Source of the DNA: a virus
Taxonomy: Duplodnaviria > Heunggongvirae > Uroviricota > Caudoviricetes
Length of the DNA stretch: 30,030 bases
Strand: one strand, 5' to 3'
Virus record (IMG/VR): IMGVR_UViG_2778261231_000012
Shown: piece after piece, positions 1-30,030 of the stretch
Position numbering within the stretch: the first letter of the stretch is position 1
Layout of the letters: each line of letters opens with the position of its first letter
The notes under the pieces: generated by a model
Told to the model about the DNA's origin: nothing
The model's database searches: none
The model's input: the letters and a program-made list of their open reading frames with translations, nothing else
Made by a program: the position numbers and the translations under genes

Positions 1-6
1 GCTGCG

Positions 7-462
7 ATGGAAATTGATGATGACTTTGACAGCGCGTTTGAACACGGAAAAGCTGTCGGCTGGAACGCCTATCGCGCAGCAATGCTTCAGGGTGCCAAAC
101 CTGTAACGACGGCTTACAAGTTGCGCGATGCGGTGGAAACCATTCGCAACTCCGGCATTGAAATCGACGCTGAGAAAATCTTTGCAGAGCGCGATGCTCT
201 CAACGCTCCTGATTGCTGGTGCCGCACCTGCCGCCCGGTGACCATTTCCGACATGCGCTTCGTCGTTTGCCCTGAATGCGGTAACAAGCGCTGCCCTCAT
301 GCCAATGACCACCGTAATGCATGCACCGGAAGCAATGAACCAGGTCAGGAAGGTAGCGCGTATCCAGCAGCACCGCAGCAGGAGGTTACTCAGGCGCTTG
401 CCAAAGGCATGGAACGTTATGGCGATGCCATGCGGGAGCTGGCGAAGAAGGAGGAGAAGTGA
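7..462 (+). CDS. hypothetical Cys-rich protein (zinc-ribbon-like); frame is open to the window edge, so the true start may lie upstream
   Basis: 151-codon ORF in track; cysteine cluster CWCRTCRP...CPECGNKRCPH; stop overlaps next start (GTGATGG); lies upstream of a tR2-like hairpin and ninB as in a lambdoid early-right operon. Confidence 0.45.
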   Translation: MEIDDDFDSAFEHGKAVGWNAYRAAMLQGAKPVTTAYKLRDAVETIRNSGIEIDAEKIFAERDALNAPDCWCRTCRPVTISDMRFVVCPECGNKRCPHANDHRNACTGSNEPGQEGSAYPAAPQQEVTQALAKGMERYGDAMRELAKKEEK

Positions 463-707
463 TGGAAATCATCCAGGGTACATGCAGCTGCGGCGAGCCA
501 ATCAGCATCGAGTTAAACGCCCATCCGAAGTCATGCGGACGCACCGACAGGAAGAGGCCGTTTTATCCGGATGAGAATGTAGAGCCCGAGGTGATAGGTC
601 AGTTTATTTATTCGCAGGATGGTGTAACGGTTTTTCGGTGCAGGAAGTGCTCCGGTTGGATTGCTGACACCGTTCCTGAAGCTGCGCTAAAGGTGCCGGA
701 TGCCTAA
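459..707 (+). CDS. hypothetical small zinc-ribbon protein
   Basis: 82-aa ORF with C-x-C ... C-x2-C pairs (CSCG ... CRKCSG); coupled to the upstream ORF by overlapping stop/start. Confidence 0.45.
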   Translation: MMEIIQGTCSCGEPISIELNAHPKSCGRTDRKRPFYPDENVEPEVIGQFIYSQDGVTVFRCRKCSGWIADTVPEAALKVPDA

Positions 708-726
708 CCCATCCGACGCATAAGAA

Positions 727-755
727 ACAGGCCTTTTCGGAGGCCTTTCTCTTGC
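727..755 (+). terminator. tR2-like intrinsic terminator candidate upstream of the nin region
   Basis: aggcc-N8-ggcct hairpin followed by T-rich tract tttctctt; same relative position as lambda tR2 (before ninB). Confidence 0.35.
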
Positions 756-935
756 GTTGATTTTGTTGAATCAACCGTCCATACTATCTGTACTGACGGC
801 CTGAACACCCGTCAGTGACTTCTGCGCATTTAAGGGGACTTAAATGCGACCACAATATGAACTTCTCACCTTGTCACAGATGCAGAAATGCACCTGCGAT
901 TTTCTGCATTCTGCGTTACCTCTCGGAGGTGGCGT

Positions 936-1373
936 ATGAAACAGCCTGTTTTCTACCTCCGCGACGAACGCGTTCGCGATAACCTCATCGACTACATCAG
1001 GAAGCTGCCTGTTAACGACGCTCTGCCGCTCGTGGTGAAGTTTTCTGAGGCTGACCGCACTCTCGCCCAAAACGACCTCTTCCACGCTCTCTGTGGCGAT
1101 ACAGCGAAGCAATTGCAATGGGCTGGCAAGTCGCGCGACCTCGCTTCATGGAAAGTCCTGTATGTCTCAGGCCATGCCATTGCCACCGGTAAGCCTGGTG
1201 AAGTGGTGCCGGGTCTGGAAGGGGAGTTCTGCGCCATCCGGGAAAGCACTGCGAAGATGGGCATCCGTCGCATGACCAGTCTCATCGAATACAGCCAGGC
1301 ATTTGCTGTGCAAAACGGCGTGCAACTCCGTGAAGTTCGCTACTCAGGTGATTACTTCGGGAGGGTTGCGTAA
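936..1373 (+). CDS. ninB: NinB-family recombination protein
   Basis: Translation resembles recalled lambda NinB (LAQNDLFHALCGD, WKVLYVS..., SLIEYSQAFAVQNGV); ATG 936 preceded by GGAGGTGG SD; the track start at 888 is an unsupported extension. Confidence 0.85.
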   Translation: MKQPVFYLRDERVRDNLIDYIRKLPVNDALPLVVKFSEADRTLAQNDLFHALCGDTAKQLQWAGKSRDLASWKVLYVSGHAIATGKPGEVVPGLEGEFCAIRESTAKMGIRRMTSLIEYSQAFAVQNGVQLREVRYSGDYFGRVA

Positions 1374-1543
1374 TGGCTAGCCCTCTCGCTCGCATCATCA
1401 CCAACGAAATCTACCGGGTCCGGACACGCACTAAGCGCAAGCCTGAACTCAAGCCATCCGAAATCCCATCACTGCTCGGCTACACCGCGCGACTGACCCA
1501 GGTGAAATGGGATCGCCTGAAAGCGCGGAGGTCACATGGCTAA
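1373..1543 (+). CDS. ninE: NinE-like small protein (56 aa; below the 60-aa cutoff of the ORF track)
   Basis: ATG overlaps the ninB stop (TAATGG); translation [56 protein letters not shown] matches the recalled lambda NinE pattern (RTRNKPKPIPKESDV...YTAHLWDIRWLRRRARK). Confidence 0.7.
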   Translation: MASPLARIITNEIYRVRTRTKRKPELKPSEIPSLLGYTARLTQVKWDRLKARRSHG

Positions 1544-1826
1544 TTTATGCAAAGCGGCACGCGGCCGCGATTGTCAGGTGCGGATCCCCGGCGTATGCAA
1601 CGGCAATCCTGAAACCTCAGTACTGGCTCACATACGTCTTGCTGGTCTATGCGGGACCGGAATCAAGCCGCCTGACCTGATCGCCACCATCGCATGCAGC
1701 AGTTGCCACGACGAGATTGATCGCCGCACCCGTCTGGTCGATGCGGAATTTGCAAAGGAGTGCGCGCTGGAAGGCATGGCTCGCACGCAGGTCATCTGGC
1801 TTAAAGAGGGGCTCGTGAAAGCATGA
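1536..1826 (+). CDS. DUF1364-family phage protein (YbcO/NinX-like)
   Basis: 96-aa [29 protein letters not shown]... with multiple Cys; overlaps ninE end and precedes rusA, as in the DLP12-type order ninE-ybcO-rusA. Confidence 0.6.
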
Positions 1827-2185
1827 ATGAATACCGCATTAGCCTCCCGTGGCCGCCGAGCAACAACCGCTACTACCGGCATAACCGCGGGCGCACGCAC
1901 ATCAGCACAGAGGGGCAGGCGTACCGCGACAGTGTCGCCAGAATCATCAAAGACTCAATGCTGGATATCGGCCTGGCTACACCCGTGAAAATACGCATTG
2001 AGTGCCATATGCCGGATCGCCGCCGCCGCGACCTGGACAATCTGCAAAAGGCCGCGTTCGACGCCCTGACGAAATCCGGGTTCTGGCTCGATGACCAACA
2101 AGTCGACTACTACAGCGTGAAGAGAATGCCGGTCGTCAAAGGCGGCAGACTTGAACTGACCATTACTGAACTGGAGTCCGCATGA
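1823..2185 (+). CDS. rusA: crossover junction endodeoxyribonuclease RusA (Holliday junction resolvase)
   Basis: 120-aa translation is near-identical over its length to recalled E. coli RusA ([21 protein letters not shown]...[28 protein letters not shown]...[10 protein letters not shown]). Confidence 0.9.
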
Positions 2186-2328
2186 CATTCGAATCCTACT
2201 TTGCTGATCATCTTCGTCTGCGATGGACTCGGTTACGCATCTATCGTCACCCGGGTTCATTTGCTACGGACTACCGAATTTTACGCAATTACATCAGCCG
2301 CTATAAACCATCAGGAGCAGAAGCATGA
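2182..2328 (+). CDS. small basic protein (48 aa), position-equivalent to DLP12 ylcG
   Basis: ATG overlaps the rusA stop (ATGA) and its stop overlaps the next gene's start (ATGA), i.e. translational coupling at both ends; translation [48 protein letters not shown]; below the ORF-track size cutoff. Confidence 0.5.
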
Positions 2329-3089
2329 ATCTCGAAAACACAGTGAAATACCACTTCGCGAAGTCAACGATGATTAGCGACGCTCCACGTGCAACCGCAT
2401 CTGACTCATTAACCGGCACTGACATTATGGCGGCGATCGGAATGACACAGAGCCGGGCTGATCTCGGGTTCAGTGCATTCCTCGGTAAGATGGATATCAG
2501 CGATTACGATCGCGAGCGAGCAATTGACCTGCTGACCAAATATGCAATTGAGCACTGCGATAAGGTTGCCGCCTTACGCAAGCTTGAGAGCGATGTTAAG
2601 CCAAAGGTAATGCAAGTTCTCGCAACTTTCGCCTTTGCTGATTACTCCCGGAGCGCCGCCAGTACCAGAACGTGCGACTGCTGCAATGGAAATAAGTTTG
2701 TCGAAGCTGAAGTAATGACGATGAAGCATATCGGACAGCCACACCTTAGCGAAAAAAGAGAGATGGTTAAGGTGCTTTGCCACAAATGCAAAGGGAAGGG
2801 TGCTCTGACCAACGCATGCCAGTGCAATGGCAAAGGAACAGTATTAGACAAAGAGAAAACTATTCTACAGCGCGGCGTTCCTGCATATAAAACCTGTACG
2901 CGCTGCAATGGGCGTGGTTATGCCAGATTGCTACCTGATAGCGTCCGTAAATACATCTGCGTAACGGTGATGGATATACCTGAAACCACGTGGCGCAGGT
3001 CTTACAAGGATTTTTTCGAAAGTCTGGTAGGTGAGTGCATCAAGCAGGAAGAGTACGCAAACCAGATGTTGAACAAAGTCACGCGATAG
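2325..3089 (+). CDS. putative late-gene antiterminator (Q-like) with DnaJ-type CxxCxGxG zinc-finger repeats
   Basis: 254-aa ORF with AGGAG SD; four Cys motifs CDCCNGNK, CHKCKGKG, CQCNGKG, CTRCNGRG; sits between the nin/rusA block and a promoter/terminator pair preceding the lysis cassette, the canonical Q position. Confidence 0.45.
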   Translation: MNLENTVKYHFAKSTMISDAPRATASDSLTGTDIMAAIGMTQSRADLGFSAFLGKMDISDYDRERAIDLLTKYAIEHCDKVAALRKLESDVKPKVMQVLATFAFADYSRSAASTRTCDCCNGNKFVEAEVMTMKHIGQPHLSEKREMVKVLCHKCKGKGALTNACQCNGKGTVLDKEKTILQRGVPAYKTCTRCNGRGYARLLPDSVRKYICVTVMDIPETTWRRSYKDFFESLVGECIKQEEYANQMLNKVTR

Positions 3090-3131
3090 TGAATGTTTTC
3101 TATGAAATAGGATTTATCTAGAAAACTACAC

Positions 3132-3160
3132 TTTACAAAGTGGCGATTTTTGTTTAATCT
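3132..3160 (+). promoter_or_regulatory. sigma70-type promoter candidate in the pR' position (late promoter)
   Basis: TTTACA (3132-3137), 17-bp spacer, TAATCT (3155-3160), about 45 bp after the Q-like stop. Confidence 0.35.
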
Positions 3161-3194
3161 GAAATCAATGATGGAGTAGTGCATTCATTCGATG

Positions 3195-3224
3195 GCCCTG
3201 AGTTAATAGCTCGGGGCTTTTTTG
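3195..3224 (+). terminator. intrinsic terminator (tR'-like) about 30-55 nt downstream of the predicted late transcription start
   Basis: 8-bp stem gccctgag/ctcggggc (one G-U), 7-nt loop, then TTTTTTG. Confidence 0.6.
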
Positions 3225-3240
3225 TATCTGCACAACAGAT

Positions 3241-3478
3241 AATTGCATTGGGGTGACCGGTTAATCCCGTTACGCTAACCGAAACAGGCGCAGTGCAATT
3301 ATCGTTGTGGTGAATGCGCAGGCTGATGCGCTAACTTATCAGCTAGATGGTGAGGTAAAGGCTCACCATGGCGACGACGGGTAGTTCATTTACATGCCGG
3401 AAAACACAGCACCGGTCACCACACACCAAATACCTACCAGGACCATAAGAGCAAAAGCTCAACGCACTACCCTCTATT
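3241..3478 (+). ncRNA. candidate structured non-coding RNA region between Q and the holin
   Basis: No ORF longer than a few codons on the + strand; hairpins at 3316-3331 and 3347-3369; 10-nt long-range complement 3252-3261 (ggtgaccggt) / 3411-3420 (accggtcacc); ends at a strong intrinsic terminator. Confidence 0.25.
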
Positions 3479-3505
3479 GCCCACCGCGCCGTGGGCTTTT
3501 TTATT
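3479..3505 (+). terminator. intrinsic terminator immediately upstream of the lysis cassette
   Basis: gcccac-cgcgcc-gtgggc hairpin followed by TTTTTTATT. Confidence 0.65.
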
Positions 3506-3609
3506 GCAGGCCGCAGATATCATTTTCAGATGCCATGTAGCAATCAGAGTCTGACGGCCTTTCCCCTACAAACACACACAGCGCCATCCGAAAAATCGGA
3601 GGTGAGGCT

Positions 3610-3888
3610 ATGACCAGAATGAGCACTATTTACAGCAGACTTTCATATGGAACAGGAACCACGCTGACCGGCTGCGGTGTATCAGCGAAGGCATATGCCG
3701 AAACAGCTAAAACAGCAAAAGAGGTGTCCTGGATGTTGGCCGACAGAATTGCAGGGTTAAGCCTGAGCGACTGGGCAATTATTGTCGGTATCGCATGCAC
3801 GGTAATCACCTGTGCAGTGAACTGGTATTTCCGCTGGAAAGAACGGGAGGATCGGCGCAATGGCTATGTCTCTAAAGCTGAAGAATAA
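3610..3888 (+). CDS. holin, S21-like pinholin class with dual-start motif (MTRM)
   Basis: 92 aa; GGAGG SD; Met1/Met4 separated by Arg (holin/antiholin dual start); weakly hydrophobic Gly/Ala/Thr-rich first TMD, second TMD WAIIVGIACTVITCAVNWYF, charged C-terminus REDRR as in recalled phage 21 S. Confidence 0.8.
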   Translation: MTRMSTIYSRLSYGTGTTLTGCGVSAKAYAETAKTAKEVSWMLADRIAGLSLSDWAIIVGIACTVITCAVNWYFRWKEREDRRNGYVSKAEE

Positions 3889-4408
3889 ATTGAGCGCAGC
3901 GGTCGTTGGTTTGATTCTTGCCGGGGCTTCCGCACCCGTGATTCTCGATCAGTTTCTGGATGAGAAAGAGGGTAACAGCTTGACAGCATATCGCGACGGC
4001 GGCGGACTCTGGACCATTTGCCGTGGTGCAACAATGGTTGATGGCAAGCCAGTAGTACAGGGCATGAAGCTGTCAGCTGAGAAATGCGCCCAGGTAAACG
4101 CCATTGAACGCGACAAGGCGCTGGCGTGGGTTGACCGAAATATCAAAGTACCACTGACCGAACCACAGAAAGCGGGTATCGCTTCTTTCTGCCCATATAA
4201 CATCGGCCCCGGAAAATGTTTCCCGTCTACGTTCTATAAGCGAATTAATGCTGGCGATACGAAAGGAGCCTGTGAAGCTATCCGCTGGTGGATTAAAGAC
4301 GGTGGCCGCGATTGCCGCCTGACCAAGGGCCAGAAGGATGGATGTTATGGGCAGGTAGAACGGCGGGACCAGGAAAGCGCACTGACGTGCTGGGGGATAG
4401 ACCAGTGA
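3860..4408 (+). CDS. SAR endolysin (T4-lysozyme-like, GH24) with N-terminal signal-anchor-release domain
   Basis: N-terminal Gly/Ala-rich TMD LSAAVVGLILAGASAPVIL; catalytic spacing E-x8-D-x5-T in EGNSLTAYRDGGGLWT; overlaps holin 3' end; start may be 3860 or 3866. Confidence 0.85.
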   Translation: MAMSLKLKNKLSAAVVGLILAGASAPVILDQFLDEKEGNSLTAYRDGGGLWTICRGATMVDGKPVVQGMKLSAEKCAQVNAIERDKALAWVDRNIKVPLTEPQKAGIASFCPYNIGPGKCFPSTFYKRINAGDTKGACEAIRWWIKDGGRDCRLTKGQKDGCYGQVERRDQESALTCWGIDQ

Positions 4409-4908
4409 AGCCGGGTGGCATCTGCATCATTGTGATTGTTGCGTTGGTAGGTTCGTTTCTCGCTGGCAGTGAGTGGACGAACCGCAGCTGGAAAATAAAG
4501 TGGGCTGACCGGGATAGCGCGGAATCTTCACAGGAAGCGAATGCACAGACCGCAGCTCGTATGATTGAACAAGGGCGAACAATCGCCCGGGATGAGGCCG
4601 TTAAAGATGCTCAAGCTCAAGCAGCGAGCGCTGCCGTTACTTCTGCTGGCCTGGCTACCACTGTTAAGCAGCTGCGCGCCGAAGCAACAAAACTCGCTAC
4701 CCACATGGACGCCGCAAAGCACACCGCAGATCTCGCCACTTCCGTCAGAAGCAAAACAGCCGGAGCCAACGCAGCAATGCTTGCCGACATGCTCGGAAGC
4801 CTTGCAGAAGCAGCTCGATATTATGCTGGACGATCTGACGAAAGCTACCGGGCAGGAATGACGTGTGAGCGGATTTACGAATCAGTGCGACTGTCGAATA
4901 ACCAATAG
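4405..4908 (+). CDS. Rz: i-spanin Rz
   Basis: GTG start overlapping the endolysin stop (GTGA); N-terminal TMD ICIIVIVALVGSFLAGS; Ala/Gln-rich coiled-coil-like periplasmic domain; contains Rz1 embedded in the +1 frame. Confidence 0.8.
   Translation: MKPGGICIIVIVALVGSFLAGSEWTNRSWKIKWADRDSAESSQEANAQTAARMIEQGRTIARDEAVKDAQAQAASAAVTSAGLATTVKQLRAEATKLATHMDAAKHTADLATSVRSKTAGANAAMLADMLGSLAEAARYYAGRSDESYRAGMTCERIYESVRLSNNQ
4592..4861 (+). CDS. Rz1: o-spanin Rz1 (lipoprotein) fully embedded in Rz
   Basis: Signal peptide with lipobox LSSC (LLLLAWLPLLSSC); proline-rich mature part; alternative start at ATG 4607. Confidence 0.75.
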   Translation: MRPLKMLKLKQRALPLLLLAWLPLLSSCAPKQQNSLPTWTPQSTPQISPLPSEAKQPEPTQQCLPTCSEALQKQLDIMLDDLTKATGQE

Positions 4909-4915
4909 GCGATTC

Positions 4916-5164
4916 ATGCTGCTAGTTTTCGTCCTCTTGTCGATATGGCTCTGTCGGCAACATGAGGAACGCCGCTGGCCTTCGGTCGGCTTTAATGTCT
5001 CATCGCTGATGCTCATCACCGAGCAACCGGCACAATTCCTGAATTTGAAGCTGATAATGGTGAGATTATCCCCGGTTATACCGGACTTATCGCCTATTCA
5101 GAATCACTGGATCACGGTGTGTTGCAACTCGACGACTAGCGGCATTACAGCAGGCATTCACTGA
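4916..5164 (+). CDS. possible small membrane protein (uncertain)
   Basis: ORF beginning MLLVFVLLSIWLC (one predicted TMD) right after Rz; no convincing SD; followed by the hairpin at 5183-5201. Confidence 0.2.
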   Translation: MLLVFVLLSIWLCRQHEERRWPSVGFNVSSLMLITEQPAQFLNLKLIMVRLSPVIPDLSPIQNHWITVCCNSTTSGITAGIH

Positions 5165-5182
5165 GTGCCTGTGATAATGCAA

Positions 5183-5201
5183 CAGCCCGTACAAAACGGG
5201 C
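5183..5201. terminator. hairpin between convergent genes (candidate bidirectional terminator)
   Basis: agcccgt-acaaa-acgggct perfect 7-bp stem between the stop of the + strand ORF (5164) and the stop of the - strand gene (5208). Confidence 0.4.
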
Positions 5202-5207
5202 TTGGAT

Positions 5208-5822
5208 TTATCTCTTTGTTGCGTTCATGGTCACATGGTAAACGAATTGGCTAAATTGGTTATCCCAGCGCCCATTATGATTAGCTGCAACTAATTGCAT
5301 TAACGCCTGCATTAACTTGCTGAACAGCAAGATTAACTTAAGTCTGTTTTTTGAACTGTCACTATCTAAGGAAACTTCTTCGGTTAATTGATTCTCGGCG
5401 TTAAAAATACCCAGTTTTGATTCTTCCATGCTGGGTTCCGTTGGATGCTGTTTAAAGTATTCAGTCAGAGTATCCTTCAGGCTCTGGATCCTTGAATCAG
5501 CAATGCTTTGTATTGATGGATTGTGTGCAAGGTCATTACGCATTGAGTTGATGGTTTTAAGTGATTTCATAAGTTCCGGGGGGATTCCCAGGTTTCCCGC
5601 CATGGATATTTTAGTATTACATTCGATTAAAAGTTTGTTTTTATCTCTTCCAAAGAGATCTTGGCAGTCACAGCATGCGCATATCCATGCTTCGACCATG
5701 CGCTCACAAAGTAGGTGAATGCGCAATGTAGTACCCACATCGTCATCGCTTTCCACTGCTCTCGCGAATAAAGATGGAAAATCAATCTCATGGTAATAGT
5801 CCATGAAAATCCTTGCATTCAT
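5208..5822 (-). CDS. hypothetical protein with HEPN-like R-N-x-x-A-H motif; candidate abortive-infection/defence moron in the lambda bor position
   Basis: 204-aa antisense ORF with GGAGG SD 4 nt before ATG; motif SMRNDLAHN at residues 94-101; locally A+T-rich DNA; transcribed against the late operon with a hairpin after its stop. Confidence 0.6.
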   Translation of the reverse strand: MNARIFMDYYHEIDFPSLFARAVESDDDVGTTLRIHLLCERMVEAWICACCDCQDLFGRDKNKLLIECNTKISMAGNLGIPPELMKSLKTINSMRNDLAHNPSIQSIADSRIQSLKDTLTEYFKQHPTEPSMEESKLGIFNAENQLTEEVSLDSDSSKNRLKLILLFSKLMQALMQLVAANHNGRWDNQFSQFVYHVTMNATKR

Positions 5823-5841
5823 AAATCCTCCAGGTAGCTAT

Positions 5842-6033
5842 ATGCAAATTGAAACAAAAGAGATGGTGATCTTTCTAAGAGATGATGGAATCTCCCTTCA
5901 GTATCCCGATGGTCAATGCGCTGGATATGGGATAGATGGGAATATGCTGATTTTTATGGGACAGAGTTGCGAACTGTTCCCAACTAAAATCATTTTGCAC
6001 GATCAGCGCACTACGAACTTTACCCACAAATAG
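5842..6033 (+). CDS. possible small ORF (63 aa from ATG) in the divergent intergenic region; doubtful
   Basis: Track ORF 5803-6033; weak SD; no recognisable motif; may simply be promoter/leader DNA for the flanking divergent genes. Confidence 0.15.
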   Translation: MQIETKEMVIFLRDDGISLQYPDGQCAGYGIDGNMLIFMGQSCELFPTKIILHDQRTTNFTHK

Positions 6034-6121
6034 TCAGGTAATGAATCCTGATATAAAGACAGGTTGATAAATCAGTCTTCTACGCGCATCGCACGCGCAC
6101 ATCAAAGAGAGTCTTTCAGTA

Positions 6122-6188
6122 GTGAGCCTGGGTGATGCCGTTAGGTTGCGTTTACCTCTCGGGCGGCATTGCCGTGCGACAGGCTCAC
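6122..6188 (+). promoter_or_regulatory. long nested stem-loop in the 5' leader of the 6208 gene
   Basis: gtgagcctg (6122-6130) pairs with caggctcac (6180-6188); inner atgccg (6135-6140) with cggcat (6164-6169); innermost aggt/acct; ends 5 nt before the AAGGA SD. Confidence 0.4.
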
Positions 6189-6207
6189 GCCTAAAAGGAA
6201 ATATTCC

Positions 6208-6936
6208 ATGAGTAACAAAATCATTACGCTATCTGGCGCTGCTAATGAAGTGCTTTATGCGCTGTTTTTCCGTGGCGCGTTGCTGTCTGGTGATCTGCCT
6301 TCTAAATCTGGCACAGCCGAATTGCGCGAGCTTGGTTTTGCTGAAACCAGACACACAGCAACTGAATACCAGAAAGAAAATCACTTTACCTTTCTGACAT
6401 CAGAAGGGCAGAAATTTGCCGTTGAACACCTGGTCAATACGCGTTTTGGTGAGCAGCAATATTGCGCTTCGATGACGCTTGGCGTTGAGATTGATACCTC
6501 TGCTGCACAAAAGGCAATCGACGAGCTGGACCAGCGCATTCGTGACACCGTCTCCTTCGAACTTATTCGCAATGGAGTGTCATTCATCAAGGACGCCGCT
6601 ATCGCAAATGGTGCTATCCACGCAGCGGCAATCGAAACACCTCAGCCGGTGACCAATATCTACAACATCAGCCTTGGTATCCAGCGTGATGAGCCAGCGC
6701 AGAACAAGGTAACCGTCAGTGCCGATAAGTTCAAAGTTAAACCTGGTGTTGATACCAACATTGAAACGTTGATCGAAAACGCGCTGAAAAACGCTGCTGA
6801 ATGTGCGGCGCTGGATGTCACAAAGCAAATGGCAGCAGACAAGAAAGCGATGGATGAACTGGCTTCCTATGTCCGCACGGCCATCATGATGGAATGTTTC
6901 CCCGGTGGTGTTATCTGGCAGCAGTGCCGTCGATAG
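6208..6936 (+). CDS. hypothetical protein (242 aa), unknown function, immediately upstream of cos
   Basis: ORF with AAGGA SD 7 nt upstream of ATG 6208; no motif I can recognise. Confidence 0.65.
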   Translation: MSNKIITLSGAANEVLYALFFRGALLSGDLPSKSGTAELRELGFAETRHTATEYQKENHFTFLTSEGQKFAVEHLVNTRFGEQQYCASMTLGVEIDTSAAQKAIDELDQRIRDTVSFELIRNGVSFIKDAAIANGAIHAAAIETPQPVTNIYNISLGIQRDEPAQNKVTVSADKFKVKPGVDTNIETLIENALKNAAECAALDVTKQMAADKKAMDELASYVRTAIMMECFPGGVIWQQCRR

Positions 6937-6949
6937 TGTGCAATTGATA

Positions 6950-7181
6950 ATTATTATCGTTTGCGGGTCCTTTCCGGCGATCCGCCTTGTTACGGGGCGG
7001 CGTCCGCGCAGATTCTCGCTATTTATGAAAATTTTCTGGTTTATGCCATTTCCGTTCTTCTTCTTGTTTACTCATTGTTTTTGTTAAAAACGTCCTCTCT
7101 CCAGAAAGGAAATGCTGAGCAAGGAAAACGGAAGTTTACCGTTGATTGTTTCCTTTCTCTGTTTTTTGCCAGGAGTAAGCC
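6950..7181 (+). other. cos site (cosQ-cosN-cosB) of lambda type; predicted 12-nt cohesive end GGGCGGCGTCCG at 6995-7006
   Basis: Strong resemblance to the recalled lambda left end: ACG/GGGCGGCG(T)CC(G)CGC...TTCTCGCTATTTATGAAAATTTTC.GGTTTA...TTTCCGTTCTTCTTC...TTTCCTTTCTCTGTTTTT, immediately upstream of Nu1. Confidence 0.8.
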
Positions 7182-7727
7182 ATGGAGGTTAACAAAAAAC
7201 GCTTATCCGAAATTTTCGGGGTAAGCGTCCGAACGATTCAGAACTGGCAGGAGCAAGGTATGCCGGTTGTCCGCGGTGGTGGCAAAGGTAATGAGGTTCT
7301 CTTTGAATCTGCTGCTGCAATCGAATGGTACAGTGCGCGCGATGCAGCTATAGAAAATGAAAAGTTGCGGAAGGAAGTTGAAGATCTCCGTATCGCTTCT
7401 GAGTCCGATCTTCAACCTGGCACGATTGAATATGAGCGACACCGACTTACGCGAGCTCAGGCTGACGCTCAGGAATTAAAAAATGCAAAAGAGTCCGCTG
7501 AAGTGGTGGAGACCGCATTCTGCACGTTCGTGCTGTCGCGGGTAGCCGGAGAAATCGCCAGCATTCTCGATGGAATACCTCTGTCGGTTCAGCGGCGCTT
7601 CCCGGAGCTGGAGAACCGACATATTGATTTCCTCAAGAAGGACATCATTAAGGCCATGAACAAGGCAGCTGCGCTGGATGAAATGATACCGGGGTTGCTG
7701 AGTGAATATATCGAACAGTCAGGTTAA
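7182..7727 (+). CDS. nu1: terminase small subunit Nu1
   Basis: Close match over its full length to recalled lambda Nu1 (MEVNKK...IRTIQNWQEQGMPV.RGGGKGNEV...[10 protein letters not shown]). Confidence 0.95.
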   Translation: MEVNKKRLSEIFGVSVRTIQNWQEQGMPVVRGGGKGNEVLFESAAAIEWYSARDAAIENEKLRKEVEDLRIASESDLQPGTIEYERHRLTRAQADAQELKNAKESAEVVETAFCTFVLSRVAGEIASILDGIPLSVQRRFPELENRHIDFLKKDIIKAMNKAAALDEMIPGLLSEYIEQSG

Positions 7728-9624
7728 GGGGCTGCAGCACTCTGCGCGGGCGGGGTTACGTTCGCTGTACCGGCCGCAACCGCAAACAGCAGTTGAATGG
7801 GCAGATGAGAATTATTATCTCCCGAAAGAGTCTGCCTACCAGGAAGGGCGCTGGGAAACACTGCCATTTCAGCGTGCAATTATGAATGCGATGGGTAATG
7901 ACTATATTCGCGAGGTGAATGTCGTTAAATCGGCTCGTGTCGGCTACTCAAAAATGTTGCTCGGCGTTTACGCATATTTCATCCAACATAAACAGCGTAA
8001 CTCCCTAATATGGTTACCAACCGACGGTGATGCTGAAAACTTCATGAAGTCTCATGTAGAACCGACCATTCGTGATATTCCGACGTTGCTGGCGCTTGCT
8101 CCCTGGTACGGTAAAAAACACCGGGACAATACGCTGAGCATGAAGCGTTTCTCGAATGGTCGTGGTTTCTGGTGCCTGGGCGGTAAGGCTGCAAAAAACT
8201 ACCGTGAAAAATCAGTTGATGTGGCTGGCTACGACGAGCTCGCCGCTTTCGATGATGACATCGAGAAAGAAGGTTCTCCCACCTTTCTGGGTGATAAGCG
8301 TATTGAGGGTTCTGTATGGCCGAAATCCATTCGCGGATCTACACCGAAAGTCAAAGGTACGTGCCAGATAGAAAGAGCTGCTAAGGAGTCTGAACATTTT
8401 CTTCGGTTCCATGTTCCATGCCCACACTGTGGGGAAGAGCAGTATCTGAAATTCGGTGATAAAGAGACACCATTTGGCTTCAAATGGTCTCCGGGAGAAC
8501 CTGCCAGCGTTTACTACCTCTGTGAACACAATGCCTGTGTGATTAAACAACAGGAGCTGGAATTTCTGGAGGCCAGGTATATTTGTGATGAAACAGGTAT
8601 CTGGACACGAGACGGCCTTAACTGGTTTTCTTCATCCGGTACCGAAATTGAACCTCCTGACAGCGTTACATTCCACATCTGGACCGCATATAGCCCGTTC
8701 ACAACCTGGGTGCAGATCGTCAAGGACTGGATAAAAACAAAAGGTGATACGGGTAAGCGAAAAACTTTCGTTAACACGACCCTGGGCGAAACGTGGGAAC
8801 CGAAAATAGGTGAACGACCCGATGCTGAAGTTTTAGCGGAACGAAAAGAGCACTTTGAAGCGTCTGTGCCGGAGCGAGTGGCATATCTGACAGCGGGTAT
8901 TGACTCCCAGCTTGACCGTTACGAAATGCGTGTTTGGGGATGGGGGCCGGGAGAGGAAAGCTGGCTTATCGACAAAATTATCATTATGGGTCGTCATGAT
9001 GATGAGTCGACTCTCGCTCGAGTTGATGAAGCGATCAACAGGACGTATAAGCGCCAGAACGGTCTCGAAATGGTTATATCCCGCACTTGCTGGGATATTG
9101 GCGGCATTGATCCCACCATCGTCTACAACCGCTCAAAAAAACACGGTCTGTTTCGTGTGATCCCTATAAAGGGGGCGTCGGTTTATGGAAAGCCAGTGGC
9201 GAACATGCCACGCAAGCGTAACAAGAATGGTGTTTACCTCACAGAGGTAGGAACAGACACCGCAAAAGAGCAGATTTATAACCGTTTCACGCTGGTGGCG
9301 CAAAGAGACGAGCCGCTGGCGGGAGCGGTTCATTTCCCGAATAACCCAGAAATCTACGATCTAACAGAGGCCCAACAACTAACAGCTGAAGAGCAGGTGG
9401 AAAAATGGGTAGACGGAAAGAAAAAGATCGTCTGGGACAGCAAAAAACGACGAAATGAGGCGCTCGATTGCTTTGTTTATGCACTGGCGGCGCTGCGTAT
9501 AAGCATATCCCGCTGGCAGCTAAATCTTGATTCACTTCTGGCCAGCCTGCTGGAGGAAGAAGGCAGCCGTAACAATAACAAGACCCTGGCGGATTACGCG
9601 CGGGCATTATCTGGAGATGAATAA
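7702..9624 (+). CDS. A: terminase large subunit gpA
   Basis: 640 aa; close match to recalled lambda gpA (MNISNSQV...[33 protein letters not shown]...); overlaps Nu1 3' end as in lambda. Confidence 0.95.
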
Positions 9625-9830
9625 TGGCAACACAGACTGAACTGGATGCCGCGCGCGCTGCGTTACATGACCTGATGATGGGAAAGCGCGTGGCGACGGT
9701 ACAGAAAGACGGTCGAAGAGTGGAATTTACAGCCACTTCAGTCAGCGATCTCAAAAAATATATTGCTGACCTTGAATCTCAGGTTGGCACCACATCACGA
9801 CGCCGGGGGCCAGCAGGGTTTTACGTATGA
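9624..9830 (+). CDS. W: head-tail joining protein gpW
   Basis: 68 aa; matches recalled lambda W ([42 protein letters not shown]...[10 protein letters not shown]). Confidence 0.9.
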
Positions 9831-11419
9831 AAATACCATCTTTGGTGGGACCTGACGGGAAAACATCCCTTCGGGAATACGCAGGATATCATGGCGGTGG
9901 AGGCGGGTTTGGTGGGCAGCTGCGAGGCTGGAATCCGCCGAGTGAAAGTGCAGATGCCGCACTCCTACCCAACTATTCTCGCGGAAATGCCCGCGCTGAC
10001 GATCTGGTGCGAAATAATGGCTACGCGGCAAACGCCGTGCAGCTCCACCAGGACCACATCGTCGGGTCATTTTTCAGACTCAGTTATCGACCAAGCTGGC
10101 GTTATCTGGGAATAAATGAGGAGGATTCACGGGCATTCTCGCGGGATGTGGAAGCTGCATGGAATGAGTATGCCGAGGACGACTTTTGCGGGATTGATGC
10201 CGAGCGTAAGCGAACGTTTACGATGATGATCCGAGAAGGTGTGGCCATGCACGCGTTTAACGGTGAATTATGCACGCAGGCGACCTGGGACAGCGATTCA
10301 ACGCGTCTTTTCCGTACTCAGTTCAAAATGGTCAGTCCGAAGCGCGTCAGCAATCCGAATAATATCGGTGATACCCGGAACTGTCGCGCCGGTGTGAAAA
10401 TAAATGATAGCGGTGCTGCGCTGGGATATTACGTCAGCGACGATGGTTATCCCGGCTGGATGGCGCAGAACTGGACCTACATTCCTCGCGAACTACCCGG
10501 CGGTCGACCTTCATTTATCCATGTATTCGAACCGATGGAGGATGGACAGACCCGTGGGGCCAATGCGTTTTACAGCGTGATGGAGCAGATGAAAATGCTC
10601 GATACCCTGCAAAATACCCAGCTCCAGAGCGCGATAGTGAAGGCTATGTATGCCGCTACCATCGAGAGTGAACTGGATACCCAATCGGCGATGGACTTTA
10701 TTCTCGGCGCGGATAATAAAGAGCAGCAGAGCAAACTTACGGGCTGGCTCGGTGAAATGGCGTCCTATTACTCAGCTGCGCCTGTTCGCCTGGGTGGGGC
10801 AAGGGTTCCACACCTGTTGCCGGGTGATTCTCTCAACCTTCAGTCGGCGCAGGATACCGATAACGGCTACTCGACTTTTGAACAGTCCCTGCTGCGTTAT
10901 ATTGCCGCTGGGCTTGGTGTGTCGTATGAGCAGCTTTCGCGAAACTATTCGCAGATGAGCTACTCGACCGCACGCGCAAGTGCTAACGAGTCCTGGGCGT
11001 ACTTTATGGGGCGTCGCAAGTTTGTGGCATCCCGACAGGCCTGTCAGATGTTTCTTTGCTGGCTTGAAGAGGCGATTGTCCGCCGCGTGGTCACGCTTCC
11101 TTCGAAAGCCCGGTTCAGTTTCCAGGAGGCGAGAACAGCCTGGGGGAATGCCAACTGGATTGGCTCTGGTCGAATGGCAATTGACGGGCTGAAAGAGGTA
11201 CAGGAGGCCGTCATGCTCATTGAGGCAGGTCTCAGCACGTATGAAAAAGAGTGCGCCAAACGCGGTGATGATTATCAGGAGATTTTTGCCCAGCAGGTCC
11301 GGGAAACCATGGAGCGTCGTGCTGCGGGTCTGAAACCACCGGCATGGGCCGCTGCAGCTTTTGAGGCCGGAGTGAAAAAATCAAACGAGGAGGAGCAAGA
11401 TGGCGCACGAGCTGCGTAA
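9827..11419 (+). CDS. B: portal protein gpB
   Basis: 530 aa; close match to recalled lambda gpB ([66 protein letters not shown]...). Confidence 0.95.
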
Positions 11420-12743
11420 TCTTCCGCATATTGCCAGTATGGCCTTTAATGAGCCGCTGATGCTTGAACCCGCCTATGCGCGGGTTTTCTTTTGCGCGCT
11501 GGCTGGCCAGTTGGGCATCACCCGGCTGACAGATACCGTCTCTGGCATCACGCTTGATGCCGGACAAATAGCCGAACCGCTGGCGCTGTTTGGTGAGGAT
11601 GATGACATGGATCCCCGTCCATCACGCAGCTATCAGGTGGCAAATGGTATCGCGGTCTTGCCGGTTTCCGGCACGCTGGTCAGTAAAACCCGTGCGCTTC
11701 AGCCTTATTCCGGCATGACGGGTTACAACGGGATCATTGCTCGCCTGCAGCAGGCAATCAGTGACCCCGGCGTTGACGGCATTCTTCTGGATATGGATAC
11801 GCCGGGTGGAATGGTGTCCGGGGCGTTTGACTGCGCCGACATTATAGCCCGTATGCGCGATATCAAACCCATCTGGGCGCTGGCCAATGACATGAACTGC
11901 AGTGCAGGGCAGCTTATAGCCAGTTCGGCATCGCGACGGCTGGTTACACAAACGGCCAGAACCGGCTCCATTGGGGTCATGATGGCGCACAGCAACTATG
12001 GCGCTGCGCTCAAAACTAACGGCGTTGAGGTCACGCTGATTTACAGCGGCGATCGCAAGGTCGACGGCAACCCTTACGAAAAGCTTCCGAAAGATGTGCG
12101 TGCTGATTTCCAGACGCGTATCGATGCCACTCGTCAGATGTTTGCCGAAAAGGTTTCCGCTTATACCGGCATGTCTGTTCAGGACGTGCTGGACACCGAA
12201 GCGGCAGTATTCTCCGGCCAGGAGTCTTTGGATAACGGACTGGCGGATGAACTTGTTAACAATACCGATGCGCTCGGCGTGATGCGCGAAGCACTCGACA
12301 GACGCAAAAAAACAACCCTTGGAGGAACTATGCCATCACCTTCTGCTTCAGCTGTGACCACTAAGCCAGTTGACCAGGCAGCAACTCAGACAACTGCCTC
12401 AGCTGAACAGGTCACTACCGTTGACACGACCATTGCTTCCGTAGCGGCCCCTGTAGATGTCAGTGCGCAGGTTACTGCAGCAGTAGCTGCAGAGAATAGC
12501 CGCATCATGGGCATCCTGAACTGCGATGAGGCTAAAGGGCGTGAGTCACAGGCGCGAGCACTGGCCGAAACGCCGGGTATGACGGTAGAGAGCGCACAGC
12601 GCATTCTGGCTGCTGCACCGCAAAGTGCCCAGGCGCGTACCGATACGGCGCTGGATCGTTTGATGGAAACAGCACCCGGTGCACTCCCAGCAGGTAGCGC
12701 ATCTTCTGATGCCGCTGACGATTTGTTAAACACCCCCGTTTAA
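11400..12743 (+). CDS. C: head maturation protease/scaffold gpC (S49-type), presumably with nested in-frame Nu3 scaffold
   Basis: 447 aa; matches recalled lambda gpC ([37 protein letters not shown]...); Ala/Thr/Gln-rich C-terminal third. Confidence 0.9.
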   Translation: MAHELRNLPHIASMAFNEPLMLEPAYARVFFCALAGQLGITRLTDTVSGITLDAGQIAEPLALFGEDDDMDPRPSRSYQVANGIAVLPVSGTLVSKTRALQPYSGMTGYNGIIARLQQAISDPGVDGILLDMDTPGGMVSGAFDCADIIARMRDIKPIWALANDMNCSAGQLIASSASRRLVTQTARTGSIGVMMAHSNYGAALKTNGVEVTLIYSGDRKVDGNPYEKLPKDVRADFQTRIDATRQMFAEKVSAYTGMSVQDVLDTEAAVFSGQESLDNGLADELVNNTDALGVMREALDRRKKTTLGGTMPSPSASAVTTKPVDQAATQTTASAEQVTTVDTTIASVAAPVDVSAQVTAAVAAENSRIMGILNCDEAKGRESQARALAETPGMTVESAQRILAAAPQSAQARTDTALDRLMETAPGALPAGSASSDAADDLLNTPV

Positions 12744-12752
12744 GAGGCTATC

Positions 12753-13085
12753 ATGGCAATTACTGAAGTTTTCACACATAACCAGCCGCTCGGTAACAGC
12801 GACCCGGCGCACACTGCGTATGGTCCTGGCGAACTGACGGCTTCCACTCCAGCCATGACGCCGCTCATGCTGGATGCCACTTCTGGCAAGCTGACCGTCT
12901 GGGATGGTGCTCATGCTGGCGCGGCAATGGGCATCCTGGCTGTAACCGCAGACCAGAACAGCGCGGAACTGGCATATTACAAATCTGGCTCTTTCCGTAT
13001 TGAAGATGTCCTCTGGCCATCTGCCGTCACCGACGACAACATTAAACGTAACGCGTTCGCCGGTACTGCAATCAGCATCGTTTAA
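12753..13085 (+). CDS. D: head decoration protein gpD
   Basis: 110 aa; matches recalled lambda gpD ([22 protein letters not shown]...GILAV.ADQ......YKSG.FR.EDVLWP...[10 protein letters not shown]). Confidence 0.9.
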
Positions 13086-13115
13086 TCCGCATTTCTACAA
13101 CCATCATCATTCATA

Positions 13116-13139
13116 AAAGCCGCTTGCGCGGCTTTTTTT
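13116..13139 (+). terminator. intercistronic hairpin with U-tract between D and E (terminator-like)
   Basis: aaagccgc-ttgc-gcggcttt stem followed by TTTTTTT. Confidence 0.5.
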
Positions 13140-13152
13140 ACGGGAAAAATCT

Positions 13153-14178
13153 ATGTCCGTTTACACCACTGCCCAACTGCTGGCGGTCAATGAGAAGAAA
13201 TTCAAATTCGATCCGCTTTTCCTGCGTATCTTTTTCCGCGAAACCTATCCCTTCAGTACAGAGAAGGTTTACCTGTCGCAAATTCCTGGCCTGGTCAATA
13301 TGGCGCTTTACGTCTCGCCGATTGTCTCCGGCAAAGTGATCCGCTCCCGTGGCGGCAGCACGTCTGAATTCACGCCGGGTTATGTGAAGCCGAAACACGA
13401 AGTTAACCCACTGATGACTCTCCGCCGCCTGCCGGATGAGGATCCGCAGAATCTCGCTGACCCGGTCTATCGCCGTCGCCGCATTATCCTTCAGAACATG
13501 AAGGATGAAGAGCTGGCGATTGCTCAGGTCGAAGAGAAACAGGCTGTTTCGGCGGTGCTCAGCGGTAAATACACCATGACCGGGGAAGCGTTCGAGCCTG
13601 TTGAAGTCGATATGGGCCGCAGCGCTGGTAACAACATTGTCCAGGCCGGTGCGGCTGCATGGTCAACCCGCGACAAAGAAACGTATGACCCGACCGATGA
13701 CATTGAAGCCTACGCGCTCAACGCCAGCGGTGTGGTCAACATCATTGTGTTCGATCCGAAAGGCTGGGCGCTGTTCCGTTCCTTCAAGGCTGTTGAGAAG
13801 AAGCTGGATACGCGTCGTGGTTCTAACTCTGAGCTGGAAACTGCCGTGAAAGACCTGGGTATGGCTGTTTCATACAAGGGGATGTTTGGCGATGTGGCCA
13901 TCGTGGTGTACTCCGGCCAGTACGTCGAAAACGACGTCAAAAAGAATTATCTGCCGGACCTGACAATGGTGCTGGGGAATACCCAGGCTCGTGGCCTGCG
14001 TACCTATGGCTGCATTCTTGATGCTGATGCCCAGCGCGAAGGTATCAATGCCTCGACACGCTACCCGAAAAACTGGGTGCAGTCGGGGGATCCGGCGCGC
14101 GAATTCACCATGATTCAGTCAGCTCCGCTGATGCTGCTGCCAGACCCTGACGCATTCGTCTCCGTCAAACTGGCATAA
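13153..14178 (+). CDS. E: major capsid protein gpE
   Basis: 341 aa; close match to recalled lambda gpE (YTTAQLLA.NE.KFKFDPLFLR.FFRE.YPF.TEKVYLSQIPGLVNMALYVSPIVSG.VIRSRGGSTSEFTPGYVKPKHEVNP...). Confidence 0.95.
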   Translation: MSVYTTAQLLAVNEKKFKFDPLFLRIFFRETYPFSTEKVYLSQIPGLVNMALYVSPIVSGKVIRSRGGSTSEFTPGYVKPKHEVNPLMTLRRLPDEDPQNLADPVYRRRRIILQNMKDEELAIAQVEEKQAVSAVLSGKYTMTGEAFEPVEVDMGRSAGNNIVQAGAAAWSTRDKETYDPTDDIEAYALNASGVVNIIVFDPKGWALFRSFKAVEKKLDTRRGSNSELETAVKDLGMAVSYKGMFGDVAIVVYSGQYVENDVKKNYLPDLTMVLGNTQARGLRTYGCILDADAQREGINASTRYPKNWVQSGDPAREFTMIQSAPLMLLPDPDAFVSVKLA

Positions 14179-14223
14179 CTTCCCCCAGTGGCCCTGTCGG
14201 GCCACCTTTCTGGAGTATTTCCC

Positions 14224-14640
14224 ATGACAGAAAAAGAAAAGCTGGTCGCCCGCCTGAATGAACTTGGGACCCAGCTTAACCGCGAGGTCAGTACCAGCGG
14301 CACCATTCAGGAACTGACGATGCGTATTGCTGAGCTTGAAGAGGAACTGGATGGCAATGCCGGGTCAGTTGACGGTGAAAACGGCGTGCAGAATGCTTCC
14401 GACAGCACCGACAGCACCGACAGCACCGACAACAATGTTGCTAACGTGGCAAAAGTAAAAACGGAATCGGCCACAACGGGTGACCTGGTATCAGTAGAAA
14501 CGCTGGCCACCCTGCATATTGACGCTCTGCATGCCACGCGTAACGAGCCGGTATCTATCGTAGAGCCTGGTGTGATTATCCGCGTATCTGAACAGGATGC
14601 CGACGACTTGATCGCAAAGGGGCTGGCTTTCGAAGTCTGA
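14224..14640 (+). CDS. FI: head assembly/DNA packaging protein gpFI
   Basis: Start ATG 14224 (MTEKEKL) with GGAG SD; matches recalled lambda FI (L.ARL..LG.QLNR.VS..GT..EL..R.AEL.EELD ... LHTDALHATR.EPV); track start 14188 is an extension. Confidence 0.85.
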   Translation: MTEKEKLVARLNELGTQLNREVSTSGTIQELTMRIAELEEELDGNAGSVDGENGVQNASDSTDSTDSTDNNVANVAKVKTESATTGDLVSVETLATLHIDALHATRNEPVSIVEPGVIIRVSEQDADDLIAKGLAFEV

Positions 14641-14650
14641 AGGGGGCCAC

Positions 14651-15004
14651 ATGGCTGATTTCGATAATCTCTTTGACGAGGCCATGTCGCGAGCTGATAG
14701 CGCTATCCGTGGTGTGATGGGCACAGAGGCAAAGGTGATGTCAGGCGCTTTGTCAGGTGCCACCCTGGTCGGTGTATTCGATGATCCAGAAAATATCGGA
14801 TATGCCGGTGCCGGGATTCGTGTTGAAGGAACCAGCCCGACCCTGTTTGTGGAAACCGCCACTGTCAGGCAGCTGCAGCGTATGGACACGCTGACGATTA
14901 ACGGTCGGCAATTCTGGGTTGAACGTATTGGTCCGGATGACTGTGGCTCCTGTCATATCTGTCTGGGTAACGGCTCTCCACCTGCATCTTCGCGTCGCCG
15001 TTAA
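14651..15004 (+). CDS. FII: head-tail connector protein gpFII
   Basis: 117 aa; matches recalled lambda FII (MADFDNLFD.A..RAD..IRG.MGT ... GVFDDPENI.YAG.G.RVEG.SP.LFV.T..VRQL.R.DTLTI). Confidence 0.9.
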   Translation: MADFDNLFDEAMSRADSAIRGVMGTEAKVMSGALSGATLVGVFDDPENIGYAGAGIRVEGTSPTLFVETATVRQLQRMDTLTINGRQFWVERIGPDDCGSCHICLGNGSPPASSRRR

Positions 15005-15013
15005 GGAGCGCAT

Positions 15014-15568
15014 ATGTCCATAAAAGGCCTTGAACAGGCCATAGAAAACCTTAACAGCATCAGCAAAACGGCTGTTCCGCGGGCATCGGCGCAGGCCGTT
15101 AACCGCGTGGCAAACCGGGCCGTCAGCCGCAGCGTGGCAGTCGTATCAAAAGATACGCGCGTACCGCGAAAACTGGTAAAGCAACGCGCCAGGGTGAAGC
15201 GTGCGACGGTCAATAGACCTCGTGCACTTATCCGGGTAAACCGGGGAAATTTACCGGCCATTAAACTCGGTACCGCAAGCGTGCGACTTTCCCGCAGAAA
15301 ACGGGACAAGAAAGGGGCCAACAGCGTTCTGCGCATAGGGCCATTTCGTTTTCCGGGCGGCTTTATCCAGCAACTTAAAAATGGTCGCTGGCATGTCATG
15401 AGGCGGACTTCAAAACCTCGTTACCCCATTGAAGTGGTCAGCATCCCGCTGGCAGCTCCATTAACTACGGCATTTAAAGAAGAACTGCCGAAGCTCATGG
15501 AGTCAGATATGCCCAAAGAGCTCCGGGCATCCCTTACCAACCAACTCAGGTTAATTCTGACACGATGA
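15014..15568 (+). CDS. Z: minor tail protein gpZ
   Basis: 184 aa; matches recalled lambda Z (MSIKGLE.AIENLNSISKTAVP.A.A.A.NRVA...FIQQLKNGRWHVM.R). Confidence 0.9.
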   Translation: MSIKGLEQAIENLNSISKTAVPRASAQAVNRVANRAVSRSVAVVSKDTRVPRKLVKQRARVKRATVNRPRALIRVNRGNLPAIKLGTASVRLSRRKRDKKGANSVLRIGPFRFPGGFIQQLKNGRWHVMRRTSKPRYPIEVVSIPLAAPLTTAFKEELPKLMESDMPKELRASLTNQLRLILTR

Positions 15569-15963
15569 AACACAGCGATATTCGCAAGGTGATTATTGAC
15601 GCGCTGGAAAGCGCGATTGGTACTGATGTCATTTATTTTGACGGCAGACCTGCAGTGCTCGAAGAGGGTGATTTTCCCGCTGTTGCCGTCTACCTGACAG
15701 ATGCGGAATACACAGGGGAAGAACTGGACGCCGATAGCTGGCAGGCCATTCTGCATATCGAAGTCTTTCTTGAGGCTCAGGTACCTGATTCTGATCTGGA
15801 TGACTGGATGGAGACGAGAGTGTATCCGGTTCTCGCAGAGGTTCCGGGGCTTGAATCTCTTATCACCACAATGGTTCAGCAGGGCTATGACTACCAGCGC
15901 GATGACGATATGGCGCTGTGGAGTTCTGCCGACCTGAAATATTCCATTACTTACGACATGTGA
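15565..15963 (+). CDS. U: tail terminator protein gpU
   Basis: 132 aa; ATGA overlap with Z stop; matches recalled lambda U ([50 protein letters not shown]). Confidence 0.9.
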
Positions 15964-15970
15964 GGACCCT

Positions 15971-16708
15971 ATGGCCACACCAAACCCGCTGGCACCAACA
16001 AAAGGTGCTGGTACCACCCTCTGGGTTTACACCGGAACTGGTGATCCATACGCCAATCCGCTTTCAGACGTTGACTGGCTGCGCCTGGCAAAGATTAAAG
16101 ACCTGCAGCCCGGAGAACTGACAGCTGAATCGGAAGATGACACCTACATCGATGATGAGAATGCCGACTGGACATCAACGATGCAGGGGCAGAAATCAGC
16201 CGGTGAAACAAACCTGACGCTCGCATGGATGCCGGAGGATTCCGGTCAGCAGGACCTGGTGAACTGGTTCGATGAAGGCACCGTGAAGGGGTATAAAATC
16301 AAATATCCGAATGGTGTTGTCGATGTCTTTAAGGGCTGGGTGAGCAGTCTCGGCAAGACCATCTCGTCTAAAGAGGTCATGACCCGCACGGCAAAAATCA
16401 CCAACAATGGCAAACCATCGCTGGCCGAAGACAGTGGTACCGCGCCGATTGCCGTTACGGGGATCAGCCTGGATAAATCCACGGCGGCTGTGGCTGTCGC
16501 GGCCACGACGCAACTGGTTGTTTCTGTCCTGCCAGCAAGTGCTTCAGATAAGTCTTTCCGCGTAGCCAGTTCTGATCCGTCAAAAGCAACGGTCACCGTC
16601 AGCGGCAATACCCTGACTGTTACCGGCGTGGCGGCAGGCACCGTCGAGATCATCGTAATGAGCAATGACGGTAACTTTGTGGCGATCTGCAAAGTCACTG
16701 TTTCCTGA
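15971..16708 (+). CDS. V: major tail tube protein gpV with C-terminal Ig-like domain
   Basis: 245 aa; matches recalled lambda V ([59 protein letters not shown]...). Confidence 0.95.
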
Positions 16709-16744
16709 TAACCGGGGCGAAAGCCCCGTTCCCCCGGAGTAATT

Positions 16745-17167
16745 ATGTTTCTAAAGAGCGAGCTGCTTGAAAGTAACGGCAGCAGCGTCACATTGTTCCA
16801 GCTGTCGGCGCTGCAGCGTATTGAATACCTCGAATACCTGAAACAACTTGAGGCGGTTGAAGCTGGTGATTTTCAGGCTGCCATTACCCTTACCGTGAAG
16901 AGTGGAGCATATCTGGTGGCAATGTCACTCTGGCATGGCCACGCGCTTAAAGGATCGCAGGGAGAAAACGCGGCGGCGGAAGTGGAGCAGATTCAGGATG
17001 AGGTCATGCAGACATGGCCGACCGAACTTGTTGCCGAAGCCGAATATAAGGTGAAACTCCTGTCCGGGATGATTGCGCCGGTCACTGATGACCAGGCTGA
17101 GCCCGGTGAAGAACGTAATGAACCCGCTGAACCTGTTACTGCGGAAAAGCCCTCGCCAGTGAGCTGA
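16745..17167 (+). CDS. G: tail assembly chaperone gpG
   Basis: 140 aa; matches recalled lambda G (MFLK.E...NG..VTL.ELSALQRIE.L ... GA.LVAMSLWH.H ... WPTE). Confidence 0.9.
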   Translation: MFLKSELLESNGSSVTLFQLSALQRIEYLEYLKQLEAVEAGDFQAAITLTVKSGAYLVAMSLWHGHALKGSQGENAAAEVEQIQDEVMQTWPTELVAEAEYKVKLLSGMIAPVTDDQAEPGEERNEPAEPVTAEKPSPVS

Positions 17168-17496
17168 AGTTTGCCATGAAACTGGCGCGTGAGTTCGGTC
17201 GCCCGGACTGGCGTGCCATGCTTGCTGGCATGTCCTCAACGGAATACGGCGACTGGAAAATCTTCTACCAGGACAATTACTTTCATGATGCGCAGCTGGA
17301 TGCTCATTTCTCCGGTTTGCTCTACACCATCTCAACCCTGTTTTTTGCTGATCCGGAATTAACACCGGACAGTTTCAGCATCCTTTCCCCTGTATCGGAA
17401 AGCATCGACGTTGATGAGCCGGATGACGATACGCTGATGGCGAAGGCTGCAGGTATTTCAGGAGGCGTGCGCTATGGCCCAGACGGCAGTGGGTGA
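16745..17496 (+). CDS. T: tail assembly chaperone G-T fusion made by programmed -1 frameshift near 17143-17149
   Basis: T-frame ORF (17176-17496 in track; frame open from 17122) is in the -1 frame relative to G and overlaps its 3' end; T translation matches recalled lambda gpT (MLAGMSSTEY.DW..FY....FHD..LD.HFSGL.YT...LFF.DP). Confidence 0.75.
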
Positions 17497-19990
17497 TCTG
17501 GTCGTTAACCTTGACGTTAACTCGACGAAATTTAACGAGCAGCTTAACTACGTCAAAAAAGAATTAAAGCAGACTGGCAGCGCGGCGAACGACGAAGCGC
17601 TACGGATCCAGCAGTCCTTTAGCCGCCAGGAGAACGCCGCGCGCAAGGCGGGTATTTCAATAGGCCAGTATAACGCAGCAATGCGTATGCTTCCGGCGCA
17701 GTTTACCGATATAGCTACGCAGCTAGCGGGCGGGCAGAACCCATGGCTGATTCTGCTTCAGCAGGGCGGTCAGGTTAAGGACTCCTTTGGCGGGATAATA
17801 CCAACATTCAGGGCCTTACTGGGTACGATCTCACCGTTGATGGTCGGCATCGGTGCACTGTCCGCCGCAACGGGTGCGCTGTTCTATGCCTGGTACCAGG
17901 GCTCATCCACACTATCTGACTTCAACAAAACGCTGGTACTGTCGGGGAACACGGCCGGATTGACTGCCGATCGTATGTTGGCGCTGGCACGAAACGGCCA
18001 GGCAGCGGGGCTGACGTTCAATCAGACCAGCGAAGCCCTGAGCGAGCTTATCAACGCGGGGGTGGGCGCGAGTTCGCGCTTTGATGAAATGAGCCAGGCG
18101 GTGGCGCGATTTACTGATGCCTCCGGCGTGCCGGTGGAAAAAGTCGCAGCCGCATACGGCAAGCTCACTACTGACCCTACATCAGGCCTGATCGCGATGG
18201 CTCAGCAGTTCCACAACGTTACGGCCGAACAGATTGCCCATGTGGCACAGCTGCAGCGTGCCGGTGATGAGGCTGGCGCACTGCAGGCGGCTAATCAGGC
18301 TGCTACTGCCGGATTCAACGATCAGACCAAGGCCATCCGCGACAATATGGGGACGATTGAGTCTTCAGCGGATTCCCTGAAGCGTGCCTTCAAGTCGATG
18401 TGGGATGCTGCACTTGATATTGGCAGACCTGACACCGCCCAGGAGATGGTGGCAAAAGCCCAGGCCGCGTTTAAAAAGGCTGATGAAATCTGGAATCTGC
18501 GTAAAGGCGATCATTATGTGAATGATGAGGCCCGCGCCCGGTTCTGGAATGATCGTGAAACGGCCAGACTGGCACTGGATATGGCGCAGCAGCAGGCTGG
18601 TATTGCCAAAGCGAACGAAGAGAATGCTTCCCGTGAAGCGGTCGCAGAGTCCGATCGTCAGAAATATGCCGCGCAGGCTCAGGCCAACTATGCCAAAACC
18701 CAAACTGCCCTTGAGAAATACACGGCCAGGCAGAGCGAGCTCAACAAGGCGCTGAAAGAGGGGCGGATCCTCCAGGCTGACTACAACATCAACCTGGCTG
18801 CCGCGAAAAAAGAGTACGAAGACACCCTTAAAAAGCCGAAGAAGACCCCGGCAATCAGAACCCCCGCAGGTGCCCGTGCCACCGATACGGCCAGTGCCCA
18901 GACGCTGGAGCTACAGACACAGCTGCGCACCCTGCAGGAGCATAAGAGCATCAATGACACCATCAGCCAGCAGCGTCAGGAGCTGTGGCGTCAGCAGTCC
19001 CGCTTTACGGTTCTGGAAGAGGCCGCGAAGACCCGAACGCTTTCTGCTGAGGAAAAATCCCTGCTGGCCAGTAAAAGTGAGGTGCTTTCCCGTGCGGAGC
19101 TGAATGCGAAGCTCGGCGATCAGATAGTGGCGCAGGAGCGGCTTAATCGCCTGCAGGATACGTCCCAAAAATACGTCACGCAGATCGGCGAGAAAACCCG
19201 AGCCCTTGCGGAAAGTGCTGGTATGAGCAGTCGTGCAGCACAACGTCGCAATGAAGAGGCCCAGCTTCTTCAGGGCTGGAAAAATGGTGGTGGTTCGGAG
19301 AACGATGCTGGTTATCAGAATGAGCTGCAGGCGCTGCAGGCGTATTACGCCGAGCAGGATAAGCTGCGGGACGACTGGCAGTCCGGAGCCAAATCCGCAT
19401 GGGCAGATTATGTTGATTCTGCTTCAGATGCTTATGGCCAGATGAAGTCGGCTGCCACCAGTGCGTTTGATGGCATCGGGCAAAATATGGCTGACATGCT
19501 GACGCGCGGAAAGGCTGACTGGGCTGACTTCACCCGCTCCACGCTCTCCATGCTGACACAGATCCTGCTGAAACAGGCGATGGTAGGCCTGGTGGATTCA
19601 GCGACAACCGCGCTGGGATTTGCAGGTGGCGGTTATACCGGTTCAGGCGGGAAATATGAACCTGCAGGTGTCGTTCACCGTGGTGAATTTGTTTTCACCA
19701 AAGAGGCTACCAGCCGGATCGGCGTCGGCAATCTTTACCGGATGATGAAAGGGTATGCCACGGGTGGGTATGTCGGGGGCGGTGGTACAGGCCCGGCTGC
19801 AGCACCTTTCGGTGTCAGTGTATATGCCCCGGTGACGGTCGAGAATGCTTCCGGTAACGCACAGCAGCAAAACGACGGAGACAGGCTGGGTAAGGCGTAT
19901 CAGCAGGTGATTAACAAATCTGTCAACGATGGTATCGCCAGGGCAATCCAGCCCGGTGGGCTTATCTGGAATGCGAACAATCGCAGGTAA
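17474..19990 (+). CDS. H: tail tape measure protein gpH
   Basis: 838-aa ORF, largely alpha-helical and Ala/Gln-rich with a Gly-rich C-terminal region; follows G-T as in lambda. Confidence 0.95.
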   Translation: MAQTAVGDLVVNLDVNSTKFNEQLNYVKKELKQTGSAANDEALRIQQSFSRQENAARKAGISIGQYNAAMRMLPAQFTDIATQLAGGQNPWLILLQQGGQVKDSFGGIIPTFRALLGTISPLMVGIGALSAATGALFYAWYQGSSTLSDFNKTLVLSGNTAGLTADRMLALARNGQAAGLTFNQTSEALSELINAGVGASSRFDEMSQAVARFTDASGVPVEKVAAAYGKLTTDPTSGLIAMAQQFHNVTAEQIAHVAQLQRAGDEAGALQAANQAATAGFNDQTKAIRDNMGTIESSADSLKRAFKSMWDAALDIGRPDTAQEMVAKAQAAFKKADEIWNLRKGDHYVNDEARARFWNDRETARLALDMAQQQAGIAKANEENASREAVAESDRQKYAAQAQANYAKTQTALEKYTARQSELNKALKEGRILQADYNINLAAAKKEYEDTLKKPKKTPAIRTPAGARATDTASAQTLELQTQLRTLQEHKSINDTISQQRQELWRQQSRFTVLEEAAKTRTLSAEEKSLLASKSEVLSRAELNAKLGDQIVAQERLNRLQDTSQKYVTQIGEKTRALAESAGMSSRAAQRRNEEAQLLQGWKNGGGSENDAGYQNELQALQAYYAEQDKLRDDWQSGAKSAWADYVDSASDAYGQMKSAATSAFDGIGQNMADMLTRGKADWADFTRSTLSMLTQILLKQAMVGLVDSATTALGFAGGGYTGSGGKYEPAGVVHRGEFVFTKEATSRIGVGNLYRMMKGYATGGYVGGGGTGPAAAPFGVSVYAPVTVENASGNAQQQNDGDRLGKAYQQVINKSVNDGIARAIQPGGLIWNANNRR

Positions 19991-19995
19991 CAGTT

Positions 19996-20343
19996 ATGAC
20001 GATAGAAACATTCTCCTGGGGTATTAAGGTCTCCAGCCAGCCCACAGAGGGAAGCAAAGACACCGTCAGGAAGGTCCAGTTCGGCGACGGTTACGCACAG
20101 GTGAGCGGCTCAGGTCTGAATGATGAAATTCGCACCTATGAATTTTCCTTCTCAGGGGATCCGACTACAGCGAATGAAATTCATGCCTTCCTTCGGCGGC
20201 ATAAAGTGAAGTCGTTTATTTTCACTCCGCCTTTCGGCGATACCGCGCTGTGGCGTGTCGAGGCTGACACGCTCAAAAAGGTGGTTAAAAACGTAAAAGT
20301 GATAACCGTAACCGCAACGTTTGAACAGGCATTTGCACCATGA
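19996..20343 (+). CDS. M: minor tail protein gpM
   Basis: 115 aa; contains VRKV.FGDGY.Q as in recalled lambda M; canonical position after H. Confidence 0.9.
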   Translation: MTIETFSWGIKVSSQPTEGSKDTVRKVQFGDGYAQVSGSGLNDEIRTYEFSFSGDPTTANEIHAFLRRHKVKSFIFTPPFGDTALWRVEADTLKKVVKNVKVITVTATFEQAFAP

Positions 20344-21095
20344 GTCTTAATGCTGATTATCAAAAACTTGAGCCGGGCAATGAAGTCCGGCTTTTTTCTG
20401 TCGATGGTACAGCGTTCGGTATGTCAGATGTGCTCCGCTTCCACGCACACAATATCGCACACACCCCGGAAGAGATTGAAGCCGCAGGCGGGGATGAGAA
20501 TAAACTTCCGGCGAAGTCCATATGGTGGCAGGGGGAGGAATATAAAGCCTGGCCATGTCAGGTGGAGGGTATTGAGGCGACCACAGACGGTACCAGCCCA
20601 CAGCCAAAATTGACGGTGGCGAACCTGGACAGCTCGATCTCAGCGCTCTGTCTTGCGTATGACGATCTGCTGCAGGCGAAAGTCAGTATCCACGACACGC
20701 TGGCTAAGTATCTGGACGCCAGAAATTTTCCGCAGGGCAACCCCACCGCAGACCCGTCACAGGAAAAGCTGAAGGTCTTTTATATCGACGCCAGAAGTAC
20801 CGAGACGGATGAAGCTGTTGAATTTACGCTTTCCAGTCCGATGGATTTACAGGGCCGGATGATACCGACGCGGCAGCTGCATTCGCTGTGTTCCTGGTGC
20901 ATCCGGAACAAGTACCGCACCGGCGACGGCTGCGACTATGCCGGAACGCTCTATTTCGATAAACACAATAATCCGGTTGACGATCCTTCGCGGGATGAAT
21001 GCAACGGTACGCTGACGGCCTGCAAACTCCGGCATGGAGACAGCAACGAGCTGCCGTTCGGCGGCTTCCCCGGTACATCCCTTATCAGGAGCTGA
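20340..21095 (+). CDS. L: minor tail protein gpL
   Basis: 251 aa; C-terminal Cys cluster (CSWC...DGCDYAG...DECNGTLTACKLRHG) typical of gpL; ATGA overlap with M. Confidence 0.9.
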   Translation: MSLNADYQKLEPGNEVRLFSVDGTAFGMSDVLRFHAHNIAHTPEEIEAAGGDENKLPAKSIWWQGEEYKAWPCQVEGIEATTDGTSPQPKLTVANLDSSISALCLAYDDLLQAKVSIHDTLAKYLDARNFPQGNPTADPSQEKLKVFYIDARSTETDEAVEFTLSSPMDLQGRMIPTRQLHSLCSWCIRNKYRTGDGCDYAGTLYFDKHNNPVDDPSRDECNGTLTACKLRHGDSNELPFGGFPGTSLIRS

Positions 21096-21096
21096 T

Positions 21097-21831
21097 ATGC
21101 GTCAGAAAACCATTGATGCCATCATGGCACACGCTGCAGCGGAATATCCGCGAGAGTGCTGCGGCGTGGTGGCACAGAAAAGCCGGGTTGAGCGCTATTT
21201 TCCCTGTCGTAATCTCGCAGCAGAGCCGACTGAACATTTTCACCTGTCCCCCGAAGATTACGCAGCGGCAGAAGACTGGGGGACGGTGGTGGCCATTGTT
21301 CACAGCCATCCTGATGCGACGACGCAGGCCAGCGAGCTGGATAAGGCGCAGTGTGATGCAACGCTGCTGCCCTGGCATATTGTGAGCTGGCCAGAGGGGG
21401 ATTTACGTACCATTCAGCCACGCGGGGAGCTGCCATTGCTGGAGCGTCCGTTCGTGCTTGGCCACTTCGATTGCTGGGGTCTGGTAATGAGCTATTTCCG
21501 GCAGACCCACTGTATCGAGCTCCATGATTACCGCGTCGATTATCCCTGGTGGGAGAACAGCTATCCGGACAACTTCTATCAGGACTGCTGGTACGAGTGC
21601 GGATTCAGGGAGTTTGACGGCCCGCCTCAGGAAGGCGATCTGGTCATCATGCAGGTGCAGGCCGATAAGTGGAATCATGCCGGGATTTTACTGGAGGGTA
21701 ACATGCTGCTGCACCATCTTTACGGGCATCTGAGTCAGCGTGTTCCTTATGGCGGATACTGGCAGGAGCGCACGATGAAAATCGTTCGCTATAAAGATTT
21801 AAGGGGGAATGAATCATGCAGGAAGTCATGA
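21097..21831 (+). CDS. K: tail assembly protein gpK (JAB/MPN plus NlpC/P60-like domains)
   Basis: ATG 21097 with AGGAG SD directly after L stop; motif AHAAAEYPRECCGVV and HSHPD typical of gpK; track start 21034 overlaps L and is rejected. Confidence 0.9.
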   Translation: MRQKTIDAIMAHAAAEYPRECCGVVAQKSRVERYFPCRNLAAEPTEHFHLSPEDYAAAEDWGTVVAIVHSHPDATTQASELDKAQCDATLLPWHIVSWPEGDLRTIQPRGELPLLERPFVLGHFDCWGLVMSYFRQTHCIELHDYRVDYPWWENSYPDNFYQDCWYECGFREFDGPPQEGDLVIMQVQADKWNHAGILLEGNMLLHHLYGHLSQRVPYGGYWQERTMKIVRYKDLRGNESCRKS

Positions 21832-22406
21832 GCCGCATTGAGCTTGGCGGCGTGCTCGGCAAAACGTTCGGTAAAGTTCACCACCGCCTGATTTCCCGCG
21901 TTAACGAGGCGAGTGTTGCGCTGGCAAAGACGGTTCCGGGATTTGAGCAGTTTATGATCTCCAGCCAGCGCCGTGGGCTCACTTATTCCGTATTCAAAGG
22001 GAAAAAGAATATTGGTGTTGATGACCTTGGCTTCCCGGTCACCGGCGATGTTATCCGCATTGTCCCGGTCATTATCGGGAGTAAAAAAGCGGGTGTACTA
22101 CAGACTATTTTAGGTGCGGTTCTGGTTGCTGTCGGTGTGGTTCTTAATTTCACGCCCTGGGCTGCGGCTTCACCATTCTTCTACAAACTTGGTGCCGCAG
22201 TCATGCTGGGCGGCGTTGTCCAGATGCTTTCCCCTCAACCAGCAGGTCTGGCCAGCAAACAAAGCTCTGATAACCGCGCCTCCTACGCGTTTGGCGGGGT
22301 CACAAACACCGCTGCGCAGGGCTACCCGGTACCACTTCTTTATGGTCGCCGGCGAATCGGCGGTGCGATTATTTCTGCCGGGATATATGTCGAAGATCAG
22401 CAGTAA
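21816..22406 (+). CDS. I: tail assembly protein gpI
   Basis: 196 aa; GGGGG SD upstream of ATG 21816 (alternative coupled ATG at 21828); hydrophobic Gly/Ala/Val-rich segment and C-terminal LYGRRRIGG as in recalled lambda I (LYGEMRVGS). Confidence 0.85.
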   Translation: MQEVMSRIELGGVLGKTFGKVHHRLISRVNEASVALAKTVPGFEQFMISSQRRGLTYSVFKGKKNIGVDDLGFPVTGDVIRIVPVIIGSKKAGVLQTILGAVLVAVGVVLNFTPWAAASPFFYKLGAAVMLGGVVQMLSPQPAGLASKQSSDNRASYAFGGVTNTAAQGYPVPLLYGRRRIGGAIISAGIYVEDQQ

Positions 22407-22423
22407 ATAAAACCTTCTTTCAG

Positions 22424-22446
22424 GCCACCTCAGGGTGGCTTTTTTT
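22424..22446 (+). terminator. intrinsic terminator-like hairpin between I and J
   Basis: gccacc-tcag-ggtggc stem followed by TTTTTTT. Confidence 0.6.
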
Positions 22447-22457
22447 ATGGGCGCAAT

Positions 22458-25400
22458 ATGGCTACTTCCACTCCGATTAGAGGCCGCAAGGGCGGCAGTT
22501 CCAGTTCCCGTACCCCTACAGAACAGCCAGACGATCTCCAGTCCGTAGCGAAGGCCAAGATTCTTGTTGCGCTGGGAGAAGGGGAATTTGCGGGGCAGTT
22601 AACGGCTAAAGATATCTATCTTGACGGCACGCCACTGGAGAATGCAGACGGATCGCAAAACTTCAGCGGCGTGGCATGGGAGTTCCGCCCGGGGACTCAG
22701 GCTCAAAAGTATATTCAGGGCATCCCCGGTACCGAGAATGAAATCAGCGTAGGTACCGAAGTTTCAAGCGCTACGGCCTGGACGCATACCTTTACCAACA
22801 CCCAGCTGTCAGCCATTCGTCTGCGCCTCAAATGGCCATCACTGTTTAAACAGGAGGACGACGGCGATCTGGTCGGCTATTCGATTAATTACGCTATCGA
22901 TCTGCAGACAGATGGCGGTACCTGGCAGACCGTGCTTAATACCAGCGTCACCGGGAAAACCACGTCAGGCTACGAACGCAGCCACCGTATCGACTTACCG
23001 CAGGCGGGAAGCACCTGGACGGTACGTCTTCGTAAGCTCACCGCAGATGCGAACAGTGCGAAAATTGGCGACACGATGACGCTGCAGAGCTACACGGAGG
23101 TAATCGATGCCAAACTGCGCTATCCAAACACCGCGCTGCTGTACATTGAATTCGATTCAAGCCAGTTTAACGGCTCCATCCCGCAAATTTCCTGTGAACC
23201 GCGCGGGCGCGTTATCCGCGTGCCGGATACTTACGATCCGGAAACCCGGACCTATAGCGGTACCTGGACGGGGGCGTTTAAGTGGGCATGGACGGACAAT
23301 CCGGCGTGGATTTTTTACGATCTGGTGGTGAGCGACCGTTTTGGACTTGGCGACCGCCTGACGGCGGCAAATATTGATAAATGGACGCTTTACCAGGTCG
23401 CACAATATTGCGATCAGCTGGTTCCTGATGGTAAAGGCGGTAGCGGCACCGAGCCTCGCTATACCTGTAACGTGTACGTGCAGGAGAGGAATGACGCCTA
23501 TACCGTGTTACGTGATTTTGCGGCGATATTCCGTGGCATGACGTACTGGGGCGGCAATCAAATCGTTGCACTGGCAGATATGCCCCGCGATGTTGATTAC
23601 AGCTACACCCGCGCTAACGTGGTTGACGGCCGCTTTACCTATTCTGGCAGCACCACTAAAAACCGCTATACCACCGCGCTGGTTTCCTGGTCAGATCCGG
23701 GTAATGCCTACGCAGATGCGATGGAGCCGGTTTTTGAACAGGAGCTCGTCGCTCGCTTTGGCACAAACCAGCTCGAGATGACAGCCATTGGCTGTACCCG
23801 GCAGTCTGAGGCAAACCGTAAGGGGCGCTGGGGGATTCAGACCAATAACAAGGATCGCATCGTATCGTTTGATGTTGGTCTGGACGGCAACATTCCACAG
23901 CCTGGTTATATTATCGCGGTTGCCGATGAGCTGTTATCCGGAAAGGTGATGGGAGGGCGTATCAGCGCGGTTAATGGTCGCGTTATCACGCTTGATCGTG
24001 ATTCCGCTGCCGTTGCCGGAAGCCGTCTTATGGTTAACCTGCCGTCTGGCGCATCGCAGAGCAGGACGATTCAGAGCGTAAACGGCCGGGCTGTCACCGT
24101 GACCACGGCATACAGCGAAACACCGGCAGTCGAATCGGTATGGATTGTCGAATCCGACGAGCTTTATGCACAGCAATATCGTGTTATCAGCGTCTCTGAT
24201 AATAACGACGGCACGTTTTCTATTACTGGTGCTTTTCACGATCCGGATAAGTATGCCCGTATCGATACCGGCGCCATCGTCGACCAGCGGCCAATAAGTG
24301 TAATTCCGCCCGGTAATCAGTCCCCGCCAGCTAATATCGCGATCAGTTCGTTTTCTGTCGTTCAGCAGAATATCAGCGTTGAGACCATGCGCGTCAGCTG
24401 GGACCAGGCGAAAAATGCTATCGCGTATGAGGCACAGTGGCGTCGCAATGACGGGAACTGGGTGAATGTGCCGCGCAGCTCCACCACGTCATTCGATGTT
24501 CCGGGGATTTATGCAGGACGCTACCTGGTTCGCGTGCGTGCCATCAATGCCGCCGAAATTTCATCTGGGTGGGGCTATTCAGAAGAGAAAACGTTGACGG
24601 GTAAAGTGGGAAACCCACCGAAGCCGGTTGGCTTCATCGCTTCTGAAAACGTGGTATTCGGTATTGAGCTGAACTGGGGATTCCCGGCGAATACCGAAGA
24701 CACGCTGAAGACGGAAATTCAGTACAGCCTGACCGGTACTGAAGACGATGCCATGCTGCTGGCCGATGTGCCTTACCCGCAGCGCAAATATCAGCAGATG
24801 GGCCTTAAGGCTGGGCAGATTTTCTGGTACCGCGCGCAGCTGGTGGACCGCAGCGGCAACGAATCAGGGTACACAGAATGGGTGCGAGGACAGGCCAGCA
24901 TCGATGTTTCCGATATCACAGATGTGATTCTGGAGGAAATTAAAGACTCCGATACGTTCAAAGACCTGATCGAGAACGCGGTGGACAGCAATGAAAAAAT
25001 TGCTGGCATGGCTGACGACATCAAACAGGCCAACGATGAACTTGAGCTCCAGGCGCAGGAAATCGCAAAAAACGCGCAGGACATTGGGCAGGTTCAGACC
25101 AGTGTTAATGAGCTTTCGAGCACGGTCGGTGATGTATCTTCCTCTCTATCAGATCTTGAGCAGACCGTCGCAACGGCTGATACCGCGCTGGGCCAGCGAA
25201 TCGACAGCATCAGCGTGTCTATGGACGGCATGACGGGCGGGGTTAAGAACTCAGCCATTGCCATTATCCAGAACGGACTGGCGCAGGTGGCCACACGCAA
25301 AAGGCTTTCCGCGACGGTCGCCGGTAACAGTGCGCAGCTGGATCGTCTCGACGAGGTGATCGTCAGTGAGAAGGAAGCCACAGCACGTTCATTGCTGAGC

Positions 25401-26009
25401 CTGCGGACGGACGTCAACGGCAACAAGGCATCCATCAACAGCCTGAATCAGACGCTCTCCGACTATCAGCAGGCCACCGCCACGCAGATAAACGGCATCA
25501 CGGCGACCGTGAACGGGCATACCTCCGCCATCACCACTAACGCTCAGGCTATAGCCAACGTTAATGGCGAACTCAGCGCGATGTATAACATCAAGGTGGG
25601 GGTGTCCAGTAACGGGCAGTATTACGCTGCCGGGATGGGTATTGGGGTTCAAAATACACCCTCCGGCATGCAGTCACAGGTAATCTTCCTGGCAGACCGT
25701 TTCGCCGTGACTACTATGGTCGGCGGGACTGTAACACTGCCGTTCGTTATCCAGAATGGCCAGGCCATTATCAGGGATACAGTCATTGGCGACGGGACCA
25801 TAAGCAATGCAAAAATTGGCAATTACATCCAGTCGAACAATTATGTTGCCGGCTCTGTTGGCTGGAAACTGGATAAGTCCGGGACGTTTGAGAACTACGG
25901 TTCGACAGCTGGGGAGGGAGCCATGAAGCAGACCAACCAGACAATCAGCGTCAAGGATGGCAACAACGTTCTGAGAGTGCAGGTTGGCCGATTAACGGGG
26001 GTGTTCTGA
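22458..26009 (+). CDS. J: tip attachment / host specificity protein gpJ (central tail fibre)
   Basis: 1183 aa; lambda J-like length, position and internal motifs (YTCNVYV, FN3-like repeats); C-terminal about 300 aa look divergent from lambda J by recall. Confidence 0.95.
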   Translation: MATSTPIRGRKGGSSSSRTPTEQPDDLQSVAKAKILVALGEGEFAGQLTAKDIYLDGTPLENADGSQNFSGVAWEFRPGTQAQKYIQGIPGTENEISVGTEVSSATAWTHTFTNTQLSAIRLRLKWPSLFKQEDDGDLVGYSINYAIDLQTDGGTWQTVLNTSVTGKTTSGYERSHRIDLPQAGSTWTVRLRKLTADANSAKIGDTMTLQSYTEVIDAKLRYPNTALLYIEFDSSQFNGSIPQISCEPRGRVIRVPDTYDPETRTYSGTWTGAFKWAWTDNPAWIFYDLVVSDRFGLGDRLTAANIDKWTLYQVAQYCDQLVPDGKGGSGTEPRYTCNVYVQERNDAYTVLRDFAAIFRGMTYWGGNQIVALADMPRDVDYSYTRANVVDGRFTYSGSTTKNRYTTALVSWSDPGNAYADAMEPVFEQELVARFGTNQLEMTAIGCTRQSEANRKGRWGIQTNNKDRIVSFDVGLDGNIPQPGYIIAVADELLSGKVMGGRISAVNGRVITLDRDSAAVAGSRLMVNLPSGASQSRTIQSVNGRAVTVTTAYSETPAVESVWIVESDELYAQQYRVISVSDNNDGTFSITGAFHDPDKYARIDTGAIVDQRPISVIPPGNQSPPANIAISSFSVVQQNISVETMRVSWDQAKNAIAYEAQWRRNDGNWVNVPRSSTTSFDVPGIYAGRYLVRVRAINAAEISSGWGYSEEKTLTGKVGNPPKPVGFIASENVVFGIELNWGFPANTEDTLKTEIQYSLTGTEDDAMLLADVPYPQRKYQQMGLKAGQIFWYRAQLVDRSGNESGYTEWVRGQASIDVSDITDVILEEIKDSDTFKDLIENAVDSNEKIAGMADDIKQANDELELQAQEIAKNAQDIGQVQTSVNELSSTVGDVSSSLSDLEQTVATADTALGQRIDSISVSMDGMTGGVKNSAIAIIQNGLAQVATRKRLSATVAGNSAQLDRLDEVIVSEKEATARSLLSLRTDVNGNKASINSLNQTLSDYQQATATQINGITATVNGHTSAITTNAQAIANVNGELSAMYNIKVGVSSNGQYYAAGMGIGVQNTPSGMQSQVIFLADRFAVTTMVGGTVTLPFVIQNGQAIIRDTVIGDGTISNAKIGNYIQSNNYVAGSVGWKLDKSGTFENYGSTAGEGAMKQTNQTISVKDGNNVLRVQVGRLTGVF

Positions 26010-26010
26010 T

Positions 26011-26313
26011 ATGGCTTATGGAATACAGACCTGGGATGCTTCGGGAAACCCCAACAACTACGGAATCAAGCCCGTTTCCGTTGTTGGACGTATACAACTT
26101 GCCGCCGGACAAAACTCCGGCAGCTGGTCTTTCACTGTACCCTCAGGAATGAAGGTCGGTTTTGCGCTCTCACTTGATGAAGGAGGTAACAGCGTAGGGA
26201 GGAGCATTGTCGCGTCAGGGAACACAATAACCGTAACCGCAGCCTCTTCTGTGGGCCTGGGTAATTACCCGGCCTCTAAATGTGAGGTGGTCGTTTTCAT
26301 GGAGAAAGCATAA
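26011..26313 (+). CDS. hypothetical protein downstream of J (contains WDASG motif)
   Basis: 100-aa ORF starting 2 nt after the J stop. Confidence 0.55.
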   Translation: MAYGIQTWDASGNPNNYGIKPVSVVGRIQLAAGQNSGSWSFTVPSGMKVGFALSLDEGGNSVGRSIVASGNTITVTAASSVGLGNYPASKCEVVVFMEKA

Positions 26314-26987
26314 TGGCCGAATTTGGCGCGATGATATTAATGGATAACGGGAATCCCTTTGTAACGCCACAATCAACGCCTTTCTGTCTTTACGGGAAGT
26401 ATACCTTCAATTCATCCGCGAATGGCAGTTCTCAGCAGGTTGCTCAAAATATCGCTTTAAACGCTGATTACCCAGTGATGGTTTTTATCAAAACCACCAA
26501 TACAGCACAGCCCACTCCGGTTATGTCTTACAGGAACGGCGGTAATGTGTATGTTGTTGGTGTTAATCCCTACAACCAAAGTTTCACTTTAACGGCGTAC
26601 GTTTTTGCCATATTCCCGCAGATATTACCGAAATGGGGTTTGGCAATATGGGATGCGAGCGGAAAGCTTGTGTTAACTAATGAGTCCCGTGTGCTATCAG
26701 ACCTGCAGACGGTTGGCACGCCTGGTGCAAACGGCGGGATAAATATTGACCAGACGCTGAGCGGGTCATGGGCCGTTGCACCTGCTCAGTTGGGTCAGAC
26801 CATCATTGTGAATAATTCAACCAAGCCTCCGACTATCTACACGATAAATGCTTATTCTTCATGCAGGTTTGACGGGGCCAATACGAGGATAAACGCAGGG
26901 GGGACCTCCACTGGGGCAGGTTCACCTGGAGGGGGAACGAATACTGGCATTTCATTAACCGCCATAAATACAGCGGCCTATGATTGA
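26313..26987 (+). CDS. hypothetical protein (WDASG motif; Gly-rich C-terminus), possibly tail-tip associated
   Basis: 224-aa ORF whose ATG overlaps the preceding stop (TAATG); shares IWDASGK-type motif with the preceding ORF. Confidence 0.55.
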   Translation: MAEFGAMILMDNGNPFVTPQSTPFCLYGKYTFNSSANGSSQQVAQNIALNADYPVMVFIKTTNTAQPTPVMSYRNGGNVYVVGVNPYNQSFTLTAYVFAIFPQILPKWGLAIWDASGKLVLTNESRVLSDLQTVGTPGANGGINIDQTLSGSWAVAPAQLGQTIIVNNSTKPPTIYTINAYSSCRFDGANTRINAGGTSTGAGSPGGGTNTGISLTAINTAAYD

Positions 26988-27098
26988 TTGATCGTTTTTA
27001 GCGATCAATAACATAATATTGATCTATCCAATCAATTATACCCACCAGAATTGTATTGGTATCGTCTAAGATACTGAATTCCTCTGGATACTATCAAA

Positions 27099-27332
27099 AT
27101 GAGAAAACTGATTATCTGCATGGCAGGCGCTGTCATGCTTACAGGATGCGCTGGCGTAATTGAGAAACAGGAACCAGTTTGCAGCGGCACTGCAATCGTT
27201 GGCGGTCAGGAAACTACGGTTCAGATTTACGGTGTGCGTAAACAAAACAACCAGACGCAGTACCGGGCTGGATATCCTTTCAGCTGGCGCTGGGTAAGTG
27301 CGAATACATTTACCGAAACAACCTGCAAATAA
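27099..27332 (+). CDS. small lipoprotein moron (candidate Cor-like superinfection-exclusion lipoprotein)
   Basis: 77 aa; signal peptide with lipobox LTGC (MRKLIICMAGAVMLTGCAG); own upstream AT-rich region and downstream intrinsic terminator; located between J-distal ORFs and the side tail fibre. Confidence 0.6.
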   Translation: MRKLIICMAGAVMLTGCAGVIEKQEPVCSGTAIVGGQETTVQIYGVRKQNNQTQYRAGYPFSWRWVSANTFTETTCK

Positions 27333-27351
27333 CCCACTACGCTTAAACATA

Positions 27352-27376
27352 AACCTCGCTCCGGCGGGGTTTTTTT
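27352..27376 (+). terminator. intrinsic terminator after the lipoprotein gene
   Basis: cctcgc-tccccg-gcgggg hairpin followed by TTTTTTT. Confidence 0.6.
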
Positions 27377-27392
27377 ATTGCCTGGAGAAAAT

Positions 27393-28226
27393 ATGCTTTA
27401 TAACACCGGCACCATCGCCATTAATGGAAATACCGCCACCGGGACGGGTACAAACTGGACGGCACCGGCCAGCCAGGTCCGCGCTGGCCAGACGATTATC
27501 GTGATGTCTAACCCGGTGCAGCTGTTTCATATTTCATCCGTGAACAGCGCCACGTCAATGACGGTTACGCCTGCCGCTTCCCCGGCGCTGAGCGGCCAGA
27601 AATACGCCATTCTGGTGTCAGACATTATCTCCGTGGACGGACTGGCCCAGGCAATGTCGCAGCTCATCAAAGAGTATGACGAGAACATTGGCGCGTGGGA
27701 GACGTTCGCCACTACCTCAGCAAACCAGACCATCACCGTTACCATCAACGGGACCACCGTAACCATCCCTGGCATCGGTAAACTGGCACAGAAAGGGAGC
27801 AACGGTGCGGTTACTGTCGCAGACGGCGGAACCGGCGCAACGAATGCCGCAGACGCTCGCACAAACCTTGGTTTGGGAACAGCGGCGCAGCGAAATGTGG
27901 GAACGGGTGCAAATCAGATCCCAGATATGAATTCATTCACATCTCAAAAGTCATTGACCGGATGGCAAAAATTGCCTGGTGGATTGATTTTACAGTGGGG
28001 GCTGACAACAACCTCTGGGTCAGAGCAAAACGCACTGGTAACATTTCCTGTGGCATTTCCGGGATCAATACTGATGGAATATACGACATATGCAAACATC
28101 TCCGGCGACCCAGCAACCGGATCAACATACATTGGCCAGGTCAGAACAACGAGTAATACACAAATGTATGTTCGCAATCTTGGGCCGACTAATGCTCAAT
28201 ATAACTGGCTAGTAATCGGATATTAA
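27393..28226 (+). CDS. side tail fibre protein (constant N-terminal part plus currently expressed variable C-terminal cassette Sv)
   Basis: ATG 27393 with GGAG SD; N-terminus [19 protein letters not shown] and motif [21 protein letters not shown] typical of phage tail fibres; gix-like crossover site lies inside the gene at 27856-27881. Confidence 0.85.
27856..27881. repeat. left crossover site of the invertible segment (gix/hix-like, 12+2+12 bp)
   Basis: ctcgcacAAACC-TT-GGTTTgggaaca; inner half is a perfect inverted copy of 29397-29408. Confidence 0.7.
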
Positions 28227-28236
28227 GGGAGGGGGT

Positions 28237-28641
28237 ATGTATTACGCTAAATCTACAGGTGGATTTTATACGCCTGAAATTAACGGAAAAAATATTCCTG
28301 ATGATGCTATTGAAATCACGGAAGATGAATACTTGGGATTATTGCAGGCTCAGGCTGACGGGAAAATAATTACCTCAGATGATAAGGGGAATCCGGTTGC
28401 AATCGATCCGCCGCCATTGACGCAAGAAGAACTTGTTGCGCAGGCTGAACGCGAAAAGGCTTCTTTGTTAAAGCAAGCAACGAATTCGATTGCGCCGTTA
28501 CAGGATGCTTCCGACCTTGGTATTGCGACAGATGAAGAAATTAAACAGCTTACTGACTGGAAAAAATATCGGGTGCAGCTGATGCGTGTTGATACATCAA
28601 AAGCACCCGCTTTCGAGTGGCCTACATCTCCGGCTGATTAG
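28237..28641 (+). CDS. tail fibre assembly protein (Tfa)
   Basis: 134 aa; GGGAGGGGG SD; C-terminus [23 protein letters not shown] matches the recalled Tfa family signature. Confidence 0.85.
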
Positions 28642-29056
28642 GCCAAGTAATATCCGGGGCCGCTGAAGTATCGACGGCTTCAATATTATCCAGGTAATCC
28701 AGCCACGCGTTATATCTCGCTTTATCCGTGTCTTTTAAGCGGCCCATAGCCGCTTTCCCTGGCCACTGATTGCTGTTTATGTAGTCGTTTGCAGCATCAG
28801 TTAGGCTCTGCTTTTCAACCTCCGCTTGCGCCACAATTTCTTCATGGGTCGGAGGGGGAATGTCTTCCCATTCAGGTAGTCCATTTGTTCCAGCTACTCT
28901 TTTTTTCCCTTCGGGAGGCTCTCCCGTAAATTCGCTGTATAACTGTTCTGTTACCTCAACTGCATCCTCTGGCCAACCGATGCCATTGATATAATCATCT
29001 TTAAGCTCAAGCGGGAAAAAGCTGTTGTGTTTAGCGCTATAAAAATATGTGTTCAC
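28622..29056 (-). CDS. alternative tail fibre assembly protein (Tfa')
   Basis: Minus-strand ORF with C-terminus [24 protein letters not shown]; likely GTG start at 29056 ([14 protein letters not shown], parallel to the + strand Tfa start [11 protein letters not shown]) preceded by GGGAG SD; track start 29119 is an extension. Confidence 0.7.
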
Positions 29057-29057
29057 G

Positions 29058-29405
29058 TTAGCTCCCAATAGCAAAAAAGTATGCATTGAAACCGCCCGCA
29101 CCGGACATGTACGCCCCAAATCCTGCGCCGTTAACGGTGTTATTCACCACTGCCAGAGTTGGCGATGGGGTTCCACCTGAAAAGTTAATATCAGCAAATG
29201 TAAGCTGAATATTGCTCACCACACTGGGAAAATTGATAGGGAATGGAACTGAAATCTGTGTTTGCCCCACAGGAAAACCCGCTTTTCCCCACTGTAAGAT
29301 TTTCCCACCTGGCAATTTTTGCCACCCACTAGCGTTGGTAAAGCTGGACATATCAGGTATCTGTCCGGCACCGGCTCCTACGTTCTTCGTTGCTGCTGTT
29401 CCCAA
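29058..29405 (-). CDS. alternative tail-fibre C-terminal cassette (Sv'), silent in this orientation
   Basis: Minus-strand ORF whose N-terminal part ([39 protein letters not shown]) is paralogous to the + strand fibre segment after the crossover site; no own start; in-frame fusion to the fibre N-terminal part would result from inversion. Confidence 0.7.
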   Translation of the reverse strand: MGTAATKNVGAGAGQIPDMSSFTNASGWQKLPGGKILQWGKAGFPVGQTQISVPFPINFPSVVSNIQLTFADINFSGGTPSPTLAVVNNTVNGAGFGAYMSGAGGFNAYFFAIGS

Positions 29406-29422
29406 ACCAACCTTTCAAATAT
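29397..29422. repeat. right crossover site of the invertible segment
   Basis: tgttcccAAACC-AA-CCTTTcaaatat; inner half identical (inverted) to the left site; about 60 bp upstream of the invertase gene. Confidence 0.7.
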
Positions 29423-29449
29423 TTTTCTGAATCAGGTGATATTTCGCCT

Positions 29450-29476
29450 CTTCTCCTGTTTTTACAACAGGAGAAG
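29450..29476 (+). promoter_or_regulatory. perfect 11-bp hairpin sequestering the invertase Shine-Dalgarno
   Basis: cttctcctgtt-tttac-aacaggagaag; 3' arm contains AGGAG located 8 nt upstream of the invertase ATG. Confidence 0.45.
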
Positions 29477-29481
29477 CACTC

Positions 29482-30030
29482 ATGATTTACGGTTATGCCC
29501 GAGTATCAACAAACCACCAGGACACTGAATTGCAACTAACGGCGCTCAAGTCAGCGGGTTGTGAGAAAATTTTTGAAGAGCATGCCAGCGGGAGGAAATC
29601 GAATCGGCCGGTTCTAAAACGGCTGATCGCCACTATGCAGCCGGGGGATGAACTGGTGGTCTGGAAGCTGGACAGGATAGGCCGCAACGTTCTGCATGCG
29701 CTGTTGATGTTCCAGCAGTTACAGGAAAAGGGTATCAACTTCCGCAGTATTACCGATGGCGTGGATCTCAAAACAGCCAGCGGCCGCTATAACTTTCGTA
29801 ACATCCTTTCCGCAGCACAATATGAATCTGATCTTAATAGCGAACGTACCTTAGCAGGGCTGGCCGTAGCCAGGGCAAAAGGGCGAGTTGGTGGTCGCAG
29901 GCCTAAGTTCACGGATGAGCAATGGCGGGAAATGGGGGAGCGGATGGCAACCGGTGAATCACGACAAAGCGTATCAAAAACGTATGGAGTAGGGCTCTCA
30001 ACTCTGTATAAAAAGTTTCCAGCTAGCTGA
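29482..30030 (+). CDS. site-specific DNA invertase, serine recombinase of the Hin/Gin/Pin/Cin family
   Basis: 182 aa; N-terminal catalytic motif YARVSTNHQD, VVWKLDRIGRN, C-terminal HTH ending GLSTLYKKFPAS as in recalled Hin/Pin sequences. Confidence 0.9.
   Translation: MIYGYARVSTNHQDTELQLTALKSAGCEKIFEEHASGRKSNRPVLKRLIATMQPGDELVVWKLDRIGRNVLHALLMFQQLQEKGINFRSITDGVDLKTASGRYNFRNILSAAQYESDLNSERTLAGLAVARAKGRVGGRRPKFTDEQWREMGERMATGESRQSVSKTYGVGLSTLYKKFPAS

Follow-up and report, generated by a model that had tools for sequence, protein, structure and literature searches.

A predicted late-gene regulatory cassette of the Q-lambda family, with its own pairing of Q protein and promoter spacer, in the right arm of a lambdoid prophage

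The DNA analysed here, which we call the window, is a stretch of 30,030 nucleotides from a virus of the Caudoviricetes (IMG/VR record IMGVR_UViG_2778261231_000012), and it constitutes the right-hand arm of a lambdoid prophage. An antiterminator gene of the Q-lambda family is preceded by NinB, YbcO, RusA and a YlcG-like ORF and followed by a holin gene and a lysozyme gene, with an Rz-like ORF on the + strand among the late genes beyond the lysozyme gene. The Q and holin genes are separated by a gap of 520 bp, and the promoter and terminator that are the subject of this report both lie in this gap. The genes and features referred to below are listed here, with coordinates given as positions in the window:

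2325-3089, + strand: Q antiterminator gene, 254 aa, Q-lambda family (Pfam PF03589, E 1.6e-43)
3132-3137, + strand: -35 hexamer TTTACA of the putative late promoter (pR' equivalent), 5/6 against TTGACA
3138-3154, + strand: 17-bp spacer AAGTGGCGATTTTTGTT, putative Q-binding element (QBE), proposed from its conservation and its match with the Q type
3155-3160, + strand: putative -10 hexamer TAATCT, 3/6 against TATAAT, with A2 and T6 present
3167, + strand: predicted transcription start (+1), an A, 7 nt after the -10 and corresponding by homology to the initial A of lambda AACGAT
3167-3175, + strand: putative sigma-dependent pause element AATGAT (+1 to +6) with discriminator-like GGA (+7 to +9), aligned to lambda AACGAT-GGG
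3182-3183, + strand: predicted promoter-proximal pause at +16/+17 (C, A), by analogy with lambda
3194-3223, + strand: intrinsic terminator (tR' equivalent) from the terminator scan, stem 3194-3204/3208-3218, loop 3205-3207, T6 3218-3223
3225-3309, + strand: lambda-type tR' flank TATCTGCACAACAG, which leads into the late leader's long clamp hairpin (3231-3309), from flank identity and folding
3479-3502, + strand: second intrinsic terminator, in the late leader, from the terminator scan, about 110 nt before the holin gene
3610-3888, + strand: holin gene (Pfam PF16080/PF04971)
3860-4408, + strand: SAR-type lysozyme gene (Pfam PF00959)
7182-9624, + strand: terminase genes, small and large subunits (gene list)

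Coding, tRNA and Rfam explanations for this region were set aside because the corresponding searches came back empty. No Pfam match at E <= 1 was obtained for the minus-strand ORF at 3002-3184 or for the small ORFs at 3394-3540 and 3491-3613, the tRNA/tmRNA scan found none in the late leader of the window, a region where relatives have tRNA genes, and an Rfam scan of positions 2900-3900 at permissive thresholds gave nothing above the gathering score that covers the leader. A match to the Rfam family NsiR1 (19.7 bits, E 0.37) was dismissed as only a generic resemblance between terminators.

The product of the Q gene also matches the Q-lambda chain of PDB 7UBM (E 3.6e-48), and it is 36% identical to lambda Q, 45% to phi80 Q and 83% to the Q protein of Salmonella phage SI8. 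Its N-terminal 60 residues are well conserved in comparison with lambda Q, whereas the zinc-ribbon arm contains a CXXC-rich insert of 47 aa (residues ~115-165) that is missing in lambda Q. In the lambda structure this arm reads positions 11-13 of the QBE and touches sigma region 4. Because the 47-aa insert has no counterpart in lambda Q, details of QBE recognition may differ from those of the solved lambda complex. A weak match to the DnaJ central domain, under the Pfam cut-off, was also seen, and phi80 Q possesses a still longer insert at the same place in the arm.

The first-pass annotation had described TTTACA and TAATCT, 17 bp apart and about 45 bp after a Q-like gene, as a near-consensus promoter. 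The two hexamers are indeed present at this spacing, and the measured distance from the end of the Q stop codon at 3089 to the -35 is 42 nt, but the term near-consensus is too generous: the promoter matches the consensus at 8 of 12 positions (-35, 5/6; -10, 3/6), is absent from the promoter scan list of the tool (threshold 9/12, with at least 4/6 for each hexamer) and has to be seen against 133 matches of at least 8/12 in the 30-kb window (50 on the + strand and 83 on the - strand; our own scan). On its own, the hexamer match is no better than chance, and it was not used as statistical evidence because of these 133 equal-or-better matches. Within the 520 bp that separate Q from the holin gene, TTTACA-17-TAATCT is the sole + strand match of at least 8/12. 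Two other choices of the -10 were considered and rejected. One of them, TTTAAT (3153-3158), would require a 15-bp spacer and a 9-nt discriminator, while the other, TTAATC with an upstream TG (extended -10), is without the essential A at position 2; TAATCT was preferred to both because it reproduces the geometry of lambda exactly.

Promoter activity is instead suggested by homology. TTTACA aligns opposite TTGACT of lambda and HK542, and TAATCT is aligned with lambda TAAATT, at a position where relatives have TAATAT or TAACCT. The arrangement corresponds to that of lambda, with a Q gene of the PF03589 family directly upstream, a -35, a spacer of 17 bp, a -10, 6 nt and an A at +1, a -10-like element from +1 to +6 and then GG, an intrinsic terminator, the TATCTGCACAACAG flank and a clamp hairpin, and with the lysis genes next. 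The two regions compare as follows:

lambda: -35 TTGACT, spacer 17 bp, -10 TAAATT, next 6 nt TGACTC, from +1 AACGATGGG
window: -35 TTTACA, spacer 17 bp, -10 TAATCT, next 6 nt GAAATC, from +1 AATGATGGA

In addition to the divergence of the Q proteins, the window differs from lambda in having an unrelated spacer (AAGTGGCGATTTTTGTT, against TATTGAATAAAATTGGG in lambda), a weaker -10 (3/6, against 4/6 in lambda) and a much shorter predicted leader (about 57 nt, against the 194 nt of the lambda 6S RNA).

From the homology to +1 of lambda pR' we infer that transcription starts at A3167, which agrees with the start named in the first-pass annotation. This position is also the first base of a putative pause element. 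In lambda, AACGAT (+1 to +6) is a -10-like element that is re-bound by sigma region 2, GGG at +7 to +9 is a discriminator-like element, and polymerase pauses at +16/+17 (PMC5001585); the role of the pause element in the Q cassette is also treated in PMC9388147. The window has AATGAT at exactly the lambda distance from the -10, and this hexamer (4/6 against TATAAT, with A2 and T6 present) is nearer to TATAAT than is AACGAT of lambda. The combination AAYGAT-GG(A/G) is found in lambda, in most of the divergent cassettes described below and in two of the three leader types found behind this promoter in relatives (A, to which the window belongs, and B), while variant hexamers are present in the third type, C (AACAGT-AG), and in phi80 (AACGCT-GGG). 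Further downstream, the sequence context of the predicted pause comprises G at +7, C at +16 and A at +17, and the C at +16 is conserved within a TGCA that is invariant among type A leaders. The consensus for elemental pausing has G where the window has A at +17; hence both the strength and the position of the pause, which would be expected by analogy with lambda, are uncertain.

An intrinsic terminator whose U-tract ends about 55 nt after the start had also been proposed, in good agreement with what we find. The stem reported by the terminator scan has 11 pairs, of which 6 are G-C, and a 3-nt loop; the T-run is followed by G at 3224 and ends at +57 counted from A3167, and the predicted leader RNA is accordingly about 56-59 nt long. 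Ranked against the hairpins in the window that precede a T-run, it comes first on the + strand and second when both strands are considered, and the 60-nt leader folds more stably than shuffled sequences (z = -3.1; centroid -17.3 kcal/mol). Moreover, the hairpin GCCCTGAGTTAATAGCTCGGGGC and its T-run are identical to those of HK542, and variants of the stem keep their pairing in type A relatives (CTGAG/CTCGG, CTGCGG/CCGTGG, CCGGG/CCTGG and CTGGGG/CCTTGG). Across 31 distinct type A leaders, 97.6% of the cells in the terminator stem are standard pairs, and this proportion drops to 23-48% in a control in which the 3' partners were slid by one to three columns. Behind the T-run follows TATCTGCACAACAG…GCATTG, as behind lambda tR', with 14 consecutive bases identical to lambda and about 40 nt largely conserved. 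The hairpin therefore occupies the position orthologous to tR'.

The exact region also occurs in E. coli, for example in 21AR0133, ET729 and KCJ3K291. The conservation of the locus was examined in 80 viral contigs that encode the Q type of the window (72-100% protein identity). For the core comparison we used the 78 contigs that reach past Q, together with SI8, giving 79 loci. A 29-bp core, TTTACAAAGTGGCGATTTTTGTTTAATCT, is present in all 79 with at most 2 substitutions. When the 49 distinct versions are compared column by column, the -35 is 100% conserved, with the spacer at 96% and the -10 at 95%; the flanks and the 3' end of the Q gene reach 67-75%. A simple scan found a terminator behind the core promoter in 78 of the 79 loci. 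The leaders that connect the two are of three unrelated kinds, all of which begin right after the -10. Type A, the HK97-like leader of the window, has the end of its T-run at about +55-58 (33 loci, including the window); the end lies at about +70 in type C (22 loci) and between +110 and +200 in type B, which resembles the lambda 6S leader (25 loci). This conservation and the homology show that the pair of promoter and terminator is not a mere product of chance.

These data also bear on the possibility that the 3194-3223 hairpin mainly ends the early-right (Q) operon, with inactive hexamers and late transcription arising from elsewhere or from early read-through. The terminator lies about 105 nt past the Q stop codon, which is a normal position for the end of an operon, and the promoter matches merely 8 of 12 consensus positions. 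However, the + strand offers no better sigma-70 match anywhere from Q to the holin gene, conservation of the hexamers and spacer is far above that of their flanks, unlike what inert sequence would show, the pause element keeps precisely the spacing to the -10 that is found in lambda, and the homologous positions are annotated as PR' in the records of HK542 and phi80. We consider this explanation very improbable.

A converse test was made by searching with a pattern for the type A leader and then typing the Q gene upstream, which gave 96 loci. Type A leaders were found behind three different types of spacer, and each of these goes together with one type of Q. The spacer motif TTGAATAAA is preceded by lambda Q (90-100% identical) in 47/47 loci, GTGGCGA by the Q type of the window in 44/44 loci, and CCCGAA by a third Q, about 51% identical to that of the window, in 5/5 loci. 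Co-variation of this kind between spacer and Q is what one would predict for a spacer that acts as the Q-binding element, combined with an interchangeable module of leader and terminator. Physical linkage could partly contribute to the co-variation, because the promoter is only 42 nt away from the Q gene, but a functional role is indicated by where the modules join, immediately behind the -10, and by the strong purifying selection acting on the spacer. The comparisons show that the promoter with its putative QBE and the leader with its terminator are separately exchangeable modules, joined right after the -10.

The phages HK97, HK542 and mEpX1 share with the window the leader AAYGATGGA....TGCA.TC.TT and, behind it, the identical terminator GCCCTGAGTTAATAGCTCGGGGCTTTTT, whereas their Q is of the lambda type (90-100% identical to lambda Q) and so is their spacer. 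Their leaders differ from that of the window at about 8 positions, including a switch from C3:G21 to U3:A21. In the GenBank record of HK542, "PR'" and "Qut" are annotated at exactly the positions equivalent to those in the window; the records of the three phages have the promoter and Qut annotated, but not the terminator. The closest Q protein that has been studied experimentally is that of phi80 (gp17; 45% identity), which has an enlarged arm too. The phi80 record annotates a -35, a gp17-binding site in the spacer just past the -35, a -10 and terminators. Like the window, phi80 has its pause element (AACGCT-GGG) 7 nt after the -10, a short leader (74 nt) ending in a related terminator, and a second terminator before the holin gene, while its spacer (TTCGCGGAAAAACTGGA), leader sequence and hexamers (TTGCAT and TAGATT) are different. 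The same layout is shared by divergent cassettes of the Q-lambda family in many genera of the Enterobacterales, with Enterobacter, Citrobacter, Yersinia, Providencia, Morganella and Tatumella among the genera represented, and most of their leaders end at about +53 to +78. Short leaders of 53-78 nt are hence the rule in this family, and the 194 nt of lambda are the outlier.

In our interpretation, 3132-3223 is a cassette of the Q-lambda family that regulates the late genes of a lambdoid prophage, and we assign this reading a probability of about 0.85. A cassette of this kind is defined by a Q gene, pR', the QBE and the sigma-dependent pause element (SDPE), together with a terminator and the late genes (PMC9388147). 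A qut-like arrangement with a terminated leader, and with it the start of the late operon, had been put forward by the first-pass annotation together with the Q-like gene. The arrangement is supported by the alignment to lambda pR' and to PR'/Qut of HK542, and the late-operon start by the lysis and terminase genes that lie downstream on the same strand, whereas the assignment of the Q gene is confirmed by the profile and structure matches given above. The late-operon start of the prophage can thereby be placed at this cassette.

From what is established for the family, we infer how start, pausing, Q binding and read-through would proceed, following the cassette mechanism in PMC9388147 and PMC5001585. 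RNA polymerase with sigma-70 would start constitutively at about A3167 from TTTACA-17-TAATCT, and sigma region 2 would then re-bind AATGAT(GGA) at +1 to +9 and give rise to a scrunched pause at about +16/+17. Without Q, the polymerase would escape and stop at 3194-3223, and the leader RNA thereby released, about 57 nt long, would be equivalent to the lambda 6S RNA. Once the 254-aa Q has accumulated, it would bind the spacer AAGTGGCGATTTTTGTT and load onto the paused complex, where, by analogy with Q-lambda, it would form a nozzle on the RNA-exit channel. The Q-loaded polymerase would pass the terminators at 3194-3223 and 3479-3502 and transcribe the holin, lysozyme, terminase and head genes. 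The QBE of lambda is likewise located between the -35 and the -10. It is a 13-bp asymmetric site that is read by a Q monomer (PMC9388147). Our literature search found no experimental study of the Q/QBE type of the window, that is, of a 254-aa Q combined with the spacer AAGTGGCGATTTTTGTT. This specificity type is the sole new element of the cassette; everything else is textbook and leaves the textbook picture unchanged. It provides a natural test set for the way in which DNA is read by an enlarged zinc-ribbon arm.

The leader RNA itself might have a further role, which could coexist with the Q switch. In Shiga-toxin phages, the small RNA StxS is processed from the pR'-tR' leader (PMC7547250), and the leader of about 57 nt could similarly be a trans-acting regulatory sRNA in the lysogen, with the terminator hairpin and its U-tail serving as the Hfq module. 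StxS provides the precedent of a constitutive pR' leader, terminated at tR', that is an Hfq-dependent sRNA, and its authors propose pR' leaders as a general source of sRNAs (PMC7547250). As in the StxS system, the late promoter of the window would be constitutive and terminated shortly downstream in lysogeny, resulting in a short stable RNA. The window leader is moreover compact, with a stem at its 5' end joined by a short linker to a strong terminator, which with its U6 is compatible with Hfq binding; type A is a portable module behind three Q types, and pairing of the 5' end recurs in many of the divergent leaders. The two systems differ in that the distance from pR' to tR' is 258 nt for StxS, whose RNA is processed to 74 nt, and in that Hfq binding and targets have been demonstrated for StxS (PMC7547250). 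Against an sRNA function in the window, variability within the type A leader is highest in the single-stranded regions that could act as seeds (loop nt 8-15 and linker nt 24-28), no Rfam family reaches threshold for the leader, the window itself has a weak 5' stem (-3.0 kcal/mol, z +0.4), and the leader RNA has no known target. The core promoter is also joined equally often to the unrelated leaders of types B and C, and for this reason no particular leader RNA sequence is required. We therefore regard an sRNA function as unlikely. In Shiga-toxin phages the Q protein belongs to a different family.

The 5' pairing was looked at separately. RNAalifold predicts a stem at the 5' end of the leader RNA, in which nt 1-7 pair with nt 16-23 (3167-3189, + strand). 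The pause element, as transcribed into RNA, is part of this stem. Pair 3:21 is C:G in leaders of the lambda/HK97 type and U:A in those of the window type (11 and 20 distinct sequences, respectively). Of 20 divergent leaders, 15 have most of their first 8 nt in pairs formed inside the first 30 nt (mean z -1.3), and these pairings use other sequences, such as AACGG/CCGTT, AATGG/CCAT and AACA/TGTT. A hairpin at the 5' end, built from different sequences, thus recurs in most leaders of the Q-lambda family, and it might serve to protect the 5' end. We did not retain the stem as a firm feature of the window, as the switch at 3:21 may represent a single event and the fold has about -3 kcal/mol with z +0.4. 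That a hairpin between the 5' end and nt about 16-28 is under selection, and that it stabilises the leader or late mRNA or enables a stable StxS-like sRNA of about 57 nt, seems doubtful to us.

Beyond the terminator, the late leader contains several elements with counterparts in other phages. A clamp hairpin (CACAACAGATAATTGCATTG … CAGTGCAATTATCGTTGTG; 3231-3309, + strand) follows directly after tR'. Compensatory changes preserve its basal stem of 17-19 bp in lambda and 17 further distinct versions (for instance GGTAAGAGCA/TGCTCTTTCC and GGTAAGAATA/TATTCTTACC), while the apical insert is wholly variable, sometimes with sequence similar to a tRNA T-arm, and the overall length ranges from 68 to 102 nt. 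A region of the lambda late RNA that is processed by RNase III has been reported (Daniels et al. 1988, as cited in PMC7547250), and the clamp hairpin probably corresponds to this processing hairpin in the lambda late leader. Further downstream, the part of the late leader around 3479-3502 is homologous to P22-like phages. The stretch that matches in the record of phage L covers locus positions 901-1000, and a terminator annotated there at 892-932 overlaps its upstream end. In the equivalent leader of phage L, tRNA-Asn and tRNA-Leu are flanked by two annotated terminators, and in some E. coli prophages a tRNA-Asn adjoins the same holin gene.

Two minor observations were made in the course of these comparisons. 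The searches with the Q protein also recovered 207-aa lambda Q genes on short contigs labelled Oceanobacillus, Bradyrhizobium, Segatella, Kitasatospora and others, all with the same 35-36% identity to the query as lambda Q itself (loci L241-L259 and L272). The occurrence of lambda Q on contigs of such unrelated organisms is most simply explained by contamination of the assemblies with lambda DNA. The second concerns a 47-nt segment of the late leader (3335-3381, + strand) that matches positions 237-283 of the 16S rRNA model with 31 bits (E 3.6e-7), under the gathering score. It is part of a wider match (3304-3423), in which 118 bp are about 91% identical to sequence in the unrelated Escherichia phage ZCEC13 and Klebsiella phages SBP and SCNJ1-Y. 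In SBP, the one record examined, the matching sequence is situated inside a 560-bp gap between baseplate genes, and it has the appearance of a small RNA-like segment that is mobile or recombined.

Follow-up and report, generated by a model that had tools for sequence, protein, structure and literature searches.

The DNA analysed here, referred to throughout as the window, is a stretch of 30,030 nucleotides from a virus of the class Caudoviricetes (IMG/VR record IMGVR_UViG_2778261231_000012), and the locus of interest is the interval between its Q antiterminator gene and its holin gene. The initial annotation of this interval (3241–3505) had named Q and a holin as the flanking genes, and both identifications were confirmed by Pfam matches, as was a lysozyme gene in the flank. 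The interval is composed of three modules, each conserved on its own, and does not form one hairpin-rich RNA defined by the 10-nt repeat discussed below; the modules are stacked on the + strand among the following features.

2325–3089, + strand: Q antiterminator gene (254-aa ORF; Pfam PF03589 'Antitermination protein Q', 147 bits)
3131–3160, + strand: putative late promoter pR'/qut block, sequence CTTTACAAAGTGGCGATTTTTGTTTAATCT
3194–3224, + strand: first intrinsic terminator, tR'-like (11-bp stem with 6 G-C pairs, then TTTTTTG)
3231–3309, + strand: module A, a long hairpin (inverted repeat, fold, stem covariation between loci)
3304–3425, + strand: module B, a tRNA-shaped four-way-junction RNA (covariance model R1, fold, family covariation)
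3335–3381, + strand: P3 arm (module B), mimicking helix 11 of 16S rRNA (Rfam SSU_rRNA_bacteria match)
3426–3505, + strand: module C, a trailer of ~80 nt and sRNA-like unit (terminator scan, fold, conservation after tRNAs)
3610–3888, + strand: holin gene (Pfam PF16080 and PF04971 matches)

No credible ORF lies within 3241–3505, as had been stated before, and the only overlapping frames are mechanical ORFs of 39 aa (3343–3462, − strand) and 48 aa (3394–3540, + strand). The stable hairpins that the initial annotation had described are borne out by the folding energy of 3225–3510, which is −97.3 kcal/mol against −79.1 ± 5.5 kcal/mol for shuffled sequences (z = −3.3), a value equalled by none of the 200 shuffles. 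The terminator scan recovered both of the terminators that had been proposed, namely the tR'-like one (stem 3194–3218 with a T-run), where the segment 3165–3226 folds into a hairpin plus terminator, and the one just before the holin (stem 3479–3496 followed by TTTTTT). In total, three intrinsic terminator sites were found in 2900–3800, where 0.7 were expected. An identical copy of the putative pR'/qut block is located just 3' of the Q gene in Salmonella phage SI8, and the stretch shows 87% identity to ES18 and SI8. Over 3090–3608, E. coli KCJ3K291 and ET729 are 99.4–99.6% identical to the window. The candidate pR' elements TTTACA and TAATCT, separated by a 17-nt spacer, were recognized by eye, and the promoter scan itself reported no site.

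Module A folds into one hairpin (MFE of 3228–3312, −34.2 kcal/mol), in which CACAAC at 3232–3237 pairs with GTTGTG at 3304–3309 to form P0, and the 13 nt of 3238–3250 are 92% complementary to 3291–3303 in the PA stem. The stem covaries between loci (AAGAGCAtTG/CAgTGCTCTT, ATAATTGCAtTG/CAgTGCAATTAT, AAGCTGCCTG/CAGGCAGCTT, AAGGGAACTG/CAGTTTCCTT), and the tip at 3251–3290 is variable, the tips of different loci being unrelated to each other. A 10-nt long-range inverted repeat had previously been reported at 3252–3261 and 3411–3420. The repeat is real, with its left arm shifted by one base to 3253–3262 (GGTGACCGGT, pairing with ACCGGTCACC at 3411–3420), and it lies within a 25-nt pair of 76% complementarity. 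Its left arm falls inside the non-conserved tip of the module A hairpin, and its right arm corresponds to the 3' strand of P4 and P1 in the conserved module B fold; the repeat is therefore probably not the functional pairing, and it was rejected as a key helix because it is not conserved. The pairings that matter are 3238–3250/3291–3303, 3306–3313/3416–3423 (8 nt, 100% complementary) and 3347–3354/3362–3369 (8 nt, 100% complementary).

In module B, the 7-bp helix P1 (3306–3312 with 3417–3423) abuts the 5-bp helix P4 (3396–3400 with 3412–3416, loop 3401–3411). Junction J1/2 (AAU) connects P1 to the 5-bp helix P2 (3316–3320 with 3327–3331, loop GGCUGA), and J2/3 (UAAC) connects P2 to P3 (3335–3381), which is the variable arm. 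The loops of P2 and P4 may pair with each other through 3322–3325 and 3407–3410; the P4 loop of the window is degenerate (AAAACACAGCA), and four of the five tested loop–loop pairs are kept (GCUG with CAGC). By eye, a sixth loop–loop pair is possible in the window. The unconstrained MFE structure of this segment is the family fold (−41.1 kcal/mol), with P1, P2 and P4 all formed. R1, a covariance model built from 30 diverse family members, scored 3304–3425 at 76.1 bits (E = 1.7e-17) over model positions 1–120 of 120, and this was the single copy in the window. The window copy carries the core 24-mer GAATGCGCAGGCTGATGCGCTAAC exactly together with the family junctions AAU, UAAC and CA(A/U)G, and its P1-to-CCA gap is 2 nt rather than 1. 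The MFE structure of the whole interval favours pairing of the upstream CACAAC with the 5' strand of P1, and the tRNA-like fold may thus not form in the primary transcript. Neither the tRNA-like architecture nor the helix 11 mimic had appeared in the initial annotation.

Module B belongs to a widespread, apparently unnamed family of phage RNAs that are tRNA-shaped and have a swappable arm. The exact core 24-mer occurs in 46 IMG/VR contigs, a looser pattern gave at least 120 matches, among phage genomes and phage contigs, with no fewer than 98 distinct sequences, and R1 gave 165 matches across about 160 loci. With a search pattern that left the loop free, the same P2 loop was found in 35 of 36 matches, and the odd match (L055) is a non-member by R1. 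The covariation analysis that had been suggested for homologous regions was carried out on 68 distinct sequences with 24 pairs and 500 shuffles. The proportion of paired cells in the family stems was 90.1% vs 83.7% in shuffles, 14 of the 24 pairs were changed compensatorily on both sides vs 6.8 in shuffles, and the covariation score was 0.198 vs 0.085; by each of these measures, 0/500 shuffles were as good, and slid controls were 27–49% paired. Compensatory changes were found in eight of the nine P1 pairs, the seven inner ones being kept in 91–100% of sequences and the two outer ones in about half. P2 is 100% paired, with the stems GCGCA/UGCGC, GCGUA/UACGC, GCGGA/UCCGC and GUGCA/UGCAC. For the loop–loop pairing of the family (GCUGAU with AUCAGC), the paired fraction is 95.9%; a wobble is retained at each change, and no double compensatory change occurs among the 68 distinct sequences. 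Since the G-U pairs are consistent with one strand only, the RNA strand is the + strand.

Contigs of lambdoid, Jedunavirus, Ackermannviridae and high-GC phages all share one identical 24-nt core. A bacterial chromosomal element was considered and rejected, as the exact core was present in only 1 of 185,579 species-representative genomes (Rahnella). Sites of module B far from any Q gene include tRNA arrays, positions downstream of cI in Stx2a phages and, in Jedunavirus phages, positions between baseplate genes on the strand opposite to the flanking genes. An obligate association of module B with the Q gene and pR' is thus absent, and the earlier suggestion of an extended Q-dependent antitermination leader fails for this reason. 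A terminator was found within 300 nt after module B in 45 of 139 contexts, a number that was equalled in the antisense control, so that the family is not characterized by a terminator. In a purely cis-acting explanation, the second terminator and the hairpins upstream of it would act only as insulation, backing up tR' so that the lysis genes stay silent in a lysogen, and the RNAs would have no role of their own. The two tandem intrinsic terminators between a constitutive pR' and the holin, an arrangement that recurs in sister phages, are consistent with such insulation, but it leaves the identity of the core across all of these phage groups, the covarying stems and the tRNA-array contexts unexplained, and is considered very unlikely.

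The likeness of module B to tRNA concerns both its shape and its genomic position. As in tRNA, the topology is that of a cloverleaf in which a 7-bp stem is stacked on a 5-bp hairpin with no spacer, a short second hairpin presents a loop that probably meets the other loop, and the junctions are 3–4 nt long; CCA often follows the stem, 25 of 81 sequences having it no more than 5 nt from where P1 ends on its 3' side. Module B also takes array positions with tRNA spacing, and tandem copies of it occur. It lies 0–11 nt upstream of a same-strand tRNA in 10 contexts, often within an array, and its orientation is that of the adjacent tRNAs except at one locus (L113), where the flanking tRNAs are on the opposite strand; a tRNA is present within 1.5 kb in only 16 of 139 contexts. 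Module B therefore has both the 12-bp acceptor plus T-arm stack and the tRNA-array position. Furthermore, the slot of module B is held in sister phages by tRNA-Asn (L165) or tRNA-Gln (L166), each located directly after a tR'-type terminator and followed by module C, and by R1 neither of these two loci contains a member of the family. Module B departs from tRNA in lacking an anticodon arm as well as D and T loops of the canonical kind, its central arm is hypervariable and 30–200 nt long, and it is called by neither ARAGORN nor the Rfam tRNA model. ARAGORN reported 0 tRNA or tmRNA genes in the window, and the tRNA model gave no match at E <= 10 in 3000–3700; with none called, a true tRNA or tmRNA in the window was rejected.

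Module C begins with CCA at 3426–3428 and continues with a single-stranded C/A-rich stretch, the hairpin GAGC-AAAA-GCUC (3449–3460), the single-stranded AACGCACUACCCUCUAUU and the terminator (3479–3502), whose 6-bp stem contains 5 G-C pairs. It is found after tRNA-Asn in E. coli ET791-type prophages (98–99% identity) and after tRNA-Gln in Salmonella phage SI8 (89.7% identity), and the SI8 terminator stem shows a compensatory change (GCCCAC/GTGGGC against GCCAGC/GCTGGC). Of an Hfq-dependent sRNA, only the 3' hairpin with its U-tail and the single-stranded stretch upstream can be seen in module C. Like the tRNA-trailer (3'ETS-type) sRNAs, which are released from tRNA precursors, it directly follows the CCA that closes a tRNA or a tRNA-like RNA and ends at an intrinsic terminator. 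The pR'-tR' unit upstream of the modules parallels StxS, a short pR'-tR' RNA (PMC7547250). In sequence, module C has no similarity to known tRNA-trailer sRNAs or StxS.

The 3' strand of P1 recurs upstream as an identical 6-mer in 41 of 105 contexts, so that direct repeats flank modules A and B. The upstream repeat covaries with the P1 variants (GTGTTG with CAACAC in four of five), as would be expected if it pairs in RNA and not if it were an invariable target site. The direct repeats, the patchy and mosaic distribution over unrelated phages, and the long terminal inverted repeats in ZCEC13 could be taken as signs of a DNA-level mobile cassette (MITE-like or site-specific insertion), whose inverted and direct repeats would be used in recombination, with the RNA fold as a by-product. 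Against this explanation stand the covariation just described, the retention of G-U pairs on one strand only and the orientation shared with adjacent tRNAs (L113 excepted); moreover, no transposase or integrase is consistently nearby. A mobile cassette is thus regarded as most unlikely.

The initial annotation had proposed a prophage sRNA in the interval, and this proposal is broadly supported: a conserved, structured RNA element on the + strand, with its own terminator, occupies the Q-to-lysis 'moron' slot, which is a known location of prophage sRNAs (Tree 2014, PMC4104026; Pas sRNAs, PMC8550237). None of the sRNAs known from this slot corresponds to it, as there was no Rfam match at gathering thresholds and no similarity to the Pas sRNAs. 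The Rfam covariance-model scan that had been recommended gave 0 matches at gathering thresholds in the whole window, and relaxed scans gave only an SSU fragment, described below, and chance matches (NsiR1, SNORA77, isrD, asX2). Rfam 15 contains no family matching module B, and an Rfam scan of 18 family loci returned only tRNAs. No description of the family was found in the literature by conserved strings or keywords, sequences present only in figures being unsearchable. PasA, PasC and PasD2 were taken from E2348/69 by published coordinates and compared with the whole window by blastn-short, which gave only chance 9–13-mers and nothing beyond chance words in 3090–3610; identity with these sRNAs was rejected for lack of similarity.

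On the other hand, the order of parts resembles that of STnc100 (RF02076) and PasD, the latter being a Northern-validated, Hfq-associated sRNA of the Q-to-holin slot (PMC8550237); how it relates to STnc100 is set out in bioRxiv 10.64898/2026.05.13.724894. STnc100 and PasD1/PasD2 are prophage sRNAs of Salmonella and pathogenic E. coli. Like the window RNA, they occupy the late leader of lambdoid prophages, and their closing stem encloses AAU, a first 5-bp hairpin, hairpins that vary and, directly against the closing stem, a second 5-bp hairpin; a linker and an intrinsic terminator follow. The STnc100 consensus has an 8-bp closing stem (GcaUGGUG/CACCAugC) abutted by the hairpin CCGGG-AGGCA-CCCGG; the motifs UGGUGAAU and CCGG.AG..CACC.GG-CACCA are common to STnc100 and the window RNA, and PasD2 begins GCAUGGUGAAUCCUCC..GGGGCUAAAU. 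In contrast to module B, STnc100 and PasD do not possess the complementary loops GGCUGAU and AUCAGC, and their variable regions are unrelated to those of the module B family. The STnc100 model (gathering score 47 bits) gave no match in 3000–3700 of the window at E <= 10 and none at E <= 1 in 13 family loci, and R1 at E <= 10 detected neither PasD2 nor the STnc100 copy that phage Magnus carries. Because the covariance models detect neither other's family, only a resemblance is claimed here, and homology of the module B family with STnc100/PasD is plausible.

This resemblance raises the tentative possibility, which we place on the unlikely side, that 3304–3505 is one Hfq-dependent base-pairing sRNA of ~200 nt of the STnc100/PasD type that regulates host or phage mRNAs in trans. 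The four-way junction would then be only a stabilising 5' domain, the single-stranded region 3424–3478 the seed (with ACUACCCUC as the candidate seed in module C), and the terminator with its U-tail the Hfq module. The part order and short motifs shared with STnc100, the validated PasD in the same slot and the 3' end of module C, which is of the classic sRNA type, are in line with such an sRNA. However, the two covariance models show no cross-detection, module C is conserved independently behind true tRNAs elsewhere, and about two thirds of the module B contexts have no nearby terminator; module B is also found directly before tRNAs.

The P3 arm matches positions 237–283 of the SSU_rRNA_bacteria model with 31.4 bits (E = 2.5e-7). 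A 47-nt fragment would be expected to fall short of the gathering score of 50, which applies to the whole rRNA, as it does here, and the same SSU match was obtained in locus L004. In comparison with E. coli rrsH, the P3 arm shares the structure of 16S helix 11 and all of its unpaired bases (AGCUAG, the GGUAA.GG loop, GGCGACGA and UAG), and five pairs carry compensatory changes, a pattern that points to selection for shape and not to recent copying. Unlike helix 11 in 16S rRNA, P3 is an isolated 47-nt helix with these five pairs swapped, placed on a foreign chassis outside an rRNA gene. The idea that all payload arms mimic rRNA was rejected, as cmscan and blastn against the E. coli rrnH operon gave an rRNA match in the window type only. 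The ribosomal protein uS17 interacts with helix 11 of 16S rRNA (PMC4604426, PMC5591316), and the arm could accordingly be imagined as a decoy that titrates uS17, or another helix 11 ligand, during infection and disturbs or redirects host 30S assembly. The SSU match, the identity of the unpaired bases with their compensatory swaps and the known uS17 contact agree with a decoy, but the rRNA likeness is limited to this payload type, the full uS17 site also requires helix 7 (PMC5591316), and the arm may simply tolerate captured fragments; such a role would be improbable.

The explanation that we prefer, with moderate confidence, is that a tRNA-shaped RNA of the module B family is located in the late-leader slot, is probably excised by tRNA enzymes and carries the helix 11 mimic as its payload. 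Family membership, fold, strand, tRNA-array context, the slot shared with tRNAs and the rRNA mimicry are shown here, and transcription from pR', excision by tRNA enzymes and any function beyond these are inferred. The interval would serve as an RNA-gene slot of the late-operon leader on the + strand, reached from pR' by polymerase passing the first terminator, either in the Q-modified state of lytic growth or by leak-through in lysogens. Module B combines a conserved chassis with an interchangeable 'payload' arm at the position of the tRNA anticodon arm. The chassis comprises the 7-bp acceptor-like stem stacked on the 5-bp T-arm-like hairpin, together with a D-arm-like hairpin, and the complementary loops could close the elbow. 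Given the tRNA shape and the tRNA positions, RNase P, RNase E and 3' trimming by the host most likely excise module B as a stable folded small RNA, although recognition by RNase P is not assured because the canonical D and T loops are lacking. The same cuts would free module C, with the terminator hairpin as its 3' end. A further-reaching proposal, which appears unlikely, is that phages of Enterobacterales and other groups use the family as a natural 'tRNA scaffold' with interchangeable payloads, processed and stabilised by the tRNA machinery of the host. The helix 11 payload would then capture uS17 or another helix 11 ligand and disturb or redirect ribosome assembly in lytic growth, and other payloads would act as decoys or guides for further host factors.

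If the preferred explanation is correct, lambdoid prophages, Stx phages, Jedunaviruses and Vi1-like phages would carry a common, so far unannotated class of phage RNA genes in intergenic regions that look 'empty'. This would account for some of the non-coding DNA of phage tRNA clusters and of the Q-to-lysis slot. The family would represent a natural counterpart of the engineered tRNA scaffold for RNA expression, and its dozens of payload arms on one chassis could provide a test bed for the RNAs that phages deliver into cells. The helix 11 mimic would lead to the testable hypothesis that a primary ribosome-assembly protein is titrated. In addition, STnc100 and PasD, which are experimentally known and obscure in function, would be linked to a tRNA-like architecture.

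GOLLD and ROOL RNAs are about 600–800 nt in length, whereas module B spans 90–240 nt; no match of module B to GOLLD or ROOL was found in Rfam, and, unlike GOLLD and ROOL with respect to hosts, module B occurs mainly in Enterobacterales phages. GOLLD and ROOL (PMC12286853) are, like module B, structured phage RNAs of obscure function that are often located near tRNAs and possess conserved cores, variable regions and loop–loop contacts.

The window carries a junction of the lambdoid late-gene type, in which the interval between Q and holin is arranged as follows.

1823-2185: RusA, upstream of Q
2325-3089: Q (PF03589)
520 bp after Q and before holin: stretch without a credible ORF
3194-3218 plus T-run: first terminator (terminator scan)
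3231-3309: module A, a long hairpin
3304-3425, + strand: module B, a tRNA-shaped RNA
3426-3505: module C, a trailer
3479-3496 plus TTTTTT: second terminator (terminator scan)
3610-3888: holin, then lysozyme

Both terminators had been named by the initial annotation, and the structured non-coding region that it described was likewise borne out: there is no credible ORF, and the fold of 3225-3510 is more stable by 3.3 standard deviations than those of its dinucleotide shuffles, none of which (0/200) was equal to it. The 10-nt inverted repeat reported there is present, although its coordinates were one base off (3253-3262 with 3411-3420). The interval has no sequence relation to the sRNAs known from the Q-to-holin slot and is pieced together from modules that are conserved separately. 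In a megablast comparison with phage genomes, it splits into three pieces, with 3092-3160 matching P22-like phages in their Q-proximal promoter region, 3304-3423 matching the Jedunavirus myoviruses ZCEC13 and SBP (91%), and 3426-3608 matching Citrobacter phage Omnitron (99%).

The Jedunavirus homologue of 3304-3423 lies within a 560-bp gap between baseplate genes, on the strand opposite to them, and is followed by its own terminator. A more sensitive search located a core of ~45 nt in 68 phage records, which include lambda-like HK629, Stx2a phages, P22-like phages and 157-kb Ackermannviridae as well as Erwinia, Yersinia and Hafnia phages. The exact 24-mer GAATGCGCNGGCTGATGCGCTAAC is present in 46 IMG/VR contigs and a pattern with the hairpin stem freed gave at least 120 matches, together yielding at least 98 distinct family sequences. 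R1, a covariance model constructed from 30 diverse family members, scored 3304-3425 at 76.1 bits (E = 1.7e-17) as the sole copy in the window and detected 165 copies, tandem pairs among them, across about 160 fetched loci. Rfam 15 holds no family for module B (window and family loci scanned), RefSeq has no annotation at module B, and a literature search found no paper on the family, though one may exist. Because many phages carry module B without Q, an extended Q-dependent antitermination leader was rejected. The interpretation in the initial annotation is partly supported, the interval carrying a real, conserved and structured RNA.

The family fold is composed of the following helices (P) and junctions (J).

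P1: closing stem, common to all family sequences
J1/2: AAU, common to all
P2: 5-bp hairpin with loop GGCUGA(U), common to all
J2/3: (U/G/A)AA(C/A), common to all
P3: central domain of 30-200 nt, wholly different between subfamilies
J3/4: CA(A/U)G, common to all
P4: 5-bp hairpin with loop AGAUCAGCA, abutting the 3' strand of P1 directly

Among 68 distinct scaffold sequences, the stems covary above shuffles: 90.1% of cells are paired (83.7% when shuffled), 14 of 24 pairs are changed on both sides (6.8 when shuffled), and the covariation score is 0.198 (0.085 when shuffled), each with 0/500 shuffles as good, while pairing falls to 27-49% when partners are slid. Compensatory changes are found at 8 of the 9 pairs of P1; in P2, pairing is complete (100%) and three pairs have both partners changed. 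Only the + strand shows G-U pairs, which marks it as the RNA strand. The P2 loop is complementary to the P4 loop over 5-6 nt (95.9% paired), and each observed change retains a wobble pair; the loops of the 68 sequences contain no double compensatory change because the P2 loop hardly varies, the same loop recurring in 35 of 36 matches to a pattern that left it free. For the window copy, the unconstrained minimum-energy fold is exactly the family fold. Module B is a tRNA-shaped RNA that is conserved and strand-specific and has one exchangeable arm. The observed region is real and more interesting than the initial annotation supposed.

The inner seven pairs of P1 are held in 91-100% of sequences and the two outer ones in only about half, so that the conserved stem is 7 bp long. 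Joined to the 5-bp P4 without a spacer, it gives a 12-bp stack like that of acceptor and T arm; P2 stands in the place of the D arm and P3 in that of the anticodon arm, and the P2 and P4 loops meet like D and T loops. CCA follows within 5 nt of the P1 end in 25 of 81 sequences. In 10 contexts, a same-strand tRNA lies 0-11 nt downstream of the element, often with the copy inside an array of 3-6 tRNAs (e.g., loci L058, L151, L119, L164, L066, L048 and L158). Module B resembles a tRNA in shape without being one, and neither ARAGORN nor Rfam recognises it as such. In other phages, the module B slot is filled by tRNAs with the conserved terminator-ended trailer behind them, namely tRNA-Asn(gtt) in ET791-type E. 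coli prophages and tRNA-Gln(ctg) in Salmonella phage SI8. Each begins a few bases past a tR'-type terminator, and from its CCA onward runs the same ~80-nt sequence as after module B in the window. A search of both loci with R1 gave no family member.

By its predicted fold, module C (3426-3505) is built like a small regulatory RNA: a C/A-rich single-stranded portion at the 5' end is followed by a 4-bp hairpin, single-stranded AACGCACUACCCUCUAUU and a terminator hairpin that carries a U6 tail. It is rare (6 phage records only), and the window and SI8 differ in its terminator stem by a compensatory change. Given the covarying fold of module B, a mere backstop terminator seems quite improbable. 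At about even probability, we favor a unit built on a tRNA-like chassis. Transcription from pR', the putative late promoter, would run past the first terminator into the unit, host tRNA-processing enzymes would cut module B out of the transcript, and the chassis would fold, stabilise and release the payload RNA (the P3 arm), with the trailer RNA freed along with it. The rival readings are not all exclusive of this one.

The P3 arm of the window is, as judged from its sequence, a mimic of 16S rRNA helix 11. A relaxed Rfam scan aligned 3335-3381 with the bacterial SSU model at positions 237-283 (31.4 bits, E = 2.5e-7), and another locus carrying this arm type matched likewise. Against E. coli rrsH, all unpaired helix bases are identical (AGCUAG, the GGUAA.GG loop, GGCGACGA and the trailing UAG) and five base pairs are swapped compensatorily (UA..UA to AU..AU; GGG/CCC to CUU/GGG), a pattern that points to selection on helix shape and not to a recent chance acquisition. 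The primary assembly protein uS17 binds at a site that includes helix 11 (PMC4604426, PMC5591316), and the mimic could make the RNA a uS17 decoy; yet the other arm types have no rRNA similarity in the relaxed scan or in comparison with E. coli rRNA, so that rRNA mimicry is not general to the family, and we regard a decoy as improbable. GGGTAGT at 3379-3385, where the helix-11 mimic has its base, matches without a mismatch the complement of single-stranded ACTACCC at 3465-3471 in module C within a 12-nt, 83% inverted repeat, which may be a chance match, as module C also exists without module B.

Of known RNAs, STnc100 (RF02076) and PasD come closest to module B. In an alignment to phage Magnus, the STnc100 consensus from Rfam agrees with module B in helix order and in the abutting hairpin, has the motifs UGGUGAAU and CCGG.AG..CACC.GG-CACCA in common with it, and continues into a linker and terminator as here; PasD2 starts alike. 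PasD is Northern-validated and Hfq-associated (PMC8550237), and its kinship with STnc100 was lately proposed (bioRxiv 10.64898/2026.05.13.724894). A single STnc100/PasD-like Hfq sRNA would suit these likenesses, but the STnc100 model does not detect the module B family, nor R1 STnc100 or PasD; we hold this alternative possible, if rather unlikely. Module B therefore shows a resemblance to these RNAs and possibly a distant homology, not membership. The family is one of phage-borne small structured RNAs of tRNA-like form, with possible STnc100 kinship. A GUAG motif near the 3' side of many otherwise unrelated P3 arms (e.g., GGUAG at 3380-3384 in the window), found also in PasD2, is complementary to CUA of the conserved J2/3 junction GCGCUAAC and may form a tertiary or junction pairing with it.

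Klebsiella phage Magnus (MN045230, L053) has putative RNA-gene features at 1657-1858, 1905-2247 and 3569-3783. Just upstream of its copy of modules A and B is a tmRNA-like tag region, GCAAACGAUGAUGUAGUUCUGAUGGCGGCGUAA, coding ANDDVVLMAA*, with weak matches to the tmRNA models of permuted (E = 0.036) and alpha (E = 4e-4) type, and a bona fide STnc100 match (52.9 bits) lies 1.3 kb downstream. This 2-kb stretch, annotated with 30-50-aa 'hypothetical proteins' only, looks like an RNA-gene island.

The stem of module A covaries between loci and its tip is hypervariable, with T-arm-like sequences in some phages. Its outermost helix pairs CACAAC (3232-3237) with GTTGTG (3304-3309) and uses the 5' strand of P1, so that module A and the tRNA-like fold compete for 4-6 nucleotides; the minimum-energy fold of the whole interval favors module A. 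Upstream of module A, a 6-mer complementary to the P1 5' strand and identical to its 3' strand (3417-3425 in the window) stands in 41 of 105 distinct contexts (about 4% by chance) and varies along with P1 (GTGTTG with CAACAC in 4 of 5; also ATGATG, TCGATG and GGCGTG). It could act in a folding switch, belong to a leader pairing that processing takes away, or be one of the direct repeats of a cassette. Given the strand-specific RNA fold of module B, a cassette acting at the DNA level is a quite improbable reading of the unit.

At 8040-8125 of L026, a chimeric module A with a 5' half of AAGAGCATTG type and a 3' half of CAGTGCAATTAT type has lost its stem pairing, which suggests recombination inside the hairpin tip. 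T-arm-like inserts (GGTTCGAATCC, GTTCGATTC, GGTTCAATTCC) in module A tips (L043, L052, L053) and a P3 arm (L113) look like tRNA fragments nested in scaffolds; ARAGORN calls no tRNA inside them. One phage contig (L020) encodes a suppressor tRNA at 1351-1428 (anticodon tta, reading the UAA stop), 740 nt upstream of a family member on the same strand. In the window, a 204-aa ORF (5208-5822, - strand), opposite to the lysis genes, matched nothing in Pfam at E <= 0.01 and is possibly a moron or accessory gene. In the Stx phage Stx2a_1447 (L052), the ~100-120 bp that directly follow the module B copy (2142-2260) recur in 2606 of 5426 complete E. coli genomes with 93-99% identity, 245 plasmid places included, mostly unannotated or under 'hypothetical protein', and appear to be a very common short element.

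Follow-up and report, generated by a model that had tools for sequence, protein, structure and literature searches.

A probable mosaic between Rz and cos: a phi80-type Tai/Ati cassette next to a widespread late accessory gene

The DNA between the lysis gene Rz and the cohesive-end site of the virus record IMGVR_UViG_2778261231_000012 carries genes not expected in a minimal lambda late region, raising the question of whether they form a single acquired block. An earlier note on this stretch of 30,030 nt (the whole of which is referred to as the window) had described positions 5183–6936 as one compositionally distinct moron island, comprising an antisense HEPN-like gene, a 385-bp divergent intergenic region and a gene for a 242-aa protein. 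Comparison with relatives by blastn located the breakpoints of homology at 5139 and 6078 instead of 5183 and 6936. With a probability of about 0.85, we read the region as a mosaic, in which a phi80-type Tai/Ati defence/counter-defence cassette (5139–6077) adjoins a separate, widespread late accessory gene encoding the 242-aa protein. Its parts number three and do not constitute one island unit.

The gene order corresponds to the ‘noncontiguous operon’ layout, with Q upstream, the lysis genes, ati, the 242-aa gene (orf66 in phi80), Nu1 and terminase on the + strand, and tai on the – strand. The late transcript running across the segment on the + strand is under the control of the antiterminator Q (2325–3089, +; Pfam Antiterm, E = 1.6e-43). 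The antisense gene of the earlier note is a 204-aa ORF on the – strand (tai, 5208–5822), whose ATG is preceded at 4 nt by a strong Shine-Dalgarno motif (GGAGG), and its spacing from the 242-aa ORF (6208–6936, +) is exactly the 385 bp that had been noted. These 385 bp are more than the divergent intergenic region they had been taken for: they contain a conserved 63-aa gene, ati (5842–6033, +), and the conserved, structured leader of the 242-aa gene (6078–6207, +). cos does follow, as a cosN-like GGGCGGCGTCCG at 6995–7006, with Nu1 (7182–7727) and then the large terminase behind it.

The reported A+T-richness of the 5.2–6.1 kb part was reproduced, GC contents being 0.405 for tai and 0.403 for ati vs. 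0.525 window-wide. For the 615-bp frame of tai this corresponds to z = –3.1 (equally low frames, 0.3%), and the patch has the lowest GC in 30 kb. In contrast, the 242-aa gene (GC 0.492, GC3 0.51) resembles Nu1 (0.50) and terL (0.495). Distinct composition and mobility are confined to ~940 bp (5139–6077), which alone show what defines a moron, namely absence from collinear relatives and deviating base composition; the ordinary composition and conserved position of the 242-aa gene contradict its assignment to the island's cargo. As to a moron's own promoter and terminator, strong hairpins are present 3′ of tai, a consensus promoter was absent from our scan, and expression in the lysogen is known from the phi80 copy.

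The cassette is already known, having been genetically characterised in phi80 in 2024 (He et al., Nat Commun 2024, PMC11364771), and the present case is a re-discovery. Over 5139–7005, the DNA agrees with the phi80 right end at 97.4% identity, and over the cassette alone at 99.9%. Tai matches phi80 orf63 (taiEcA) at 203 of 204 residues, and Ati matches orf64 (atiEcA) at 63/63 over the conserved frame and 75/76 over the phi80-annotated frame. An identical copy resides in the probiotic strain Nissle 1917, and a search of 5426 complete E. coli genomes found the cassette in only 80, mostly phi80-derived laboratory strains and Nissle 1917. Phi80 and the window share the antisense position of tai in a Q-dependent late operon ahead of the packaging genes, as well as the neighbouring orf66, but their backbones differ: the window lacks rha in the interval from Rz to tai, its lysis genes resemble those of mEp237, and its Nu1 and terminase are different. 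In line with the slot being variable, mEp237, SZQ1, mEp213, phi80 and lambda differ in their Rz-to-cos content, with two small + strand genes in mEp237 and E. coli SZQ1, other genes in mEp213, and rha additionally in phi80. The tai–ati segment is missing from relatives whose flanking DNA is the same, and homology with them resumes at 6078.

The tai–ati cassette is a unit. In seven loci (L001, L002, L006, L009, L010, L013 and L011), a constant head-to-head gap of 19 nt separates the two genes, down to identities of 48% (Tai) and 40% (Ati). The pair occurs in three phage kinds and two slots, and ati accompanied tai in six out of seven distinct contexts. In the window, the gap (5823–5841), delimited by tblastn and DNA alignment, accommodates the two ribosome-binding sites (CCTCCAGG / CCTGGAGG). 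It is measured to the conserved ati start at 5842, which is M14 of the 76-aa form annotated in phi80 from 5803; this start is kept in homologues of 35–89% identity, and RefSeq calls the 63-aa form.

The near-identical phi80 genes are an experimentally proven defence/counter-defence pair, which bears out the earlier suggestion of defence cargo in this slot (PMC11364771), the cargo having been acquired horizontally. Deletion of taiEcA abolished protection, and escape mutations fell in the ‘C-terminal region of J’ (the exact residue being given in a figure only). With Tai present, capsids formed, phage DNA was replicated and cells lysed, while electron microscopy revealed tailless capsids; direct inhibition of tail assembly was proposed. 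Deletion of orf64 caused autoimmunity, which was rescued in trans or via IS insertions in orf63. Tai was seen by western blot in the lysogen, Q lowers Tai, and the Q-dependent late operon of phi80 includes atiEcA. In that paper, Tai is described as a steric tail-assembly blocker and without domain assignment (the word ‘hepn’ occurs 0 times), and no nuclease activity, toxicity or motif mutant is reported for it.

We infer that Tai is a HEPN-fold protein whose closest solved relative is HepS of Gifsy-1, in agreement with the HEPN-like label first given to the antisense gene. Its structural model (pLDDT 85) has the predicted all-alpha, up-down helical bundle of HEPN proteins, and Foldseek matched it to HepS with prob 1.0. 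Tai contains a catalytic-type Rx4H motif (R95-N96-D-L-A99-H100), and a profile HMM aligned R95/H100 with HepS R100/H105 (E = 8.7e-4, 22 bits), the match covering ~50 residues of the catalytic helix only. At the sequence level, HepS is a distant relative, probably outside the family of Tai: identity is 14–16%, and HepS is absent from the 150 best 50%-cluster representatives of Tai relatives. The Pfam and NCBIfam profile libraries returned no match to Tai, PADLOC only weak CARF_HEPN matches (E = 0.004 and 0.012), and PHROGs families of unknown function. Homologues comprise 19 close and about 190 distant proteins, and the motif is invariant in 15 close ones. The C-terminal tail of Tai carries the invariant residues H182, W186, N188 and Q192 at low model confidence (pLDDT <50 for 189–204), paralleling the termini of HepS, which fold onto the J peptide (PMC13043305).

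HepS (PDB 9oij/9oik) is a tetrameric anticodon nuclease switched on by a tail-tip peptide of J (Sargen et al., Nature 2026, PMC13043305). The trigger is F924 of lambda J, within a 32-residue activating peptide, and Ile constitutes the ‘silent’ allele. Both HepS and Tai are single-domain, prophage-encoded, constitutive HEPN proteins of ~200 aa that act late, on the siphovirus J tail-tip protein, and spare DNA replication; they have an Rx4H helix in common (KI..A..LG.P..L.K.L...N..RN..AH). For Tai the antidote is Ati; HepS lacks one and depends on a J allele that is silent. Nuclease activity has been demonstrated for HepS and, by analogy, is predicted for Tai. PMC11364771 and PMC13043305 do not cite each other, and no paper in the literature collection searched names both proteins. 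Each paper cites Tha as an analogue, which senses another tail protein and is a non-specific RNase (PMC13043305); by description, Tha and Tai are both prophage defences tied to tail proteins and accompanied by self-immunity.

The HEPN fold, HepS as nearest solved relative and the near-invariant Rx4H motif argue by analogy for Tai being a J-triggered RNase as well. Beyond steric blocking, it would probably capture nascent J and, like HepS, respond with cleavage of RNA, probably tRNA. The published model, in which Tai is a purely stoichiometric J-binding blocker with the HEPN fold as a scaffold and a non-catalytic Rx4H motif, is possible, though we find it somewhat doubtful. It accommodates the tailless but otherwise complete capsids and the normal replication and lysis in phi80, and a block of J trimerisation has been proposed for HepS, too (PMC13043305). 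However, the H105A exchange in HepS abolishes defence (PMC13043305), and the motif in Tai relatives is kept at R95 in 142 of 144, at N96 in 143 and at H100 in 143 representatives less than 50% identical to each other, a retention that is hard to explain without selection on an active site.

For the window, the following course of events is suggested, with capture and cleavage as the probable action of Tai. As for the phi80 genes, constitutive expression in the lysogen, from the strand opposing that of the late genes, would supply Tai. During growth of a rival lambdoid phage (such as HK106, HK544 or HK578), Tai would act via the C-terminal part of the rival's central tail fibre, J; tails would be absent and tailless, non-infectious capsids released, so that the population, not the infected cell, would be protected. 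Upon induction of the prophage itself, Q-antiterminated late transcription would run antisense through tai and lower Tai, and it would also express Ati, which would neutralise Tai and allow the prophage's own tails to be built. What is added here is the joining of the Tai literature to that on HepS, the two proteins agreeing in fold, motif and size as well as in their target and in being prophage-borne. Should Tai indeed be a nuclease triggered by J, ‘tail assembly inhibition’ and ‘abortive infection by tRNA cleavage’ would describe the same widespread class of defence from two sides, with Ati as its first dedicated inhibitor protein.

The 242-aa gene is a separate, widespread accessory gene of the late operon, situated before the packaging genes and outside the tai–ati cassette. 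Its product is identical to that of phi80 orf66 at 238 of 242 residues and has 658 homologues (PGAP name ‘Fur-regulated protein’); it belongs to phrog_17079, with N-terminal matches to phrog_4365 and phrog_16910. The N-terminal domain (residues 1 to ~85) is widespread in phages, e.g. mEp237, mEp213, phiKO2 and Kuttervirus phages. For instance, gp59 of N15/phiKO2, mEp237_062 and mEp213_076 have ~80 N-terminal residues in common with the 242-aa protein (61–83% identity), and their genes likewise lie just ahead of the genome end or packaging genes, but the C-terminal halves differ. The position before terminase is conserved in lambda-type, DUF1441-type and HNH/Terminase_4-type phages. The AF2 model of the protein was of low confidence (pLDDT 37, pTM 0.21), and a profile search against PDB sequences gave no match.

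Residues ~116–151 of the 242-aa protein resemble the tail-tip domain of J (Pfam Phage_Tail_Tip, 23.4 bits at a cut-off of 22, and 30 bits for 224-aa variants; BLASTP against the window's own J, E = 3e-5; hhalign, P = 0.0015). Residues ~116–137 (SFELIRNGVSFIKDAAIANGAI; PFVVKNGEVFIKEANIAGGSI in the 224-aa variants) align with LPFVIQNGQTFIRASFIQDGTI of J, equivalent to lambda J 914–933, which falls within the HepS-activating peptide, and F126 occupies the position of the key F924.

That this J-like segment spans the trigger epitope, together with the adjacency of the three genes in phi80, Nissle 1917 and the window, would suit a single moron island of three cooperating genes at 5183–6936, the 242-aa protein acting as a third Tai component (a J-like decoy or adaptor). 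We regard this as unlikely, and indeed as largely refuted, because tai–ati and the 242-aa gene fail to co-occur: the latter is found without tai–ati in SZQ1 and in Salmonella and Citrobacter prophages, and tai–ati without the 242-aa gene in loci L009–L013. Moreover, GC and homology breakpoints part the cassette from the 242-aa gene, and deletion of orf66 left the titre of phi80 undiminished (PMC11364771).

Within the mosaic, the 242-aa family may, quite tentatively and judging by sequence resemblance, mimic the J trigger epitope. The gene lies on the late strand, immediately before the structural genes in the late transcript, and its product could be a decoy that occupies HEPN sensors of the HepS/Tai type before J is made or, alternatively, a dominant-negative J fragment directed against rival phages. 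Through its J-like epitope, this common late protein offers a directly testable candidate for how phages might counter tail-tip sensors. An equally tentative second reading is that Tai and HepS might belong to one superfamily of J-triggered tRNA nucleases. The equivalent of the HepS trigger peptide in the window's own J (gene at 22458–26009) was located by alignment to codons 1087–1111 (25716–25790, +). The C-terminus of this J is 89.6% identical to that of the Tai-sensitive HK106. Of the 32 residues that distinguish it from HK106 J, 11 fall in the segment at 1087–1111, among them Ile1104, which aligns with lambda F924 and where phi80, HK106 and the Nissle prophage have Phe. The epitope is present in the J proteins of HK106, phi80 and Nissle and altered in that of the window, so that the presumed trigger segment is precisely where the latter departs from the Tai-sensitive type. 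If there were one superfamily, the prophage would escape self-targeting twice, via Ati and via an F-to-I ‘silent’ J allele.

In lambda, the same Rz-to-cos slot holds bor, lambdap78 and lambdap79, antisense accessory genes expressed from the prophage as well, but unrelated to tai–ati; a homologue of the 242-aa gene is missing there. As lambda has bor, the gene of an outer-membrane lipoprotein, in this place, and phi80 lysogens have the further phenotypes of T4 resistance and P1 interference, the cargo could in principle be a lysogenic-conversion or virulence factor (a Bor-like surface protein or a toxin) with no anti-phage role. This is very improbable, and ruled out for tai and ati by the anti-phage phenotype of the phi80 genes; in addition, both a signal peptide and a lipobox are missing from Tai, a predicted cytoplasmic helical HEPN protein.

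Analysis of synonymous codon usage revealed no outlier, either for the 242-aa gene (z = +0.9) or for tai (z = –1.5, inside the range of holin and Rz), so that tai differs in base composition, not in codon preference. This, along with the likewise A+T-rich non-coding DNA near cos (6937–7181, GC 0.429), might suggest that the low GC reflects regulation or structure of the DNA around cos, or chance, instead of foreign origin, and that the antisense ORF is no gene, yet the strong ribosome-binding site, the many homologues, the confident fold, the same-flank relatives without the segment and the published protein detection leave this reading with next to no credibility, homology and western blot having refuted it already.

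The cassette is bordered by RNA and DNA elements. Homology to phi80 begins at 5139, just before two stable tandem hairpins (5142–5203) that separate the lysis region from the 3′ end of tai, with folding energies of –35.9 kcal/mol (z = –5.0) on the + strand and –31.4 kcal/mol (z = –4.0) on the – strand. A U-rich tract follows the second hairpin on the + strand, and the pair is likely a bidirectional terminator or insulator. The first hairpin is held by a 40-bp element (5141–5180) with 100% matches at similar junctions in Klebsiella and other prophages. At the other edge, immediately 3′ of the ati stop, the small hairpin TCAGG-N8-CCTGA (6034–6051) consists of invariant columns in five aligned cassettes; its fold is weak (–7.9 kcal/mol, z = –2.1), and it was flagged as terminator-like on the – strand. 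A scan for sigma-70 consensus promoters returned a single site (chance expectation, 4.1), which did not belong to tai, alignment of five cassettes upstream of tai no convincing conserved –35/–10 pair, and an Rfam search of 4700–7400 (E up to 1) no match.

In the leader of the 242-aa gene, delimited by blastn breakpoints at 6078 in L003, L004 and L005, a long hairpin is formed in which UCUUU base-pairs to AAAGG from the Shine-Dalgarno region, and RNAalifold called 32 pairs, three of them with compensatory changes. Phi80 has a second copy of this leader ahead of rha (L001, 3350–3487). Phi80 orf65, an annotated antisense ORF of 100 aa that covers the leader and the beginning of orf66, amounts to only 51 aa here and is probably not a gene. 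A 99-aa ORF at 4865–5164 was left out of the feature, as it overlaps the end of Rz and has a weak PHROG match only; it is cut by a ~172-bp indel relative to NZ_LT883142.1.

Downstream of the 242-aa gene, 9 nt past its stop codon, lies a Fur-box-like palindrome (TGATAATTATTATCG, 6945–6959), which differs from the 7-1-7 consensus (TGATAATnATTATCA) by one mismatch in 14 specified positions. It is the sole match in the window, with 0 expected in shuffles, and is overlapped by a promoter-like hexamer pair; lambda has a perfect copy in the same place. The palindrome ends 5 nt ahead of the heptamer GGGTCCT (6965–6971), which corresponds to cosQ of lambda. Together with the cohesive-end site, this heptamer spans 6965–7006 on the + strand, and the virion end of phi80 maps to window position 7005/7006.

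Positions 5139–7005 of this lambdoid E. coli prophage matched the right end of phage phi80 with 97.4% identity, reaching the phi80 virion end. At the protein level, the antisense 204-aa gene (tai; 5208–5822, −) shared 203 of 204 residues with phi80 orf63 (taiEcA) and the 242-aa gene (6208–6936, +) 238 of 242 with orf66, both ORFs being present as an earlier note had described them. The same note had set a 385-bp divergent intergenic region between the two; exactly 385 bp do separate them, but this interval encodes a divergent small protein matching phi80 orf64 (atiEcA; 75 of 76 residues identical, 63 of 63 over the conserved frame) and therefore holds a counter-defence gene, ati (5842–6033). 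Homologues of 35–89% identity support 5842 as the first position of ati (a 63-aa protein), in agreement with RefSeq; the phi80 annotation has 5803 instead.

The tai–ati feature is thus already known: exactly these phi80 genes were studied by He et al. 2024 (PMC11364771). In their work, a phi80 lysogen blocked HK106, HK544 and HK578 only with taiEcA present; phage DNA entry and replication proceeded in the presence of Tai, released capsids were all tailless, and protection acted at the population level. Deletion of atiEcA lowered the phi80 titre, the survivors had IS insertions in orf63, and HK106 given atiEcA became resistant. Tai protein was contained in the uninduced lysogen, ati belonged to the Q-dependent late operon, and Q expression reduced Tai, an arrangement termed a ‘noncontiguous operon’ (PMC11364771). 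Deleting orf62, orf65 or orf66 individually made no difference in the assay used there (PMC11364771). The counterpart of orf65 (antisense, 100 aa in phi80; window 6072–6384, −) is open for just 51 codons in the window, and orf65 is probably not a real gene. The remaining interest lies in a connection between Tai and HepS, the Gifsy-1 HEPN anticodon nuclease triggered by the tail-tip protein J, and in a possible mimic of the J epitope.

He et al. assigned no domain to Tai, and the words HEPN and domain are absent from their paper (PMC11364771). The proposal of the earlier note that the antisense gene is HEPN-like was borne out by structure prediction and profile comparison. An AlphaFold2 model of Tai, built on an alignment of 15 homologues, reached a pLDDT of 85.2 and a pTM of 0.83, and the Tai-family profile matched the HepS sequence (E 8.7e-4), aligning R95/H100 of Tai with the HepS catalytic residues R100/H105. 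The motif R95-N96-x-x-A99-H100 was invariant among close Tai homologues; when 1.84 billion cluster representatives were searched with a profile, 190 relatives emerged, 144 of which aligned at the motif; of these, 142 retain R, 143 retain N and 143 retain H.

HepS is a constitutively produced tetramer that binds a 32-residue J peptide (lambda J 902–933, key residue F924) during J synthesis, has little effect on DNA replication and loses defence upon the exchange H105A (Sargen et al. 2026, PMC13043305). That paper contains no mention of phi80, TaiEcA or the first author of the TaiEcA study, and no paper combining HepS with ‘tail assembly inhibition’ was found in the literature searched. By analogy, we infer that Tai would act in a HepS-like mode, capturing nascent J and cleaving RNA in response, with a probability of roughly 60% for the RNase step. 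Less probably, Tai would be a purely steric blocker devoid of RNase activity; HepS binding, too, has been proposed to block J trimerisation (PMC13043305).

If Tai follows the HepS-like mode, the prophage's own J (22458–26009, 1183 aa) may be a silent allele. Compared with J of the Tai-sensitive HK106, it was 89.6% identical over the last 308 residues, and 11 of the 32 differences fell within the 25 residues 1087–1111 (window 25716–25790), which align with the HepS trigger peptide. Ile1104 occupies the position of lambda F924, at which Phe is kept in J of HK106, HK97, mEp213, phi80 and the Nissle prophage. As Gifsy-1, -2 and -3 escape HepS triggering by exactly such a Phe-to-Ile change (PMC13043305), the window prophage may thus avoid self-targeting twice, through Ati and through its J allele.

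A J-like segment was also detected in the 242-aa protein (residues ~116–151; window 6553–6660), covering positions 70–106 of the Pfam Phage_Tail_Tip profile with 23.4 bits (curated cut-off, 22) and rising to 30 bits (E 5e-7) in 224-aa variants. BLASTP against the window J gave E 3e-5; hhalign aligned 61 columns at 36% identity (P 0.0015), but at a probability of only 16%. The segment covers the HepS trigger epitope, aligning NGVSFIKDAAI with NGQTFIRASFI of J and placing F126 on the F924-equivalent position, and N122, G123, F126 and I127 were invariant across 24 homologues. The alignment is compatible with a mimic or decoy of the J trigger epitope, a role that nevertheless appears unlikely for the 242-aa protein: the stretch of similarity is short and of moderate significance only, mean identity in the shallow family alignment is 81%, no usable monomer model was obtained, and phi80 Δorf66 was without phenotype (PMC11364771).

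The earlier note had regarded the whole of 5183–6936 as one compositionally distinct moron island. Its A+T-rich part, 5.2–6.1 kb, was indeed the lowest-GC patch of the entire 30 kb (tai 0.405 and ati 0.403, against a window mean of 0.525; z = −3.1 for the tai patch in 615-bp frames, only 0.3% of window frames being equally low). However, the 242-aa gene (GC 0.492, GC3 0.51) was indistinguishable from Nu1 (0.500) and the terminase (0.495), and synonymous-codon likelihoods, referenced to the structural genes of the window, revealed no outlier (tai z = −1.5, inside the holin/Rz spread; ati +0.25; 242-aa gene +0.9). The signal is therefore real, but limited to about 0.9 kb and to base composition rather than codon choice.

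The slot proved variable among relatives. Homology to the tai–ati-lacking mEp237, mEp213 and E. coli SZQ1 ends in the lysis cassette and restarts at 6078; these carry other small genes between spanin and 242-aa-type gene, phi80 additionally has rha there, and bor and lambdap78 occupy the same slot in lambda. The 939-bp tai–ati cassette (5139–6077) was present in 80 of 5426 complete E. coli genomes (≥99.8% identity), most of them laboratory strains with phi80 remnants and Nissle 1917 derivatives; in Nissle 1917, it precedes a different, DUF1441-type small terminase. In the loci examined, distant tai genes (48–75% identity) were always accompanied by a divergent ati at the same head-to-head distance of 19 nt. 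The packaging modules of the phages concerned are of DUF2280, Terminase_2/HNH or other types, and one of the loci is flanked by tail genes on one side and an Arc/Ant region on the other; the 242-aa gene was not found near any distant tai–ati locus examined. Conversely, the latter gene (658 relatives) precedes Nu1-, DUF1441- and HNH/Terminase_4-type terminases in tai-less E. coli, Citrobacter and Salmonella prophages. With each found without the other, the region is a mosaic in which tai–ati is the moron and the 242-aa gene a separate, conserved late accessory gene. The observation of the earlier note is hence partly confirmed, and its interpretation as acquired defence cargo was right in substance but wrong in structure. 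In two Salmonella prophage loci (L020/L021 3152–3704), the slot ahead of the 242-aa gene is filled by a 64-aa gene (Pfam ‘Sequestin’ match) and an antisense gene of 104 aa, a further case of variable cargo in which one gene runs antisense.

Two very stable tandem hairpins mark the left cassette edge (5142–5203; −35.9 kcal/mol, z = −5.0), the second followed by a U-rich tract on the plus strand. The first lies within a 40-bp element (5141–5180) that recurs with 100% identity in ~24 other E. coli genomes, in Klebsiella phages and in an Elizabethkingia phage record. Both contexts inspected show it directly 3′ of a DUF2560 gene, the last of the post-lysis region, with variable cargo thereafter, and it resembles a conserved terminator or boundary between modules. 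At the right edge, a small hairpin 3′ of the ati stop was conserved in all cassettes aligned. Downstream, a leader of ~130 nt (6078–6207) contains a long hairpin predicted to engage the Shine-Dalgarno sequence of the 242-aa gene in pairing, and thereby able to sequester its ribosome-binding site. Phages mEp237 and mEp213 and the SZQ1 prophage have this leader ahead of their 242-aa-type gene, and a second copy in phi80 (L001 3350–3487) precedes rha; the rha–tai–ati block of phi80 is therefore flanked by a 78%-identical direct repeat. The leader is possibly a recombination linker or a translational control element.

‘Fur-regulated protein’, the PGAP name of the 242-aa family and, in the phi80 record, of orf64, is no functional assignment. 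A Fur-box-like palindrome, TGATAATTATTATCG (6945–6959), departs from the 7-1-7 consensus at a single position and is situated between the 242-aa gene's stop codon and a GGGTCCT heptamer, which we take to be cosQ. It is the sole such site in the window (chance expectation, none) and overlaps a promoter-like hexamer pair directed into cos and Nu1; lambda carries a perfect version, TGATAATCATTATCA, in the corresponding place. Our guess is that the name derives from Fur-titration clones carrying the site.

As for the neighbourhood, Q (2325–3089, +) is followed by holin and lysozyme genes and then by an Rz-like spanin gene of the DUF2514 type (+), which ends at 4908 and within which an ORF in the +1 frame (4565–4861, +; lipobox LPLLSSC) is an Rz1-type outer-membrane spanin completing the lysis cassette. 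Beyond the cohesive-end site GGGCGGCGTCCG (6995–7006) come Nu1 (7182–7727, +), the large terminase, and head and tail genes. The closest genome match, NZ_LT883142.1, aligned in two pieces that overlap by 8 bp at about 5026–5033; ~172 bp (L002 6634–6807) are absent from the window there, shortening a small annotated ORF between spanin and cassette, and the records are otherwise near-identical. A tail-fibre gene with a Gp53-like C-terminus (27378–28226), two oppositely oriented tail-fibre assembly genes 3′ of it (28237–28641, +; 28622–29119, −) and a resolvase/invertase gene after these (29482–30030) look like a Gin/Cin-type invertible host-range switch (27378–30030), and the window's second low-GC patch (about 27.8–29.1 kb) coincides with this putative invertible region.

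Follow-up and report, generated by a model that had tools for sequence, protein, structure and literature searches.

The minus-strand gene at positions 5208 to 5822 of a 30,030-nucleotide caudoviral sequence (hereafter the window, meaning this whole stretch of DNA) is with high probability taiEcA, a constitutive prophage defence gene paired with the counter-defence gene atiEcA, and to this assignment we add the proposal that its product is a J-binding HEPN RNase. Judged from sequence profiles and a modelled structure, TaiEcA and HepS (HEPN Solo), a protein of the Salmonella Gifsy-1 prophage (Sargen et al., Nature 2026; PMC13043305; PDB 9oij and 9oik), are members of the same family and share the same predicted catalytic R/N/H triad. 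The gene alone adds nothing new, since it is phi80 taiEcA/atiEcA on the backbone of a different lambdoid prophage. What is useful is the apparently unremarked family identity of Tai and HepS, which implies that Tai proteins would be J-activated HEPN nucleases. Prophage proteins acting on J are the subject of two independent studies (Nat Commun 2024; Nature 2026), which give different mechanisms, a direct, non-abortive block of assembly for Tai versus an abortive-infection HEPN anticodon nuclease for HepS. The HepS paper makes no mention of Tai or phi80 (PMC13043305), HEPN is nowhere mentioned in the Tai paper (PMC11364771), and the literature that we searched, with incomplete coverage so that the link may exist elsewhere, held no paper joining Tai with HEPN or HepS.

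The gene lies in a lambdoid late region, between an Rz-like spanin gene and Nu1/terS and on the strand opposite to the late operon (Table 1). The first-pass annotation had described a 204-aa minus-strand gene between the spanins and the cos side, with its own Shine-Dalgarno sequence, a downstream hairpin, and DNA more A+T-rich than its surroundings, and each of these readings held. The G+C content is 40.5% in the tai ORF and 42.1% across positions 5140 to 6160, versus 52.5% in the window. A 53-nt stretch containing the hairpin 3′ of tai folds at −15.7 kcal/mol (z = −2.3), a value equaled by 6 of 200 shuffles. The hairpin went unflagged by the terminator scan because it has no proper U-run; it could be a bidirectional terminator-like element, despite a poor U-run on the tai strand. 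A standard promoter scan upstream of tai found none, and our own scan gave only the one weak candidate in Table 1. Elsewhere in the late region, the interval from Q to the holin gene contains two hairpins followed by T-runs (positions 3190 to 3235 and 3478 to 3510, plus strand). Both look like the tR′-type terminators of the phi80 annotation, as would fit Q-dependent late read-through carrying ati.

Table 1. Features of the tai locus and of related genes in the window.
Feature	Position	Strand	Remarks
Q antiterminator	2325..3089	plus	Pfam Antiterm, 1.6e-43; drives the late transcript with ati, antisense to tai (Q dependence shown in phi80)
Holin	3610-3888		
Lysozyme	3860-4408		
Rz-like spanin (DUF2514)	4312-4908		
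G+C-rich hairpin, 7 bp	5184..5202	minus	AGCCCGT/ACGGGCT; begins 6 nt past the tai TAA
taiEcA ORF	5208..5822	minus	ATG start, 204 aa, TAA stop; standalone HEPN-fold (predicted) defence protein, RNDLAH at residues 95-100
tai Shine-Dalgarno, GGAGG	5827..5831	minus	4-nt spacer to ATG at 5822-5820; read directly from the sequence
atiEcA, anti-Tai counter-defence, divergent from tai	5842..6033	plus	75/76 identical to phi80 orf64 (PHI80_64); function from PMC11364771
Candidate sigma-70-like promoter of tai	5889..5916	minus	TTGACC-16-GAGATT, 8/12; own scan; inside ati; weak
orf66-like late gene ("Fur-regulated protein" / "phage tail tip fiber protein")	6208..6936	plus	98% identical to phi80 orf66; directly after ati
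Nu1/terS	7182-7727		
terL	7702-9624		
Central tail fibre J of the resident prophage, the protein class targeted by TaiEcA	22458..26009	plus	91.7% identical to HK106 J

The window protein is identical to the product of phi80 orf63 (PHI80_63, TaiEcA) at 203 of 204 positions, and the 1.3-kb region around it matches the right end of phi80 at 97.6% identity and a prophage of Escherichia coli Nissle 1917 at 100%. The names taiEcA and atiEcA, with Tai standing for "tail assembly inhibition," come from He et al. (Nat Commun 2024; PMC11364771). Because the window protein is nearly identical to TaiEcA, for which phenotypes are published, the gene is an already known and experimentally validated defence gene. 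The earlier suggestion of a candidate defence gene is thus borne out by the anti-phage data for a 99.5%-identical protein, and the accompanying label "uncharacterised" no longer applies, since the gene has been characterised in phi80 (PMC11364771). The setting agrees with the identity: tai occupies a moron hotspot that precedes the packaging module, in antisense orientation to the late operon, it has an adjacent divergent Ati gene, which only some Tai loci have, and homologues on two other contigs (L006 and L007) are likewise antisense to phage genes.

The phi80 lysogen produces TaiEcA constitutively, as shown for phi80 only, and it needs tai to restrict HK106, HK544, and HK578 (PMC11364771). 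Injection and replication of incoming phage DNA are normal under TaiEcA (PMC11364771), so the restriction is not superinfection exclusion. Infected lysogens release only tailless, non-infectious particles, escape mutants are altered in the C-terminal part of J, the central tail fibre, and protection is present at low multiplicity of infection (MOI) and lost at high MOI (PMC11364771). None of the tested Tai proteins restricts lambda, and according to He et al., Tai is recognised by neither DefenseFinder nor PADLOC (PMC11364771). Ati (orf64) protects the prophage's own tail assembly and is needed for phi80's own reproduction; survivors without Ati carry transposon insertions in tai. The sole source of Ati in phi80 is a late transcript that depends on Q and crosses tai in the antisense direction (a "noncontiguous operon"); expression of Q lowers TaiEcA. 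A Tai-Ati interaction was detected by two-hybrid assay for the SalB pair (PMC11364771).

Residues 95 to 100 read R-N-D-L-A-H in the translation, as the first-pass annotation had noted in guessing at a HEPN protein. An Rx4H string alone is at chance expectation in a 204-aa protein; RNDLAH is meaningful because it is conserved among homologues. A word-indexed search returned just 19 close clusters, from Enterobacteriaceae, all of which keep R95, N96, A99, and H100. Searching 1.84 billion representatives with a profile yielded 210 relatives, nearly all of 170 to 210 aa, and an alignment of 86 sequences (17 to 74% identity) is more than 90% conserved only at L33, H36, E40, K71, A75, N92, R95, N96, and H100. 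The pattern RNxx[A/S/G]H is present in 158 of the 168 relatives retrieved, which gives the family a conserved Rx4-6H motif with a polar residue after the arginine. Searched by itself against Pfam and NCBIfam, TaiEcA matched no family at an E value of ≤10, whether a curated HEPN-clan profile, a housekeeping family, or a lipoprotein family, and its matches to PADLOC CARF_HEPN (0.004 and 0.012) and to the PHROG "abortive infection" annotation (0.025) were weak. The profile search proposed earlier therefore failed for the protein itself and succeeded for its distant relatives, which match Pfam HEPN_RiboL-PSP (15 of 86, best 4e-5), HEPN_Cthe2314, Abi_2, and DUF4145. The AF2 model is confident (pLDDT 86.5, pTM 0.83) and predicts a soluble, all-helical, single-domain protein with a HEPN fold; the top four Foldseek matches to it are all HepS chains (probability 1.00, TM 0.50 to 0.57). 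Motif conservation, the profile link to HepS described below, and the predicted fold all speak for the HEPN guess. The C-terminal 16 residues are predicted to be disordered and are conserved among close homologues.

HepS surfaced with profiles alone, a single-sequence search of the PDB with TaiEcA having given only a chance match. A profile of close homologues (A1) matches HepS at an E value of 7e-4, with R95 aligned to R100 and H100 to H105, and a broad profile (A2) matches it at 6.5e-14 over about 120 positions, including the helix-1 glutamate (E40), with Csm6 as the next match. The HepS sequence that we used comprises residues 25 to 141 only, taken from HMMER alignments. With this 117-aa fragment as the query, plain BLASTP matched 123 of the 168 Tai-profile relatives at an E value of <1e-3, the best at 33 to 38% identity (E value, 5e-17); tblastn of a 48-aa HepS fragment in the phage collection returned nothing. 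The profile and BLASTP matches tie the two together and place HepS within the sequence space reached from TaiEcA. The HepS authors selected standalone proteins of ≤250 aa with a single HEPN domain and an Rx4-6H motif (PMC13043305), a description that TaiEcA fits with its 204 aa and one domain, and homology in both sequence and predicted structure aligns the catalytic residues. TaiEcA departs from a self-sufficient effector that has no partner or inhibitor gene, as the Ati gene adjoins tai; this is a difference from HepS in regulation, not in fold.

HepS is a single-HEPN protein that is made constitutively as an inactive tetramer and becomes active when the siphophage J protein binds it directly, through lambda J residues 902 to 933 with F924 as the key residue; F924S is the escape mutation in lambda J (PMC13043305). 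[quoted passage not shown] It protects only at low MOI, barely affects phage DNA replication, and blocks the assembly of infectious particles. Its termini fold only upon J binding, which, according to the authors, should also prevent J trimerisation (PMC13043305).

As in HepS, TaiEcA would bind nascent J monomers via its own termini. Such binding would withhold J from tail-tip assembly and would open the HEPN active sites, which would then cut RNA, probably in tRNA anticodon loops, and Ati would block this action by binding Tai. The window encodes no phage tRNAs able to offset an anticodon nuclease. With moderate confidence, we infer an RNase activity, that is, that TaiEcA is a HepS-type nuclease besides being a J binder. 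The chances seem slightly better than even that Tai and HepS are one family with one mechanism, in which TaiEcA would be a J-activated anticodon nuclease, tailless particles would result from J sequestration together with tRNA cleavage, and Ati would be the first protein known to inhibit a HepS-type nuclease. He et al. account for their Tai data without a nuclease (PMC11364771), and under their published model TaiEcA would be a purely stoichiometric J-binding inhibitor of tail-tip assembly, its HEPN fold a scaffold and its RNxxAH motif structural or vestigial. We regard this account as possible but rather unlikely. It sits poorly with the near-invariance of R, N, and H down to 17% identity while almost all else varies, with the need for the equivalent residues in HepS defence and tRNA cleavage, and with protection at low MOI only, which is typical of abortive infection.

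Two further readings deny the gene its role in anti-phage defence. In one, Tai-Ati would be an addiction (toxin-antitoxin) pair serving to stabilise the prophage and not to defend against other phages. Tai is present in the lysogen and Ati appears only late in lytic growth, yet both lysogens and pBAD-Tai strains grow normally, and restriction of the three HK phages by phi80 lysogens depends on tai, so that this reading is very improbable. In lambda, bor likewise lies on the minus strand between Rz/Rz1 and cos, is A+T-rich and independently expressed, and encodes an outer-membrane lipoprotein for serum resistance; it has no homology to tai. The shared position and orientation would favor a bor-like virulence or surface moron, or else a housekeeping gene, with no part in phage conflict. 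Such an identity is hardly credible considering that no lipoprotein or housekeeping family was matched, that the protein is predicted to be a soluble all-helical HEPN fold, and that experimental defence data exist for a nearly identical protein. Should TaiEcA prove to be the HepS-type nuclease that we favor, the Tai mechanism needs revision, the 57 Tai and 393 HepS homologues would form one defence family, and Ati would become a tool against HepS-like nucleases.

The counter-defence gene requires a correction of its start. The mechanical ati ORF begins at position 5803 (76 aa, as annotated in phi80), the RefSeq annotation of Nissle ati is 63 aa long and starts at the Met equivalent to position 5842, and in other contigs, where tai homologues (63% and 48% identity) each face an Ati-like ORF head-to-head, that ORF starts at the equivalent of M14, as do the homologues in L006 and L007. 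Because homologues and RefSeq begin there, the true gene is probably the 63-aa reading frame from codon 14 given in Table 1. A start at 5842 leaves a 19-bp gap to tai and no overlap, and therefore the tai promoter must lie within ati. Homologues at 89% and 35% identity have Ati-like ORFs as neighbours.

A prophage with a backbone 98.9% identical to the window (contig L009) carries a DUF6236-family gene (positions 3130 to 3993 of that contig) in place of tai-ati-orf66 (window positions 4908 to 7182), and because a near-isogenic prophage has different cargo there, the site between spanin and terS is a variable cargo hotspot. The tai-ati pair was found at ≥99% identity in 80 of 5,426 complete E. 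coli genomes, most of them Nissle derivatives or laboratory strains (K-12/DH5alpha) with phi80-derived DNA; the best match to the whole window was NZ_LT883142.1. The Nissle 1917 prophage (L002) has a different terS/terL (DUF1441 and a 700-aa terminase), so the tai module is common to different backbones. Between spanin and tai, this prophage is also longer than the window by about 180 bp (window positions ~4900 to 5200). A 40-bp stretch at positions 5141 to 5180, which holds a small inverted repeat, recurs at 100% identity in one Elizabethkingia and several Klebsiella phage records. It meets the left edge of the phi80 homology (window position ~5139) and is a possible recombination boundary sequence.

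The resident J differs from the J proteins of HK106 and phi80 by 11 substitutions clustered in residues 1087 to 1111 (window positions 25716 to 25790). This stretch aligns with lambda J residues 907 to 931, within the 902-933 peptide that triggers HepS. At the F924-equivalent position the window J has Ile (I1104), as do the Gifsy J proteins that evade HepS, and the C-terminal region of HK106 J in which TaiEcA escape mutants arise, modelled as residues 876 to 1183, includes the F924-equivalent F1104. We considered the Ile allele as a co-adaptation to the resident tai and rejected this because the near-isogenic L009 prophage, which has no tai, carries the identical allele; the allele is not a tai-specific adaptation.

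The orf66-like gene accompanies tai-ati in phi80, in Nissle, and in the window. A segment of its product matches residues 1021 to 1140 of the window J (BLASTP E value, 3e-5), in the J "Phage_Tail_Tip" domain, and spans the trigger-equivalent stretch, where the motif is LIRNGVSFIKDAAIANGAI in orf66 versus VIQNGQTFIRASFIQDGTI in HK106 J. The trigger-equivalent Phe of orf66 is invariant in 20 homologues. The PF09327 match of the window orf66 is marginal, and PF09327 is recorded on many of its homologues; the AF2 model (pLDDT 38.8) is unusable. It is conceivable that orf66 is a J mimic acting as a further decoy or modulator, which we consider much less likely than the unity of Tai and HepS. A role as an obligatory Tai partner or decoy is not supported: the gene is absent beside the tai homologues in L006 and L007, the orf66 family is far larger than the TaiEcA clade, and deletion of phi80 orf66 gave no self-immunity phenotype (PMC11364771).

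Among known systems, the phi80 locus is the closest: its tai and ati are also divergent, it lies likewise between terS/cos and the lysis genes, and orf66 again follows downstream. The window phage differs in having HK022/HK106-like structural genes, a different Q-lysis region, and no rha, and in the allele of its resident J in the trigger-equivalent stretch. The likeness to CARF-HEPN and Abi proteins is weak and confined to the HEPN helix region; at 204 aa, with no CARF domain and no Abi_2 match, TaiEcA belongs to neither the CARF-HEPN (Csm6/Csx1) nor the Abi_2/AbiD group. Tha of Staphylococcus aureus, as far as it is described in the HepS paper, is a prophage HEPN RNase activated by a tail protein (PMC13043305). 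By these descriptions, the only basis on which we compared them, Tha and TaiEcA resemble each other as prophage-encoded HEPN effectors with a tail component as the trigger and a cognate anti-defence gene in a noncontiguous operon (PMC11364771, PMC13043305), whereas the HepS authors call Tha an entirely different system, with a non-specific RNase and another tail trigger (PMC13043305).

Overall identity between HepS and TaiEcA is only ~14 to 15%, the genomic position of the HepS gene is unlike that of tai, and lambda triggers HepS but escapes every tested Tai. Gifsy-1 evades its own HepS by a silent J allele (Ile at position 924), whereas phi80 uses Ati, and nuclease activity and the tetramer are established for HepS only. 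On the other side, both proteins are constitutive, protect at low MOI only, and spare DNA replication, both have J as the determinant, and in both particle assembly is blocked. The disordered yet conserved C-terminal 16 residues predicted for TaiEcA likewise fit the folding of the HepS termini upon J binding.

Follow-up and report, generated by a model that had tools for sequence, protein, structure and literature searches.

Several described systems place a structured RNA leader of about 100 nt at the Shine-Dalgarno (SD) sequence of a gene, including the double pseudoknot of the Escherichia coli alpha operon (S4), the rpsO/S15 pseudoknot and the lambda N leader with its RNase III site. Operators of this SD-trapping kind are built of nested and pseudoknotted helices and act in cis on the next gene. 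A second group comprises the c4, CI and CA RNAs of P1, P7, P4 and N15 (immI-type) and the IsrK RNA of Gifsy-1, in which the loop and bulge of a hairpin pair with two upstream segments; the c4-type RNAs lie upstream of antirepressor-type genes (Rha, KilA-N, P22_AR_N). The lambdoid morons, in turn, are interchangeable accessory genes located between the lysis genes and cos/terminase. Classical morons such as lambda bor and lom are promoter-gene-terminator cassettes, expressed in the lysogen and each with a promoter of its own.

The leader RNA described here was found in a window of 30,030 nucleotides (the whole stretch of DNA that was analysed) and resembles each of these systems in part. Like the SD-trapping operators, it has nested and pseudoknotted helices that end at an SD, and it would act in cis on the gene that follows (its cargo). 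It has no sequence or model similarity to Alpha_RBS or to any other Rfam family and, unlike the alpha-operon-type operators, follows a terminator in the late operon of a phage. Nor is it autoregulatory, since different proteins follow it, and this too sets it apart from the alpha-operon and S15-type operators. Like the c4-type RNAs, it pairs two segments of a hairpin, the loop and the bulge, with two others located 5' of them, and it is found upstream of antirepressor-type genes. Unlike c4 and IsrK, it has no Rfam match, no downstream target repeat and many non-regulatory cargos, and it sits in the late operon, in contrast to the immunity-region location of the c4-type RNAs. Its cassettes occupy the same slot as the lambdoid morons and likewise hold interchangeable accessory genes; compared to classical morons, they are composed of a terminator, a structured leader and a gene on the late strand, and no promoter could be recognised.

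Gene order at the gp66 locus

The following features surround the leader in the window, with cosQ and cosN positioned by transfer from the phi80 annotation:

5208-5822, minus strand: TaiEcA (phi80 orf63), tail assembly inhibition defence protein, 99.5% identical to PHI80_63
5803-6033, plus strand: AtiEcA (phi80 orf64), anti-Tai counter-defence protein of 76 aa, 98.7% identical to PHI80_64
6195-6199, plus strand: SD sequence AAGGA, read from the sequence, 8 nt 5' of the ATG at 6208-6210
6208-6936, plus strand: gp66-family coding sequence, 242 aa, ATG start, open reading frame confirmed
about 6940-6994, plus strand: cosQ
about 6995-7006, plus strand: cosN
7182-7727, downstream of cos: Nu1 (Pfam E 1.6e-95)

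The gene for the 242-aa protein had been described in an initial annotation of this DNA as directly abutting cos, and this description was borne out, as the phi80 annotation places cosQ 3 nt past its stop codon. The gp66 locus is a known defence/counter-defence hot spot immediately 5' of cos, beside TaiEcA and AtiEcA. A hot spot for defence genes ahead of the packaging module was reported by He et al. 2024 (PMC11364771), who identified the orf63 product of phi80 as the tail-assembly-inhibition defence protein TaiEcA, demonstrated AtiEcA (orf64) to be its partner, found titre to be reduced only by deletion of orf64 among the single deletions reported, and described transcription of the region in phi80 as late and Q-dependent. 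The AtiEcA gene is upstream of the leader and is co-transcribed with the late operon.

TaiEcA, the gene for which had been termed HEPN-like, was found to carry an Rx4H motif (R95-N-D-L-A-H100) and to match PADLOC CARF_HEPN weakly (E 0.004 and 0.012), with no Pfam match. The annotation of the locus is corrected from HEPN-like gene to TaiEcA and from small open reading frame to AtiEcA.

Architecture and covariation of the leader RNA

The full element spans 6084-6207 (124 nt in the window; 104-133 nt, roughly 115 nt, across copies), with a conserved structure that starts at 6084 and reaches into the SD at 6197. Six helices were identified, namely H1, P0, P3 and P4 and the pseudoknots P1 and P2:

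6084-6098, plus strand: H1, 5' hairpin with stem GCGC (6084-6087)/GCGC (6095-6098) and 7-nt loop AUCGCAC
6089-6094, plus strand: 5' strand of P1, UCGCAC, inside the H1 loop, pairing with bulge 6174-6179 (GUGCGA) as pseudoknot 1
6107-6111, plus strand: 5' strand of P2, GAGAG, pairing with CUCUC at 6156-6160 in the apical loop as pseudoknot 2
6113-6119, plus strand: 5' strand of P0, CUUUCAG, pairing with CUAAAAG at 6191-6197 around a central C.A mismatch
6122-6188, plus strand: core hairpin of P3 and P4, the hairpin noted in the initial annotation, with a significant fold (z -3.85) and covariation
6122-6130/6180-6188, plus strand: P3, 9 bp
6131-6140/6164-6173, plus strand: P4, 10 bp
6141-6163, plus strand: apical loop, carrying a subtype-specific insert
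6174-6179, plus strand: 6-nt bulge between P3 and P4, the 3' strand of P1

By this arrangement the leader is a compact double pseudoknot. P0 is the closing helix of the domain and takes in the first 3 nt of the SD; P0, P3 and P4 together form a long three-part stem, P1 is a kissing contact of the H1 loop with the P3/P4 bulge, and P2 pairs the linker with the apical loop. The 5' strands of P2 and P0 are one nucleotide apart, so that both helices can form together only if P4 folds back on P3, and because of this requirement P2 and P0 might be alternatives instead of co-existing helices.

The core hairpin had a folding energy of -35.3 kcal/mol compared to -23.3 +/- 3.1 kcal/mol for shuffled sequences, none of which was as stable (0/200), and the minimum free energy fold of the whole leader contained H1, P0, P3 and P4. 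In a covariance-model alignment of 104 distinct sequences (A7), gathered largely by patterns taken from the element itself (a bias for which BLAST matches and a further scan, anchored on the 3' half, gave a partial control), 90.3% of cells were paired compared to 22-47% in slid controls, and compensatory double changes were detected in 32 of the 40 pairs, for a score of 0.290 versus at most 0.080 in the controls. Similarly, 86.7% of cells were paired in a MAFFT alignment (A3), a value that was well separated from the slid controls (36-46%) and was reached by 0 of 500 shuffles.

When the helices were considered individually, H1 was found to be 99.8% paired (A7), with a compensatory variant, GCGU/ACGC, at two loci (L153 and L180). 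P1, which had been left out of the covariance model behind A7, was 98.4% paired with double changes in 6/6 pairs and was recovered de novo by RNAalifold. Its fully compensated variants include UCUCAC/GUGAGA, UCGUAC/GUACGA, UUCACC/GGUGAA, UCACAC/GUGUGA, UCGCAU/AUGCGA and ACGCCCG/CGGGCGU, and when strands were swapped between copies, all 6 bp were formed by 95% of own pairs versus 16% of cross-type pairs. For P2, at least eight compensated variants were observed (GAAAG/CUUUC, CGAGAG/CUCUCG, CACAGAA/UUCUGUG, CUCAGAA/UUCUGAG, ACCCGAG/CUCGGGU, CCAAGAA/UUCUUGG, CGAUAA/UUAUCG and CCCCGAG/CUCGGGG), and own partners formed a mean of 6.2 bp versus 4.6 bp for swapped ones; the column counts of this helix were weaker (68% paired in A7), as the subtypes differ by 1 nt in register. 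P0 was 99% paired (A7) and was found to covary in two divergent copies, as UUUGAAAUG/CAUUUCAAA in L151:8106-8239 and as CCUUUCGGGGGG/CCCACCCAAAGG in L027:2122-2250, the sole freely varying position of its 3' strand being the one opposite, at the C.A mismatch. P3 and P4 were 95% and 83% paired, with double changes in 9/9 and 9/10 pairs, respectively (A7).

Many of the pairs are G.U, which would be A.C on the other strand, indicating that the plus-strand RNA is the folded species. Conserved nucleotides were nearly all paired, while the linkers and loops were variable in sequence and the linker also in length; this pattern would fit a purely structural (stability or insulator) or a protein-binding role as well. 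Taken together, these results revealed the nested hairpin of the initial annotation to be real, with pairs that covary over about 100 related sequences. It was nonetheless only the P3-P4 core of a conserved structure that runs from 6084 to the SD, and its adjacency to the SD was upheld at a distance of 6 nt in place of the 5 nt given.

Distribution, cargo and proposed role of the leader

Searches of Rfam 15 returned no match at gathering score for the whole window, none at E <= 10 for 5950-6260 and none at E <= 1 for the element in seven other loci. ARAGORN detected no tRNA or tmRNA mimicry, and no second copy of the element was found in the window. A description of the element was not found in the literature on phi80/rha, antirepressor-linked structured RNAs, morons or lysis cassettes, nor was a paper found by its sequence strings. 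The leader is apparently an RNA family so far undescribed. It is also widespread: the 120-nt leader matched 56 phage records (71-84% identity), most of the matches falling in DNA that carries no annotation. Of 5426 complete E. coli genomes, 520 (about 10%) contained the element, which was annotated in none of them, and IMG/VR yielded at least 120 contigs with it. Phages of Escherichia, Salmonella, Klebsiella, Enterobacter, Citrobacter and Hafnia were found to carry it. When genome contigs were scanned with the 5' pattern, nearly all of the matches listed were due to chance in GC-rich genomes, and one, in Raoultella, was a full element. The hairpin at 6122-6188 was also considered as an intrinsic terminator or attenuator and rejected, as it is followed by GCCUAAAAGG, without a U-run, and the terminator scan was negative at this site on both strands.

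The leader was always located directly 5' of a same-strand start codon and ended at the SD of that gene; in 81 of 101 unique leaders, AAAGG and the start codon were 7-9 nt apart. As in a structured cis-regulatory 5' leader, the covarying structure is directly 5' of the SD and overlaps it (P0 to 6197, SD from 6195). The leader typically starts 3-18 nt past an intrinsic terminator, within the Q-dependent late operon; the T-run of this terminator was present in 83 of 95 distinct upstream contexts, and 42 of these end 3-4 nt before the leader. At one locus (L099) the order was pR'-like promoter, terminator, leader, cargo and holin, and no sigma-70-like promoter was found upstream of the leader in the window. 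Behind the leader were at least 22 unrelated N-terminal cargo modules, including Rha, KilA-N, P22 antirepressor, HNH, glycosyltransferase and gp66-like types. Each leader subtype occurred with several cargos, and subtypes and cargos assorted independently. Based on this range of cargo, the leader is a portable cis-acting module and not a gp66-specific regulator. The RNA-level regulation suggested earlier is thus plausible in view of a conserved structure beside the SD, but not as a control specific to the 242-aa gene.

We propose, at a probability of roughly 0.55, that this portable leader, placed behind a late-operon terminator and with its SD held by P0, sets the translation of moron cargo. 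The leader RNA would be made only by read-through (Q-antiterminated) late transcription; P0 would then hold the 5' half of the SD, and the leader would attenuate or gate initiation on the cargo mRNA while filling an otherwise naked untranslated gap with structure. Almost any accessory ('moron') gene of temperate Enterobacterales phages may serve as cargo. In most copies P0 covers just 3 nt of the SD, and in a few divergent copies (L092:5979-6116 and L041:2185-2322) a separate UAAGG is located just outside of P0, so that SD occlusion is not universal.

Much of the same evidence could be explained by a processing or stability element, in which the P0-P3-P4 helix and the terminator hairpin protect or mature the cargo mRNA without gating the ribosome, either because RNase E scanning or cleavage would be blocked or because the leader would provide an RNase III site as in the T7 intergenic regions or the lambda N leader. 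We regard this explanation as unlikely, if still a serious one: it agrees with the contiguity of terminator hairpin and leader (3-4 nt gap in 42/95 contexts), the extension of the leader right to the SD, the near absence of conserved unpaired nucleotides, the independence from cargo and the free SD of some divergent copies, but a simple hairpin would suffice for such a role, and the covarying P1 and P2 and the SD-pairing P0 would be left as unexplained extras. Somewhat less probable again is a genuine switch (riboswitch or protein-responsive operator), in which P2 and P0 would exclude each other and cargo translation would be toggled by a ligand, by a protein of the host or the phage, or by how fast Q-modified RNA polymerase elongates. 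The one-nucleotide join of P2 and P0, whose co-formation needs a sharp fold-back, the covariation of both helices, a domain about as large and complex as known aptamers, and the synthesis of the leader only behind a terminator, and hence by antiterminated polymerase, are all consistent with switching. By contrast, the junctions and loops lack the conserved nucleotides that would line a ligand pocket, the linker is variable both in length and in sequence, the heterogeneous functions of the cargo suggest no common metabolite, and the near-equal lengths of P3 and P4 (9 and 10 bp) would allow all of the helices to form together.

Three further explanations fit the data less well. A processed antisense RNA of the c4/CI type (P1 c4, P4 CI, N15 CA), which would pair through its bulge and loop both upstream and with distant targets to control antirepressor-like genes, is improbable. 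Its bulge and apical loop do pair with two upstream segments, and Rha, KilA-N and P22-antirepressor proteins are frequent among the cargos, but no C4, IsrK or other Rfam family was matched even at E <= 10, no second target set (a2/b2) was located near the ribosome-binding site or elsewhere in the window, further copies of the P1 and P2 5' strands were absent from 3000-7300, and genes that are not regulators, such as HNH and glycosyltransferase genes, are found behind the leader as well. The model of the initial annotation, of a regulator dedicated to the 242-aa gene and paired with the divergent HEPN-like gene as effector and immunity function, must be judged more improbable still. Phi80 and the near-identical Nissle prophage do carry the two genes side by side in divergent orientation; when co-occurrence was examined, however, these proved to be the only 2 of 26 gp66-family loci with the HEPN-like gene, which is not a conserved linkage. 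In addition, the antagonist of TaiEcA is AtiEcA, the drop in titre was reported for the orf64 single deletion and not for orf66, and the leader is common to at least 22 cargo types. We give least credence to a DNA-level recombination linker, a boundary sequence for cassette swaps by homologous recombination that would have no RNA function. The independent assortment of leader subtypes and cargos and the existence of truncated half-leaders fused to cosQ point in this direction, but DNA homology alone does not explain 32/40 compensated pairs and strand-specific G.U pairs. Roles as a recombination linker and as an RNA are not mutually exclusive.

If the structure is functional, a widespread and apparently uncatalogued RNA family would be at hand. 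Should translational control by the leader hold true, it would mark and control accessory cassettes of temperate phages in the Tai/Ati-type defence slot and provide a tag, in sequence and structure, by which such cargo could be found, a natural and portable module for the expression of late-phase genes, and a tractable system for studying how a compact double pseudoknot acts on translation.

The gp66 protein

The 242-aa protein, described earlier as unknown, was placed by homology search in the phi80 gp66/N15 gp59 family, with no routine phage function assigned: it is 98.3% identical to phi80 gp66 (ORF x171.28) and matched the phrog_17079 profile over its full length (1-242 of 242, E 7.8e-170). 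This is a small family, which forms 107 clusters at 50% identity among 1.84 billion proteins. The N-terminus of the 242-aa protein is predicted with high confidence to be a winged helix-turn-helix of MarR-like fold, consistent with the helix-turn-helix-like character that had been suspected. In the structure model this domain covers residues 1-85, approximately (H10-22, H33-42, E45-54, E57-63 and H65-80), with a pLDDT of about 90-95 for residues 10-80. The top Foldseek matches in the PDB were all MarR-type winged helix-turn-helix proteins, at weak scores (E about 4e-3), and small phage proteins in BFVD also matched the winged helix (TM 0.6-0.8, E down to 4e-7).

The remainder of gp66 has a short motif at residues 119-151 that resembles the tail tip protein J, scoring 23.4 bits against PF09327 (Phage_Tail_Tip, lambda J-like; cut-off 22) over just 33 of 139 profile positions, and aligned by hhalign to the J protein of the window at E 0.0019 and 14% probability. 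A long C-terminal helix follows, similar in its last 27 aa to the C-terminal end of the tape measure protein; gp66 and the tape measure protein of the window aligned at E 7.2e-5 (hhalign). No PDB match was obtained by sequence, the profile search of the PDB gave only a weak match to an F2-pyocin fibre (E 0.38), and searches of NCBIfam and PADLOC returned nothing meaningful. Gp66 is a non-essential late protein. No effect of orf66 deletion on titre was reported in the phi80 study (He et al. 2024, PMC11364771).

A broader reading may be drawn from these features, though we consider it tentative and rather unlikely as a whole: an antitermination-dependent double-pseudoknot switch, responsive to a ligand, a protein or polymerase speed, that decides cargo translation, together with a common adaptor by which temperate phages could fit any cargo gene into the late operon, and with gp66 as a mimic of tail tip or tape measure protein in a Tai-type arms race. 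The cargo of such a switch would be interchangeable defence, counter-defence and antirepressor genes.

The NCBI name of the gp66/N15 gp59 family is 'Fur-regulated protein', a name for which no support was found in this analysis. Regulation of gp66 by Fur was rejected, as the sole good Fur-box-like site is downstream of the gene: in a scan with the Fur consensus, the best match of the window (15/19) was located at 6940-6964, inside cosQ.

Structure and occurrence of the leader

Positions ~5100-7000 correspond to the right-hand end of a prophage resembling phi80, with 97.5% identity to phi80 44296-46146. The structured RNA leader that precedes the 242-aa ORF was found to be identical (100%) to its counterpart in E. 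coli Nissle 1917.

Features of the locus (identities are to phi80; H1 and P0 to P4 are helices of the leader)
5208-5822, minus strand: TaiEcA (phi80 orf63), 99.5% identity
5803-6033, plus strand: AtiEcA, overlapping the TaiEcA gene on the opposite strand, 98.7% identity
6084-6087 with 6095-6098, plus strand: H1
6089-6094 (H1 loop) with 6174-6179 (bulge), plus strand: P1, pseudoknot
6107-6111 with 6156-6160 (apical loop), plus strand: P2, pseudoknot
6113-6119 with 6191-6197, plus strand: P0
6122-6130 with 6180-6188, plus strand: P3
6131-6140 with 6164-6173, plus strand: P4
6195-6199, plus strand: Shine-Dalgarno (SD) sequence AAGGA of the 242-aa ORF, from sequence
6208-6936, plus strand: 242-aa ORF, by ORF call
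From 3 nt after the stop codon of the 242-aa ORF: cosQ, by phi80 annotation
About 6995-7006: cosN, by phi80 annotation
7182-7727: Nu1

The 67-nt hairpin noted at 6122-6188 by the initial annotation was borne out (-35.3 kcal/mol, z = -3.85), as none of 200 shuffled sequences was as stable. Leader copies were collected by an IMG/VR pattern scan anchored on the 5' half, by a second scan with a 3'-half anchor alone to capture unbiased 5' variation, and by a covariance model (R1, nested helices only) that brought in more divergent copies. By this approach, 101 unique full leaders were assembled. When aligned by MAFFT, 86.7% of the cells were paired compared to 36-46% with slid partners, and 0 of 500 shuffles reached the 86.7%. 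The covariance model (CM) alignment of 104 distinct sequences was 90.3% paired (22-47% in controls), with a covariation score of 0.290 compared to at most 0.080 in controls. Compensatory double changes were detected in 32 of its 40 pairs.

Pseudoknot P1 was 98.4% paired in the CM alignment and all six of its pairs covaried; P1 is absent from the covariance model and thus had no influence on the alignment. This helix was also found de novo by RNAalifold, and its variants include UCGCAC/GUGCGA, UCUCAC/GUGAGA, UCGUAC/GUACGA, UUCACC/GGUGAA, UCACAC/GUGUGA, UCGCAU/AUGCGA and ACGCCCG/CGGGCGU. At least eight compensated variants were detected for P2, the column statistics of which are diluted because its register shifts by 1 nt between subtypes. 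P0 was near-invariant in the common leader types and covaried in divergent copies (e.g., L151:8106-8239 and L027:2122-2250, of other phage or prophage sequences), while H1 compensation was of the type GCGU/ACGC. Frequent G.U pairs show the plus-strand RNA to be the folded species. Leader subtypes differ in whether the apical loop holds an additional hairpin, with the window carrying the long form and the phi80 gp66 leader the short form.

BLAST with 6040-6210 matched 56 phage records over 120 nt (71-84% identity), almost always in unannotated DNA. These included HK620, HK639, HK106, mEp213/237/390, Salmonella S107, FSL SP-016 and phages of Klebsiella, Enterobacter, Citrobacter and Hafnia. Of 5426 complete E. 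coli genomes, 520 also gave a match, and the leader was annotated in none of these. Searches against Rfam 15 with the leader of the window and with seven further loci matched no family, also when thresholds were permissive, no tRNA-like gene was detected, and no description of it or its sequence was found in the literature searched, a limited collection. The leader thus appears to represent a widespread, previously undescribed double-pseudoknot family serving late-operon cargo genes. The window has one copy and phi80 has two (before rha and before gp66). Many phages carry two copies, with divergent second copies (41-55 bits) at L099:726-960 (stretch), L151:8106-8239, L092:5979-6116, L041:2185-2322, L027:2122-2250 and L097:9590-9718.

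Cargo genes and transcription of the leader

In every annotated example, the leader ends a few nucleotides before a same-strand start codon, and the identity of this cargo gene varies: KilA-N in HK620 (hkbK) and Klebsiella phage 2b, Rha in HK639, CobraSix and yong1, an N15-gp59-like protein in FSL SP-016, and unnamed ORFs in HK106 and AsXd-1. Behind the 101 leaders, at least 22 unrelated N-terminal cargo modules were found, with Pfam types KilA-N+P63C, P22_AR_N, HNH_3, glycosyltransferase 2 and Phage_Tail_Tip as well as several orphans. Each leader subtype was associated with several cargos, and a given cargo was also found behind different subtypes. With cargos this diverse and assorting freely with subtypes, the leader is a portable, general-purpose module rather than a site of autoregulation.

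The majority of copies map between the lysis cassette and terminase or cos; others map among tail genes or immediately follow the late promoter with its terminator. L099 has, in this order, a pR'-like promoter (726-755), a terminator at about 790-816, the leader at 831-960, the cargo and a holin; in both L099 and L151, the divergent copy is downstream of a Q-like gene and ahead of the lysis genes. An intrinsic-terminator T-run was detected upstream of the leader in 83 of 95 distinct contexts, ending 3-4 nt before it in 42 and 16-18 nt before it in 27, with terminator stems of variable sequence. In the window, the inserted tai/ati module stands where this terminator would be, and a promoter scan revealed no sigma-70-like promoter upstream of the leader. 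The corresponding region of phi80 belongs to the Q-controlled late operon (He et al. 2024, PMC11364771). Based on the upstream terminators, production of the leader seems to be restricted to polymerase that passes them, i.e., to Q-modified late transcription.

In three lambda-like contigs (L033:605-682, L069:9344-9418 and L128:3502-3609), the leader is reduced to its 5' third (H1, P2 strand and CUUUCAG), which is joined to a lambda-type cosQ without a cargo gene; these look like deletion remnants of the leader-cargo cassette.

Proposed action of the leader

The best reading is that of a cis-acting leader that would set translation initiation of late-operon accessory genes by a partial hold on the SD. 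The P0 3' strand (6191-6197) overlaps the SD (6195-6199), the MFE fold also pairs G6198 with U6112, and 81 of 101 leaders have the canonical spacing of 7-9 nt between AAAGG and the start codon. Part of the SD would thus be held in the helix that closes a compact double pseudoknot, with almost no single-stranded RNA left between the terminator hairpin and the SD. Strict occlusion is a less fitting form of this model, as just 3 nt of the SD are covered by P0 and a few divergent copies have a separate UAAGG immediately outside P0. Since the 5' strands of P2 and P0 are joined by one nucleotide, two geometries are possible: P4 (10 bp) may fold back along P3 (9 bp, nearly equal) with P2 stacking on P0, or P2 and P0 may be alternative states of a switch.

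Such a switch could respond to a ligand, a protein or kinetics. Other, less probable explanations are that the leader is a stability or processing element, that it is a c4-like processed RNA, or that its conservation is that of a DNA recombination linker. The conserved, covarying structure beside the SD is consistent with the RNA-level regulation suggested earlier, now enlarged from one hairpin to a widespread double-pseudoknot leader family.

The gp66 protein and its Tai/Ati neighbors

The 242-aa protein is phi80 gp66 (ORF x171.28, 'similar to N15 gp59'), with a full-length match to phrog_17079. It belongs to a small, mosaic family of 107 clusters (50% identity) with three modules, at about 1-85, 86-150 and 150-242. 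The AlphaFold model (mean pLDDT 75) predicts a confident winged helix at 10-80, a disordered middle and a long helix at 181-230. Foldseek matched MarR-type wHTH proteins (E about 4e-3), in agreement with the helix-turn-helix-like N-terminus proposed previously, and small uncharacterized phage proteins (E down to 4e-7). The middle region has a short candidate J-like 'tail tip' motif (PF09327, 23.4 bits; hhalign E 0.0019 to the window J, with a resemblance to J residues 1058-1120) and a weak match to an F2-pyocin fiber. The last 27 residues (6856-6936) align with the extreme C-terminus of the window tape measure protein (19907-19990; hhalign E 7.2e-5, probability 63%), with the common end PGG-L/V-IW...R. 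No titer drop was reported for single deletion of phi80 orf66, while orf64 deletion lowers titer (He et al. 2024, PMC11364771). We tentatively suggest a late accessory role for gp66, non-essential and perhaps involving contact with the tail-tip complex. This would be in keeping with the Tai/Ati hot spot, and gp66 could serve as a decoy or an inhibitor, or be ejected.

In NCBI records, the protein is named 'Fur-regulated protein'. The best Fur-box-like match of the 30-kb window (6940-6964, 15/19 to GATAATGATAATCATTATC) is in cosQ, just 3' of the gp66 stop codon and thus downstream of the gene, and no other good site was found in the window. This match may be the origin of such names on orf64 and orf66; we would guess that a Fur titration clone gave rise to the name.

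The annotated phi80 orf65 (L001:3934-4233, minus strand; ~6085-6384 of the window) covers the leader and the 5' end of the gp66 gene in antisense orientation. The window leader differs from that of phi80 by a ~13-nt insert, and the minus strand of the equivalent region holds only a 51-aa ORF (6229-6384), which suggests from sequence that orf65 is probably not a gene. The Nissle 1917 prophage (L182) shares the tai/ati/leader/gp66 block followed by a DUF1441-type small terminase, compared to the Nu1 type of the window, indicating a mosaic junction at or near cos (window 6937-7727 compared to L182:7854-8525).

The initial annotation had suggested that the 242-aa gene could form a pair with the divergent 'HEPN-like' gene. 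This pairing was not upheld: Tai-like and gp66-family genes were linked in 2 of 26 loci, and the 'HEPN-like' gene is TaiEcA, which prevents other phages from assembling their tails, acting through the C-terminal portion of the central tail fiber, and is countered by AtiEcA (He et al. 2024, PMC11364771). In TaiEcA, an Rx4H motif is present at R95-H100, and similarity to CARF_HEPN profiles is weak; the main text of He et al. 2024 makes no mention of HEPN. Distant TaiEcA homologues (28% identity) were detected in FSL SP-016 (L009:609-1079) and L151 (3658-4128), two otherwise different phages in which the Tai-like gene is again divergent and directly upstream of a leader-cargo cassette.

Follow-up and report, generated by a model that had tools for sequence, protein, structure and literature searches.

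The window analysed here, a stretch of 30,030 nucleotides of viral DNA, carries at positions 6965-7158 what we regard, with a probability of about 0.9, as a functional cos belonging to a lambdoid prophage of E. coli whose head-tail module resembles those of mEp237 and phi80. Judged by its sequence, the site would combine a cohesive end of the N15/phiD326 type with a cosB region and a terminase of lambda specificity. The anatomy of the site and its homologies can be read directly from the DNA. Its value lies in annotation: it would fix the virion ends for this prophage family at 6995 (left) and 6994/7006 (right), and it places the element among those with lambda/phi80 packaging specificity and an N15/phiD326-type cohesive end. 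No new biology is involved, the variant end, the tolerance of the terminase and the same mixture of cosN and cosB having already been published.

The cos junctions of lambda (J02459), phi80 (JX871397) and N15 (AF064539) were put together from the terminal sequences of the GenBank entries, and the region 6940-7181 proved to be colinear with the cos regions of the three phages. In blastn comparisons, with E-values computed for a 30-kb search space, the identity was 81.1% to lambda over 169 nt (E 1.6e-41), 80.7% to phi80 over 243 nt (E 5.7e-60), and 92.7% to N15 over the 96 nt of the cosQ-cosN-I2 block (E 1.3e-36). The lambda-like cosQ-cosN-cosB arrangement that a preliminary description of this DNA had proposed upstream of the Nu1 gene is thus borne out by an alignment to lambda cos that is colinear and far beyond chance. 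Database searches revealed that the linear records of phi80, N15, 434, ev243, 2G7b, DN1 and lambda imm21 all begin with a base that aligns to position 6995; in addition, the 5′ extensions annotated in the N15 and phi80 records align to 6995-7006, exactly where the cohesive end had been placed.

The cosN nicking site (6993-7008, strand-neutral) consists of the 12-mer GGGCGGCGTCCG (6995-7006) with a CG dinucleotide on either side. This 12-mer was found once in the window, and the junction within 6940-7190 reads GATAATTATTATCGTTTGCGGGTCCTTTCCGGCGATCCGCCTTGTTACG, GGGCGGCGTCCG and CGCAGATTCTCGCTATTTATGAAAATTTTCTGG in succession, with the ATG of the following gene at 7182. Comparison with the lambda end GGGCGGCGACCT gave two changes, A>T at bp 9 and T>G at bp 12, and not the three differences originally counted. 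Base pairs 1-8 are the same as in lambda, the left half GGGCGGCG is kept and the CG dinucleotides bordering GGGCGGCGTCCG are intact. Both changes fall in the right, cosB-proximal half of cosN, and they affect non-symmetric positions, so that all ten symmetric base pairs are preserved. A conserved left half and CG flanks at both nicks are the criteria for a lambda-type cosN, and changes in the right half have little effect, nicking being tolerant of sequence change there (PMC4669245). By analogy with lambda (PMC9026076), nicks are predicted between 6994 and 6995 on the top strand and between 7006 and 7007 on the bottom strand, and the site would be active in this element.

Taken by itself the 12-mer is statistically unremarkable, with 3.6 chance matches expected in the window at two or fewer mismatches. 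This is the point that favours a fortuitous match or a decayed remnant, in an element packaged by a headful mechanism or cut elsewhere. The significance of the site rests for this reason on the extended colinear alignment of about 240 bp and on the flanking Nu1 and A genes. The E-values for the region, between 1e-36 and 6e-60, the conservation of the site in sequenced phages and a terminase of the gpA/Nu1 type rather than the pac type effectively refute the idea of a chance match or of headful packaging, whose probability we consider practically nil. A headful-type terminase had been named in the preliminary description as evidence that would speak against a cos site; what was found is a complete cos together with a lambda-type terminase, both subunits of which, Nu1 and gpA, are assigned by Pfam to the cos type, and not a pac system.

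The remaining subsites of the functional cos proposed here were located by counting from cohesive-end base 1 (window position 6995). The sequence GGGTCCT at 6965-6971 (-30 to -24, plus strand) matches cosQ exactly and is spaced as it is in lambda and phi80; the phi80 record labels this block as the cosQ / R4 region, and the 7-bp cosQ is highly conserved (Feiss 2015, PMC4669245). The I2 spacer (7007-7046, +13 to +52, plus strand) aligns ungapped and conserves its length of 40 bp, with 34 of 40 positions identical to lambda and 36 of 40 to phi80. In lambda, the distance between cosN and R3 is critical (PMC4669245, PMC9026076). The R3 core CATTTCCGTTCT follows at 7047-7058 (+53 to +64, plus strand) and would be, by homology, the critical binding site of the terminase small subunit (TerS, gpNu1). 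Its bp 55-63 are unchanged from lambda; this segment is reported as the TerS contact and includes bp 56, 58 and 59, which are critical by genetic evidence (PMC9026076).

R2 (CATTTCCTTTCT, 7103-7114, +109 to +120) lies on the minus strand, inverted with respect to R3 and R1, at the same position as in lambda and phi80. R1 (TGTTTCCTTTCT, 7147-7158, +153 to +164, plus strand) is in direct orientation and 2 bp nearer to cosN than its lambda counterpart (+155 to +166). The window thus presents a tripartite cosB, with R3 at the fixed distance from cosN, R2 inverted and R1 direct. Each of the three cores has a single mismatch to the lambda consensus CGTTTCCNTTCT, and in none of them does it fall on the critical bp 56, 58 or 59. 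An inverted-repeat search independently recovered the R3/R2 and R2/R1 pairs, and the subsites agree with those of the curated 434 cos (R3 50-65, I1 74-86, R2 108-123, R1 151-166). A candidate site for IHF, I1 (AAACAATGAGTAA, 7068-7080, +74 to +86, minus strand), occupies the position at which I1 is annotated in phage 434; its mismatches to WATCAANNNNTTR number two, as many as for the I1 of lambda itself, and it is weak as a stand-alone match.

Some minor features of the cosB region were also recorded. An additional R-like sequence, TTCCGTTTTCCTT, is present between R2 and R1 (7121-7133, minus strand); it pairs with R3 in the inverted-repeat search and has no obvious lambda counterpart at the same place. 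Furthermore, the R2 and R1 inverted repeats are followed by a run of T residues (CTGTTTTTTG) in the window (7103-7170) as well as in lambda and phi80 (109-176 in both), so that a late transcript could fold, just upstream of Nu1, into a long hairpin followed by a terminator-like tail. When the folding of this R2-R1 hairpin was compared with that of shuffled sequences, z-scores of -5.6 for lambda, -3.4 for phi80 and -0.7 for the window were obtained; the proposal of a conserved intrinsic terminator or RNA hairpin was dropped, as the fold of the window does not beat the shuffles. Since R2 and R1 are already inverted TerS sites, the stem is not an independent feature, and the hairpin is probably a by-product of those sites. 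A short stem at the centre of the R2-R1 interval varies in sequence among cos lineages, and a search of positions 6700-7400 against Rfam gave no RNA family.

Directly after cos come a Nu1-type TerS gene and a gpA-type gene for the terminase large subunit (TerL). The product of Nu1 (7182-7727, plus strand) matches Pfam Phage_Nu1 with an E-value of 1.6e-95, and shares 87% identity with lambda gpNu1, 94% with phi80 gp1 and 59% with N15 gp1; neither Nu1 nor the ORFs upstream of it matched NCBIfam. Residues ~13-29 of Nu1, which from what is known of gpNu1 we take to be the winged-HTH DNA-binding segment, read GVSVRTIQNWQEQGMPV as compared with GASIRTIQNWQEQGMPV in lambda, a difference of two residues, whereas the N15 segment has diverged. 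From these comparisons, the specificity of Nu1 would be of the lambda/phi80 type. The A gene (7702-9624, plus strand) encodes a product that has the Pfam domains GpA_ATPase and GpA_nuclease and shares 88% identity with lambda gpA across 640 aa; it would be the ATPase and endonuclease that nicks cosN.

These data bear on whether the element might have the packaging specificity of N15, its cos being recognised only by a TerS of N15 type and not by a lambda-type terminase. The cohesive end is identical to that of N15 (AF064539), and so are 92.7% of the 96 nt of the cosQ-cosN-I2 block, but the alignment with N15 stops about 40 bp past cosN. Packaging specificity is set by cosB and TerS, and not by cosN (PMC4669245). 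In N15, cosB is simple, with R3 only and a remote rR2 inside gene 1, without an IHF site, and the TerS has a distinct specificity (PMC4669245); unlike N15, the window has a tripartite cosB with lambda-type R3, R2 and R1 sequences, and no simple cosB lacking R2, R1 and I1 was seen in it. Its TerS, 87-94% identical to those of lambda and phi80 and 59% to that of N15, is also lambda-like in the N-terminal DNA-binding segment. We therefore rejected N15 specificity, to which we give hardly any credence: as cosB and TerS are the determinants and both are lambda-like here, the specificity would be that of lambda/phi80.

The 12-mer is a known cohesive end. GGGCGGCGTCCG corresponds to bases 1-12 of N15, annotated in AF064539 as a 5′ single-stranded extension unlike that of lambda. 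The ends of N15 depart from the lambda ends at bp 9 and 12, and these two positions also distinguish the long-known phiD326 end (PMC4669245); the likeness to phiD326 is taken from the statement in that paper and not from the phiD326 sequence. The variant cohesive end announced in the preliminary description does differ from lambda, but it is the already known N15/phiD326 type and not a new one. Differences at bp 7-12 are common among lambda-like phages, and neither lambda nor N15-hybrid terminases show cosN specificity (PMC4669245). A phage with lambda cosQ, N15 cosN and lambda cosB yielded 132 pfu per cell, versus 120 for the one with lambda cosN (wild type) (PMC4669245). This phage, 1201 (Feiss et al. 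2015, PMC4669245 Table 4), contains the same mix as the window, an N15-type cosN with lambda-type cosB and terminase, and its yield cannot be told apart from that of the wild type; it was engineered in the laboratory from lambda, whereas the window is a natural mosaic.

On the model of lambda (PMC4669245, PMC9026076), dimers of the Nu1 product (gpNu1) would bind R3 and R2 across an IHF-type bend, with R1 as an accessory TerS site. The dimers would anchor gpA, which would nick the bottom strand between bp 12 and 13 (7006 and 7007), while a second gpA would nick the top strand ahead of bp 1 (between 6994 and 6995). Strand separation would then give the left (Nu1) end the 12-nt 5′ overhang GGGCGGCGTCCG and the right end its complement CGGACGCCGCCC. 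The terminase would remain on the cosB end as Complex I, which would dock on the portal, and the DNA would be translocated rightwards from Nu1 until packaging stops at the next cos on the concatemer, a step expected to need cosQ (6965-6971), cosN and I2.

The site was also compared with those of named phages. The order of elements in lambda (cosQ, cosN, I2, R3, I1, R2 and R1, then Nu1 and A) and the overall architecture are the same as in the window; lambda differs at bp 9 and 12 of the cohesive end and in its R1, 2 bp farther from cosN, and the region is 81% identical. Phi80 (JX871397) is the closest classical relative for the flanks, with identities at 46 of 47 bp left of cosN, 36 of 40 in I2 and 17 of 18 in R3, and has the same upstream gene (ORF x171.28, the N15 gp59 homologue) ending just before cosQ; its cohesive end, unlike that of the window, is the lambda 12-mer GGGCGGCGACCT. 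The same GGGCGGCGTCCG, R3, R2 and R1 were found in the isolated phages mEp237 (JQ182730; cos 98.8% identical to the window) and HK225 (JQ086371; 96-97%), and in Phi06_2987 S (KM389287/8; 100% where the cos regions overlap, right of cosN), although the accessory-gene sequence left of cosQ in these three phages differs from that of the window. In the records of mEp237 and HK225, which have been permuted so that they open with Nu1, cos is unannotated.

At a larger scale, the head-tail module is 97.7% identical to that of mEp237 over 17.8 kb and 100% identical to Phi06_2987 S over 3.4 kb, and the window as such has matches among lambdoid prophages in E. coli chromosomes. The closest complete genome, NZ_LT883142, agrees with it at 100% in the cos-Nu1 segment and covers 86% of its first 25 kb at 99.1%; the RefSeq annotation of this genome lists nothing between the upstream gene and Nu1. 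The order there runs from int and recET through the repressor, replication, nin, Q and lysis genes to the accessory genes, cos, and then head and tail. Homology to the lambda-type cos would put the left end at 6995, with lysis and accessory genes on the right: after excision and concatemer formation, the chromosome cut at cos would begin at Nu1 and end with the lysis and accessory genes at 4900-6940. The earlier proposal of a virion chromosome running rightwards from 6995, with a moron island at its right end, would follow from this homology.

The contigs of Phi06_2987 S break within the 12-mer: one ends ...GTTACGG, at position 1 (6995), and the other begins CGTCCGCGCAG, at position 7 (7001). 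Assembling linear virion DNA tends to produce such breaks. They are only suggestive, since the records are flagged UNVERIFIED and ends at positions 1 and 7 are not filled-in ends. A literature search on Phi06_2987 found nothing.

An intact cos could also belong to a defective (cryptic) prophage, which would make no virions and so have no real virion ends in its host. Many lambdoid prophages of E. coli are defective, the immunity, replication and integration region lies outside the window, and the relative in NZ_LT883142 has a frameshifted methyltransferase and a small pseudogene. On the other hand, every ORF for packaging, head or tail within the window is of full length, in a module with the high identity to mEp237 described above, and the NZ_LT883142 prophage retains its integrase, repressor, replication, Q and lysis genes; the pseudogene call for its tail protein T probably reflects the normal G-T frameshift. 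On this balance we consider a cryptic prophage unlikely, and a functional cos remains the preferred reading.

In the IMG/VR collection, 49 contigs contain the exact sequence GTTACG-GGGCGGCGTCCG-CGC. A lambda/phi80-type R3 was found at +53 in 36 of the 49, N15-type flanks in about 8, and a GTCCGG-type sequence at +53 in 3. In a scan allowing any base at bp 9 and 12, all four combinations were found to occur in nature: ACCT at least 122 times, TCCG at least 5, TCCT at least 3 and ACCG at least 1. Among the matches listed, the TCCG end is a recurrent minority type. A scan of species-representative genomes with GTTACGGGGCGGCGTCCGCGC gave no match. It was also observed, for the matches listed, that TCCG and TCCT accompany a phi80/N15-type I2 start (CGCAGATTCTCGC), and ACCT mostly CGCGGGTTTTCGC.

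A role for selection, rather than drift or descent, in maintaining the TCCG end as a cohesive-end compatibility group was considered and judged very unlikely. Chromosomes with ends from different cos types suffer a roughly 4-fold loss of yield (PMC4669245), so that TCCG could slightly disfavour hybrid concatemers or recombinants with co-resident ACCT prophages. The bp 9/12 counts (at least 122, 5, 3 and 1) do not separate selection from shared ancestry.

The ORFs to the left of cos were examined as well. A 204-aa ORF at 5208-5822 (minus strand) runs opposite to the late operon in a patch of low GC (about 40-42%, versus 50-56% in the flanks). It had no Pfam or NCBIfam match; a weak PADLOC match (E 0.004) to the HEPN part of the CARF_HEPN model and an R-x4-H motif (RNDLAH) were detected. 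A HEPN-type accessory or defence gene at the right end of the virion chromosome is a plausible reading of this ORF, and it would lend support to the earlier remark on a moron at this end. Nearer to cos, a 242-aa ORF at 6208-6936 (plus strand) ends 29 bp before cosQ. Its 3′ DNA is nearly identical to that of phi80 ORF x171.28, annotated as similar to N15 gp59 and likewise located just before cosQ. Depending on the E. coli genome, PGAP names the product 'Fur-regulated protein' or 'hypothetical protein', and Pfam Phage_Tail_Tip matches it only marginally. The gene appears to be conserved and cos-adjacent.

Two further ORFs on the plus strand, 6905-7087 (60 aa) and 6961-7224 (87 aa), run across cosN and cosB. 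The first is annotated in mEp237 as hypothetical protein mEp237_063 (44066-44281), and other phage records also list a 'hypothetical protein' beneath the cos match. ORFs called across cos (6905-7224, e.g. mEp237_063) are almost certainly spurious.

A different arrangement was noticed at eight IMG/VR loci (L012, L019, L021, L036, L045, L075, L097 and L128), each of which contains two complete lambda-type cosQ-cosN units. The paired units are convergent (inverted) and lie 527-870 bp apart, with arms of 50-72 nt that are 85-88% complementary; examples are found in L019 (4161-4758) and L036 (2355-3251). The words 'inverted' and 'two cos' are absent from the text of PMC9026076. Repeated R-like flanks were present at one cos and not at the other; by eye, L019 shows the 21 type. 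In L036, the cos pair flanks an ORF of 180 aa similar by eye to N15 gp1 / Nu1 (TerS), and the adjoining small gene cluster includes a 351-aa ORF read as capsid-like. This double-cos arrangement resembles a satellite or PICI-type element equipped with two packaging sites, which may serve two helper specificities.

Follow-up and report, generated by a model that had tools for sequence, protein, structure and literature searches.

Which of the small proteins encoded directly after the tail-tip gene J binds the receptor, which part docks on J, and how are these proteins related to one another? This post-J locus determines which hosts lambda- and T1-like siphophages can infect, and both the retargeting of phages and the prediction of receptors from genomes need the receptor binder and the J-docking part to be identified. 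Maffei et al. (PMC8594841) reported that the alleles 3' of gpJ track the terminal receptor FhuA, BtuB, YncD, or LptD, "pending experimental validation", and the match between allele and receptor downstream of gpJ was confirmed by genome-wide screens (bioRxiv 10.64898/2026.04.02.716166). A three-gene cassette was described as confined to the FhuA-dependent phages T1, HK022, N15, ES18, and phi80 (PMC13164509, citing Wietzorrek 2006), a dependence that is on record for all five phages (PMC13164509; PMC10373560). The question is considered here for a window of 30,030 nucleotides, the whole stretch of DNA analysed, from a virus of the Caudoviricetes (IMG/VR record IMGVR_UViG_2778261231_000012), in which J is followed by two short open reading frames, ORF A and ORF B, and by cor. 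This cassette is already known, in that its genes, its FhuA linkage, and the hypothesis of a receptor-binding protein (RBP) have been published and the copy in the window is near-identical to those of sequenced phages. Three points were not found in the published accounts of the cassette, namely the probable paralogy of ORF A with both halves of ORF B, the strong resemblance in fold between the FhuA-type protein and a solved LptD-type RBP, and the lack of an export signal in ORF A and ORF B.

The features of the region are collected in Table 1. The stop codon of J (TGA, 26007-26009) is followed after a gap of 1 nt by the ATG of ORF A, which runs to a TAA at 26311-26313 (100 aa); the last base of this codon is the first of the ATG of ORF B (ATAATG, 224 aa). 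SD-like sequences, GGGGG for ORF A and GGAG for ORF B, lie 9-14 nt 5' of the respective start codons, and no terminator-like hairpin of any strength was found between J, ORF A, and ORF B in the window. Such close spacing of the genes suggests that translation of ORF A and ORF B may be coupled to that of J. Two ORFs directly after J, both with W-D-A-S-G, had been described in the original prediction, the sequence statements and coordinates of which are all correct. Further downstream, cor is flanked by a promoter-like site (26988-27017) and a terminator-like hairpin (27351-27372), as in the annotation of phi80.

Table 1. Features of the post-J locus and of the segment 3' of cor in the window
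Feature	Position	Strand	Remarks
J, tail-tip / central fibre protein (1183 aa)	22458-26009	+	Tip is the presumed platform for ORF A and ORF B
ORF A, predicted one-module beta-sandwich, proposed tail-tip accessory	26011-26313	+	PHROG 557
ORF A N-terminal leading motif YGIQTWDASGNPNNYGIK	26017-26070	+	WDASG at 26032-26046; family conservation
ORF B, predicted two-sandwich protein, proposed FhuA receptor-binding protein	26313-26987	+	PHROG 425
ORF B N-terminal conserved segment FGAMILMDNGNPFVTPQSTPFCLYGKY	26322-26402	+	Degenerate leading motif; candidate J-docking end
ORF B inter-domain motif KWGLAIWDASGKLVLTNESRVLSDL	26631-26705	+	WDASG at 26649-26663
ORF B Gly/Thr-rich C-terminus TRINAGGTSTGAGSPGGGTNTGISLTAINTAAYD	26883-26984	+	
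cor, FhuA-directed superinfection-exclusion lipoprotein	27099-27332	+	Third cassette gene; NF047972, PHROG 1119
Short side-fibre gene	27378-28226		Gp53-like C-terminal domain
Tail-fibre-assembly gene	28237-28641	+	Convergent with the next
Tail-fibre-assembly gene	28622-29119	-	Convergent with the preceding
Alternative fibre C-terminus	29058-29405	-	
Serine invertase	29482 to window end		
Inverted repeats flanking segment	27863-28000, 29287-29415		

Over this region, DNA identity is approximately 99.8% with mEp237, 99.3% with HK140 and HK225, and 87.7% with phi80, in which the equivalent genes are annotated as gp22 (100), gp23 (224), and then cor. ORF A corresponds to gp22 of phi80 and N15, T1 gp32, and ES18 gp30, and ORF B to gp23 of phi80 and N15, T1 gp31, and ES18 gp31, their mEp237 counterparts being mEp237_021 and mEp237_022, respectively. 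ORF A belongs over its full length to PHROG 557 (E 3.1e-36) and ORF B to PHROG 425 (E 3.2e-80, positions 1-224 of 224), and searches of Pfam and NCBIfam with the two proteins returned no family for either. Cor matches NCBIfam NF047972 lamb_exclu_cor (9e-42, above the curated cutoff) and carries a lipoprotein signal with an LTGC lipobox. All three genes that define a FhuA-type post-J cassette (a PHROG 557 member, a PHROG 425 member, and an adjacent cor) are therefore found in the window. Gene lengths and order agree with phi80 and mEp237, as do the 1-nt overlap and a cor gene further on that has a promoter and a terminator to itself. The cassette occupies the position of the FhuA allele in the scheme of PMC8594841 and 10.64898/2026.04.02.716166, is paired with the cognate exclusion lipoprotein, and resides here in a temperate lambdoid phage; homologues are carried by the BASEL phages BrunoManser, PaulFeyerabend, and LeonhardEuler. 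The reading favoured here, with a probability of roughly 0.6, is that J, a gp22-like A protein, a gp23-like B protein, and cor form a phi80-like lambdoid receptor-specificity cassette of the FhuA type, in which B would be the RBP and A an accessory protein.

Homologues of ORF B were found by tblastn in 350 phage records, spanning lambdoid phages (phi80, HK022, N15, ES18, and the mEp series), Dhillonvirus, Drexlerviridae (T1 and the Klebsiella weberviruses), and Aeromonas and Pantoea phages. The 977-nt stretch of ORF A and ORF B is present in 49 of 5,426 complete E. coli genomes, always in the chromosome, where both are annotated (PGAP) as hypothetical proteins. The A family is small, since 68 matches were all that HMMER yielded when 1.84 billion cluster representatives were scanned exhaustively. 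The cassettes of mEp237 and the window are alike, and the two phages differ in the segment 3' of cor (27378-30030), where the window has a shorter side-fibre gene with an apparently invertible C-terminal segment; this part of the window looks like an invertible host-range switch of the Mu G or P1 C type.

J, A, and B lie adjacent on one strand in the window, phi80, T1, ES18, G29-2, SLUR29, two Klebsiella phages (A2 among them), and Aeromonas and Pantoea phages; across the phages checked, A and B overlap by 1 nt at one extreme and are separated by 5 nt at the other. The cor gene is on the same strand in phi80, HK022, and the window, on the opposite strand in T1, ES18, G29-2, and SLUR29, and missing beside A-B in the Klebsiella, Aeromonas, and Pantoea phages; A and B thus travel with J and not with cor, and their occurrence without an adjacent cor in the last three groups means that the family need not always signify FhuA. 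The distance between J and A was seen to be 43-45 nt in T1-like phages and 1 nt in phi80 and the window, with a 4-nt overlap in ES18, and a rho-independent terminator is annotated between the two genes in T1-like phages (T1 locus 1160-1186; G29-2 locus 1158-1175). Given this variation, A is not coupled to J in every phage, but A and B are closely joined in all of them.

J of the window was assigned to PHROG 31 ('central tail fiber J') and matches Pfam FNIII-A_GpJ (1.6e-50), Phage_Tail_Tip (6.5e-48), and Phage-tail_3 (1.5e-14). Its C-terminal ~90 aa (25740-26006, residues ~1095-1183) show high conservation across the nine phages with the cassette that were compared, in agreement with the preprint 10.64898/2026.04.02.716166; seven of the nine end in LRVQxGRLTG(V/S/T)(F/W), and the J proteins of the Aeromonas and Pantoea phages stop four residues earlier. 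Conservation of this end across otherwise distant phages is consistent with a shared platform on which A and B dock. The J C-terminus is unresolved in the cryo-EM map of T1 (PMC11945409). The long stretch that joins the FNIII region of J to its tip domain, residues ~815-1020 (24900-25500), weakly matched many coiled-coil families (BLOC1_2, Filament, DUF948, and others), which is consistent with the long alpha-helical extension predicted for T1 gp33 (PMC11945409).

The motif common to ORF A and ORF B reads YGIQTWDASGNPNNYG in the former (residues 3-18) and WGLAIWDASGKLVLTNESR in the latter (residues 108-126). Taken as a single pair, the match is borderline (BLASTP, 10 aa, E 0.028). The first 20 residues of ORF A are the most conserved part of the A family, in which (W/Y/F)G(I/V)xTWDxxGxxNNxG is kept even in representatives of less than 50% identity; in an alignment of 66 B sequences, P106, G109, and W113 are invariant and residues 111-130 form the most conserved blocks (entropy 0.36-0.85, the value for residues 121-130 being 0.36). 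Shallow alignments of the two families compared by hhalign match over 12 columns only (E 5e-5 to 8e-5), and the inter-domain motif of ORF B aligns with ORF A residues 2-13. As the motif is conserved in both families and the profile comparisons reach E-values of 5e-5 to 6e-6, above the shuffled null, the likeness is more than chance. It is proposed that WDASG is the turn of a conserved aromatic-G-h-x-h-W-D-x-x-G hairpin leading each module. This hairpin is a candidate structural or assembly element rather than a receptor contact, which would explain both its top conservation and its poor placement in monomer models. The J C-terminal hairpin GWKLDKSGTFENYG was also considered as a fourth copy of the motif, by comparison with TWDASGNPNNYG of ORF A, and was rejected as not significant (E 0.04, z 2.2).

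A duplicated domain had been suggested on the strength of this motif and is likely, with three modules rather than the two that were noticed. When the A profile was deepened and further divergent B sequences were added, ORF A 1-84 was aligned with ORF B ~107-204, its C-terminal half or B-C (probability 85%, E 5.9e-6, z 10.8), with a score of 35.3 against a null of 11.8 +/- 2.2 from 100 column-shuffled controls. A second colinear motif is shared, being GQNSGSWSFTVP in ORF A and DQTLSGSWAVAP in ORF B. The A profile also matched the N-terminal half of ORF B (B-N) from end to end (A 1-98, B 1-100), with lower support (E 3.3e-4, probability 38%, z 7.5). Direct comparison of B-N with B-C was weak and not significant (E 0.034, z 3.0), a z of about 3 being treated as such because the column-shuffled nulls ignore beta-strand periodicity. 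With both halves matched by the A profile and only weakly by each other, A serves as the intermediate that links them. The N-terminus of ORF B, FGAMILMDNGNPFVTPQSTP, resembles a degenerate leading motif, and the likeness is clearer in the Pantoea homologue, where N-terminal FGAMLTDAAGVPFYIMDT can be set against YGLQVNDAQGRCVITHDT from the middle of the same protein. In ORF B, the N-terminal invariants are G5, G13, F16, T18, P19, S21, T22, P23, and L26, with low entropy in blocks 11-30. In the structure predictions of the two proteins the same plan recurs three times, a hairpin followed by seven strands. An A-like module (leading hairpin plus seven-strand beta-sandwich) has probably been duplicated in tandem to give ORF B, a view to which profiles and models lend moderate support.

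The shared WDASG might alternatively be a convergent beta-hairpin turn in two proteins unrelated by descent. The alignment of shallow profiles over only 10-12 residues speaks for convergence, as do the failure of the two ORF B halves to match significantly on their own and the disregard of strand periodicity in the null, and the similar-looking J hairpin, not significantly related, indicates that such turns recur. Convergence is considered unlikely. Foldseek searches of the BFVD viral models with ORF A gave weak matches only (best E 8.6e-4, TM about 0.5), to uncharacterised phage proteins of ~100 aa, those of B size appearing only at E 0.1-0.2; one match, A0A2S1PFX4 of Littlefixvirus 98PfluR60PP (105 aa), is probably the 'Ig-like' protein of PMC12309495. 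Separately, six giant proteins of 2,000-4,700 aa were seen to match the A-family profile in 6-24 stretches each, always over the sandwich core (profile positions ~21-87); a repeat domain found in large adhesin-like proteins may be a relative of the ORF A core, or these matches may be compositional.

The AlphaFold2 model of ORF A (pLDDT 82.5) has seven strands within residues 23-99 and a low-confidence stretch of 20 residues at the N-terminus; the leading motif scores only 53-58 in the monomer, which is consistent with its becoming ordered only on a partner. That of ORF B (pLDDT 89.6, pTM 0.86) has two beta domains, at about 25-99 and 131-219, with low confidence in the first 20 residues (pLDDT 55-60 in the N-terminal conserved segment) and intermediate confidence in the WDASG linker, modelled as a small hairpin (E111-113/E119-122). 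The Gly/Thr-rich end of ORF B had been pointed out in the original prediction, and its composition is as described (76% G/T/S/A/N in residues 191-224); it is not modelled as a loose tail, being placed in the second sandwich as strands E190-197, E204-210, and E215-219 at pLDDT 87-97. Sequence variation in ORF B concentrates in blocks 31-50, 61-90, and 161-210, and residues 211-224 are conserved. The pattern of a conserved N-terminus and linker with variable sandwich blocks is typical of an RBP. DNA similarity to HK022, HK544, and mEpX1/2 was observed to end inside ORF B at approximately nt 26773 (~codon 154), and the B proteins of the HK022 group have 212 aa, 12 fewer than the 224 of the window, which points to a mosaic joint in the second sandwich (variable block 161-210).

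Sequence searches against the PDB, with ORF A and ORF B singly and with the ORF B profile, returned nothing useful. The ORF B model matches the fold of a solved RBP, 9rpt_C, at 9% identity, far more strongly than does ORF A, and on this model ORF B would share the 3D scaffold of the LptD-type RBP; at such an identity, the match between beta-sandwiches could be convergent. The published scheme holds the receptor-specific families to be unrelated, and the match of a FhuA-type protein to the LptD-type fold argues against this. The LptD RBP of Oekolampad and Rtp44 (Pfam DUF6453; PDB 9RPT) is a single protein of 311-321 aa that binds LptD and has no A-like partner; the complex of the Oekolampad RBP with LptDE was solved by cryo-EM (PMC12685063), and in Rtp, unlike the window, the gene lies on the strand opposite J. 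At the sequence level, neither ORF B nor any of 66 homologues matched PF20051 (DUF6453) at E <= 10, comparison of ORF B with the DUF6453 profile was marginal (hhalign probability 22%, E 9.6e-4), and the DUF6453 RBPs carry a related motif, GPGINIFNSNNQCTFST. The idea that ORF A and ORF B represent a split DUF6453 protein (three modules, 324 versus 311 aa) is retained only as speculation. The module profile matches are weak: the best, B-N with Rtp44 1-105, gave E 0.0046 and z 4.4, B-C with Rtp44 204-311 gave E 0.011 and z 3.5, and ORF A with any third of Rtp44 gave z <= 2.3.

How the cassette might work has been modelled by Matusiak et al. (PMC12309495) for the Dhillonvirus JLBYU60, the 'Ig-like' and 'hand-like' proteins of which are orthologous to the present pair, Dhillonvirus B being ~58% identical to ORF B. 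The small orthologue was modelled as an Ig-like trimer, which they liken to the C-terminal receptor-binding domain of lambda J, and the 23-kDa "hand-like" orthologue (AF2-Multimer) as a monomer capping the J trimer; wet-lab support consisted only of an SDS-PAGE band of matching size from a Pseudomonas phage. The present reading likewise places B on the J trimer as a cap that would bind FhuA. J, ORF A, and ORF B would be made together from the late tail operon, and the latter two would be virion proteins of the tail tip and not membrane proteins. ORF B would dock on the conserved tip of the J trimer via its N-terminal segment and inter-domain hairpin, leaving the variable sandwich faces (31-50, 61-90, and 161-210) to contact the extracellular loops of FhuA. 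ORF A, as a single-module paralogue of the ORF B modules, would act as an accessory or adaptor at the same tip, the weakest step of the scheme, and Cor, separately transcribed, would shut FhuA down in lysogens and infected cells. We infer the virion location, J docking, FhuA binding, and the role of ORF A from these comparisons and models. The same logic is known from T5 pb5/Llp (PMC9586334), with a separate non-covalent RBP at the tail tip, FhuA as receptor, and a blocking periplasmic lipoprotein; pb5 differs in being a single 640-aa protein, the T5 genes lie elsewhere, and no sequence or fold match of pb5 to ORF A or ORF B was found.

Like lambda Tfa or gpK/gpI, the two proteins might instead help to assemble the J tip or the side tail fibre as chaperones, required for infectious tails yet absent from the virion and making no contact with the receptor. 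They are small, are encoded in the late operon after J and before the side-fibre gene, and in the GenBank record of ES18 gp30 and gp31 bear 'function unknown', unlike the neighbouring gp33, 'present in virion'; 'structural or chaperone-like roles' were raised in PMC12309495 as well. Conserved J-A-B synteny, together with the published FhuA linkage and J-capping models, supports the tail-tip accessory or receptor-interaction role put forward in the original prediction, and a chaperone pair appears rather improbable. Were both located at the tip, their roles could still be reversed or shared, an ORF A trimer contacting FhuA with ORF B as adaptor or cap, or both forming the binding surface. This is regarded as quite improbable: in the AF2 models of PMC12309495 the best predicted FhuA complex comes from the B orthologue and the poorest scores from A, one Tempevirinae species has B and cor and no A (PMC13164509), and the RBP fold match favours ORF B.

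Far less credence is given to ORF A and ORF B as membrane or outer-membrane partners of Cor in superinfection exclusion, a role implied by PHROG labels and the KanT1 paper; PMC13164509 suggests that the A and B proteins assist Cor, and the genes adjoin cor and are found alongside it in FhuA phages (PMC13164509). ORF A and ORF B both lack a signal peptide, lipobox, transmembrane segment, basic N-region, and hydrophobic stretch, the maximum 19-residue hydropathy being 1.14 for ORF A and 1.18 for ORF B versus 2.02 for Cor, and both are modelled as all-beta sandwiches of soluble type. Membrane-affinity estimates are low in PMC12309495, and the A-B pair invariably comes after J and in its orientation, whereas cor is often opposite, under its own promoter, or absent. 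The outer-membrane or membrane-associated identity given in RefSeq phage records was accordingly rejected, and these names appear to be propagated misannotations.

With ORF B retained as the probable RBP of a FhuA-type cassette, a wider relationship may be tentatively entertained, one that we hold to be possible rather than probable: ORF A, both halves of ORF B, and the DUF6453 RBPs may all derive from one module of ~100 residues, composed of a hairpin and a seven-strand sandwich. If true, the receptor-specific RBP families 3' of gpJ, published as unrelated, would be one modular superfamily, the modules of which are joined in one ORF or split between several, and the aromatic-G-x-x-x-(W/F)-(D/N)-x-x-G hairpin would be the connector by which cassettes are swapped between J tips.

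Follow-up and report, generated by a model that had tools for sequence, protein, structure and literature searches.

A small gene lying between the tail genes and the side tail fibre gene of a tailed phage raises the question of whether it encodes a known superinfection-exclusion lipoprotein of the lambdoid phages or an envelope protein of some other kind. The gene occupies part of a stretch of 30,030 nucleotides of phage DNA, referred to below as the window, and had been described in an initial annotation as a lipoprotein moron at the place where cor is carried by some lambdoid phages, its similarity to Cor or Bor being left open. The comparisons presented here lead to the reading, given a probability of roughly 0.93, that the gene is the cor of a lambdoid prophage of the phi80/mEp237 type, that is, a lipid-anchored, FhuA-inactivating moron within the late tail operon.

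The whole window is a lambdoid prophage of the phi80/mEp237 type. It starts with NinB, an HNH protein, RusA, Q, holin, endolysin and Rz, the cos/terminase end is reached at about 7182, and the head and tail genes follow, with 97.7% identity to mEp237 and 91% to N15 and phi80. Its 3' part consists of J, the pair of small genes, cor and the side tail fibre, then one tail-fibre assembly gene, a second such gene in inverted orientation, an alternative C-terminus for the fibre, likewise inverted, and a DNA invertase. A close relative among E. coli prophages has yciI and tonB, the attachment region of phi80, directly after its invertase. The genes that enclose the lipoprotein gene are the following.

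22458-26009, plus strand: host-specificity protein J, 1183 aa, an open reading frame annotated as J in related records and probably the FhuA-binding tail tip
26011-26313, plus strand: conserved 100-aa gene, the equivalent of phi80 gp22 and N15 gp22 (phrog_557, E 3e-36)
26313-26987, plus strand: conserved 224-aa gene, the equivalent of phi80 gp23 (phrog_425, E 3e-80)
27393-28226, plus strand: side tail fibre gene (phrog_1591/12714), its C-terminal part lying inside an invertible segment

In phi80, N15 and mEp237, and also in one E. coli prophage, J is followed by the 100-aa gene, the 224-aa gene, cor, a terminator and the side tail fibre gene, as it is here. The position downstream of J that had been pointed out for the lipoprotein gene is thus correct in that the gene comes after J, but it does not follow directly, two conserved genes being interposed. 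Neither of these two genes, which invariably stand between J and cor, belongs to a Pfam family, and their PHROGs labels are merely 'outer membrane protein' (phrog_557) and 'membrane associated protein' (phrog_425).

The lipoprotein gene and its product were read directly from the DNA, with the translation MRKLIICMAGAVMLTGCAGVIEKQEPVCSGTAIVGGQETTVQIYGVRKQNNQTQYRAGYPFSWRWVSANTFTETTCK from an ATG start, and comprise the following parts.

27099-27332, plus strand: cor coding sequence, 77 codons and a stop
27099-27146, plus strand: signal peptide of 16 aa for signal peptidase II, in agreement with the sig_peptide and mat_peptide features that the phi80 record gives for its identical gene
27147-27329, plus strand: mature Cor, 61 aa, predicted to be a small all-beta barrel, with Cys28 and Cys76 conserved

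The N-terminus, MRKLIICMAGAVMLTGC followed by AGV, reads as a canonical bacterial lipoprotein signal, in which an n-region M-R-K with two basic residues precedes a 10-residue hydrophobic core, LIICMAGAVM, and the lipobox L14-T15-G16-C17 (nucleotides 27138-27149, the Cys17 codon at 27147-27149), so that the 77-aa lipoprotein with an LTGC lipobox of the initial annotation is found exactly as described. The product is accordingly predicted to be a lipoprotein lipidated on Cys17. In bacterial lipoproteins the residue at +2 decides on sorting by an established rule; here it is Ala18, with no inner-membrane retention residue at that position, and release to the outer membrane is predicted by that rule. 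Cys17 and Cys28 are invariant in an alignment of seven members of the Cor family, and Cys76 is present in six of the seven, the remaining sequence ending at the limit of the match. An antisense open reading frame at 27066-27350 (94 aa) gave no family match and was treated as a shadow reading frame.

The family searches left little room for doubt on the identity of the protein. The NCBIfam equivalog profile NF047972 (lamb_exclu_cor, 'phage exclusion lipoprotein Cor') was matched with 140.9 bits and an E value of 9e-42, more than four times the curated cutoff of 31 bits, residues 1-76 aligning to profile positions 1-76 of 78, and PHROG 1119 (phrog_1119, 'Cor superinfection exclusion protein') was matched over the full length with an E value of 7e-37. 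A tblastn search against 50,697 phage records returned full-length matches in 242, among them 15 at 99% identity or more, including phi80 (FN582354.1), mEp213 and HK225, to whose Cor proteins all 77 of 77 residues are identical (100%). The identity is 79% to HK75 and the related HK446, HK544 and HK633, 63% to N15 Cor, 60% to ES18, 44% to SSU5, and 33-43% to many T1-like and other lytic coliphages. A chance reading frame is ruled out by the two family matches together with the complete identity to an annotated gene. By sequence, the gene is cor, and in its archetypal phi80 allele, a gene that has been characterised already and is not new; the earlier fallback of an uncharacterised exclusion or virulence factor falls away with this. 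The PADLOC library of anti-phage defence systems gave no match for the protein.

The comparison with the Cor, Bor and Lom families that had been proposed for this gene also bears on the notion that it is a virulence moron of the Bor or Lom type rather than a phage-exclusion gene. The lambda Bor and Lom proteins act in serum resistance and adhesion; Lom is a beta-barrel of about 200 aa and not a lipoprotein, and Bor belongs to an unrelated lipoprotein family. What speaks for such a function is the general analogy of a small envelope moron near lambdoid tail genes, whereas the Pfam scan (E of 1 or less) returned neither Bor nor Lom/Ail but just sub-threshold noise, namely DUF4223 (14.8 bits, cutoff 27) and MiAMP1 (14.7 bits, cutoff 26), and the protein is identical to Cor. 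With the Pfam, PHROG and NCBIfam results added to this identity, Bor, Lom or another envelope family is effectively refuted and is left with a negligible share of the probability.

The identification as cor brings with it the annotation of the phi80 GenBank record, in which the identical gene is entered as a moron gene encoding the 'conversion resistant protein Cor precursor', with lipoprotein signal peptidase II as the processing enzyme and with the note that the protein 'blocks TonB-dependent outer membrane FhuA receptor'. The same record annotates for cor a promoter (-35 element and extended -10) with its transcription start, the signal peptide and lipidated cysteine, and a rho-independent terminator, and the control elements can be carried over to the window as follows.

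26988-27098, plus strand: AT-rich intergenic region of 111 bp upstream of cor, with promoter-like hexamers and a candidate promoter
27057-27065, plus strand: candidate extended -10 element, TGGTATCGT, with coordinates transferred from the phi80 record through an ungapped alignment

The intergenic region follows the stop of the 224-aa gene. By the same transfer, a candidate -35 element, the poor ATTATA, would lie at 27035-27040, and the transcription start annotated in phi80 maps to 27073. The extended -10 is one base off that of phi80, which is TGGTATTGT (TATCGT here versus TATTGT there), with the TG motif retained. A simple consensus promoter scan favoured another pair of hexamers, at 26988-27017, over the elements transferred from phi80. 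Of the upstream control region that had been ascribed to the gene, the intergenic gap of 111 bp is real, and the promoter within it stands as a candidate taken from the phi80 annotation.

At the DNA level, the ungapped alignment shows the window, phi80 and mEp237 to be the same base for base from about 27081 to about 27400, a stretch that opens 18 bp before the ATG of cor, takes in the whole gene with its terminator and reaches into the beginning of the fibre gene. On the 5' side of about 27081, the adjoining 97 bp match mEp237 completely but differ from phi80 by about 20 substitutions. In terms of sliding identity to phi80, an island of 100% at 27100-27400 is flanked by 76-93% upstream and by a fall to about 60% downstream, the mosaic boundary being a sharp one. 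Such an island between diverged flanks fits the usual mosaicism of lambdoid phages, and its complete conservation within a background of 76-93% suggests that cor and its terminator move, or are homogenised, as one unit by cassette exchange. Among 5,426 complete E. coli genomes, 44 contain the stretch of 351 bp at 27030-27380, which includes 69 bp upstream of the gene; its identity is 99% or higher in at least 41, every copy lies on a chromosome, and the PGAP name is 'cor: phage exclusion lipoprotein Cor' in all eight of the E. coli matches listed.

The diverged leader raises the case that cor is intact here yet silent, the region upstream being different from that of phi80, and confers no phenotype. 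The substitutions just described, one of which falls in the annotated -10, would be in keeping with this, as would the fact that a strong Shine-Dalgarno sequence is not evident on reading the DNA upstream of the ATG. However, the same upstream variant is unchanged in mEp237, the extended -10 keeps its TG motif, the coding sequence is without any degeneration, and the near-identity of the 351-bp stretch across the E. coli genomes argues for maintenance, which together make a silent gene improbable.

Two further observations concern the region upstream of cor. Three GATC sites, at 26990, 27003 and 27021, lie within TTGATC/GATCAA repeats just on the 5' side of the candidate promoter, and the arrangement TTGATCG-N7-CGATCAA within 26988-27030 is capable of forming a hairpin. 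These repeats are largely kept in this phage, mEp237 and phi80 despite the diverged surroundings, and are candidates for an operator or for an element sensitive to Dam. Regulation by Fur was also considered, since FhuA is Fur-regulated and a Fur box would tie the expression of cor to that of its target; it was rejected, the best upstream match to the Fur box being 11/19 and phi80 having none of 11 or more.

On its 3' side, the unit ends with the following element.

27351-27376, plus strand: rho-independent terminator of the cor cassette, recognised by its hairpin and fold, annotated in phi80 and mEp237 and 100% identical to both

The stem (27351-27372) has nine pairs, five of them G-C, and a loop of 4 nt, and is followed by a tract of seven T to 27376; the RNA fold has an energy of -15.7 kcal/mol with a z score of -2.75 against dinucleotide shuffles, and the strong terminator that had been claimed after the lipoprotein gene is thus borne out. 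The side tail fibre gene starts most likely at the ATG at 27393, with a GGAG at 27384-27387, so that its start and ribosome-binding region lie only about 15 nt past the terminator. A unit of promoter, gene and terminator is the standard arrangement of a moron as the concept is used in the literature, and cor would form such a small independent transcription unit between the block of J, gp22 and gp23 and the side tail fibre gene. In the lysogen, cor would be transcribed from its own promoter, and the terminator would limit this transcription to cor alone. Given the close spacing, lytic expression of the fibre gene would come only through Q-antiterminated read-through, the Q-modified late transcription presumably passing the terminator to reach it.

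With the unit so delimited, the proposed course of events is that export of the 77-aa precursor is followed by lipidation on Cys17 and cleavage by signal peptidase II, that the 61-aa beta-rich domain would end up in the periplasm, and that Cor there would inactivate the TonB-dependent ferrichrome transporter FhuA. The function is transferred to this Cor from the identical phi80 protein and from its orthologues in the literature: the Cor proteins of phi80 and N15 have been reported to inactivate the FhuA receptor; lysogens carrying the Cor of HK022, N15 or phi80 are protected from FhuA-dependent phages and colicin M, their ferrichrome uptake being reduced; and the Cor of mEp167 has likewise been tied to FhuA inactivation and the exclusion of FhuA-dependent phages. 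A lysogen of the prophage described here would no longer adsorb T1, T5, phi80, N15, HK022 or phages of the same kind as the prophage itself, and would pay for this with a lower ferrichrome uptake. The last of these targets is suggested by the tail tip itself, where J shares 71% of its C-terminal 249 aa with phi80 J and is nearly identical to it over the final 140 aa or so; as the receptor of phi80 is FhuA, the prophage's own receptor is very probably FhuA as well, which is also the target of Cor.

The finding is real but ordinary, and its value is chiefly that of a correct annotation. Since the archetypal cor allele is carried, lysogens should resist T1, T5, phi80 and other FhuA-dependent phages as well as colicin M, and they should also import ferrichrome less well, which is of relevance for the host range in phage therapy and for laboratory contamination by phi80-like phages.

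Beyond the cor terminator, the fibre gene runs into a segment at 27858-29422 of the type of the invertible tail-fibre segments G of Mu and C of P1, in which gix-like sites flank two alternative fibre C-termini and their assembly chaperones, with the invertase adjoining.

27863-27882: gix-like site AAACCTTGGTTTGGGAACAG inside the fibre gene, located by a looser core pattern search
28237-28641: tail-fibre assembly gene tfa
28622-29119, minus strand: inverted tfa
29058-29405, minus strand: inverted fibre C-terminus
29397-29416: inverted partner site, whose reverse complement is AAAGGTTGGTTTGGGAACAG
29482-30030, plus strand: DNA invertase of the Hin/Gin family (phrog_125, E 6e-75), which runs past the end of the window

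A search with the Mu gix consensus at three mismatches or fewer found no site, and it was the looser core pattern that located the one in the fibre gene. Both copies of the fibre chaperone look intact here, whereas a related E. coli prophage carries a frameshift in one of the two. At the other end of the window, two genes around the cos region carry labels of unknown function. A 204-aa gene on the minus strand at 5208-5822, between the lysis genes and cos, belongs to phrog_5483 (E 2e-80), has no Pfam match and gave a very weak CARF/HEPN match in PADLOC (E 0.004); this may be a further moron or a defence candidate. A 255-aa protein encoded on the plus strand at 6169-6936, just before cos, belongs to phrog_17079 (E 1e-169) and matches Pfam Phage_Tail_Tip marginally, with 23.1 bits against a cutoff of 22. 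Right after that gene, at 6940-6964, stands the near-palindromic AT-rich site GCAATTGATAATTATTATCGTTTGC, which with 15/19 of the Fur-box consensus is the best such match of the window.

How Cor inactivates FhuA is a matter for the entire Cor family and not for this locus, and has been addressed in a 2026 preprint by comparison with the lipoprotein Llp of phage T5. In that preprint, Cor and Llp are proposed on the basis of predicted models to be one family, the direct binding to FhuA and the allosteric effect having been demonstrated for Llp and not for Cor. If this is true, Cor and Llp would make up one ancient family of blockers of TonB-dependent transporters that is common to temperate and lytic phages. 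By analogy, it is judged slightly better than an even chance that Cor acts as Llp does, binding the periplasmic side of FhuA and altering its surface loops allosterically; the more specific proposal, in which Cor would be a structural homologue of Llp whose 61-aa beta domain docks on periplasmic FhuA and shuts the phage-binding loops, stands at even odds.

A single-sequence AlphaFold2 model of Cor has a five-stranded beta domain, with a pLDDT that averages 72 over the model and is about 80 in the mature portion. The Foldseek search of this model against the PDB gave nothing significant, and phmmer found no match to Cor among the PDB sequences at an E value of 10 or less. With a profile of seven Cor sequences, the top PDB sequence match was Llp itself (8a60_B; Llp is represented by PDB 8a60 chain B, with FhuA, and by 7qjf), at a non-significant E value of 0.063 and mostly over the signal peptide and the first cysteine, so that homology of Cor to T5 Llp in sequence was not detected by phmmer or by the seven-sequence profile against the PDB. 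In the BFVD library of viral structures, the best matches were the exclusion protein of a T1-like phage (E 6e-6) and, with E values from 1e-4 to 5e-3, T5-like phage proteins that are lipoproteins or are described as 'receptor-blocking'.

The weak likeness to Llp, by sequence and by Foldseek, is also what gives some room to a different mechanism, in which the gene is still cor but FhuA is made inaccessible through other outer membrane proteins (OmpA, OmpC, OmpF, OmpW, LamB as well as Slp) rather than in a one-to-one complex like that of Llp. In a review covering the studies of mEp167 Cor, the protein is reported to interact with these outer membrane proteins, its mechanism being termed 'antiadsorption (Cor-OMP interaction)', and the 2026 preprint states that the molecular mechanism of Cor 'has not yet been elucidated'. 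This route appears the less likely of the two but is a live alternative; under either, the identification of the gene as cor is the same.

Among the known systems, the nearest to the one described here is phi80, whose Cor (FN582354.1, CBH95076.1) has the same protein in 77 of 77 residues, the same lipobox, the same coding DNA and the same terminator, and in which cor has the same neighbours, with J, gp22 and gp23 upstream and the side tail fibre downstream, in a prophage of the same type. The two differ in that the flanking genes of phi80 are 76-93% identical to those here, and that in phi80 cor is followed by a DinI-family moron and by a fibre region that is disrupted, where the present prophage has an intact invertible fibre segment. 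The Cor proteins of N15 (gene 24), of the HK75/HK446 type, of ES18, of SSU5 and of the T1-like phages belong to the same family and share its length, the lipobox cysteine, and Cys28 and Cys76; in N15 the gene is also at the same place as here, after gp21, gp22 and gp23, whereas the T1-like copies reside in lytic phages, unlike the prophage-borne cor of the window. Bor and Lom of lambda are, like Cor, envelope proteins from accessory genes near the lambdoid tail region, Bor being a lipoprotein too. Llp of T5 has 9% identity to Cor in a structural alignment, and is made early by a lytic phage, while Cor is expressed from a prophage.

Follow-up and report, generated by a model that had tools for sequence, protein, structure and literature searches.

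A Pin-type invertible tail-fibre cassette, very probably a host-range switch, in a phi80-like prophage of Escherichia coli

Does the end of this prophage carry a working DNA switch, by which one phage could present either of two tail-fibre tips, or only an intact-looking version of one that has stopped turning? The window, that is, the whole stretch of 30,030 nucleotides that was analysed, is identical to contig NNZM01000015.1 of the draft assembly GCA_002545375.1. It is a phi80/N15/mEp237-like lambdoid prophage of E. coli: the window contains lambdoid tail and late genes (Nu1, J, cor, Q, and lysis genes), the late region is complete (terminase, head, tail, J, cor, and lysis genes), and in this region mEp237 is 97.7% identical to the window. 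An Rfam search of the window gave no matches. Automated annotation of such systems leaves the switch unrecognised and labels the parts separately, as “gp53-like domain protein”, “tail fiber assembly protein”, and “recombinase”. The features on which the following argument is built are these:

27393-27867, + strand: constant N-terminal part of the side tail fibre, codons 1-158
27856-27881, + strand: left crossover site, pix-like in a 12-2-12 layout, CTCGCACAAACC TT GGTTTGGGAACA, with its core TT at 27868-27869, inside the fibre open reading frame
27868-29410, no strand: invertible segment, 1543 bp from core to core
27870-28226, + strand: Sv, the currently expressed variable fibre C-terminus, 118 aa plus stop (Gp53-like_C, E 8e-16)
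28237-28641, + strand: tfa, the chaperone paired with Sv, 134 aa (Caudo_TAP, E 8e-35)
28622-29056, - strand: tfa', the chaperone paired with Sv', 144 aa (Caudo_TAP, E 5e-33)
29058-29410, - strand: Sv', the silent alternative fibre C-terminus, 116 aa plus stop (Gp53-like_C, E 1e-12)
29397-29422, - strand: right crossover site, read on the minus strand as ATATTTGAAAGG TT GGTTTGGGAACA, with its core at 29409-29410
29450-29476, + strand: hairpin with an 11-bp stem, containing the ribosome-binding site AGGAG of the invertase (29469-29473)
29482-30030, + strand: serine DNA invertase of the PinL type, 182 aa, complete (Pfam Resolvase and HTH_7)

Very probably, this arrangement is a Pin-type (Din-family) invertible host-range switch acting on the side tail fibre of the prophage. 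The crossover sites are the natural place to begin. The 14-mer TTGGTTTGGGAACA, which comprises the inner half and the core, is common to both 26-bp sites and is found just twice in the 30-kb window, on opposite strands; shuffling gives an expectation of 0.02 for such a pair, and two matches appeared in none of 100 shuffles. The dinucleotide TT forms the core at both sites, in inverted orientation. Only the left site has a complete AAACC-NN-GGTTT core, which appears nowhere else in the window, and a partial third match lies inside tfa (28514-28531, 78%) in direct orientation and without the outer half. The left site falls within the fibre open reading frame (27393-28226, 277 aa) at the codons T-N-L-G-L-G-T-A, so placed that its core TT forms bases 2-3 of codon 159. 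The first-pass annotation had described two 26-bp sites with a perfectly inverted 14-bp inner half, the left one within the fibre codons N-L-G-L-G-T-A, and both statements agree with what is found here.

The fibre gene itself is divided by the left site into a part that stays and a part that could be exchanged. Residues 2-97 of the fibre resemble the particle-anchor domain of phage depolymerases (PDB 7LZJ and 7VYV, E 3e-13), and the constant part shares 83-100% DNA identity with that of other phi80-like prophages. Sv has a tip like that of R-pyocin fibres (PDB matches 6CL5 and 6CXB). The two C-termini, Sv and Sv', are 43% identical, with about 45 conserved residues at the beginning followed by a divergent tip made up of the distal ~70 residues. 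By analogy with R-pyocin fibre tips, the two tips would recognise different receptors, probably lipopolysaccharide. Each C-terminus is accompanied by its own chaperone gene. Tfa matches TfaU of phage Mu (5YVQ, E 4e-10) and is 35% identical to Tfa'; the two genes overlap by 20 bp, tail to tail. Translation of tfa' would start at a GTG one base past the Sv' stop, preceded by GGGAG, with an alternative ATG at 29086. A search for related loci with Tfa returned none among genome contigs, and only distant relatives among viral contigs.

Sv' was checked for a promoter, a ribosome-binding site, and an ATG of its own, and none was found; the sole in-frame start is a TTG within the crossover site itself, and the frame is closed by a TGA two codons beyond the site. 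When 27868-29410 is inverted in silico, the 158-aa constant part joins Sv' in frame to give a fibre of 275 aa, followed by tfa'. The earlier reading of this locus had placed Sv and tfa on the plus strand and tfa' and Sv' on the minus strand, had called Sv' start-less, and had predicted that recombination at the central dinucleotides would create an in-frame Sv' fusion. The open reading frames and Pfam assignments confirm the layout, the missing ATG and ribosome-binding site confirm the second point, and the in silico product bears out the third. In Mu-like and P2-like prophages, the expressed Sv' is a fusion to other fibre N-termini.

The enzyme expected to drive the inversion is encoded next to the segment, in a gene that begins 72 bp outside the right site. 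It carries Ser9 (in YARVST), Asp64, Arg65, Arg68, and a C-terminal helix-turn-helix, matches the structure of Mu Gin (3UJ3) with an E value of 1e-56, and is 55% identical to PinE. The mEp237 invertase is 100% identical and phi80 pinL 99.5% identical to it, and an identical invertase is present on more than 1000 contigs. Identity between the PinL clade and Gin, Cin, Hin, and PinE amounts to only 50-56%, and the helix-E region of the clade is divergent. Two other kinds of system have been ruled out: a tyrosine-recombinase inverton (Fim-type, Rci), as the adjoining enzyme is a serine recombinase, and a multiple-inversion system (Min of p15B, shufflons), as there are only two crossover sites.

On these grounds, the following series of events may be proposed. 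The 182-aa serine invertase would bind both 26-bp sites, cut them at the 2-bp TT core, and rotate the strands, leaving the 1543-bp segment inverted. In the sequenced orientation, late transcription would give the fibre composed of residues 1-158 and Sv, together with the chaperone Tfa; once inverted, the segment would place Sv' in frame behind the same promoter and N-terminal anchor, and Tfa' would follow. In other words, a population of lysogens would yield virions bearing either of two receptor-binding tips. We infer that the PinL-type enzyme of the phi80-like prophage inverts the segment at a useful rate, and inversion would presumably need Fis or an enhancer.

How the invertase might be controlled is suggested by the region between the right site and the gene. 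The fold of 29423-29500 has an energy of -25.6 kcal/mol (z -4.2), and the hairpin within it is annotated in phi80 as IR3, with nothing more; it is possibly a translational brake on the invertase. A promoter scan for the invertase gave matches at chance level only. When the 5' portion of the invertase gene was scanned crudely for Fis motifs, no convincing Fis-like pair appeared, whereas in cin, pinE, and gin the scan did pick out motifs, and these lie at homologous positions. Within the PinL clade, synonymous sites diverge less over nucleotides 1-250 than downstream, a difference for which mosaicism could account.

The locus can be compared with several well-known inversion systems. Gin of Mu and Cin of P1 have the same serine-invertase fold and catalytic residues as the enzyme in the window, to which they are 51-52% identical, and a Fis enhancer is known in gin and cin, whereas none was recognised in the window gene by the crude motif scan. 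In the G segment of Mu and the C segment of P1, as in the window, the fibre gene has one crossover site where its constant part meets its variable part, and two opposed sets of S-variable and U/Tfa genes are present. The G segment is about 3 kb and the C segment about 4.2 kb in length, with longer repeats. In the Hin system of Salmonella, hixL and hixR have one half-site and the core (14 bp) in common, while their outer halves differ and the outer half on the invertase side is a poor match; the sites of the window follow the same pattern. Hin flips a promoter, whereas the segment in the window is a coding cassette.

The nearest parallel among characterised systems is the P segment of e14, in which the gene order (stfP-tfaP-tfaE'-stfE'-pinE) is identical. 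The pix sites of e14 in K-12, CTCTCGAAAACC TT GGTTTGGGAGAA and TTTTCATAAACG TT GGTTTGGGAGAA, have the same 12-2-12 layout and the same TT core, and the inner half, GGTTTGGGAGAA in e14 and GGTTTGGGAACA in the window, is nearly the same. In both systems, about 70 bp separate the right site from the start of the invertase gene. The P segment is 1797 bp long (PMC12529663), similar to the 1543 bp found here. On the other hand, e14 has a Mu/P2-like baseplate and the window encodes a siphovirus tail, including J and cor; the two systems differ in the sequences of the fibre N-terminus and of the two tips; and inversion of the P segment has been shown experimentally (PMC4272514), whereas in the prophage of the window it is predicted. 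The e14 sites, the gene order, and the match to Gin thus uphold the Mu G / P1 C / e14 P architecture named in the first-pass annotation. That annotation had also stressed that the switch is compact and placed in a lambda-like tail; both descriptions are true, but neither feature is unusual, given the size of e14 P and the presence of such cassettes in thousands of E. coli genomes.

The closest phage genomes, phi80 (pinL) and mEp237, have the invertase at the same position at the prophage end, beside attP and yciI, the same right-hand relic site, ending CCTTTCAAATAT, and the same cor, terminator, and fibre N-terminus as the window. They differ in that the fibre gene of both is single, long, and fixed, and a dinI/msgA gene occupies the place of the cassette, whereas the window has the complete two-cassette version. 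In phi80, pinL has a premature stop at codon 173, while the invertase of the window is intact; in mEp237, the left-site core is TC as against TT at the right relic site.

The same segment is not confined to this family of phages. The exact 1543 bp, at 99.35-100% identity, occurs at more than 20 loci in four backgrounds (phi80-like, Mu-like, P2-like, and wedge-type myovirus), and on either side the core dinucleotides mark the limit of identity between backgrounds. In E. coli 730V1, a single complete genome, two different prophages contain a sister cassette at 99.9% identity, in opposite orientations. A megablast search with the segment alone against complete E. coli genomes gave no matches, and a search of viral and metagenome contigs for the junction pattern gave one match only, to an unrelated large fibre gene with a conserved NLGLGTAA motif. 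In its conservation, which among unrelated phages reaches the cores and ends there, the segment behaves as a portable module. We suggest only tentatively, and with more doubt than confidence, that it exceeds a two-state switch and is a self-contained host-range module moved between co-resident prophages by Din-type invertases, the sites serving as a universal docking port. A corollary of the portable-module reading is that the hairpin over the ribosome-binding site would keep the phi80-like invertase near silent, which would account for the single orientation of the cassette in phi80-like prophages. Invertase-driven exchange of tail-fibre modules was put forward by Sandmeier in 1994, as cited in PMC3945230. 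The hypothesis, in the form in which it is cited there, predicts the pattern described here, namely that unrelated phages share identical cassettes and that the identity stops at the crossover cores; the pattern is seen, but it does not indicate the enzyme, and other recombination within the 14-19 bp of shared sequence could also have produced it.

Does the segment actually invert? In a P2-like background it does, at the predicted cores. In two P2-like prophages (L043 and L044), the cassette is in opposite orientations, with its junctions at these cores and with flanks that are identical at 632 of 632 positions on the fibre side and over 19 nt on the invertase side. This direct evidence is from the P2-like background only, where the invertase differs from the PinL-type enzyme. 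Related cassettes beside PinL-type invertases are found in both orientations as well, both in phi80-like prophages (L023 versus ES5/EC2001) and in the wedge type (L045 versus L046), and the orientation of Pin cassettes varies among closely related O157:H7 genomes. Inversion in e14, Mu, and P2-like prophages of E. coli is also documented at the level of reads (PMC4272514), and a Pin has been reported to act in trans (PMC12529663). The best match among E. coli genomes (L001) has degenerate sites and a frameshifted tfa', and is therefore unusable for a census of orientation.

Among phi80-like samples with the cassette, all 12 have the orientation of the window and 0 of 12 the inverted one. The predicted Sv' fusion fibre was absent from a collection of 15 billion proteins in an exact look-up, and a homology search with it revealed no Sv' on a phi80-type N-terminus, the best full-length relatives being only about 75% identical. 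It might be argued, then, that the switch is structurally intact but locked in the phi80-like background, with inversion absent or extremely rare, and that the second cassette is a recent, undecayed passenger heading to the relic state of phi80 and mEp237. The unrecognised Fis enhancer, the ribosome-binding site enclosed in a hairpin, and the frequent relics among relatives (the stop in phi80 pinL, the unlike cores of mEp237, and the decayed sites and tfa' of L001) speak for this view. We consider it possible but rather unlikely: both sites keep identical cores and inner halves, the five open reading frames are intact, the invertase recurs unchanged on so many contigs, and related cassettes lie in both orientations beside the same invertase clade. 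Moreover, the sample of 12 is small and its members are perhaps non-independent, since lineages whose fibre N-termini differ by up to 17% share a cassette and pin of at least 99.7% identity, and the reaction could be carried out in trans by another Din invertase of the same cell (PMC12529663).

A different objection is that the switch mainly serves the host, inversion making a fibre protein that blocks the adsorption of other phages. This effect has been described for the e14 P segment, whose StfE2 fusion, made by PinQ, blocks such adsorption (PMC12529663), and the two types of site are nearly alike; the window, however, has a complete late region and a fibre with an N-terminal particle-anchor domain, and use in the virion is therefore a simpler reading than host defence, which strikes us as improbable. 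One might even suppose that the inverted repeat is a by-product of two homologous fibre genes placed face to face, with no site-specific recombination. Its arms do extend to a 67-nt repeat of 72% complementarity, because a conserved motif is common to Sv and Sv', and a fibre gene that is non-invertible (L020) also contains this motif, matching the left site over 34 nt. Set against this are the perfect 14-mer in the 12-2-12 pix layout with the core of e14, the adjoining Gin-like invertase, and the identity to unrelated phages that ends at the cores; the inversion between identical flanks in L043 and L044, with junctions at the cores, contradicts it outright, and we give it hardly any credence.

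The reading that we prefer, an invertible host-range switch, belongs to a kind that is already well known: the mechanism is a textbook one, and what is new is its carrier. With such a switch, a phi80-like temperate phage could hedge its bets between two receptors, and the 70 fibre residues that would set specificity are singled out, which is useful for host-range engineering. Less ordinary is the near-unchanged presence of the segment in four unrelated kinds of phage. Pairs of genomes for testing cassette exchange can now be named, the two E. coli 730V1 prophages among them, and we regard this comparative result as the more valuable one: it lends support, at the level of the base pair, to the idea that fibre tips and their chaperones travel as cassettes bounded by invertase crossover sites.

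The switch in the window is a Din-family, Pin-type invertible tail-fibre segment, by mechanism and by membership, and all the structural features that define such segments are present in it. Its parts are as follows.

27393-28226, + strand: fibre gene (277 aa), with a Gp53-like_C end
27856-27881, + strand: left crossover site, CTCGCACAAACC TT GGTTTGGGAACA
28237-28641, + strand: tfa
28622-29056, − strand: tfa', with a GTG start one base past the Sv' stop and GGGAG upstream
29058-29410, − strand: Sv', a start-less frame with a Gp53-like_C domain, closed by TGA two codons outside the site
29397-29422, read on the − strand: right crossover site, ATATTTGAAAGG TT GGTTTGGGAACA
29482-30030, + strand: serine recombinase, complete (182 aa)

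The first-pass annotation had proposed two opposed sets, Sv-tfa (+) and tfa'-Sv' (−), with no start of its own for Sv', and both points are borne out, the former by the ORFs and domain matches and the latter by the TGA that closes the frame. It had also proposed that recombination at the core dinucleotides would fuse the fibre N-terminus in frame to Sv'; when 27868..29410 is inverted in silico, the two indeed join in one 275-aa reading frame, with tfa' after it. Overall identity between Sv and Sv' is 43% (approximately 78% over the first 45 residues and 20% over the distal 70), and Tfa and Tfa' are 35% identical. Residues 2-97 of the fibre form an anchor-like N-terminal domain (PDB 7LZJ, 7VYV, E 3e-13), its tip is related to the tips of R-type pyocin fibres (PDB 6CL5, 6CXB), and Tfa matches Mu TfaU (PDB 5YVQ).

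Direct reading confirmed the two 26-bp sites with an inverted 14-bp inner half: the core plus inner half common to both is a perfect inverted 14-mer, present in exactly two copies in the window, one on each strand (chance expectation 0.02; two matches in 0/100 dinucleotide-preserving shuffles). The full AAACC-NN-GGTTT core occurs once in the 30 kb, at the left site. By repeat finder, the inverted arms reach 67 nt at 72% complementarity, because a conserved protein motif is common to both fibre ends. The left site coincides with an 11-residue fibre motif that is kept in non-invertible fibres: an IMG/VR contig (IMGVR_UViG_3300009174_000002, L020:6786-6811) has a 34-nt, 97% match to it within this motif of an unrelated large fibre gene (1278-aa ORF). 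There is no invertible segment there; the left-site sequence thus also serves as a fibre motif of wide conservation. Inside tfa, 28514-28531 (ACCTTGGTATTGCGACAG, 78%) partially copies the left-site core and inner half in direct orientation; a corresponding outer half is lacking, and chance is the probable explanation.

The 71-bp spacer between the right core and the invertase gene exists in two types (window 29411-29481 versus L010:4675-4745, in a compared locus), and the outer half-sites differ with it (CCTTTCAAATAT... versus CCTTTTTTATAA...), the invertase genes beyond being at least 99.8% identical. A Mu-like prophage (L016), whose invertase is 85% identical, also has the second type next to that gene. 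We read the two spacer types as marking a mosaic joint just outside the right site.

Along its full length, the invertase aligns with the crystal structure of Mu Gin (E 1e-56), with Ser9, Asp64, Arg65, and Arg68 conserved. It is 55% identical to e14 PinE and 50-56% to Hin, Cin, and Gin, and 100% and 99.5% identical to the mEp237 invertase and phi80 pinL, respectively; on these values it falls in a separate PinL clade within the Din family. A simple motif scan found no Fis motif in the window gene; cin, pinE, and gin carry motifs at homologous positions. Synonymous divergence in the PinL clade is lower in the first 250 nt, which is suggestive and confounded by mosaicism. A hairpin with an 11-bp stem (29450-29476; −25.6 kcal/mol, z −4.2 in the fold of 29423-29500) encloses the ribosome-binding site AGGAG (29469-29473) and may keep translation of the invertase low; phi80 also conserves this hairpin, under the bare label IR3.

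The e14 P-type architecture recognized in the first-pass annotation also holds. Gene order in the K-12 e14 region is that of the window, and its sites, CTCTCGAAAACC TT GGTTTGGGAGAA and TTTTCATAAACG TT GGTTTGGGAGAA, share their layout and core with those of the window; the inner half is almost identical, and in both systems the outer half at the invertase end is degenerate in the same manner. With only two sites, the switch was rejected as a multi-site Min or shufflon system, and a tyrosine-recombinase inverton was rejected too, the enzyme being a serine recombinase.

Does the segment invert? By tracing the exact Tfa and Tfa' proteins to their contigs, we found the 1543 bp from core to core at 99.35-100% identity in every locus traced, and the alignments never pass the cores into unrelated flanks.

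Backgrounds of the traced segment (samples; invertase identity to the window; orientation)
phi80-like siphovirus at yciI/tonB; 12; 91-100% (11 samples, one contig having no invertase gene); all window
Myovirus with baseplate-wedge genes; 2; 89%; window
Mu-like prophage; 2; 85%; opposite
P2-like prophage; 4; 54%; three opposite, one window

Two 2194-nt contigs, L043 (SRR9984655) and L044 (ERR9738110), have identical flanks (632/632 on the fibre side and 19 nt on the invertase side), between which the cassette points one way in one contig and the other way in the other, with its junctions at the TT/AA cores. Therefore, the cassette inverts in nature at the predicted positions; this background is P2-like, and for the PinL clade the evidence is indirect. 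Among phi80-like siphoviruses, related cassettes (86-91% identical) lie in opposite orientations in E. coli 730V1 (L023) versus ES5 and EC2001. In wedge-type remnants at yciI, PSJ-22 and isolate 44 have 95%-identical cassettes inverted relative to each other, that of isolate 44 being locked by deletion of the left site. Queries in native and in-silico-flipped form showed that orientation differs among O157:H7 strains at the same prophage loci, in agreement with published read-level evidence of inversion for e14, Mu, and P2-like prophages (PMC4272514).

In the phi80-like background, inversion, including by a PinL-type enzyme, is a prediction that calls for caution, also in view of the Fis scan and the hairpin described above and of the decay in relatives described below. 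All 12 samples with the segment have the window orientation, an exact look-up in the protein collection did not return the alternative fibre fused to Sv', and no Sv' tip on a phi80-type N-terminus occurs among the best 120 relatives. These samples represent several lineages (fibre N-termini 83-100% identical, J of 1159-1308 aa), and their cassette plus pin is at least 99.7% identical, so that homologous recombination may have carried the two together from lineage to lineage; if so, the 12 observations of a single orientation are not independent. On the other hand, Din invertases can act in trans on the sites of other prophages (PMC12529663), and a co-resident enzyme could thus flip the window segment.

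Relatives of the window prophage display all stages of decay of the switch. The phi80 pinL gene (L002:3953-4501) is cut short within the HTH by a stop at codon 173, and of the two sites phi80 retains only a right-hand relic. In mEp237 (L022:1509 and 3508), the core of the left site is TC and that of the right relic site TT, dinI/msgA occupies the position of the cassette, and the invertase is intact and identical to that of the window. A further locus, L001, has degenerate sites and a frameshifted tfa'. From their sequences, the phi80 and mEp237 versions look like locked relics, and the window is the complete form of the system whose relics stand annotated in them.

The window, identical to E. 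coli draft contig NNZM01000015.1 (GCA_002545375.1), is the late half of a lambdoid prophage, with NinB, RusA, Q, holin, lysozyme, a DUF2514 protein, Nu1, and J (1183 aa), followed by two small ORFs, the Cor lipoprotein, a terminator, the fibre, and the invertase. Over the structural region, identity is 99.2% with Escherichia phage Phi06_2987 S, 97.7% with mEp237, and approximately 91% with N15 and phi80. The gene for the Cor exclusion lipoprotein (27099-27332) has 100% DNA identity in seven of the related loci compared. The strong terminator after cor (27351-27372) lies directly upstream of the fibre gene, and fibre expression therefore needs read-through, as in phi80. Between the lysis genes and Nu1, in a part not common to mEp237, two ORFs look like morons: 5208-5822 (−, 204 aa, no Pfam match) and 6169-6936 (+, 255 aa, weak Phage_Tail_Tip match).

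The invertase gene closes the prophage in relatives, just ahead of attR, and adjoins yciI and tonB (the phi80 attachment site). The identical 182-aa protein, WP_000639140.1, adjoins yciI in E. coli L6-21, PSJ-22, and ES8 (L024, L045, and L047), and the tail modules of the prophages that it closes differ considerably (siphovirus, Mu-like baseplate, and wedge-type myovirus); thus, the att-proximal invertase end is common across morphotypes.

The cassette itself is shared between unrelated phages. At either end, identity to the myovirus backgrounds is lost no more than a few bases from the core. At least three other fibre N-termini carry the same Sv' tip, with LGLGTAA as the junction, and E. coli, Enterobacter asburiae, and Citrobacter freundii all contribute cluster members. 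In E. coli 730V1 (complete genome, NZ_CP061764.1), a 1.88-kb sister cassette is present in two prophages, one phi80-like (L023) and one P2-like with its own invertase (L052), at approximately 2.816 and 4.913 Mb; the copies are 99.9% identical, lie in opposite orientations, and lose identity at the crossover cores. The portable-module pattern fits an earlier proposal in which fibre modules are exchanged through the action of invertases (Sandmeier 1994, as cited in PMC3945230). The enzyme may be responsible here; recombination by other routes within the 14-19 shared bases could give the pattern too. It is this sharing of the cassette across phages that deserves attention.
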